DNA of 35,438 nt from Bipalium vagum (taxonomy: Eukaryota): positions 1 through 35,438 of the forward strand of contig JBBMKC010205043.1 of assembly GCA_037834085.1 (NCBI GenBank), read 5' to 3'. Positions 1 to 35,438 of the stretch are shown here, piece by piece; the stretch's first letter is position 1; the number at the start of each line of letters is the position of its first letter. The notes under the pieces were generated by a model. That model worked only from the letters and a program-made list of their open reading frames with translations, was not told the DNA's origin and made no database searches. The position numbers and the translations under genes were made by a program.

Positions 1-71
1 TAATATCACGACCCGGTTAATATCATGACTTTTTCTGTAACGGACGCCGTGATATTAAGCGGGTTGCACTG
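1..71. mobile_element. Right end of a pogo/Tigger-like DNA transposon or MITE, truncated by the window edge
   Basis: Ends in ...GATATTAAGCGGGTTGCACTG followed by TA (72-73). The reverse complement TA|CAGTGCAACCCGCTTAATATCACG is a pogo-type TIR, and its core TAATATCA(C/T)G is repeated subterminally. Confidence 0.6.
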
Positions 72-221
72 TATTATGTATGAATAAAATAATAAATATT
101 ATGTATAAATAAAATAATAAATATTATGTATAAATAAAACAATAAATATTATTTATAAAAAAAGTAATAAATATTATTTATAAATAAAATAATAGATGTT
201 ATGTATGAATAAAATAATAAA
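72..221. repeat. 25-bp minisatellite, about 6 copies (TATTATGTATRAATAAAATAATAAA)
   Basis: Six consecutive near-identical 25-nt units read directly from the sequence. Confidence 0.85.
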
Positions 222-1735
222 TATGTTTAAATAAATACTAAATATTTTATTATTTCGATCAATGCGTGCGTGAACATATAAATATTTAAAAGAATATTTT
301 TTGAGGATAATTGTAAATGTTTACTGATTGAGATTTTAATCAATAATAAAATTTGTAAATATGATTAGAGAATCGTCCAAGAAAACAAAGATTCTCTAAA
401 TCGCAAATAAGATTGCAGACTGAAAGAATTTTCAGAAATTTATTTACTGGCTTGAACCTTGGAAAAAAATATCTCGTAATATACTGTAGATTTTTCAACT
501 TTTTTCATCCATGTGCAAAATTCGAAGTAAACAAAATATACTGACTCCTATGAAAATATTTTTCGCAAACCATTGATTAATTGTATATTATTTCTATTTT
601 AACTTTATATATAAAGTAGAGAAAAATAATTTTCAGTCTTCAGCTTTGTTTAAATGCATAAAAAACTGCAATATAATATAAAACTATTTATAATTGATCA
701 AATACTATTATCCTTTACTCGTAAAAATCTTGTATATATTTATTAATAATATGAAAATTGAAGACAAAATAATTTTATGTAAATTGGCTATTTTTATTTT
801 ATATATACGCTCTGTAAAATTTGAAGTTGAATGAATTTAAAAATAGAACTATCCAATCAGATTGAAGATTAATTTCAAAAATAATATCGATCCATCAGAA
901 CTAATGAAAGATTGTTCACCAGTTTTATTTTTTAATTTAAAAAAAATTCTATTTTTTGAAAATAAAAATATTAATATAATATAATAAATTTTATATTTTT
1001 TTATAATTTTCAAAAATTTAATCTTTTGAAATAAAATTTTAAGTAGCAAATAATGACATGAGTTTTAAGCTGAGGATATTTTAAATAAAATAAAAAGAAA
1101 TAGATCACAAATACAAAAAAACGAAGACGTGAGATCCATTTTAAAGAGTTAAAGATGCAAGATCAATTTTAAAATCGGTATTAAATGTTAGAAAGTTGTT
1201 TTGGAGTTCTTTCGTTCAGAAAAAATTGGTTAAATAAAAGCTTGACAACTGACGCTAATTTATGAGCGTAATGTTTTTTGTGTTTTATTTCTTTTTTTAA
1301 AACAATAAAAAATTATTATTAAATATATTTTTATTTTAATATTTCCAAACGCTCTTATACATTCTTTATATAAAGGATACGGAAACCGTTGATTACATTT
1401 ATTTGTTATTATATTAATTATTGATAATTCCTGAATTTTATTAAAAAAAAATAAAACTTGGAAATTGTAAATTTTATTTCATTAAATTATATGAGAGTTC
1501 ATGAAAGAAATGTGGAAAAGTCATTAGAAAATGTAAAATTAATTAAAAATTAAAATAATTAAAATTTTACGTCATTTCAAGATCAATTCATTTCTGTTTG
1601 ACATGAAATTGTTTGAAATATCATAATTCACGATTTTTTTATTATCAGTTAAACATTTTGTAATGTTTTTTCACTGATTTTCTGACTCGTATTTTTCATG
1701 TGCATAATTAATTGGTTTTATTGATTTAATTTACA

Positions 1736-1865
1736 NNNNNNNNNNNNNNNNNNNNNNNNNNNNNNNNNNNNNNNNNNNNNNNNNNNNNNNNNNNNNNNNN
1801 NNNNNNNNNNNNNNNNNNNNNNNNNNNNNNNNNNNNNNNNNNNNNNNNNNNNNNNNNNNNNNNNN
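1736..1865. other. Assembly gap (130 N)
   Basis: Run of n characters. Confidence 1.
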
Positions 1866-4800
1866 TTAATATATTATTGAATTATATTTCTCAAATCCAA
1901 AAGTATTTTTTTTATTTAGTCAATTGATAAAAAAATGAATAAATCGAAATAAATTTATATTAATACACAATATTTATAATATTTATAATGAAACTTAGAT
2001 TCATCAATATGTAAATAAATGAATACAAAACTTGGGTGTAAAAAATTAAAATCTTCATAAAAAGTGAAAATTAATTTCAAAAATGGTGAATAGTTAAATG
2101 ATTTTTTTATTATTGTTACCTATCCAAATATCATTATCACTCCTCAATATTTATCAAAAATTATAAATTATATTAAAATTATTTTGTTGAATTTTATTTA
2201 TGAGTCAGTTTCAATACAATTATGCTTAATATAATCAAAACCAAATTTAATTTATTCTTTAATCAGTTAAAATTTTATAAAGATAATTAAGAAAAATTTC
2301 AAAATTAAACAAACCCAAAATGTGATTAAATATATTTTCAATTAAAATTTCTGTGTGACGGACTTAGAATACAAAATAATCGTTTATTTAACTTGTTTAA
2401 ATTTATAGGAATAATAATTTCTATAAGATAATATTATTACAGAATAACAGAAGGTAACGGAGAATATCCTAAATTAATTTTAAATAAAACATTGAAAAAA
2501 TAAAAATAAATAATATTAAAAGGCTTTTATAATTGTATTAAAAAGTTGAATAAATCTCCTTTAAATTTTCATTGAAATAATTTTATAATTGAAAAGATTT
2601 ATTTAATAATATTATTCGGCGAAGGTTATTTTTAAAAATATTAAATTTTCATAATTTGTTATTTTCAGAATTGTTGTTCTTTTATTTTTGGAATTTTTTT
2701 TTACTTATTAATATTAATCTCAAAAAAAGAAGTAAAGAAAAAATATTTTAATAATTTAATTTTTATGTGAATATTTGTTTGAAATTCAATAAAATATTGA
2801 ACGAAATTATTAATATTCGTTTTAATGTTAATTTCAACCAAATAACCAAAAGATTAATAAATTTGTCTGGGCTGCGACTTTACGAACTCTGGATTTCGAC
2901 ATTCATATAATTGATTATATTTACTAAATCTTCAAAGATGATGAGAAATGAAAGAAGTTTCCTTAATTTTTCAAGAGAAATTTCTTTTTCATTTATTATT
3001 ATGTACATTGTGCAATTATTTAACATAAGAAATAAATAAATTTTCAATAAATTTTAGTCCTTTAAAGTTCTAAATATAAATAAATTTTTGTCTTTATTTT
3101 TTTCTGTACCTTTTTTGTTACTTTTCTCCTCTTTACACTGAAATTTTTGTTTAAAGATATTAAAAAAAAATTTTTGATTAAAAATATTAATTAAAATTAC
3201 CTTTACTTCAAGATGAAACTTTTTCGGACTGTTTGACAAAAAAAATTATATTTAATTTTAACGTAATTATCGTTTTAAAAACTACTCCCAGCTCAAAAGA
3301 GTGACCTGTTCGCGTTTGGAAAATTTTATTATTATTATTTTATTTTATCTGAAATATTATATAATATCATATGCATGATTCAAAAAACTTTTCCTCATAA
3401 AAATAACGTTTTCCTTTGAACGGAATTATAAAAGAGAAATATTTTATTTTTAGAAACTGCAACGAAAATTGTTTTAATTCATTGAAATCGATTATATTAT
3501 TCTCTAAGTTAATAGGAAAATGGGAATTATTATTATTTAGGCAAATCTGAATTTCCTAAGACCCCATGATCCAGATAGACAATAACAGCAGAATATAACG
3601 ATAAATGAAGGAGATTTTAAATCTCACAAGAAACGTACATAATTTATACCGAAAGTAAAATATCCACAGAAATTGATATTTTTCTTGCTTTTAAATTATC
3701 CGTCATTTTCCGGTTGTTTTTTTCAGAGGGAATTATATCCAAACAATAAGGACTTCCGTAGAAAGAAAATATAATTTATGAAATTCTGAAAGAATGGTTT
3801 ATTAGTGAATATAGATTCTAAAACGGGTGATATTTGTTAAGACAATTTTATTAGGAAACTGATATTTGTAGATGTCAAAAATAATTGAAAATCATTATTC
3901 AATCATTAAATTCTGTTTTTCACTTGTAATATTTGTAAAATTAGGTGTAAAATATTTTTTAATTATAAAAGCTACTTGATCATATAGAATAATATAATAA
4001 AATGAAGTAAGAATAAAATTAAAACAACACTAATATTTCATTGAAATAATTCAGAGACCCAAATTTAACAATTTCAACAAAAGAATACAAATGTTCTAAG
4101 CCAAAATACAGAAAGAATAAATTCAAGAAATTGAGTGAAACAATAAAAATTTTTAAAAAAATATTGAAGAAAATAAACTGTCTGCTTGTAAAAATATGTT
4201 ATATAAAAATGTTGGTTTTTTAACGTTGTGTTTAATTGCTATATCTTCAGCCGTAATAAAGATTTTCCAATAAATTTTGTTTAAAAAACTTTTTTCCCAA
4301 TAAATTCATAATTATTGATTTTTTCTAAAACTTATTATTAATTACAAATTTATCGTCATGTTTAATTTTCTTATAAATACTTTATACTCTACAGAATAGA
4401 AAATGAACGAAAATTTGCAAGTAGAAATAAAAATAAGGCACAATTTTAGCCCGGTACTTGTCAAACACTAATGATAAGAAAATATTAAAGTGGAAAGTAA
4501 CCACCCATAATTAGCCTCGAATTGAAAAATAAATGAAAATACGGAAGCTTCAGATTTTGTCTCGTTAATTTAAGTTTTAAATTCGTTAATTTACTCTCTA
4601 AACCCGGTAATTAGATTTTTAAAATTCTTTTACTATATTCTAAAAGTTTCGGTTAATTTTTTTAATCTTAAATTTAATGCATTACATTTTTTACATTAAT
4701 AAATTAAATTTAAATTTTAAAGGAGAATTTTAATAATGTTCTTACAAATAGATTAATATTATATACATTAATAATATTTTTAAAAAGAATTCATTTTATT

Positions 4801-7800
4801 ATTGTTTTAATATGTACTCCTTATAAAATATAGTTTTAAATGTAAAAATAATAATTTACTGGGATTCATTTTTGACGATTTTTATTTTTATTATTTGTGT
4901 TTCTAACAGTTTTCTATATCTTTAATTTTCATATAATCTTATTTTATTTGTGGTATTGATGGAAAAAATTAAAATAAAAATATGTTTAATGTGTCTAATT
5001 AATCTTCATATATGAAATATCTTTAAAATCATTTGATTTTATCAAAAGATGATAACATAAACACATTAAAAATATCTTTAATTTATCCATTTCTGATCAA
5101 TTTTTGATCTAATATTAAATAACATTAATTAACGTTCTTAATGATGTAAATTGATAATAATTATCGCTCTATTTTGGGAATTTGACATTATTACAGAAGA
5201 TTTTATTAAATAAATACAGAAATGTTGTTAAATATATAAAATAAGACGTTCTGTGCAATTTCAAAAAACATAAATTTTAAATATTTTCAAAAATATGCAT
5301 AAATAGTTTAACGAAAAATAATAATAAATAAAAATCTGTCGTCAATTTTTTATGTACATCTTTATAGTTGATTAATGTATATCCTAGAGAATTATGAACA
5401 CTGGAAAGGTACTCATAAAATCTCCAATCTTTAAGCTGGGGATGTGAAATATTTCACTTCAAAGGCTGTCACAAAAACATTACTGAAACTTCTAATAGTA
5501 GTACATTTTATCCTTCAATATATATTATTTTACCAATAAAACAAACTATGTGAAGTGGACAATGATCATGCCTGTCAACCCACGCCGTCAATAAATAAAG
5601 AAAATATGTTATCCAATCTAACAATAGGGACAAAAAAAAGGAAAGTAGAAAGAAACGACTGAAGATTTATAAAATCCACATCCTAAACTAGAGAAAGTTT
5701 TTTTTTATAGAAAATAATATTTTAATAAAACTTTTTTTATCGTTTCGTGAAAGCCTCTCTCAAAGACAATCTCAATATCTGATGATTTTCGTGATTCCTG
5801 ATTGTTTCAAATAGCGACCCCTTTTAAGGTCTTCAGAAAAAATATATTTCATGAATTAATGAAGTTGATTATATTGCTCAAACAGATATTTGGTTGGACA
5901 GAAAGAAAAGAAAAAGGACAAAAGGAAAATAATACTTTGAATACATTTCTGTAAAATATCTTGGCGATTTCAATATGGATATCGTCACAGAATCAATGAA
6001 ACATTATATAATGACGACATAATCCGACTGATGTAAAAAGAGAGCAAAATACAAAAAACCTAATATTCTCCACACTCTCCCCCGCTTTCTGTAGACCTTA
6101 TTATTAATAGAAAGGGAGAATATTTTTCAATAATTTCATCCTATCAATCTTAATGTACTTTAATTGATGACTTCATTATGAAATCTTTTATTTTTGAAAA
6201 GCTCAAAAAATATTAAATTACTAAAGTTGAATTAGAAAATGAAATATTCATTATTCTGTTTAGTAAAAATTGTCAATTTACTTTATTTCGTCTGAAAAGA
6301 AGAAAAATTTTAAGATGAAAGAGTCAAGTCTCAAAGTCAACAGAGGGAGATAAACAAATTCGATCAGAAAGAATTCTATGCTGAGTTTGATCGTTTACAA
6401 ATCTACGAGTTTATAATTCAAGAGGATGGGAACAAAATAACGGGAAAATAGAATATTACCATTGACGAACAAGTTACTTAATTAAATATGGTACGCTGCG
6501 GTTGATCGGGATCATCTGCTGATCGGCAATTTGGTCAGGATTAGTTAGAGTCTGAACCAGAATCACAATGTCGAGATGCTGTGTTCGTCAGGAAATGTAG
6601 TTGAGATTAAAGGAATATCCAGATGAAACGGATTCGAATTAAACAAAGTTTTTGTATTAATAAAACAGATTTTGACAACGGATCGAAGCATTTCTTTAAA
6701 AAAAATTACCTGGGGCATATATTTTTTATTCACCATGTTACTAAAAGAAAGGTTTTCTAGATTTTCTTATTAATCGTCTGTTATTCCATTTCTTTAATTA
6801 TTAAGACTTTTGAATTGCTTTTATGTGCCAAATAAATATTCTTAGAAAAGAAACATGAAAATATTAATTACTTTGTTAATACTCATTTTCTTTGGATAAC
6901 AATGACAATGAAGATTTATTCATTTTTTAATTATACAAATATCCCTCTGTATTTTATTTTCCCAAAAGTAAATCAACAAACCTATATTTTTTTAGCCAAT
7001 ATTTTTTAATAAAATAAGTTTAATTAGATGAGATTTCATTATATATTAACAATATTAATAATATATAATATATACCTTGAATATTAAGGATTAAGACTAT
7101 ATCAGTTTTTCTGGATATTAAGGAATATTAGAGCATTTTTTTATTTTTCATAGTTAAGGTCAACAATTTATTTCAGTCATAAGTAACTCAACAAATTTTT
7201 TAATCGAGCTTAGTTAAAAAAAATTTCTTTGCGTCTTTTTACTTTTAATATGTAATCTAGAATTATCAAAGTATATTTTGGAACAATCTTTAAAAAGTAT
7301 AATTCATTTTGGTTAGTATAATTCAGTTTTATATTTAAAAAAATTGATTGTTAACTTACTTTTTGGGGCAACTTTATACAATAACATATGTTTATTATGA
7401 AAATAATAGAGTTACACAATATTCGGGATCATTAAATCTGATCGAAAAGATTTTTTGTCACATCATCTACTTTGTAAACAAGATCATTATATTTTCAACA
7501 TTTCAATCAAAGATCAGACCTAAAATTATAAATGAATTCTCAAAATAAATGTTATTCTTATAGACTGATATTTATTCCTAGAGTCTACTAGTTTTCCTTT
7601 TTCTGATGGTTTCATAAAAAAACTATGGTAATTATTCAGAAATAGTAAAAAAAAATGCAATGTTTATCAATTCCAAAATATGAATCCTATCCGAACCTAA
7701 ATTCTGACCTCAGTCGAATCTCAATCTCATTAATTAACAGACTGAAATATTGATCTTGTACAAGACAAGTGTAATACTTTTCTAAGATTTCTGTCAAAAC

Positions 7801-8223
7801 TCAAATCTATTACAAAATATAAATAAATACATGTAAAAAAATCGAGTGATTAGAATGGGAAATATTATAGATACATAATGATTATGAGAAAAACGTATTC
7901 CTTTTCGATCTGGATACAATTGCTTCACATGCAGCCAATCGTATAAAATCAAGATATGATGATAATAGTCTAACTATTGCTTAATGTTATCGTTGCCATA
8001 AAAAAATCCGAAATGAAAACAGAAATCTTGAGGACATTTCGAAGTTTGAAATTTTCATTGCTGGACAATTAAATTTTGAAACAGTTGGTTGCATCAAACT
8101 CGATGCAATTTTGTGAAGAGTAAGTTATAATATTTATTCATTACAAAAGAAATATATTAGACCAGTCGGAAGAAATTTAAATACTCAATTTTACACTTTT
8201 ATTTTTAACGTAATCATAAAATA

Positions 8224-8255
8224 CAGGGTGACTTTTAAGTAGCTTTACAACTTTA
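8224..8255. mobile_element. Orphan Tc1/mariner-superfamily terminus (TA|CAGGGTG...)
   Basis: TA followed by CAGGGTGACTTTTAAGTAGCTTTACAAC, the same terminal motif as the element at 31152-32025. No partner TIR was found. Confidence 0.3.
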
Positions 8256-8542
8256 ACATTTAATAAATATGTTATTATTTTTATCTGAACTAATTTATCT
8301 GAACTATTGTTATGTTTACTATGGATAATCACATATTTATACTTTTAATGTAATTCTCTTCATTTTAAGTAGATGATATCTGTAATTTTAGACTTTCATT
8401 TCTTTATTTATTTATCCACTTTTAAGTAAAACTCATTTTGAACATAACAATAATATTATTATTTACTTATTAATATTATTATTATTATAAGAGAAAGAAG
8501 GAAAACGAGATGAAAAGAGCAGAAAAAATGAAAAAAGAATAA

Positions 8543-8543
8543 T

Positions 8544-8581
<38 letters not shown>

Positions 8582-8614
8582 TAATAATAATAATAATAAA
8601 AATAATAATAATAA
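8543..8614. repeat. (AAT)n microsatellite
   Basis: Interrupted AAT run. It explains the poly-Tyr ORF 8485..8670. Confidence 0.95.
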
Positions 8615-11600
8615 TGAGTAGATTGAAATAGTATCAAGTATTGTACACTTCTGAGATAGGGGCTAAACAATTATCAACACCAAATAAGAATTTCATTCAT
8701 TCTAACATGAATGTTCAGCTCAATTTCAAAACTTTTATTTTTCATAAAATTCATTGATTTTATTTATAAATTATCTCAAATGTTAACGTGAAAATGGGAA
8801 AAACCAAGCAGAATAATTTTCCCGTGAAATTTTCAATGTCCAAAGAATTTTCATATTTTCCTATTTAACATTATTTTCTTTTCTCTGTGGAAAGATATTA
8901 AGATTGTCACACTATAAGAAAAGACAAAATTCTGATATTTTTATTGTTTGTCTAAATGCAATTAACTCTAATGATATATATTAATAAAATAATTGATCTT
9001 CAGTTATTATATACCGATAGATTTCAATTCAACAATCTTTAAGCTGAACCGAAATTTTCTGATTTCTAAATTAATAGGGTTTGATCCATTAAAATAATTA
9101 ATAAAGAGACGGAAAACTATTTTTAGAATTTCTCTTTTAAAAATTTAATGGTCTCTGAAAAATTTATAGAAATTGTTAATTTCTTTTTATTACATTTTTT
9201 ATAAAATCTCTGAAAGCAATAAATCGTATGTAACAATTTAATTTTACAATAACCCTAGAGTCAATAGTAAAATATGAAGCCATTTAGAGAAGATAAATTA
9301 TCTTATCCAAAAACTTTCTTAAAAAGAATTTGGAAAATATTTATTTATTAATTTCCTATTTTTAAATAAATAAATATAATATATAAAAATAATATATATA
9401 AATAAATAATATATATATCAAAATATAAAAGAAATAAATATTGATTAATTATATTTTTTGATAATTTGGTAGATGCTTGATGTCTGGTAGGAAAATTGTC
9501 AGTTTTCCCCAAAAAAACAGGGCTACAATAGTTAAGAGGCAGAACTTAGTACGAAAACCTGGACGAAATCAGACATTTCAAGTGATGTAAACAAAGATTC
9601 GGAAAATTGCTTAAATAGCTTGAAAAATAAAACAAATATTGAAGTATATAAAAGGAGAAATATAATTGTCAAATACTTGCGTTTCCACTGAAGCCGACCT
9701 TAATGACCTTTTTATATATATTTATGTATATATATTTTGGAGATTTGGATTTATATTATTTAAGATATACCCAACCATTACTTTCCTTAAAAATTAATTA
9801 TGGTAATTTTTATTTATTTTATAAATAAGTATAAATAATTTTTTTATAACTAAAAATTTTTTTTATAAATAAAATCAACAAATACATAAAATAAAATATT
9901 ATAAAAGTCATAATAAATATTATTGAAATTGTTTTAACTTTACCAGTTTTAAGGCATTAATAATTGTAAATTAAAAATATTGTGACTTAAATAATAAATA
10001 TTTTAATCTTTAACATTTAAATATAAGAAATGATTAACAAATTAATAATTAATAAATTAATTAATTTAAATAGAAAAACAAATGAATAAAATAAAATTTT
10101 AAAAAATCTTAAACAATTAAAAATTTTGTTATACTTGACATGTGAAAGTGATTGAGAGACTTTAAATTGTTTTAAAAAGATTTTCAAATTAAGACTGCAA
10201 GGTTTCGACAAAATTAAATTAAATTATTTACATTTGATAATTTTGAAAGTATTTCTTTAAATCTAATATTTTTATGGAATCGATTGAACTTTTCTTCTGA
10301 TATGCTAATATCCTGATCTTCTGTAGTATCTATCAAGTCTTTAGGACTCGGACTGCCTGAATATGCTTTCTCAACAGATAGATATATTATTATGGGAATC
10401 AATAATATTAGTAATCAATAATAATACTAAAAATAGAAATAAATGATTCAGCATTATACATCTAATTTTAATCCGTGTATTTCTACAGAAAACCCATAAA
10501 AATATTGGTGCCACGTTTACAAAAGGTTTTTGAATGTCATGGTAACTATTTCGATGAATAAAAGTATGTTATAATTTTTGTTAATTAAACTTTATTTTAA
10601 TATAAAAACGAACGAACTTTTATGGTTAAGTGACTTATATTTGAAGAAGGTCTTCAGAGCAAAGTTCTTTCACAAAAATCTTTAGATATTGAACAATTAA
10701 ATGTTACCTTTCGTCAAATTTGGACTCCATGATGTCTTAATAGATCCAAATTACAATTATCAGTCAAAATTAATGTGCACTGTTTCATTGTTGTAAATCA
10801 AATAAAGTTTGAACTCTCTTACCTTTCGAGAGTTTTGTTTGTTTCTCATTATTTAAGTATTAATAGATTTTTTTTTCATTTGGTTTTCATAATAGAAACT
10901 TGTCATAAGTGATTTATCTGTATTCTTCATGCAAACGAGACCATATAGACATAGATTCTATGGTTTAGAAGAACAATGAAAGAAGGAGAATATTTTTCAA
11001 GAAGCATTTACGAAGACTATCAAGCGTGTATATGTTCTCTTGATAACTTTCAAAACAATAACATTTAATTTTTTGACAAAAATTTTGAATTTTTAAAAAA
11101 ATTTCTTAATATTACATTTAACCTAAAAAGTACGTTTTTAATGACTCCTTGAAATTCTGGCAGATTTAGGCATATTTCTAATAGTCTCAACCAAACTTCC
11201 AAAGACCGAATATTTTTTGTTTTCCGAAAGTTATCTTTCAGTTTGTATTTCCGGTATTTTTCCCATTTCCGTTTTTCTAATTTCCTTAACTCATTTAATT
11301 CATCAGATCTCAGTCCTCAAAAATACAATTTCGGAAATTCACCAATGTAAAACCTTATCAAACGTTGAAAACTTTTCTAATTAATTCATTTATTAAAACA
11401 ATAAAATACTTAAATAAAAGATCAGAAATTTTAATTTTGTATCAAAGAAGGTGATAATATTTAATTGTGATGAGTTTTAACATAGGATAATCAGCATTTT
11501 GAAGATTTTGTATAGTTTCGTTTTAAACCTATTTATTGATCATGTATCATATGATAAATTTTAAAATTTGAACGAAAATAATTAAAAATTAACTACACAA

Positions 11601-12234
11601 ATTAGTCTAATTAAGGGTTACAAAACAAAACAGTTTTAAATTAAAATTGAAGAAAAATTACTTAATTTTTTCCTCCTGAGGAACTATTTTTGTGTGATAA
11701 AATTAAAAATAATATTTTTAAAATAATAATAATATTATTTTTAAAAATACTGGAAAAACTATTTTCAACAAAAAAATTGCAGTCCTAATTATCTTTGGAG
11801 AAATATAATTTTGACAAGTAAGAAAATAAATAGGAAAATAATTTTAAATTTATATTTCAATTTTATCTTCAATCTATTTTTCATATTCTGTAATTGATTT
11901 TTCAGATTTAAAGGTTTTAAGCTAAGAAATGATTGATTATTATTAAAATATGCACGAGGTTGCTTATCTTTAAAATATCTGGTAAAAATTGTAATTACGC
12001 CTTAATGGGAGAAAAATATTTATTTATTATATATAAATAACAAACTCACATAATTAGCAAAAATAGTTTCATACTTTTGCTTTTTGTTAATTTGTTTAAA
12101 AAATTTAATTCTGAAAATATTTTCAAATTACTTTTATCATTTAATATTTTACATAAATAATCAACTTGGTCAACAAATTAGTTACTATTTCATTTACTAC
12201 TATTTATTAATTAACTATTTATTATTGTTATATA

Positions 12235-12581
12235 CAGGGGTGCAAAAGTAGGTGTATAGTAATAAAAAAGAAAAAATGCATATATTTACTTCATTTATTA
12301 TACAAATAAACTCGCACCATTGAAAATATCATTCAGTTAATTTTGGAAGCTTGTCAGGAAAATGATTAATCTTTGTTCTTGAGTGTGCATGAGTGTTCAT
12401 TCACGATTAGAAAAGTTTGTTAATGCTGACGGATGTCAATTGCCTACCTGGGGGATTAGATCTTCTTATTACACGTACTTCTAATTATTGTTTAGGCGAT
12501 ATTAGTTTGTTTGTTTAATAAATGTAATAAATATATACGTATTTTCTTTTATATCACTGTACACCTACGTTTGCACTCCTC
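12235..12581. mobile_element. MITE / non-autonomous Tc1-mariner-superfamily element (about 347 bp)
   Basis: Left end TA|CAGGGGTGCAAAAGTAGGTGTATAGTAATAAAAAAGAAAAAATGCATATATTTA. Right end (reverse complement) GAGGAGTGCAAACGTAGGTGTACAGTGATATAAAAGAAAATACGTATATATTTA. This gives an imperfect TIR of about 55 bp with no coding capacity. Confidence 0.75.
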
Positions 12582-13765
12582 TTTATATTTCAAATAAATC
12601 GATTTTATTCTTATTTTAACCAAAATTAATCATAATACTCTTTTCAATTCATAATGAATGGTCTATTTTGAGAAATCTCTTTTCACATTCTTATGAAAAT
12701 TTTCATTCATTTTTTATTCTTCTCTTTTAATATTTTTGAAATACGAAATTTTCAATTTCTTCTTCATGATTGACTTCTGTACATTTTCTCTTTAATATGT
12801 TGAAAATAAAATTAATAATGTTCAGTTTTCTCAACCGGAATCAATATACAGAAACAACAAACATTTTAAATATATTAATTGAAAAATCTCAATCTTCGAA
12901 ATCTCATTAAATATTTTTATATAATAAAACAATAAAAAATTATATTAATAAAAAAATTAGAATCTATTTCATATTATTGTTAGAAAACTTTTTTATCGGT
13001 AGAGAACAATATACCAAAATACTTTCTTGAATTGAACCTATTTCATTCAGAAATAAAATATTTTTTTTGTAATTATTTTAATTAAAGAAAATATAAAAGA
13101 AAAAGACATGTCATTTTTATTAAACAATTTACATATTACTTCTTACTTTACTTGATTGCTTATTCTTGTAACAAATGTCTGTTTACATAAATATTTTTTA
13201 CATAATAATAATTGATAATAATATTTTTAATTTGTCTTCTGGTATTAAAAGAAAATAAATTTTCTTTAGAATAAATTACCAGTGAAAATAAATTTGGCAA
13301 AGAAATTATATCATAAAATTTGAAAGAAGTAATTTGAGATAATAATATATTTTTATGTTAATCAATATCATCAAAGTTTCGATAATAATATATCTCAATT
13401 GTTTGGAAAATCCGCTTAAGCAATATCTTTTTTATATAATGAAATAAAAAATGTATCGGGATTTTAATTCGATCACCCTTAAAAAGTACTATTTTAATGA
13501 TATATGATGTACTTGTATGAGTAACATTGAAATTAATATTATTTATACTATATTATTACATTAATTATGTATCGATTCTAATTTGTTTATATTTTAATAA
13601 TATTATTATTTTTATTTCTTTGTTTTCCAAAATTATGTCACAGATAAACAAATAGAATTTTAATGACAAAATTATATTTTTTATTATATATTTTTGTTAA
13701 TTTTTTTTCAATAAAATAAATAAGTCTCGTTGATTAGTAATGCAAATAAATAAATAAAATATTAC

Positions 13766-14093
13766 CTTGGAACATAATGAAGTGTTCATTATATTTTTGT
13801 GGCTCTCTTGGATGTCATTTGCATCACTCAAACTCCAATCACCCTCAGACTCTTCACTATTAACCTCTTTTAATCCGACCCAACTTCGCTTTTGAGGACT
13901 GGGAGTTGAAATTTTATGAGACGTCTGTAAAGCTTGAGCTGACCGACTTCCTTGAAATATTCCCATCAAGGTTTTCTGTTTCATCAATTTCGTGTATAAT
14001 TTTGAGGATATCTTTTCATTGCTAGCATTCAGGTCGTTTAATTTTCCACTATCAGTTATTTCCATGAATGGAAAATTAAATTCACAACGATTA
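13766..14093 (-). CDS. Orphan internal coding exon of an unidentified gene (Ser/Lys/Glu-rich, probably disordered)
   Basis: Acceptor tttattttcatag| before 14093, then a 328-nt open frame (NRCEFNFPFMEITDSGKL...SEESEGDWSLSD...NTSLCSK), then donor AAG|gtaata at 13765. GC is higher than the flanks. Neighbouring exons were not established. Confidence 0.55.
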
Positions 14094-14405
14094 CTATGAA
14101 AATAAATCGATACTATTTTATTGGACTGTTTGAATTAGATTTTGTGATGTAAAGAGAATGGGAAATATTATTTATTTTAACTAAATTGTCATTGGTTATC
14201 AACATTGATGAATGTAGTACTTTTTTAATATAAAATCAGGTAATATCATTGAAATTAGATAAAATATACAGAATCATTTTCTTTTAAGTAAATAAAATTT
14301 TTCTTTAAATAAAATTACATTAATACTACTTTTTTCTATTATTAATTTTTATATTTATAATTTTTATGAAGATTTGTTAGCAATATTTATAGTATTATTA
14401 TATTA

Positions 14406-15288
14406 TTAAGGGTACCCGTAATTAATTTCGTTTTTATCAGATGCAAAATTAGTAAAATTTACTAGATTTACATACAATTAGTACTAATAATTAATTGCTT
14501 TTGTTATCTGATAAATCTATAAATCATTAATCCATTAATTTGCGGAATTTAACATTTTTAAAAAATTGAGAAACGGCAGATAATAAATGGTAAATTGAAA
14601 AAAGCCACAATAGACATTTTTGTTGTTCCAGTATAATTGTGGTTATATCACAAGAACACCAATTGTAAATATCAATTATATATATATTCTTTCGACATGT
14701 CATGATGGTTTAACAGATTTCAAAGAAGAGATTTTGTCCTTCAAAATATCTGGAGAAGTTCTAGTCCTGTTCAATTTGATGAAGATAAATTTTTGACTGT
14801 TGTGGAAGAAGATTCTACTCAAACAGTTGAGAAATTTTCACGATGAACTAATACCTAATTGGCACTAATTCAATGGCACTTGAAATTCATTGAGAAGTTT
14901 CTGCATTCCAGTAAATGAGTGCCTTATAATTTTAGTCATTCGAACAAATTTCTAAGGTCTTCGATTTGTTTCTCTACTTCTTCAAGGCGGGTGATAAATG
15001 AATTTTGAATGACAATACAATTATGAGAAAACAATGACCTTCTATTGGAGAACCACGCAGAAAAATTTGTTGGCCAAATATTTATGGATCAAAAAATCTC
15101 TTATTTGGTAAAACATTCATGGTGGGGTTAACTTTGAAATACCATTGCTCCGCAAATTTGATATGTAGGTTGGAAAAGACTATAGAACTTGATGGTGACT
15201 ATTTGTAGATTAAATGTTAGTGTTTTTTAAAATATAAACATTTTCACATATTTTGATAAAAAAATACATTAGTTATTGGTATCTCTAA
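14406..15288 (+). mobile_element. Degenerate, internally deleted mariner element
   Basis: Imperfect TIRs (TTAAGGGTACCCGTAATTAAT / TTAGAGATACCAATAACTAAT) flanked by TA. Frameshifted transposase remnants: WFNRFQRRDF, PVQFDEDKFLTVVEEDSTQT, K*VPYNF (WVPHEL equivalent). Confidence 0.7.
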
Positions 15289-15290
15289 TA

Positions 15291-16508
15291 TTAGGAGAAC
15301 CCATAAGTAATCAATTATTTAAGTGGCAAAACAACAAAAAAAATTTAAATACATTTATTTCTATTTTTAATTGATTATATAATTTCCATCGTTTTCTTGA
15401 ACCTTTTGCCATCTTGTTGGTACAGTTTCAATTCCCTGGCCATAAAATTCTGTATCCTATGAAGAGAAATATGATTCTAGGTGAGTTTGAACATCATCGG
15501 CATTTTTAAAGTTTTGATTCTTCAGGGAATGTTCCATGGACCGGAATAAATGAAAATCCGATGGCGCTATGTCTGGAGAATATAAGGGGATTTGATAAAA
15601 CTTCCCAGTCTAGCTGCTTTGTTTTTTCTTTGGTTAACTTTGGTGTATGAAACCTTGCATTACCATGTTGCAATATTACCCCTTTTCTGTAAACCAATCC
15701 TGGTCGTTTTACGAACAACTGGTTTTGTAATCTATCAAATTGTTGGCAATACAATTCAGCCGAAACTGTTTCTCCTGATTTCAATAGTTCAAAATGAATG
15801 GGATGCCACCACATCCCACCAAACTCACAATAATACCTTCTTTAGAGTGAGGGATGATTTCGGAACGGCTAGTTGATTTGGAGAAAGCCATTGTTTGGTG
15901 AGCTTGTTTTTGTTGTTGTACAAGACCAATTTCTCGACACCAGTAACAATCCTTCTTACAAACGGATCATTTCTTTGTCTGCACAAAAGAGATGTGCAAA
16001 AAATAGATGTGGAACCCATATGTAAACCTTTCTGATTTCTTTAAGATGTCTTTGAACTGTTGACCAAGTAGCTTGAAGAGTTTTTGTTATTTCCTGGATA
16101 CTCATTTTGGGATTCTTTTCCACCGGTGCTTTTAGAGCGTCTTTATCGAACGTCCAGTTCGAGCGCTATTAGACAAGCCAAAATCACCATTTGAAGATTT
16201 TCGAAACCAATGTTGGAACTTATTGACTTTTAATACGTCTCCGTACACATCTTCTTTGTTGCAACGGTTGCATTAACAACCGATCGAAAATGAAACAGTA
16301 TGCAATGACGTAAATGTTCATCACTTGGTTGATTCTCCGCCATTTTATATCAGAATAATAAAAACGTTTGAATTTATTTATAATCAATATTCAAGGTCAA
16401 TGATTGTAATTTAACGTAATAAAATACGTGTTTATATATTCAAGGTCTGAGCTAGAAATAAGCAAACACTGCATACTAAAATAATTGATTACTTATTGGT
16501 TAGGGTAT
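15291..16508 (-). mobile_element. Near full-length mariner element with pseudogenised transposase (about 16343-15370)
   Basis: TIR core ACC(C/A)ATAAGTAATCAATTATTT at both ends, flanked by TA. Transposase reads MAENQPSDEHLRHCILFHF..., RIVTGVEKLVLYNN, FELLKSGETVSAELYCQQFDRL, ILQHGNARFH, YSPDIAPSDFHLF, RWQKVQENDGNY, with several frameshifts and decayed catalytic Asp residues. Confidence 0.92.
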
Positions 16509-17083
16509 TAGTACTAGTACTAATTTTTTCTATTAATATTACATGTATTATTGAGATTATTAATTTATTTTTATTGTTATTATCATTATTGAGTTCGCAC
16601 AAACACGACAACTAAGGATTTTTAATTATGATAAATAATAATAATATAGGGTCTATAATAATAATAAAATTAATTAAAAAGAATAATTATTTGAAAATTA
16701 AAAAAATAACAATTTATCTCGTCGAGATATCAATTAATTATTAATAATAGATCTAAAATTAAAATATTGATTTTTTTCGCTGTCAAGATAATAATTAATA
16801 ATTGATAGAAAAATTATGTAGCAATTCTCGTCGTCGAGATAATTGTATCATAATTTAGGAATTTTTATGCTATTGGATGAAATAGCCTTCCAAAAGTAGC
16901 GATTGCCGATCGTCGGCCAATCTCTATTTCTATATAAGGATAGGATTTCCTTTAAAAAATTCGACGAAGTAAAAGATAGTTTTTTAACGATTATTAATCA
17001 CTTGAAAAATTTTTATTTGACAAATTAAAGATCATTAACTCGTTAGAAGACTTTAATCAGACTATTGCTAATTTCGTTGGAAG

Positions 17084-17402
17084 TTGATTTACTATCTGTC
17101 CGTTGATAACAAAAAACATTGTGTCTGCTTGGTGAACCATTGCTGTATATGGTTAAGCAGTCAAGGTACCAAAGAAAGTTCAGATTTTTTAAAATGTATG
17201 ATGTATAAAGTATTGTATAAAATAATTCTAGACGGTCATCTGATAACGTCGGGTATTTATTGTCAGCAAATAGATCGTGTTCACGAAATAAAGCAGGAAC
17301 GTTACTCACAATTACAACAGGATAATGCAAGGAAATACAGCTAAAAAGACAGTGATAAATAAACTTGGTGGATTTGAACTAATTCCTCATTCACGATACA
17401 GT
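17084..17402 (+). mobile_element. Mariner transposase catalytic-domain fragment
   Basis: GHLITSGIYCQQIDRVHE, LQQDNARKYS and FELIPHSRYS match the mariner YCQQLDRL, HDNARPH and LPHPPYSP motifs. No TIRs were recognised. Confidence 0.75.
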
Positions 17403-18442
17403 TGAGAACGAATTTTGTGATTTATTATTGAAAGAGTCAGATATAGTTACTAAATTAATATAATTATTGATAATAAATTATAATAATAATAATAATAAAA
17501 ATAAAAAATAATAAACATGAAAAAAATAATAAAAAATTATTATTAAATTATTACATTAAATTATACATTAAAGATAATTAAAGTTAATTGTTAATTAACG
17601 TTTTAATTTTGGTGTGGGGGATTAGACAGACTTCAATATTTCTAAATTTAATATCACAACTAGATAAAGGAAAGCCTGACATATTTCAGAGTATTTAGTA
17701 TCAGATAAAATGTTATCCATCACATTTTAGTTACAATTAATAAAACTATTTTTTATAGTCTTAAGTGTAACTTAACTATTAACTTTATTACCAGAGTAAT
17801 AAAGGACCTTTATTTGAATTTGTTATCCATTGACATCCATTACTATCATCGACATCCTACTTTAGCTTTCATAGTTACTTAACACAAAAATATTTCTCCG
17901 GTTATCAGAATTTGCAGACTCTATCATAATCTCAAACAATTGATTTTTATGGATAGTTTTGTATGGTACGACAAATAATGCTTCTATTGTCATAGATAAC
18001 AAATGATGATGAATTAACTTTTTATTTTTCAACTTAAATAAAATACTGATGACATATCTTTGCAGGTTTTTGAAACAGTTTCATTTGACTATGTGGAAAA
18101 TTGTTTTTATTTTTGTCAAGTTTTCCTTATTTTCTGAGGAAAATATATCTAGTTTCCCCTAATTTCCAGGTATTATAATATCATTTTATCCGTAGAAATA
18201 ATCTTCTTTAGCCTGGAATTTAATTTTATTATTTTTGATTTCGGTTTTAATTACATCCGCCTCATATTCAAAGGCTTTGATGCTGTCAGTTGATAGCGCC
18301 TACCCGGTCTTATCGACAATTAATAGAAGACATTAAGTTATGAATTTCTTTCAACAATCAACTTTTTATATTATTTCTTATCGAAAAAATGACAAAACTA
18401 TAAATGATTAATTGAATATAAGTTAATTACATTTTTTACAAT

Positions 18443-18800
18443 TAGGAAAATATGGATTTCTTTTTCCGAATAAAAAGAAAAATCGCAATGAATTTTTTTA
18501 TAAAAAACAATTTTTTTTATTAAAATAAAAAAATTATGTTGTTTCATATGTTCTGTCGTTTTTCATTAACGTATATAAATATGAAAAATATTACCATGTA
18601 TTAAAATCAATAAAGGCAATTCAAGTTTTAATTTTATATATTTATTTAATTATGCGAAGATATTCAAACAATTAGGATGGTGAATAATCAACCGGCAAGA
18701 GACCATGTTCAGAATTGCATTATTTATAAATTCTGTAAAAGAAAAAAGGCTACAGAAGCACCTTCCAGCATTAATTAGGTATATCCTGATTCGTGTTTTC
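18443..18800 (+). mobile_element. Mariner 5' fragment (transposase N-terminal HTH)
   Basis: ATG at 18677 gives MVNNQPARDHVQNCIIYKFCKRKKATEAPSSIN*VYPDS, which aligns with the N-terminus of the 15291-16508 transposase. A possible TTAGG terminus lies near 18443. Confidence 0.6.
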
Positions 18801-21800
18801 GGTGAGTATAATACTTATAATAATTATTTTATGGGTTACGGAAAACCTTTGCAAAAGACAGCTGTTAAAAGATATTAAGAAACAGATATAATATTATTAT
18901 GATATATGATTTTGAAACATCAGGGTTCAATTACTATATTGTAATTCTGAAGAAAATATTCAAGTGAATATATAGAACATACTAGTAACATTAAATTTAG
19001 AATTTAGAATTTAGACATTATGATTTTTGATTCAAATGATTTTAAAAACAATTTTATTTATTAATAAAAATTTTTGTATTTTAATATTTATTTTATTTTT
19101 GATTTTAATGTAGCGAGAATTCTTTCCCGAAACAGATTTATTAAAAAGAAATTAAAAAATTAAAATATTAATTAATTATTTTATTATTATTATTATTATT
19201 ACTCATATTTTAATGAGTCATACAAAAAAAATATAAAAATTTAGAAAAAATTAAAAATAGAATTTAAATAAAAAATAGTTATGATAAAATTATACATAGT
19301 AATAAATTAAAAATAAAATTTAAAAACAATAACAAAATGTTACTAAATATAAATTACATATAAAAAATTTAATATATAAATCCAATTCAATGGACAATTT
19401 ATGACATAGAAACGAACATAGAAATAGACAGAGACAGACACTCGCAGAAAGTATTAAGGACATCAATTACGATCACCCAGATATCACGAGGCAATCACGT
19501 CCTGAACATCATCGATTATAAATATAAAAGTAAGGACAACAAATTCCCATTCAGAATTAGGATTTATTTTTTATATGCCCATTAGTAAGTATTTTGTTAA
19601 CGCTATTATATTATCCATATTTATATTTTAATTAATTGTTTTTAAAAAATTGATAATTCTAACGAATTATACAAATATTATAATAATTAAATAAATTTAA
19701 CATTGATAATTCTAATTGGTAATTCTAACGAATTACACAGGTAGTAAAATAATAAATAAATAATATTTCAAACTTAAATCTTTCAGTTGGTAATTTTTAA
19801 TAAAATTACACAACTTTAGTAATTAATATTCTTATAAATAAGTGTTAGGGTTCAACCCTAAAATCAAATAATTGTTTTTATTTGCTTCTTCACTTCTGTC
19901 GCAGATCTTTTATTTTTCGTAGTTCACACACTAATTAGGGTGATGAACTACCTTTCTTTGAGGGCTTTTGAGACACTGATATTTTTATCAGTGCGAAAAG
20001 ATTTCTGTCCTTTAATTAAGCGTAAAACCGGGAAAAGATTTCTTGTAGAGGATTGTTTAAACGGAAATCACTCTTAACTTGTAAAAACCAAATTTTTTAG
20101 TGTCAATAAAGTTTTGAAAAAGTAATTAGTTTTCTCAGTCGATTAAAAATCATATTTACGACCACGCATAAAAGTCAACCTTCAACCCGTTAAGCTCTTA
20201 GTGTTAGCTCCAAATTTTAGAGACTTAGCAAATTGATTGAAGACAGAAATTTATGAAATTTTGTTTTTTCATCGGTTTATAAAAGATAAAGAACTAAAAG
20301 AAAGAGACTTTTACGAAAAAATTTTATCCTAATATACTTTACAAAGTAAATTTTTAAAAACTTTTCCAAATATTTTATTTTAAAAAATAGCAGACAAAAT
20401 TGATGATTATACTATAAAAGATAATGAAAATTCTGGAATAATTAAAAAAACTGCTCGTATTTATCCAAAATTAAATAAAATATTTTCAAATCCAATTATT
20501 CAGAAATATTAAGCATAGAAAATTGCAAACTTTATGAATGAAAAAAAATTGGAAGATTTATTAACAAGTTATAAAAATTTTAATTTAAATTTACTACAAT
20601 AGATTCTTATTTAAAAGTAGGGAGTGATATTATAATTGGAATTGTTAGAATTGGAACATCAGCTTTAAAAGGAGTTTCAATTTTAGGAATTGATTTACTA
20701 ATTTATAAAGGTTTAAGTTAAATTGAAAATGGTATATATTCCCATTAGTACTGCAGCTTTTACAGTTGTAGTTATTTCTAAAACAATTAGTAGAAAATAT
20801 ACATATAAAGGAAAAAACTTTACAAATGAATTTGTGAATGTATGGAACACTCAATTAATAAGCTTTATTTATTTTAAATTTTTTTTAAAAAAATAAAATA
20901 ATGAACAAATTGAACAGGATAAAAATGTAATTACAGGGTGTAAAGAAAATATTTTTTAAAAAATCAAGTAAAATTATCAAAAATGTCAATCAAGTTTAAA
21001 AGGAATTGAAACAAGAAATTTAAAAAGTATATAAAGATAGAAAATTCAAATGTGAAATATACATGTATATATATCAGATTTTCAAACTTTAAAAGATAGA
21101 TACACATGTAAAATGTAATTGATATTGACAAAAGAAATAACAATTAAAAAATTAATTTGAAAAAAAGAATTTGAAACTAATAAATAAAATTCATCTAAAT
21201 TTGATAAAATGGTATTTCTTCTTTCAAATTTATTTTTCTGGTTCAGAATAATATTTATGTTTATCTGCAGAAATATCTTTTTCATAATCACATTGTATTA
21301 CATTGTATGTAATATCTGATATTTAAATTTATTCTTTACTTCAAATATTTTCTAATATTTTAATTAATTAATTTTTAAATTGTGAATATTTGTGTCATTA
21401 GTTTCTTTAGTTAATTCAATTTTACTTTCTTTAAATTTGTTACTATTATACTTAAACGTAGTAACTTGTGCTCGCGTAATCGTGACCTCTCACTTTTTTA
21501 TAAATCGTTGTGTGCGTAACTCCTCTCATCCTTTTCGAATCAAAACACCGACCACAATATCGTATCCGCACTCTTAAGAACTGAATCAAAACTTTTCAAT
21601 AAAACTTTATTGATTTTAGGCACAATCACAATATCAATCACCAATAAAAGTTCCAAAAATATGTCCAATAAATAATAAACAAAATGAATATACTACTATT
21701 ATTATTATTATTATCATTATTATAAATTAAAAATTCTTATTATTATTATTATTATCACCTATTTCCATAATCATCATCATTAATTCCAAAACCCAACAAA

Positions 21801-22832
21801 TTTAACAATGTTATTATTAAATTAAGATCAACAGTTTTATATTTTGGCAGCTGCTTAAAGAATATGTATTATAATATTCTTCATTATGATTTTTAAATTT
21901 TAAATGACTTATTAATCCATTTTGGTTTGAAAATTTTGTATCACAGATTTCACAATTAAATTTTATTTTTTTGTCTCTATTTTATTGATTGTGTTTTTCA
22001 ATACTTATGGGTGTATAATATAAATAAGTGTATAAAAGTCATAATAAATAAATTGATTAATGGTTTTAAATATAAAGATATATAAAAATAAGAATATATA
22101 AAATTATCCTTATATACAAAAAATATAAGTTATAATATGAATTACCAAAATCATCATTGTAATTCCAATACTAAATACCGCTAATTAAAGTAGAATCAAA
22201 TTTTAACCAAGATTAAATTCATAAGTATATTTAATTATAATATTTTTTATGTAAATATTTATTCCAAAAGTTTTTTTAAATCCATAAAATATTCTGTCTT
22301 TATTTTTTCAATAAAAGGATTAAAATATTTATCTCAAAATTCCTTTAATTTATGTGATTTTTCCGTTAGATATGTTTGACGTAACGTTCGGAAATAACAT
22401 TTTAGCAAATGTTCTGTTTAATATTATGCCGCATGGTAAAATAATTATGAACAATGAAAAACATTACTTTACCATATAAATTTATAATAAAAATTAAATA
22501 ATTAATACCCTTGTTAAATACTAATGTTGTTTTTGTTGTGTCTGGATTTATACGGAACACCTTGCTTATATAATTCCATAATATAATCATGAACACAGTT
22601 TAAAACAATATGATGAAACTAATTTTTATGGTTTTCCTTTAATTTTCTTATAATATTTATTTCATTTATTAAAAATTGTTTATAAATATTAAAAAGATAA
22701 TTTTAACAACTTTAACTTTGCCTTTTAGTCTTTATTTAGTATATTCTGTAATATTTATTATAAATATTTGTTTAGTCGACCTATTTTCTTCCTAAATTAA
22801 GGTTGTAGCAACTATTAAATATTATAATAAAA

Positions 22833-23069
22833 ATGGCAAATAAGGATAAACAGTTACAAGATAAGTTACAAATAATAATAGCAGATCTATTGAAAGATGA
22901 TGACAACAAGTATTGTGTTGATTGTGATGCTAAAGGACCTCGGTGGGCTTCTTGGACCCTGGGAATATTTCTATGTATAAGATGTGCTGGAATTCACAGA
23001 AATCTCGGTGTACATATTTCACGAGTAAAATCTGTAAATCTTGATTCGTGGACACCGCAACAAGTGGCT
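22833..23069 (+). CDS. SMAP: SMAP ArfGAP exon 1
   Basis: MANKDKQ...[52 protein letters not shown], donor |gtagga, 46-nt intron. Confidence 0.95.
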
Positions 23070-26000
23070 GTAGGAGTTTTAGTAAAATTGTTGATTTACT
23101 TGTGTTTCATGTCAGATGCTGAAAGAAATTGGTAACAGTCGCGGAAGGGCAATATATGAGGCTAATCTTGAAGACAATTTTCGCCGTCCCCAAACCGAGT
23201 CTTCATTGGACGTCTTTATACGGGCCAAATATGAACACAGAAGATATATTGCAAAGGAATGGATTCCTCCTACTCCGAGTGTGGAACCTATAATTGAGGT
23301 GATAATGAATGTTATTTTATTGAAATATAAGAAGCTTTCAGGAAATACGGAAGTTAGATTTAAACCAAAACAAAAAACGTGTTACATGTACAGTTAACAG
23401 TGTAATAAACAGTTCAATAATTCCAATTTCTCGACGAGAGAAGCCCGTAAATGTCAAAACAATCGAGGTTGTTTTTTTAATTCTATTTTAAAACTGAAAT
23501 TTAGTCAGTTTGGGTTAAATAAATTAATGTGATGTATTTTGAATTGATGCCTAAGACACGTAATATTTCTTTCTTTTGTTCACTATCAAACATGATTTTT
23601 GATCATTCTTTACTGCACATAAACTGCTTTCTATTACAACCAGCGGTTACCTATCAGTGGCACTTAGTAAATCAACGATTTTTATCAACATTGCGCATCA
23701 ATAATTCCAGTATAATGAATATAATTAACCAAATTTAACGTGATAATGGCGAAAGGTCAGTTTAAATATGTTGATTATACATAATTAACATTCTTGGTTC
23801 TATATTTCCTTCATATACAGAATTATGCAAGATTTCTCAAAAAATATTAATAATAAAAAGGTTTAAATATTTTAAAAATCTATAAATTCAATAAATCTGT
23901 CAGTATGTCATCTTTCTCGAAAAGCGATTCTGATTGGGGAACATTGACGATATTGATCGCCGGTTGTCGTTCGTTGGCTTGCGAGCTTTCATTGTAGACA
24001 CTGTAGACGAGTTTTGATTTCTTTTTAATTTTGTGTTCATAAGCTAATTTCAGAGCCAGATCGATCATTGGGGAGATTGTTTCAAGACTGAGAGCTGAAG
24101 CGTTGTCAATTATCAATATATATTTATTGAATTTAAAGGTTTACCGAAAATGATAATCTTTCCGTTTCTTGTGAATTTTATCAATGATTTGTATTGATTA
24201 TCTTTATTTAAACCCTTAGCAGTGCGGTCCATGTAATAGTAGCAGAAATGATCGCTTTCTAAATCATAACTAATTGTAATAGTAAAACCTGTTTTTCCTT
24301 TGATGAAATTCACAAAAAATTCATGACAAAAAAAACTCACATGCAATGCATCGGATTTGCGTCTGTCAACGCCTGCAAATCGATTCTGTACGGTACTTGG
24401 CCCTTTGTGAAGATATTAAATACTTTATAACCACGCAATTTGACTGCAAAGCCCAATTTCTGTATTCGTCGAGCGATTATCCGCGATCCCCGTTTGGCGC
24501 CTGCTAAGCTTTTGGCACCTAAAATTACCATTTTTCCTGATGGGTATATTTTCACCTTTTCCAGCTTTGGAGATCTCAGTTTGGTTTCTAATATTTCCTG
24601 CACACGAGTAAAATCCGTCGACATATATCAATGGGAAAATGACGTTACAATAGATTTACCATGTTATGTTGAATGAATTCCACATCGTGACCTCGCAGAC
24701 TGATGTCCATCAAGGGCAACCTTGTGCTCAATTTCATCGAAGCTGATACATTTGTGATTTTGAAGCTAATCAAGGCTTTGTTTTGCGTTCCCTTCATGTG
24801 CTCTCCGTCCATTTTACTCATTTCGACAATGCTTGAAATATTTTTAAATAGTTAACAAAAGTTTCAAATAAAACCAGTATTATTTTAAACAAATTTTTTT
24901 AAAGAATAAATATTTTATCGAATGTTACAGTTTTAGTTTTATTGATATTTTTTCTGTAAAAATATTTTTAAATTCAGTTTCTTAAAGTATTTATTGAAAT
25001 ACAAAAATTTAATAATTTATAAATACAATATAGGGGATTTAATTTTTTGTAAATTGATATTTTCGATTATACTGATTTAATAAAATCCTATAAAATTTTT
25101 AAAATGATAATTCGATTGTAGGCTCCAAGATCATAATTCATATATGGTTTTAATTTCATACAGTATTTCAAATATTAAAATAGAAGTAAATCAGTTTAAT
25201 TATTAGGTTATTTTATTAATTCTTATTAGCATATCAAATTTTGTTTCAGGTTGCTTATAGTTAAAATTATGGAAAATAACGAAACGCTTTAAATGCTTTT
25301 CTAGTAACTTAAAGGTTTCCTTTTTCAAAGATCACCAAAATTTGTAAGTTAAAAATTTAATAAAAACTTTGTAAGTTAATCTAAAAATTATCTGACCTGA
25401 CAAATTCAATTCGATGATTAAGAAAGAAATGTATATAAGAGAGTTGAGACAAACCTCGATATATCCTCACCATAAATATGTCATCATATGTGTTGATTTT
25501 TTCTCATTATAAAGAATGAAATCCGTGCAAAATTCCTTGTTACGATTTCAACATATATTAGTACGTTTTCCCTTGAATTTCCTTCGCATACCCAATCATC
25601 CAATATTGTTCTATTAAAATACTTCCACGATTTTATATCAGCTTCATCAGCATCAACGATTGAATTATTTCTGAGTTTATCAAATAGTTCCTTGAAATCG
25701 ATGTTTTCAAATATACAATATAAATTTTCGTTTAAAAAAAAATGATAATTCATTATCTTCAAATTATCGGCAGTCTGATTCATCTAAGACCCCATTGAAT
25801 AATTGTAGATGATTTAAAGGCATTTAGAAATAGGCAACTTTGAATTTTCAAAAATTGAAATGAATCGACAAAAGGCTTTTTTAGTGTGTTTTAAATCTTT
25901 TATTTTCTATGCACATTACAGTTTTAAAAATTTGGTATATTGTTGAAACAATAATTAATTGTAAATTTATAGCTTTCCTTAAAGATTCATCATTGGATAT

Positions 26001-29000
26001 ATTAGGCTGGCAAGAAAGTTCGTGCGCCCTTTAATGACAAGTTAAAATTAAAATTGTTTTATTGACAAAACAATTTAAATCAACTATGTTTACCATTATT
26101 ATTAATGATCTTTCTACTAAATTCATGATACCATGTTCGTAGAACTCCTTTGGTTTATTCGCAAAATTGTCAATGTCTCTTCTGACAGACTCCTCATCAT
26201 TGAATGTTTTCCTTTTCAAGGAATTCCGGGTGATCAAAGATACATGAAGCTTGGCATTGTCGTGTTGGTAGACAACACTTCCGATTTGTCAATTGGGAGC
26301 ACTACATATCAGAATTGATAACAGTTCATAATAAATTAAACCTTTAAAATCGCACCAAGAAGAAGGCATGATCTTTGGGGGGCGCATCCATGTCTTTATT
26401 GACGATTCTGGTGGCTCACCAGTACAACCCTTGGACCTTTTACGGAACACATTGTCATAGATAACTCACTTTTCATCACTGGTATCAAATTACTTCAAGA
26501 ATGGATGGTTTTCTTGTCGTTTCAGCAATGAATCACATATTGATATACGTTCCATAAATTGGCCTTCATTAATTTATGCGGTACCCATGGTTAGAGTTTC
26601 GAAACGAATACTAGATTACACAGTCTTTTCTAACGCTGTATGCGATGTCTTTAGTATTTTACGATTTCCCGAACCGTGTTCGATGGATTACTTTCAATTA
26701 TAGACTCAATAGCGCTTGGCTCAATGTGAGATGGGTGTCCTGAGCGGGATTAATTTTTCATATCGAATGCTGTACAACTAGAGTTGGTATACATTTTTGG
26801 TATACTTGTACTGATAAAACATCATCTCAATATACTTAACATATTTTCATATGTTCATACGAGGTTCGCTTACCTTTTTAAATTAATATAATATTTATAA
26901 ATAATATGATACTTAACTCTTTCAAAATCAAACACCAAAAAATGACGAAAATGTAATTTTTTCTTGCATAATGATATTGTATTTATCACATAAGACTATT
27001 ATATTATTTAAACAGCAACTAAAAAACAGTATTGATTTCTTTTTATCGTAAACATACGTGATCCGATTTTTTCGAATATTCTATGATATCTTTGTGTAGT
27101 AATCTCATTATCATATCTTACAAATGAACAATGAACTGTCAAATAAACCTTTCAAATAAAAAATTTTTTTGACCTTATAAGTAATTATCTGAAACTCGAT
27201 ATTGGTTCATTAAATTAATCTTAATCGATTTATTAATCATAATTTCATCAAAAATAACAAGAATCATTTTAACCTATGAACTTTAATTTAACTTTGACTT
27301 TTTAATTAAACCATAGAAAGATCAATAATCGTTTGTCAACAATCAATGGGGATTCACTGTATTAATAACTTTAGTAAATAATAATTAACGCTAACCGATT
27401 CTCATTGATATTTTATTATTAAAAGTAAGCTTGGAATATTAGCTTCTATCTTTTAACAGACCGATGCTACCAAGTCGCAAAATAATGGGAATAAAATCGA
27501 TTTGCTCGGCTTAGAAAATGATACTGGTACATCGGTTAATAACGATGAATCATTTGGTGATTTTATTTTTGCTACTCAATCGAACTCGTCTTCAACCAAA
27601 AGCCCCATTATAAGTTCCTCGGTTATCAGCGAAAATAAAGCCCAATCGGCTGTTGACGACTTAATGGGTCTCAGTGAGTTGAATACACAGCCCGATCCAT
27701 TTTCCAATGCAACAGAATTGAACGAAACATCTGGCTTGTTTCTGGGTTCGTCGTCGGTTATGCAAAATAGTTGCTGTAAAATGGACAAAAATTCCATTTT
27801 AGCATTGTACAATAACAATAATAACAGCAGCAATAACATGAGACCACAGGTCTTCGGACAGATGAGCAATTCTTCTGGTTGGGCCACAATGCCAGGATCA
27901 ACATATCACAATGGTTATGTACAGACAGGTACTGTTATTGTATTTGGAAAATTTAGTATGATTTCTGTTACAGATTTCCAATCTCAGGCACTTGGTAGAG
28001 GGGCAACTAATAGGGGTTATCATTTATCGCAGTTTGGTCAAAGTAGTGCATTTGGAGATCAGAGTAATCCTTTTTTCAACAATAGTTCAATAATTCCCAC
28101 ACGACAGACTATATCACTCTCATCTATGGTAAGTTTAATATTTAATTTTTGTTAATTTATCTGTAATTATCAATTTTAAAAATATTTTCTTTTATAATGT
28201 TAAGTTGATAAGAAAATAATGCTTAATACATTCAAACTTTATAATAGATTTTATGAAAAAAATTTGTTTGAAAGCATTAATTTATGTACAATTTTAAAGC
28301 TTTGAAATTGTTTTACATTTCCATAAGTTTTACTTTACTATACTATTAGAAAAATATCAAATACAATCAATTACACTGTACAAGTTACAATTTGACAGAA
28401 ATTTTATTGAGATCACTCGTAAAACCAGTGATTCGACAAGGGTGCATCAAAATGAGTACCGTGCAAAACTTTTTCAAAACATTTGGAGTAGAAATGAGAG
28501 CGTCGAAAGTGGTACAGGTCTTGGGCGTTCCACGGAAGTAGGCAATGATTAATTAAAGATCTTGGTCGATCTATTTGTTATTGAGAAATATGCAAGGCCA
28601 CGATGTTTCAAAAATAAAAAAATCCAATTGCTTAAATCTCCAATACAAAGGCATGTATTACTGCCAATATCTTTCACCAATCTTTTTGAGTGGAAAAAAA
28701 TAAATATTTTTATCTTTTTGGAAGCTTTATGAAGAATAGCATGATTGACGCATTAAACTTATGCGATCAACTTAATATTATTTCTAAGTACCGTTCTAAA
28801 AACGGAGACAAACTAATTTGTTTGAGCATGAAATAAAGATTTGAAATATAGTTATTATTATTTGTATTATTCTATTTATCAATATGTTTATATGTTAAAT
28901 ACATGGTTTTTTATAATTTAAATAAGTCATTTTATAAATATAAAAAATTTACCTCTATACAATGTGAAATCAACATATGACATTCTAAAATTACATAAAT

Positions 29001-32000
29001 ACAAATTTTCTTAAATATTATTACCTCTCAATAACATCAAACCTCCTTATAAAGTCAAAATCCTCGTACCGAAGGCTGATGCTATAAAGAGGTTTTACTG
29101 TATTGTGTAAAAGTTTACAGTATCCTTAAGCAGTGGATACTTGGAATACTAAACTGAATATATATTAAAGAAATAATGGAATAAGGTTACCTAGGTGACA
29201 ATAGGAAACTGCTTATGACTTGTTGGATTCCACACCATTGATGAAAAGCCTACAGCAGAACTATGATATTAATACATAAGACGTTTATGATCGGATAATA
29301 TATTAGGGTTTTCTAATTGAAATGTCGTTTTTTAAATAATATTTAATTAACTTGTTTTAATATTTTTTATATCGTCCATAATAAAAAACTGTTAAATTCA
29401 ATTTAAAATCAAAGATCGATGTAAAGTGTAAACTATAATTAAAAAACTTTATCCTATTAAATTTATTTAACATATTTAAAAAAGAATGAAAAATTTAAAA
29501 TGACGCTCATATCCGGCATTATATGAGTTAAAACGGGGATCAAATTTCACAGTTGACACTAAAAATATCAAAGATTTTTACGGTGAAATACTTGATGTTC
29601 GCAAATGGTAATCTCAGTTTGCAGAACACAGGGTCATCGACAACCTGTGGTGGATAATGATGTGTTTAAGGATATCATCGAAATAGATCCTAGACAAACA
29701 TTAGAAGAATTGTCTTTTCTATTAAATTGTAGTATCAGCAGTATATGGAACCACATAAAACTGAGGCAAAAGAAATAGGTTCGGTGTTTGGGTTCCTCAT
29801 GATTTAACTAGAACTGGAAAATAATAATTGTTATTATGGATTCCAGATCTGTCACTCATTATTTATTCCAAATTTAAAGGAATCATTCTTCAAATGGATT
29901 GTGACTGAAGATGATAAGTGAATAATGTATGAGAATATCCACATAACAAAAATCAGTGGTTATCTCCAGCCCAAACCGCTGTACCAGTGTCGAAAACAGG
30001 ACTTCATACAAAGAAGGTCTTATTGAGTGTCTCCTGGGATTACAAAGGAGTAACTCACTTTGAATTATTAGAATTTGGTCAAACAAAAAATTCCGATGTA
30101 TATAGTAAAATTATGACCGTTTGAGAGATACATTAATTGTGAAATGTCCTGCATTGATCAATAGAAACAAAATAATTTTTCATCACGATTTTTTCAAATC
30201 ATCGTATTGTGTAGACGCTTATGCAAACTTTAAAAATATTCCTGGAAAATAAGAAAGATTGCTTATCTTCTTTGCAAGTCTTTATACACCTGAAGAATTC
30301 TTAATAAGAGCGACAAACAGAAATAACTGGATTTTTAACATGAAGTGGTAAATTTTGCTTTTGCAATGATATCATACGCTTTGAAACACGTGATTTAAAT
30401 ATCATAAACTGTGCGAAATAAATTATGTTCCCTAACTCTCAATAAAAATACAATATGGTTATTTTTTATAAGTAAAGTAGCCAGTTCCAAAATAATAGTA
30501 AGTTATTTTATCAAATTTTACGACTTTCTATTGCATTAATATCGCTATAGGGTTACAAAATCTCTGATTTATCCAGAAAAAGTAACCGAGATGCATATAA
30601 GTTACCTCAATAGGTAATATCTTTTCTTAAATAAAATTGAAAAAAATAATAACAGCAGATGGTATAAGGAAATAATATTCAATTTCATCTGTGAAAAACA
30701 CTGGTACTCAAATAGTTGTCAAGTCTATTGAAACACTCTTCTCACTAGATTACTTACCACTTTTATGTAACATTTTATTTGAATGTTTATAAATAACGCT
30801 GGTAATGTTTTATTTTCTATTGTGATTGATTTAAAATTTCTCATGTAAACCAGCGTTTTAAGGAAATATTCTAATGGAATAAAGTCACTCAGTCTAAGGA
30901 TGAGGATTTTTTGAGAGAATTCTTTCATACCGAGAGAACTTGTTTCTTTGTTTGTGAGTGTCATGTGGCATTCTCTTGATGAATCACAAATTGTCACAAT
31001 CCTTTAGCTCTATTTGTGTCTATGAAAACTTAATCAACACCAGTTCTTCGTTTCAAAAAGTTAAACAAATGAAGTCCAATGAAAGACTTCCAGAAATAAG
31101 GCAGTCAGTAATTGGATTAGATTAAATTTTAAATTACCTAAATCAGTTATACAGTGTGTTCCATATGTCTCCGTGAAAAGTAAACTTAAATATCTTTCAC
31201 TAAATTCAATCGATTGAAATTTCTATTTATATAATATTAAAGTATGTAAGTTTAAATTTTGTTTTAATATTTTAAAATTAGATTTAACAACTGCCGCTTG
31301 ATTTGAAGTTAAGAATCAAAACTGTACTTTTAATGGCCAAATTCAACTCAATTTGTGTTTTTAAACGGAAATTAAATGCCGAATTTGAGAAAACCTCACC
31401 AAGTGAAAGTGCTATGAGACTTTATCCTGGAAGACCAAGGGTGATCAAAGAAAATGAAGTTCAGAAAATTATTGAAGTTATTGAAAGTGATCCACAATGC
31501 AGTGTTCGATCTGTTGAAACCACCTGCTCCATTTCATGAACAACAACCCAACGAATTATGAGAGAACAGTTATCATTGAAACCCTTTAAGATCCATTTCA
31601 CGCTCCTGAGCATTTTTCAACAAATATACCACGGTATCTTAACGCTTATTTCCCGAACAGGTGGTTCAATTCGATGGGCTTCCAGCTCACCAGATTTAAC
31701 TCCTCTTGACTTCTATTTATGGGGCCATTTAAAGAATAAAATAAACAAATCTGAAATCAAAAATATTGATGATTTGAAAACAAAAATCACCGAAGAAATA
31801 AAGTGTTACCACAGAAACTTTGAATAGCGTATTTTTAAATATTGTAAAAAGGATGAATTTATGTATATCAGTTAATGGTAGTCATTTCAAAAAATTGTTG
31901 TAAATTTTTTTATGAAATACAAATTAAAAGATTTGTCTTCAATTTTATAAGACAAGCGATTAAATATCTCAACATGCTTAAGAATTATTAAGTTTACCTT

Positions 32001-34039
32001 TTGCGGGGACTTATGGGACACCCTGTATATTGATTTTTTGGTTGAAATTTGATTTATCTGTTCCATTTATAAGTCTTTATAATTTTGAAAAGCTGTACAT
32101 TTTGGCGCTCACTGGAGACACTCCCATATGACCTGTCAAGATTGCTGCAATTCTTCGGCGTTTGATATTTAGGTCAGAGGGTTTCGGTCATTGAGGCCTA
32201 TTTTTCGAAGGTTATTTCAAACTGAGACTCCACAAATGAATTAATTTATTGCTTCTATAAGATGATTAAAAACTGTCTTACGTCGTAAAAATTTAAGAGA
32301 TAAGAGAGGATTACATAGTGTTTTTATGTCATACTATGTACAATCAATATTGTAAAATAAACGCGATATTTAATTAAATGGAATCTAACTACTATATAAA
32401 ATTTTCAATTATCAATGAAAGTGGAGAAATCATTAAATCTATTAATGAAAGGCGGAAATGAAAAAGTCTAGTTTAAAAATCGTCAGTGATATCTTTATTT
32501 CTAATTGGTATTGTGGACAGAGATATAAATTTATTGTCTACTTTGCCATTGGTAATACTGCGTTATTAATTATTATTTTATTGATACTCTACCAGTCCAC
32601 TTATTTTCTCAATTTGTTTTTGGTCTTTAGTAATTTGGATTAATATTTTACAAACGAACAAAAATGATAATAATAATAATAAAATAATTTAATATCAAAC
32701 ATCAAAATAAAGTTAATTATTATTTTTATTTTCACTATTATTAGTATATTTTTTTCTAAATGATGCTATTGATATATGGATTGTCTAAACATAGATTTTA
32801 CATAATTTCTGCATTAATGGAATAGAATTTTTTGATTTTGTAAAATATTTTTAAAGAAAATAAACAAAACATTCTGACAGTAAGAATTTTTAAAATAATT
32901 TAAAAAGGGTTAATGAAAATGTTTGATAAATAATATATAGATTATATTTAAAATTCAAAGCATTTATAATAATAATAGTAATAAATAAATAATAAAAATA
33001 TTTATAAGTTTTAACAATATTAAATCTATACATAAATTTTAATATAATTTCATAAATTGACTTGAATTTTTAAAAATAGATTATTTTTAATCATCGATAA
33101 ATTTTATCAAGGTTAATTGTAATTTTGAATTAATATTTTTAAATAGATCTGAACTTAAGAAAATCAGTATAACGTACAGGATGATTTATAGGTAACTTAA
33201 AATTAAAACCTAGTTTATGATAGTGAATTGTTATTTTAATTAATGAATATTTATCATTTCATTATGAATAATAAATCAATATTAAATTTTTGTGGCTACT
33301 ATTTTCCTTTGTTGTTTTTTAGATAAAGTATGATTTCCTTGAAGTGGACAGGATTTTTAGTATTAAATGTTTTTAATCAAGTGGTGAAAATGTATATAGC
33401 TGGATCACAAACGCTTAACATTGTCACATGGAATAATTAGCATCATTTGATATTGAAAATGTCTTGTTTGTATTGTTTCATATTTCATATATCAGCCTTT
33501 TAAAATTTTATGACGTGATACCTTGACCCCCTTCACTCTTTTCAAGTGGCAAGAAAATTTTTATAATAAAGAAAAATCAATCACTAATTTAAAATCAGTA
33601 CATATTCAAAATTTTTGGTCGCTAGTACAGAAAGCGATTAATAACAGAGATATTTAATTATCATTGAAAAAATTATTTTCATATCTTGATGACGCCCCCG
33701 ATAATAAAGGCAATTATGATTTTTGCATTATTTCGGAGGGATCGATTTCATTTAATTTACTTGGGTTTGAACAACATTTTTCTCCGAACCAAATTTGTTT
33801 TTCAAAGTCCCTTGAATGGATTTTTGCGAACTCAACAAAATGCATAAATGCTTTATTTTCTTGGGACATTCAAAGATAATGATAAAATATCTTATCTTAT
33901 TTATTTTGTAAATTTACTTCTGTACGCTCATTTTTAATTTTTGTATAATATAATCAATGGGTTTTTTTTTCAGCAAAATTATCCAACCCATGTAGTGGGT
34001 AACGGTTCTGCGCAACCTCAAAATCAGTTGTTCTGGTAA
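22833..34039 (+). CDS. SMAP: SMAP-family ArfGAP (stromal membrane-associated protein 1/2-like), 6 exons, about 411 aa
   Basis: join(22833..23069,23116..23298,23342..23467,27460..27928,27974..28128,33974..34039), all GT-AG and phase-compatible. ArfGAP zinc finger CVDC-x16-CIRC with the catalytic Arg in GIHRNLG, then FIRAKYE, clathrin box DLLGLE, FGDF, DPF, SMAP-type [11 protein letters not shown] and a terminal QLFW*. Confidence 0.9.
23116..23298 (+). CDS. SMAP: SMAP ArfGAP exon 2
   Basis: gtcag|[18 protein letters not shown]...[11 protein letters not shown]...PIIE|gtgata, completing the ArfGAP domain. 43-nt intron follows. Confidence 0.92.
23342..23467 (+). CDS. SMAP: SMAP exon 3
   Basis: tttcag|[14 protein letters not shown]...KPVNVKTIE|gttgtt. 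An alternative phase-0 donor gtaaat exists at 23447. Confidence 0.7.
23880..24821 (-). CDS. Divergent TBP-related factor (TRF2/TLF/TBPL1-like), 4 exons, 252 aa, nested antisense in SMAP intron 3
   Basis: complement(join(23880..24094,24145..24269,24341..24597,24660..24821)), with introns of 62, 71 and 50 nt, all GT-AG, and an uninterrupted frame. Two TBP repeats: FKITNVSAS...[13 protein letters not shown]...KLRSP...[14 protein letters not shown]...ARRIQKLGF / YKVFNI...RIDLQAL...YDLES...[22 protein letters not shown], KLRxP and [19 protein letters not shown] are closer to TRF2/TLF than to TBP. Confidence 0.88.
25484..25783 (-). CDS. Candidate small protein, possibly CARD/death-fold-like; exon structure uncertain
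   Basis: 99-codon ORF with coding-like composition. [35 protein letters not shown] follows the CARD helix 1-3 hydrophobic pattern by eye. A possible 56-nt intron TGG|gtatgc...tactaat...aacaag| would change the C-terminus. Confidence 0.35.
   Translation of the reverse strand: MNQTADNLKIMNYHFFLNENLYCIFENIDFKELFDKLRNNSIVDADEADIKSWKYFNRTILDDWVCEGNSRENVLIYVEIVTRNFARISFFIMRKNQHI
26002..26950 (-). mobile_element. Degenerate mariner element inside SMAP intron 3
   Basis: TA|TTAGGCTGGCAAGAAAGTTCGTGCG TIR at 26002. Minus-strand remnants: RSGHPS, WVPHKL (about 26571-26588), [44 protein letters not shown]. The far boundary is approximate. Confidence 0.85.
27460..27928 (+). CDS. SMAP: SMAP exon 4 (clathrin/adaptor-binding region)
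   Basis: ttttaacag|[19 protein letters not shown]...FGDF...DPF...KNSILALY...YVQT(G)|gtactg. Confidence 0.85.
27974..28128 (+). CDS. SMAP: SMAP exon 5
   Basis: ttacag|(D)FQSQALG...NPFF...SLSSM|gtaagt, a strong donor. Confidence 0.8.
28430..28570 (+). mobile_element. Mariner HTH-region fragment
   Basis: [10 protein letters not shown] / [27 protein letters not shown] resembles the mariner TVQxWFxxF...SLED..RSGRP.EVD.D.L motif. Confidence 0.55.
28571..29100 (+). mobile_element. pogo/Tigger-like remnant (DDE_1 fragment plus right TIR)
   Basis: [17 protein letters not shown] / [12 protein letters not shown] resembles the pogo IGKSxxPRCFK...NxKAWMTxxIF motif. Ends GCTATAAAGAGGTTTTACTG|TA, with subterminal ACCTC repeats. 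Confidence 0.7.
29303..30188 (+). mobile_element. 3'-truncated degenerate mariner element inside SMAP intron 5
   Basis: TA|TTAGGGTTTTCTAATTGAAATGTCG TIR. Remnants: [35 protein letters not shown] (about 29789), [35 protein letters not shown]. Confidence 0.85.
31152..32025 (+). mobile_element. Internally deleted rosa/maT-like (Tc1/mariner superfamily) element, 874 bp
   Basis: TIRs of about 37 bp, CAGTGTGTTCCATATGTCTCCGTGAAAAGTAAACTTA / CAGGGTGTCCCATAAGTCCCCGCAAAAGGTAAACTTA, with a TA target duplication. ORF pieces PGRPR...DPQCSVR and [23 protein letters not shown]. The central catalytic region is missing. Confidence 0.88.
33974..34039 (+). CDS. SMAP: SMAP terminal exon
   Basis: ttttttttt cag|[21 protein letters not shown], phase 0 matching the exon 5 donor. 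SMAP proteins typically end in a Q-x-W-type motif. Confidence 0.75.
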   Translation, partial: QNYPTHVVGNGSAQPQNQLFW

Positions 34040-34163
34040 ACGTTTTCCTCCAGATTTTTATTCATCACAACAGATTTTATTTTAATAATCATCGCAGATT
34101 TTCACTTGAAAACGTTTTATTATCAGAATTTTAATATTTTTCTGCCTGTTATTAATTATTATT

Positions 34164-34169
34164 AATAAA
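34164..34169 (+). terminator. Candidate poly(A) signal of the SMAP gene
   Basis: AATAAA 125 nt after the stop codon, followed by T-rich sequence. Weak evidence in such AT-rich DNA. Confidence 0.35.
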
Positions 34170-35438
34170 TTTCAATTTACTCACACTTTCCATTGATTTT
34201 TATTTCATTTGATAAAAATTCCGTTTCTCGTATCTTGTTAACGAAAAAGTTGAGAAGACAAAAATGTCAGAGAAGGCCTAATTTTGACTGTTATGAGTAT
34301 TTTTGCTTATTAAATCGAAACAGATTTCGCATTTTCAGTAAAAAATATTGATGAAGTTTGATTTCGTTTTGAATTGACTCTTGGGTGTTGCGTTTTGGAA
34401 CTGTGTAATGGACAGTGCACTAAAAAGAATGTTATCATTTACGAAAAAAGAAAATTACCAAATTTATATACAGAAACGGCAAAACATTTTTCTGACGTAT
34501 AAACTTTATCTGACATTCTACCTTACAATTAATGGTAAATTTCAACTCGGGTTTATAATTGCATATCACTGGTATTTTAAAAATATCTTGCTTATGCTTG
34601 TAGGATCCATAAAGTTCTTAAGGTGTAACTAAACCAAAAACATGTTTCGCACCACCTAAAATATTTAAAATTATAAATTTTGGATGTACAATTTTTATTA
34701 TAAAGATCGTTCAAAGATAAATATTTAAGTTCATAATTAAACTTTAATTTAATCCATTTAGTTAATCATGTATTTCTTTAGTCACAGTGGAAAGAATAAA
34801 TTTATTCAACCCTGTAATTCTCTGAAGCATGTTAAGTAAAAGTTAGATTTATAATAATTAAAATTATTAATCAAGAATAATCTTGATTTTGAGGAATTTA
34901 ACAGATATTTTAGGTGACGGTTGAATTAGTAAAGTTTTTGAGGTAGGCGAAGCACACGTTTATAAAAAAATTAATTAGTAGTATTTAAATCTTGATTTTT
35001 ATTCGATAATTTTTTAAAATATCTTTTTCTGAATATTCAAACGAAATGTATAAAAAATATGCTGAATATATAAAATATAGAAATAAGCCTCTTCAAGGGT
35101 CTTTTTTTTAAAATGTGTTGATTGTTAGGGTATATTCAGTGTTTTTAAAAACTCTTAAAAGATGAAAACGAAAATCTTTCTTTTTTTTAAAAATAACTGA
35201 AAGATGACATTGTGAAATTTGTGACAAAAATATAATACATCAAAACATTTAAATACAAACGCAAATCTTAAGAAAAGTACTAAAGGTACTATTAGTACTA
35301 ATAAAAGTACTATGGAGACTTCAAAAATCCAAAACTCTTTGAAATAACAATTTTGTGACAAATATATTATAATTAATAATGTTATATTAATAAGATATGT
35401 TTTATGTCTTGTGCAAAAAAAATTTCCCTCAAAAGTTT

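What the first reader, a model, noticed from the sequence alone, without database searches (positions are those of the whole stretch)
24145..24690. TATA-reading surface of the TBP-like protein is remodelled while the cofactor-facing helix is kept
By hand alignment, the four Phe positions that intercalate into TATA (YNPKRF, LIFSSGK, YEPELF, LIFVSGK) read EFIQHNM, KIYPSGK, YDLESDH and KFTRNGK, so none is cleanly retained. TRF2 usually keeps the last one. The beta strands carry charged residues (LETKL, LEKVKI). The basic helix ARRIQKLGF is conserved, and the C-terminal stirrup keeps acidic residues (YDLE) at positions that contact TFIIB in TBP. Inference: it does not bind TATA and may be recruited through proteins, or act as a decoy or adaptor for general factors.
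Basis: partly seen in the sequence, partly recalled or inferred. Interest (0 to 1): 0.7.

Follow-up and report, generated by a model that had tools for sequence, protein, structure and literature searches.

The report
Flatworm TRF2 copy lacking TATA-gripping phenylalanines
This apparently intact, fast-evolving flatworm copy of the known factor TRF2 has none of the four phenylalanines that TBP uses to grip the TATA box, so it likely does not read TATA and is probably brought to promoters by partner proteins, as ordinary TRF2 is, though its DNA-facing side is rebuilt further than in the TRF2 proteins compared here.

Summary
The observation mostly holds. The gene is a predicted four-exon, 252-codon open gene (24821-23880, minus strand) inside an intron of an ArfGAP gene. 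The four intercalating Phe sites read Met54, Tyr72, Asp146 and Thr173 in 16 of 16 alignments. The saddle is not charge-reversed: net +6, against +7 in TBP and +5 to +6 in TRF2.

It descends from TRF2, not TBP. It groups with two sister genes of the same assembly (100/99) inside TRF2 (100/99), and a grouping with the host's TBPs is rejected (p 0.001). The sisters share Asp and Thr at the last two Phe sites, a repeat-2 insertion and an intron, so the remodelling is a lineage trait and not decay of this copy. Three branches end in an acidic ILxxLL tail.

'No TATA binding, protein-recruited, possible TFIIA sink' is textbook TRF2. What is new is the loss of the fourth Phe, the insertion, the tail and several paralogues. 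Expression and binding are untested. The assembly is doubled genome-wide (old duplication or two species), so copy numbers are uncertain.

The parts
24660..24821 (-). Exon 1 (predicted): start codon, residues 1-54, first core Asn24, ends at Met54 (first Phe site)
   Evidence: Pfam TBP E 0.0085; identical in a second study at 24648-24864
24598..24659 (-). Intron 1 (62 nt, GT-AG, phase 0), within one codon of the first intron of sister genes L021 and L024; absent from the host's TBP-type genes L001, L004, L006
24341..24597 (-). Exon 2 (predicted): rest of lobe 1, Tyr72, basic helix, second core Asn115
   Evidence: Pfam TBP E 5e-9; AlphaFold2 model pLDDT 87, the 34 top Foldseek rows are all TBP but none reaches E 0.001
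24544..24546 (-). Tyr72 at the second Phe site (TBP F116; Trp in most TRF2)
   Evidence: 16 of 16 alignments
24457..24495 (-). Basic helix Lys89-Lys101, the surface that TFIIA, TAF1, Mot1 and Brf1 use on TBP
   Evidence: role from PMC7221094
24270..24340 (-). Intron 2 (71 nt, GT-AG, phase 2), at a site shared by TRF2-type and TBP-type host genes
24145..24269 (-). Exon 3 (predicted): stirrup, Asp146, lineage insertion, Thr173
24251..24268 (-). TFIIB-facing stirrup: Asp142 and Glu144 acidic, Pro187 site lost; Asp146 at the third Phe site (shared with L021, L024)
24206..24238 (-). About 10-residue insertion in lobe 2, shared with L021, L024, L019 and P0011, absent from the TBP and TRF2 references
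   Evidence: a low-confidence loop in the L019 model
24170..24172 (-). Thr173 at the fourth Phe site (Thr also in L021 and L024; Phe or Tyr in 17 of 17 TRF2 references)
   Evidence: identical in a second study
24095..24144 (-). Intron 3 (50 nt, GT-AG, phase 1), at a site shared by the intron-bearing host TBP-family genes modelled
23880..24094 (-). Exon 4 (predicted): last helix of the core, 45-residue tail, stop codon
23889..23906 (-). C-terminal acidic ILxxLL motif (residues 245-250), also ending L024 and the L019 family
23468..27459 (+). About 4-kb intron of a SMAP-type ArfGAP gene (exons from 22836 to about 28150) in which the TRF2-derived gene lies antisense

Best explanation
This is a predicted intact, fast-evolving paralogue of TRF2 (TBPL1/TLF) in a free-living flatworm that has lost all four intercalating phenylalanines, likely cannot read TATA, and probably acts as a protein-tethered platform for starting RNA polymerase II at a subset of TATA-less promoters. 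Shown by sequence and trees: descent from TRF2, an open reading frame under canonical splicing, Met/Tyr/Asp/Thr at the Phe sites, a kept basic helix, a still basic saddle, and an insertion and ILxxLL tail shared with paralogues. Inferred: the basic helix binds TFIIA or similar acidic partners; the saddle holds DNA backbone without sequence reading or kinking; a promoter-bound factor recruits it, as M1BP does for fly TRF2, with the tail or insertion as candidate tethers; TFIIB, perhaps one of the host's diverged copies, docks on the altered stirrup. A germline or developmental role is guessed from other animals' TRF2 only.
For: Trees: host clade of 5 at 99/94 inside TRF2 at 98/99 (39 rows). Window protein with L021 and L024 at 100/99, beside trematode TRF2 at 91/89 (29 rows). 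Without its sisters it still falls in TRF2 at 100/98 (24 rows). AU tests reject a clade with the host's canonical TBPs (p 0.0012), with all five host TBP-type genes (p 0.027) and with three other long branches (p 0.0024). Eight residue states are shared with L021 and L024 and absent from 31 references. Intron 1 is TRF2-type. Signs of selection: no stop in 252 codons, about 17 expected at its composition; GC 39% against 20-25% in the flanks; 15 of 26 family-invariant columns kept against 46 of 141 others (Fisher p 0.014). 6 of 8 lobe-1 cofactor positions equal TBP. L019, the most diverged relative, still models as a whole TBP saddle (pLDDT 84, best E 8e-11). ILxxLL ends 3 clade branches and 0 of 165 other TBP/TRF2 hits; shuffle chance 0.0002-0.0007 each, motif chosen after seeing it. 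TRF2 behaviour: PMC4180970, PMC5737516, PMC3142196.
Against: The literal TRF2 residue pattern (gap, Trp, His, Phe) is matched at 0 of 4 sites, and only 6 of 20 TRF2-diagnostic columns hold the TRF2 state (2 TBP state, 12 neither). A position just outside the TRF2 crown is not rejected when the sisters are left out (p 0.23). It keeps fewer invariant columns (15 of 26) than L021 (20) or L024 (19) and has the longer branch, so constraint is relaxed. The stirrup has lost both prolines, which weakens the TFIIB step. The tail motif is absent from P0011 and was not found in L021, whose last exon is unresolved. No close orthologue was found among 1.84 billion representatives or in the metagenome scan, so no dN/dS test was possible. 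The splicing is predicted and the whole spliced protein was not folded.
Confidence: 0.6

Rival explanations
1. Decoy: it is expressed but cannot build a working initiation complex, and titrates TFIIA, Mot1 or TAF1 away from TBP and the more conservative TRF2 copies.
For: The lobe-1 cofactor surface is better kept (6 of 8) than the TFIIB stirrup (1 of 3 identical, prolines lost). Vertebrate TLF is reported to repress by sequestering TFIIA (PMC3142196 passages).
Against: Both stirrup acids are kept as Asp and Glu, both core Asn are kept, and the saddle stays basic; a pure sink would not need these. The two roles are not exclusive in TRF2.
Confidence: 0.17
2. Repurposed paralogue acting outside initiation (chromatin, RNA binding or cytoplasmic), keeping the fold and a basic surface.
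For: Long branch and relaxed constraint. Tyr is the residue that bacterial TBP-lobe proteins use at this site for RNA-DNA or RNA (PMC7221094). Diverged fly TRF2 paralogues with non-nuclear location are recalled, not retrieved.
Against: The cofactor helix and stirrup acids are retained, which points to general transcription factors as partners.
Confidence: 0.13
3. Young pseudogene or redundant duplicate drifting after a genome-wide doubling.
For: 10 of 16 housekeeping families checked are doubled. Dead copies exist in the related L019 family.
Against: About 1.6 changes per site on its own branch with no stop or frameshift, three canonical introns, raised GC and enriched conservation at invariant columns. 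The Phe-site changes are shared with sisters.
Confidence: 0.07
4. Independent derivative of TBP that lost the phenylalanines by convergence, as in dinoflagellates.
For: It has TBP length at the first Phe site where 17 of 17 TRF2 have a gap. The host has several diverged TBP-type genes.
Against: AU tests, shared insertion and residues with the Trp-bearing genes L021 and L024, TRF2-type intron 1. The extra residue lies at an intron junction. Lobe 2 scores -0.3 bits on a TBP profile.
Confidence: 0.03

Closest known systems
TRF2 / TBPL1 / TLF of bilaterians (named hits: Limanda P0010, Phallusia P0013, Ciona P0019, Tetranychus P0046, Blomia P0062; unnamed trematode protein P0036 of Dicrocoelium)
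   Same: Descent; three Phe sites altered; basic lobe-1 helix and acidic stirrup residues; Lys at the Leu205 site; one-residue deletion after the last strand; 24-34% core identity.
   Different: Fourth Phe is Thr, second site Tyr not Trp, third Asp not His; about 10-residue insertion in lobe 2; stirrup prolines lost; acidic ILxxLL tail; several paralogues in one assembly.
Canonical TBP (host L001, L002; PDB 1ytb, 1cdw)
   Same: Two-lobed saddle, both core Asn, SGK turn, basic helix.
   Different: 0 of 4 Phe; 8 of 33 DNA-facing positions identical; 24-28% identity; not one clade with them.
Dinoflagellate TBP-like factor of Crypthecodinium cohnii
   Same: All four Phe lost, per PMC4180970.
   Different: There it is the only TBP-family protein and of separate origin; here canonical TBPs coexist. 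Not compared by sequence here.
Drosophila TRF2-derived paralogues TRF4 and TRF5 (recalled, from no call)
   Same: Lineage-specific, fast-evolving duplicates of TRF2.
   Different: Independent origin; three searches did not retrieve papers on them, so the likeness is only a lead.

Membership tests
TBP-fold family (PF00352) | Two tandem TBP lobes | tested here: met
   Lobe 1 Pfam E 5e-9; lobe 2 above all 500 shuffles on TRF2 profiles; relative L019 models as a whole saddle
Canonical TBP | Four intercalating Phe | tested here: not met
   Met, Tyr, Asp, Thr
Canonical TBP | Clade with TBP orthologues | tested here: not met
   AU p 0.0012 and 0.027
TRF2/TBPL1 | Falls in the TRF2 clade | tested here: met
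   98/99, 100/98 and 100/99 in three trees; a place just outside the crown is not rejected without the sisters (p 0.23)
TRF2/TBPL1 | First three Phe sites altered (signature of PMC4180970) | tested here: met
   Met54, Tyr72, Asp146; the usual Trp and His are not present
TRF2/TBPL1 | Fourth Phe kept | tested here: not met
   Thr173; Phe or Tyr in 17 of 17 references. Hence filed as a TRF2-derived variant, not a canonical TRF2
TRF2/TBPL1 | Bilaterian host | tested here: met
   COX1 genes read by the flatworm code, table 9; neighbour gene's best hits are animal SMAP
TRF2/TBPL1 | TRF2-type intron before the third strand of lobe 1 | tested here: inconclusive
   Shared within one codon with L021 and L024, absent from host TBP-type genes; its presence in other animals' TRF2 is recalled, and only hinted by an insertion at that site in P0147
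TRF2/TBPL1 | Binds TFIIA and TFIIB | not testable with these tools
   Only residue conservation was assessed
TRF2/TBPL1 | No sequence-specific DNA or TATA binding; works at TATA-less promoters | not testable with these tools
   Needs EMSA, SELEX or ChIP

The most novel reading that the evidence does not exclude
A flatworm lineage has split TRF2 into a family of specialised initiation factors that have given up minor-groove intercalation, gained a lobe-2 insertion and an acidic ILxxLL tail as tethers, and pair with the host's diverged TFIIB and TFIIA copies to form several parallel, promoter-class-specific Pol II initiation systems.
Probability: 0.2. Interest if true: 0.7.

Novelty: new variant of a known kind. 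Interest (0 to 1): 0.4.

Why it matters
How TRF2 finds promoters without sequence-specific DNA binding is still open (PMC4422821 passages). A natural series in one lineage (gap/Trp/Asp/Thr in L021 and L024, Met/Tyr/Asp/Thr here, gap/Tyr/Asn/Phe in L019) suggests that even the last intercalating Phe is dispensable, and offers candidate tethers to test by RNAi and pull-down in a flatworm. Four searches found no paper on flatworm TRF2 paralogues, and a 2026 cestode paper says TRF2 has not been systematically assessed there (PMC13134418 passage). The core inference, a TBP-like protein that does not read TATA, has long been established for TRF2.

Tried and rejected
No RNA holder listed; this says nothing on expression. 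Word-based homologue search with exon 2 found nothing. The three best hits of the HMMER scan were internally duplicated entries, not close relatives. A profile of clade exons found only P0011 and P0150. The Atlas gave no result. Complex prediction of the L019 tail on the L019 saddle: no answer, score 0.12 against a mark of 0.34. A Pol II-specific expansion, suggested by several TFIIB, Brf1, TFIIA-gamma and RPB2 copies, was rejected as the sole cause: chaperonin and SMAP genes are doubled too (30 of 39 chaperonin matches fetched). One genome versus two species: the second study's contigs did not cover unique parts of the second SMAP copy, which is inconclusive. No TBP-like remnant in the first 6 kb of the second SMAP copy's 10.8-kb contig, which hold the matching intron. 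His147 as a shifted TRF2 His was rejected, since both sisters have Asp at the ungapped site. An upstream 99-codon frame (25783-25484) gave only a weak Utp25 hit below cut-off and was not tied to the gene. Earlier-findings look-ups by words, by place with words and by sequence were empty. Dropped rows: 9 near-redundant rows of 48 for the tree; 24 and 29 of 48 rows used; L021's last exon is provisional and masked.

Full report
Gene and setting. The finding covers part of a gene on the minus strand. Exons 24821-24660, 24597-24341, 24269-24145 and 24094-23880, joined at GT-AG introns of 62, 71 and 50 nt, give one open frame of 252 codons. The splicing is predicted; no transcript was seen. The gene lies antisense in a 4-kb intron of a SMAP-type ArfGAP gene. 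Two low-depth contigs of a second study match 370 nt of it without a difference, so those parts are not assembly errors. The host is a rhabditophoran flatworm. One COX1 reads AAA as Asn at conserved motifs (table 9); the COX1 from which the two nuclear copies tested derive uses ATA at conserved Ile sites. Earlier notes on this genome also say flatworm.

The observation. Numbering follows yeast TBP, anchored by Arg105 and Phe116 (PMC7221094); the lists of contact positions are recalled from TBP structures. The Phe sites hold Met54, Tyr72, Asp146 and Thr173 in 16 of 16 alignments. So no Phe is left, but one aromatic is. In 17 TRF2 references the sites read gap (17), Trp (14), His (11) and Phe (15, plus 2 Tyr). 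These references were picked from the 150 best hits; 5 are named TBPL1-like by their sources and the rest were assigned by motif and tree. Both core Asn are kept. At 33 DNA-facing positions the protein equals TBP at 8, against 11-16 for 8 TRF2 references, yet its net charge is +6 (TBP +7, TRF2 +5 to +6). The saddle has lost its hydrophobic grip, not its basic character. The lobe-1 cofactor surface equals TBP at 6 of 8 positions. The stirrup keeps two acids but loses Pro187, invariant in 31 of 31 references, and Pro191.

What it is. With the whole predicted protein as query, 8 of the 9 best hits among 151 proteins were TRF2-type or the unnamed P0011 (read with the tree). Searching the assembly with a named TBPL1 exposed more relatives. 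L021 and L024 are intron-bearing genes with the TRF2 Trp. L019 is an intronless gene with at least six related loci at 84-98% identity, some broken, and P0011 is its orthologue elsewhere. Trees place the window protein with these genes (99/94; 100/99), inside TRF2 and beside trematode TRF2 (96/73; 91/89). Without its sisters it still falls in TRF2 (100/98), though a place just outside the crown is not rejected (p 0.23). Clades with the host's TBPs or with other long branches are rejected (p 0.0012, 0.027, 0.0024). Eight residue states, among them Asp at the third and Thr at the fourth Phe site, are shared with L021 and L024 and found in none of 31 references. So are a lobe-2 insertion and intron 1, which the host's TBP-type genes lack. 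The rebuilt second lobe is therefore an inherited trait of a flatworm TRF2 branch. Against a tidy assignment: only 6 of 20 TRF2-diagnostic columns keep the TRF2 state.

Is it alive? It has no stop where about 17 are expected, GC 39% against 20-25% flanks, and 15 of 26 family-invariant columns kept against 46 of 141 others (p 0.014). L021 keeps 20 and L024 19, so constraint is present but relaxed. A model of exon 2 alone has pLDDT 87 and matches only TBP in its 34 top rows, none at E 0.001. L019 models as a whole saddle with the insertions as loose loops. The whole window protein was not folded, so residue placement rests on alignment.

A feature not noted before. The window protein, L024 and the L019 family end in an acidic ILxxLL after unalignable linkers; 0 of 165 other TBP/TRF2 hits do, and 2 end in a looser LxxLL. 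Shuffle chances are 0.0002-0.0007 each, with the motif chosen after the fact. P0011 lacks it and L021's end is unresolved. A protein-binding role is inference.

How it most likely works. TRF2 does not bind TATA, shows no sequence-specific binding, and binds TFIIA and TFIIB (PMC4180970, parts 1-2 of 3 read). It is recruited by M1BP in flies (PMC5737516, abstract) and can repress by sequestering TFIIA (PMC3142196, passages). I infer the same here: recruitment by a promoter-bound partner, TFIIA on the basic helix, non-specific backbone contact, and TFIIB on an altered stirrup (0.6). Rivals: decoy 0.17, non-initiation role 0.13, pseudogene 0.07, TBP-derived 0.03. No binding or activity was shown.

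Copy-number caveat. The assembly holds several TBP-type genes, TFIIB-like genes, two Brf1 and two TFIIA-gamma. But 10 of 16 housekeeping families checked are doubled too, mostly at 72-81% nucleotide identity, and 6 are single (subunit names are my assignment from recalled motifs). A second flatworm COX1 at 79% is present. An old genome duplication and a two-species mix both fit. L021 and L024 (48% identical) may be such a pair; the window gene (36% and 32% to them) and the L019 family are additional in either case.

Novelty. Loss of all four Phe is known in a dinoflagellate TBP-like factor (PMC4180970). Searches found no account of flatworm TRF2 paralogues; PMC13134418 (passages) treats cestode TBP1/TBP2 and says TRF2 was not systematically assessed there. 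Also seen: PMC7221094 (passages, parts 2 and 4 of 11), PMC4422821 and PMC4909293 (passages); other papers as listings only. The supplements of PMC4180970 and PMC7221094 were not read and may list flatworm TRF2 sequences. Interest 0.4.

Noticed in passing
G000 loci L068-L070, L074-L075, L080-L109, L064: Most housekeeping genes checked come in pairs at about 72-81% nucleotide identity, while Pol I and Pol III large subunits and two chaperonin subunits are single; old genome duplication or two flatworm species in one assembly.
   Followed up: partly
L053 (C253947) and L054 (C246471); L055: Two different flatworm-code COX1 genes at 79% identity; the two nuclear copies tested derive from L054. L055 looks like a non-flatworm COX1, perhaps prey.
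   Followed up: partly
L019, L018, L025, L032, L034, L036, L066: Intronless, very diverged TRF2-derived family, likely a retrogene, spread as at least seven loci, some with stops; orthologue P0011 elsewhere; keeps the fourth Phe but has lost the acidic stirrup pattern.
   Followed up: partly
L002, L004, L005, L006, L009, L010, L012: Several TBP-type paralogues, from near-canonical intronless L002 to diverged L005 and L006 (L006 has Tyr at the first Phe site).
   Followed up: partly
L044, L046, L049, L050; L041, L047; L051, L052: One canonical and two or three diverged TFIIB-like genes, two Brf1 and two TFIIA-gamma genes.
   Followed up: partly
L021:1836-2000: The last exon of the Trp-bearing TRF2 gene L021 does not join in a convincing frame at the conserved donor; an alternative donor or a lesion is possible. 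Its third exon is identical in protein to P0150 from another source.
   Followed up: partly
L079 (C211054:1528-1998): Very diverged RNA polymerase largest-subunit-like frame with one stop and very low GC3, unlike the host's RPA1, RPB1 and RPC1; possibly of viral or plasmid origin.
   Followed up: no
window 22836-28150 (+) and L064: The SMAP ArfGAP gene has a second copy with one more intron and without the nested gene; that copy is closer to the outside relative P0152.
   Followed up: partly
window 15506-15841, 17072-17344, 26031-26465, 31288-31827: Mariner/Tc1-like transposase remnants; Pfam Transposase_1 for the first only, the others by eye.
   Followed up: no
window 25484-25783 (-): 99-codon frame from ATG in the same SMAP intron, weak Utp25_C hit below cut-off (E 0.01).
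   Followed up: no
L038-L040: Three 18S rRNA loci only 74-80% alike, probably decayed copies; motifs recalled as triclad-like.
   Followed up: no
window 23880-24821 and L005: Third-position GC is high (0.45 and 0.55) against 0.20-0.36 for the other TBP-family, TFIIB and SMAP stretches measured.
   Followed up: no

Follow-up and report, generated by a model that had tools for sequence, protein, structure and literature searches.

Introduction

TRF2/TBPL1 (TLF) is a bilaterian core-promoter factor that serves TATA-less programmes, such as those of ribosomal-protein, histone H1 and spermiogenesis genes, and it is usually encoded by a single gene. In TRF2, three of the four TATA-interacting Phe are altered; the protein binds TFIIA and TFIIB but not the TATA box (PMC4180970). 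Drosophila TRF1, vertebrate TBPL2/TRF3 and cestode TBP1/TBP2 are duplicates confined to single lineages and are thought to serve specialised promoters (PMC3142196, PMC13134418). For cestodes, a recent study states that a systematic assessment of TBPL1/TRF2 is still lacking (PMC13134418).

Here we describe a gene from the flatworm Bipalium vagum that resembles bilaterian TBPL1/TRF2/TLF in its two-repeat core, its short N-terminus, the loss of the Phe residues, the retention of helix H2 and a deletion in helix H2'. It groups with the TBPL1 proteins of Limanda, Lingula, Tetranychus, Blomia and ascidians, outside the TBP clade. It departs from TBPL1 in several respects: all four Phe are replaced, against three in TRF2 (PMC4180970); the stirrup sequence E-P-E-L-H reads D-L-E-S-D; the C-terminal stirrup carries a basic insert of 11 residues and the protein ends in a tail of about 45 residues; and the gene is multi-copy in its genome. 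Like TRF1, TBPL2/TRF3 and the cestode TBPs, it is an additional TBP-family gene produced by duplication within a single lineage. Those proteins, however, fall inside the TBP clade or close to it and have retained the aromatic DNA-binding residues (for cestodes, PMC13134418), whereas this gene groups with TBPL1 and lacks them. We consider it likely, on the sequence evidence that follows, that the gene is a functional, fast-evolving TRF2/TBPL1 (TLF) member, one of three or more intron-bearing in-paralogues that descend, together with an intronless subfamily, from flatworm TBPL1.

Results

An intact four-exon gene lies antisense within an ArfGAP gene

The window, that is the whole stretch of DNA analysed, is the 35,438-nt Bipalium vagum contig JBBMKC010205043.1 (assembly GCA_037834085.1). 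The gene, its host and a nearby transposon fragment are located as follows:

23880-24821, minus strand: whole gene, four exons and three GT-AG introns, 759 nt of coding sequence
24660-24821, minus strand: exon 1, 162 nt (54 codons, phase 0 at its end); short N-terminus and S1-H1-S2 of TBP repeat 1
24821-24819, minus strand: ATG start codon of exon 1
24598-24659, minus strand: intron 1, 62 nt, GTAAAT...CAG
24341-24597, minus strand: exon 2, 257 nt; N-terminal stirrup, S3-S5, helix H2 ([13 protein letters not shown]) and S1'-H1' of repeat 2
24270-24340, minus strand: intron 2, 71 nt, GTGAGT...TAG, directly 5' of the Y(E/D)xE motif
24145-24269, minus strand: exon 3, 125 nt; C-terminal stirrup with the basic insert, S3'-S5'
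24095-24144, minus strand: intron 3, 50 nt, GTAAAC...CAG, after strand S5'
23880-24094, minus strand: exon 4, 215 nt including the TAG stop (23882-23880); helix H2', starting LSLETIS, and a tail of about 45 residues ending [10 protein letters not shown]
~22875-23072, plus strand: ArfGap exon of the SMAP-like ArfGAP host gene (Pfam PF01412, 102.5 bits, profile 3-68)
~23116-23256, plus strand: ArfGap exon of the same host gene (Pfam PF01412, 24.2 bits, profile 68-116)
27505-28152, plus strand: low-complexity downstream exon of the host gene, by homology to C241963:4251-4904
15506-15814: partial mariner Transposase_1, among short broken open reading frames

Joining the exons gives 252 codons followed by a stop, and a frame check on the window sequence found no internal stop. 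From the base composition of the window we estimate that about 9% of random codons would be stops, which excludes a chance origin of a frame of this length. GC content is 39% in the coding sequence, but falls to 29% in the gene's own introns and is 25% over the window. A preliminary description of this DNA had proposed an intact 252-residue product of four exons with canonical GT-AG introns, seen in the open reading frame track only as disconnected fragments. Both statements hold on the minus strand at the positions listed above; the fragments arise because the intron lengths are not multiples of three and most reading frames through the introns contain stops.

The same description had placed the gene antisense in an ArfGAP intron and had called every nearby transposon decayed. 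The two ArfGap exons lie beyond the 3' end of the gene on the opposite strand, and on its other side the segment 27505-28152 is 38% identical over 211 amino acids to C241963:4251-4904. This latter region stands 2.1 kb downstream of the ArfGAP exons of a paralogous gene, on the same contig and strand. Thus, the TBP-like gene sits antisense inside its host gene, as proposed. Decay was likewise evident for the transposon that was checked, the mariner fragment.

The two sequence runs found to contain the gene are DNA contigs; one piece crosses intron 3 unspliced, and no splice joint falls at an intron of the model. A contig joint, 23893>24836, skips 942 nt and could be read as an empty site. We take it as spurious: its short side has only 21 letters, the surrounding sequence is AT-rich, and an empty-site contig is absent from the assembly.

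The joined model contains both TBP repeats

Searched singly, exon 1 matched Pfam TBP (PF00352) at 16.5 bits (profile 1-33), under the cut-off of 22.9, and gave a weak match to an E. cuniculi TBP chain. Exon 2 exceeded the cut-off (36.3 bits, E 5e-9, profile 43-85), matched PDB TBP chains at E 4e-12 and reached 82.8 bits with a local TBP/TLF profile. Exons 3 and 4 taken one at a time had no significant match to TBP profiles. When the joined model was used in a local hhalign search, residues 15-207 aligned with positions 5-185 of a TBPL1/TBP profile (probability 99.4%, E 1e-21), and the probability rose to 99.9% once the paralogues were included. Two tandem TBP repeats were detected over the same residues, which bears out the earlier assignment to the TBP family with both repeats.

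The most divergent family member for which a structure reference was available is the open reading frame of an intronless relative, C245815. Its predicted structure (pLDDT 76.6) aligns with TBP cores at a TM score of 0.80-0.85 over both repeats. By extension from this prediction, the protein of the four-exon gene would adopt the saddle fold.

The DNA-facing surface and the C-terminal stirrup are altered

In the alignment, both the canonical TBP Phe set and the groove Thr contacts are absent from the product. The positions of yeast F99, F116, F190 and F207, the TATA-intercalating Phe, are occupied by M54, Y72, D146 and T173 (none of four kept), and those of the minor-groove T124 and T215 by L80 and F181 (neither kept); the two central Asn are both present (N24 and N115, yeast N69 and N159). 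The yeast numbering used here follows in part a PDB-chain alignment. The criterion used for TBPL1 in PMC4180970 is the alteration of three or more of the TATA-interacting Phe, and here all four are altered.

LRSPK, the motif of the N-terminal stirrup, is retained, as is the basic helix H2, and the H2' deletion, of one residue, is common to this gene and the TBPL1s. Among 45 positions conserved across TBP and TBPL1, 25 are kept, a number similar to the 28 of the paralogues and the 31 of Fasciola. We also scored seven diagnostic positions, each conserved within TBPL1 and within TBP but with different residues in the two: this gene shows the TBPL1 residue at one and the TBP residue at none, the paralogue C228787 has five TBPL1 and no TBP states, and the Fasciola protein has four TBPL1 states.

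The TFIIB-contact triad E186/E188/L189 has become D142/E144/S145 (D-E-S for E-E-L), and the 11-residue basic insert lies at the tip of the C-terminal stirrup, at about residues 155-165 by both hhalign and the alignment. The degraded stirrup (E-P-E-L to D-L-E-S), together with the single diagnostic residue, could reflect relaxed constraint. Exon 4 is 33% identical over 52 amino acids to the Fasciola TBPL1-like protein, including the common hexapeptide SLETIS, and the tail beyond it is acidic and hydrophobic.

The gene belongs to the TRF2/TBPL1 side of the tree

We computed three trees, all unrooted, in which a long branch may be attracted towards the faster-evolving TBPL1 sequences. In these trees, the TBP clade leaves the gene out with supports of 99/97, 100/99 and 100/99, and an AU test rejected a clade that unites it with the TBPs of the same genome (delta lnL 45.5, p 0.00015). 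Six divergent sequences form one clade (100/100), which joins the trematode TBPL1-like proteins at 97/93; the next neighbours are the Lingula and mite TBPL1s. Placed without its paralogues, the gene again groups with the trematode proteins (92/84), and does so on the TBPL1 side. Its end branch is then 2.48, where the median is 0.36; the trematode proteins lie about 0.9-1.15 from the node that they share with it, a path roughly half as long.

Outside its own family, the gene is thus closest to Fasciola hepatica THD26721.1 ('TATA box binding protein 1') and Paragonimus kellicotti KAF6780051.1. They are 42-46% identical to the gene in exon 2, and share with it the motifs SLA.AK.G.R.IARRI and SLETIS and an Asp at the F190 equivalent. 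Unlike the gene, they have no stirrup insert and have kept W and F where yeast TBP has F116 and F207, respectively; the Fasciola protein also has a long, unrelated C-terminal region. These results uphold two points of the preliminary description, that the gene is of TRF2/TLF rather than TBP type and that it is very divergent. Its suggestion of a lineage-specific, fast-evolving factor stands in part: evolution has been fast and the branch is long, but the trematode relationship makes the gene a co-orthologue of a known factor, TBPL1.

An expanded paralogue family in the same genome

The gene is not a lone hidden paralogue. At least three intron-bearing TRF2-type copies (this gene, C206307 and C228787) and a multi-copy intronless TRF2-type subfamily are present in this AT-rich genome, so the gene is not its sole TRF2-type gene, and these copies form one clade, which rules out 1:1 orthology to TBPL1. 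No conventional TBPL1 locus or other TBPL1-like locus was found in the assembly. C206307 is an intact gene of 254 amino acids with five exons and introns of 49-56 nt, and the introns of the present gene are of a length usual for the family. The position of intron 1 is common to the three intron-bearing copies; the site of intron 2, as judged from open reading frame breaks, and that of intron 3 match both the paralogues and the canonical TBP gene. Exon 3 is 40-45% identical to exon 3 of C206307 and C228787, and exon 4 had no other match in its own genome.

Of the three intron-bearing copies, the present one is the most derived. In the tree that includes them, its branch is 0.88 and that of C228787 0.48. 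C228787 has an intact stirrup (YEPELDP), and its core is 97% identical to a close relative's protein (P0004, UniParc UPI000601C873), with only about 57% identity in the tail. Together with the intact C206307 gene and the saddle predicted for C245815, this speaks for a functional family. Three family copies, C206654, C201548 and C177451, are dead, with stops or frame breaks. The TBP-type extra genes of the genome, C247175, C191960 and C212524, are distinct from this gene.

Substitution pattern and orthologue search

Divergence from the paralogues, for which dS is saturated, is highest at third codon positions (0.63-0.68), lower at first positions (0.44-0.52) and lowest at second positions (0.36-0.39). 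GC3 is 0.45 against a background of 0.25, and about 5.5% of the possible point changes would create a stop, none of which is present. The codon-position order, GC3 and the intact frame argue for constraint. Exon 2 was searched against 1.84 billion representative proteins, in which the best identity was 46% and no orthologue was found, and a metagenome scan gave one generic match at 42%. The top matches of the protein search, P0002, P0003 and P0005, were discounted because tandem-duplicated gene models inflate their scores.

Discussion

What kind of gene is this? A canonical TBP duplicate of this lineage, comparable to Drosophila TRF1 or cestode TBP2, might have become TRF2-like through fast evolution. 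Two of the three introns coincide with open reading frame breaks of the canonical TBP gene, and exon 2 is about equally similar to TBP (43-44%, 45-49 bits) and to TBPL1 (38-46%). Common introns may, however, be older than the split between TBP and TBPL1, and the AU rejection, the exclusion from the TBP clade at 99-100% in three trees, the TBPL1-type H2' deletion, the Asp shared with the trematode proteins and the lack of any TBP-state residue in C228787 make such an origin very improbable. Could the gene instead be the lineage's principal TRF2/TBPL1 orthologue, acting in the ordinary TRF2 role, with the other copies as derived extras? The assembly is without a conventional TBPL1, exon 2 of the gene is the best non-TBP match to a mite TBPL1 (48 bits), the gene placed alone is sister to the trematode TBPL1-like proteins and it has the SLETIS motif in common with Fasciola. 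Yet C228787, with its shorter branch, five of seven TBPL1 states and intact stirrup, is the better candidate for the ancestral role, and the end branch of the present gene, placed alone, is about twice the path to its trematode neighbours. The tree supports no single branching order inside the divergent clade, and we regard the principal role as unlikely for this gene.

Quite unlikely, too, is that the gene is a recently dead or dying duplicate, an unprocessed TRF2-type pseudogene in which a disabling mutation has yet to occur. This idea would account for the most derived sequence among the intron-bearing copies, with its single diagnostic residue, degraded TFIIB triad and loss of every intercalating Phe; the family does produce dead copies, and the representative proteins include no annotated orthologue. 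Nevertheless, 252 codons and three GT-AG introns are intact. As stops arise from 5.5% of substitutions as well as from indels, we estimate that an intact frame allows only a few per cent of neutral divergence. Moreover, GC3 has not relaxed to the background value, the codon-position pattern implies constraint through most of the gene's history, and residues of the structural core and H2 are kept at the rate of intact paralogues.

How might a functional TRF2/TBPL1 member of this kind work? The protein is predicted not to read the TATA box, as in TRF2, and would be recruited to TATA-less promoters through partners on its convex face and N-terminal stirrup, in TFIIA-type contacts. With its remodelled C-terminal stirrup and its acidic and hydrophobic tail, the protein probably engages a different TFIIB-like or other partner, which would be the basis of sub-functionalisation among the paralogues. 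A bolder and rather doubtful extension is that a single TRF2/TBPL1 gene has multiplied into three or more spliced genes and several intronless ones, each of which nucleates its own TATA-independent pre-initiation complex. The copies would then differ in their DNA-facing surface, have an extended basic C-terminal stirrup and a short C-terminal ILxDLL-type motif in common, and serve promoter classes such as those of stem cells, germline and soma, this gene being the most specialised copy.

An expanded and rapidly diverging TRF2-type family, in a flatworm genome without a conventional TBPL1, would offer a natural system for the effects of saddle, stirrup and tail on pre-initiation complex assembly if its copies are expressed in different cell types. 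The locus also illustrates that small multi-exon genes lying antisense within introns of this AT-rich genome escape views based on open reading frames. As for the assembly itself, it contains three COX1 types, which means that foreign DNA is present; the best COX1 contig uses mitochondrial code 9 (AAA=Asn, AGA=Ser), an indication of flatworm origin. The longer TBP-family contigs that we checked all have a GC content of 22-34%, like the window.

A nested antisense gene

Reading the minus strand of positions 23800-24900 and splicing it by script, we obtained a four-exon TBP-like gene:

24821-24660, minus strand, exon 1
62 nt, GTAAAT..CAG, minus strand, intron 1
24597-24341, minus strand, exon 2
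71 nt, GTGAGT..TAG, minus strand, intron 2
24269-24145, minus strand, exon 3
50 nt, GTAAAC..CAG, minus strand, intron 3
24094-23880, minus strand, exon 4, stop TAG

At 759 nt, the scripted coding sequence runs through 252 codons to its TAG without an internal stop, in agreement with the four GT-AG-spliced exons and uninterrupted 252-aa frame proposed in the preliminary description. As also remarked there, the ORF listing gives the gene as disconnected fragments only, because intron lengths are not multiples of three and the introns hold stops in most frames. GC content is 39% in the coding sequence, 29% in its introns and 25% in the window. Introns measure 49-56 nt in other spliced members of the family, so the model is consistent with local gene structure. 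Exon-wise genome searches found the gene in single copy in the assembly.

The surrounding gene is a SMAP-like ArfGAP:

~22875-23072, plus strand, ArfGap-domain exon (domain match)
~23116-23256, plus strand, ArfGap-domain exon (domain match)
27505-28152, plus strand, ORF, later host exon (homology to a region of contig C241963)

C241963 carries a paralogous gene, and there the region homologous to this ORF follows the ArfGAP exons at a distance of 2.1 kb. This makes the ORF a later host exon, so that the TBP-like gene sits antisense in the interval between exons of the host, where it had been placed. When the genome was searched with PF00352, the paralogous ArfGAP gene on C241963 gave no TBP match. 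This close host paralogue (C241963:1837-2112 and 4251-4904; 85-96% amino acid identity in the ArfGap exon) has one additional intron, without a nested TBP-like gene, and a further host copy, 76% identical, lies at C28728:2662-2799.

Elsewhere in the window we observed:

15506-16019, minus strand, broken mariner-type transposase remnant (Pfam Transposase_1 on 15506-15814)
31303-31827, plus strand, short ORFs, transposase-like by eye, without a Pfam match
1736-1865, run of 130 N (assembly gap or mask)

One DNA contig of sequencing run X1 joins 23893 to 24836, omitting 942 nt, nearly exactly the TBP-like gene. As an empty site this joint is probably spurious: its short side has only 21 letters, the sequence is AT-rich and the assembly contains no empty site.

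Both TBP repeats are present

Database searches were run exon by exon; the joined 252-aa model was used locally for the frame check, one tblastn against fetched loci, alignments, hhalign and trees. Pfam TBP matched exon 1 at 16.5 bits (profile 1-33) and exon 2 at 36.3 bits (E 5e-9, profile 43-85), and exon 2 also matched PDB TBP chains (E 4e-12). Searched singly, exons 3 and 4 gave no recognisable TBP match; two paralogues have a matching exon with 40-45% identity to exon 3. Against a TBPL1/TBP profile, local hhalign of the whole model covered residues 15-207 (99.4%, E 1e-21), rising to 99.9% once paralogues were added, and located an insert of 11 residues at roughly residues 155-165. This coverage and the likeness of exon 3 to its paralogues, together with the Pfam matches, bear out the presence of both repeats.

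An expanded TBP family

We searched the genome (440 Mb, 272,664 contigs) with PF00352 and exon-wise queries and found the following family members on contigs (C) and loci (L):

C105233 (L001), second version C223492 (L004): canonical TBP with introns
C247175 (L002): intronless TBP, 184 aa
C191960 (L005), relative on C200379 (L031): TBP-type paralogue, 216 aa, all four Phe kept
C212524 (L006), C93199 (L009), C223453 (L010): further divergent TBP-type gene, three versions
Divergent group, subfamily A (spliced): the TBP-like gene; C206307, intact 5-exon model, 254 aa; C228787, four exons, the last ~6 kb downstream (L034, C228787:1695-2367; L037:413-637, ~8312-8536)
Divergent group, subfamily B (intronless): C245815 (L013, C245815:11-784), intact 257-aa ORF; C28200, C155812, C206654, C201548, C177451, C215497

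The claim of a TRF2-type paralogue holds as to family, and the gene is one member of an expanded family rather than a lone copy: C206307, C228787 and subfamily B make it not the sole TRF2-type gene. No TBPL1-like locus besides the divergent group was found when the genome was queried with mite TBPL1. By the sequences recovered, the TBP-type side is likewise expanded; its C191960 member is 58% identical to database protein P0151.

Intron 1 of the TBP-like gene is common to C206307 and C228787, and introns 2 and 3 lie at sites of ORF breaks in the canonical TBP gene. Subfamily B has at least 4-5 copies, with 81-98% DNA identity over 0.2-1.3 kb, several carrying stops or frame breaks. C28200 (L019) and C155812 (L028) share 95-96% protein identity with C245815, over short covered stretches only; C206654 (L036), C201548 (L035), C177451 (L027) and C215497 (L026) share 76-85% and are broken or partial. 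In the databases, subfamily B has a single relative, P0001 (an ENA metagenome sequence, 53% identity). GC content is 22-34% in every longer TBP-family contig checked, similar to the window.

The assembly also holds three distinct intact COX1 sequences, 75-79% identical (L022, C253947; L023, C246471; L024, C253320). The most AT-rich of these contigs uses mitochondrial code 9, the flatworm/echinoderm code (AAA aligned with Asn 356:4, AGA with Ser, ATA with Ile, TGA with Trp). Three COX1 types would fit an assembly in which flatworm DNA is accompanied by foreign DNA, from prey or a parasite. On the mitochondrial code and the trematode proteins that are the closest outside relatives of the TBP-like gene, we take the host to be a flatworm.

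Placement on the TBPL1/TRF2 side

An exhaustive protein search with exon 2 returned 598 proteins at E <= 0.001, none above 46% identity, the gene's own product being absent from the library. Named neighbours were TBPL1 proteins plus a pair of trematode sequences, 'TATA box binding protein 1' of Fasciola and a hypothetical protein of Paragonimus. In IQ-TREE analyses (LG+C20 PMSF, unrooted), six divergent sequences formed one clade (100/100), outside the TBP clade (99/97). Does this clade derive from the genome's own TBPs? Uniting the two was rejected by the AU test (delta lnL 45.5, p 0.00015). With trematodes added, they joined the divergent clade (97/93; TBP clade, 100/99), and without the other divergent members the TBP-like gene joined the trematodes on the TBPL1 side (92/84). 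Placed alone, its end branch is 2.48 versus a median of 0.36, which upholds the high divergence described earlier; the trees and AU test likewise support the TRF2/TLF assignment over a TBP type.

Several TBPL1-type characters in the alignment accompany this placement: (i) H2' is one residue shorter; (ii) the F190-equivalent is Asp, as in trematodes (EPELD); (iii) the F116 position is W in C206307 and C228787, Y in the TBP-like protein; and (iv) the motifs SLA.AK.G.R.IARRI and SLETIS are shared with Fasciola and Paragonimus. C228787 has 5/7 TBPL1-diagnostic states and the TBP-like gene 1/7, with no TBP states in either. These trees, which are unrooted and contain long branches, make the divergent group a set of flatworm in-paralogues of TBPL1/TRF2; by its states and branch the TBP-like gene is among its more derived copies. 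At the sequence level, the gene is real, intact, nested and of TRF2/TBPL1 type, very divergent and a member of a lineage-specific expansion.

Signs of constraint

No defect affects the frame or any of the six splice sites, and 5.5% of point changes would make a stop; the dead subfamily B copies show that unconstrained copies do gain stops in this genome. Differences to paralogues fall at third (0.63-0.68), first (0.44-0.52) and second (0.36-0.39) codon positions, and GC3 is 0.45 versus a background of 0.25. The gene keeps 25/45 universally conserved positions, intact paralogues 28/45. Its dS against paralogues is saturated, and an exhaustive exon 2 protein search plus a metagenome scan found no orthologue. 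Between C206307 and C228787, dN is roughly 0.37 and dS 2.8; C228787 is 97% identical in its core, and ~57% in its tail, to P0004 (UniParc UPI000601C873) of a close relative. The frame, codon-position, composition, conservation and family-level patterns favour constraint, and the gene is probably functional.

Surface residues and a possible mechanism

Alignment gave the following correspondences, with yeast numbering for the TBP residues:

Yeast TBP and the TBP-like protein compared
Intercalating Phe: F99, F116, F190, F207; M54, Y72, D146, T173
Groove threonines: T124, T215; L80, F181
Central asparagines: N69, N159; N24, N115 (kept)
N-terminal stirrup: IREPK; LRSPK
Helix H2: SRKYARIIQKIGF; 13-residue counterpart
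TFIIB triad: E186, E188, L189; D142, E144, S145

The 11-residue insert is basic and sits at the C-terminal stirrup tip, with a KGL core common to the family. For C245815, structure prediction gave a TBP saddle of two repeats (pLDDT 76.6; TM 0.80-0.85 to 1CDW, 1C9B and 1QNA), with a helical C-terminal tail and low confidence in the insert region. The tail of the TBP-like protein spans ~45 residues, and those of C206307 (ILDILLDDI) and C245815 (EILDSLL) end alike. This short acidic/hydrophobic motif (window 23883-23912, minus strand; L033:2490-2522; L013:755-781) recurs in tails that are otherwise unalignable, and may be a shared linear motif.

How might such a protein work? Three of the four Phe are absent from TRF2, which has no TATA-binding activity and partners with TFIIA/TFIIB at TATA-less promoters (PMC4180970; see also PMC5006001 and PMC3142196). 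In contrast to the three in TRF2 (PMC4180970), all four Phe are replaced here. By analogy, the TBP-like protein would be a TATA-independent core-promoter factor, its convex-face and N-terminal-stirrup interactions kept, and its C-terminal-stirrup and tail interactions altered. That it runs a 'new transcription programme' is speculation. Two loci encode a TFIIA-gamma N-terminal domain (C171013:4174-4275, 49.5 bits; C208153:18430-18531, 33.6 bits), so that the TRF2 partner TFIIA may be duplicated too.
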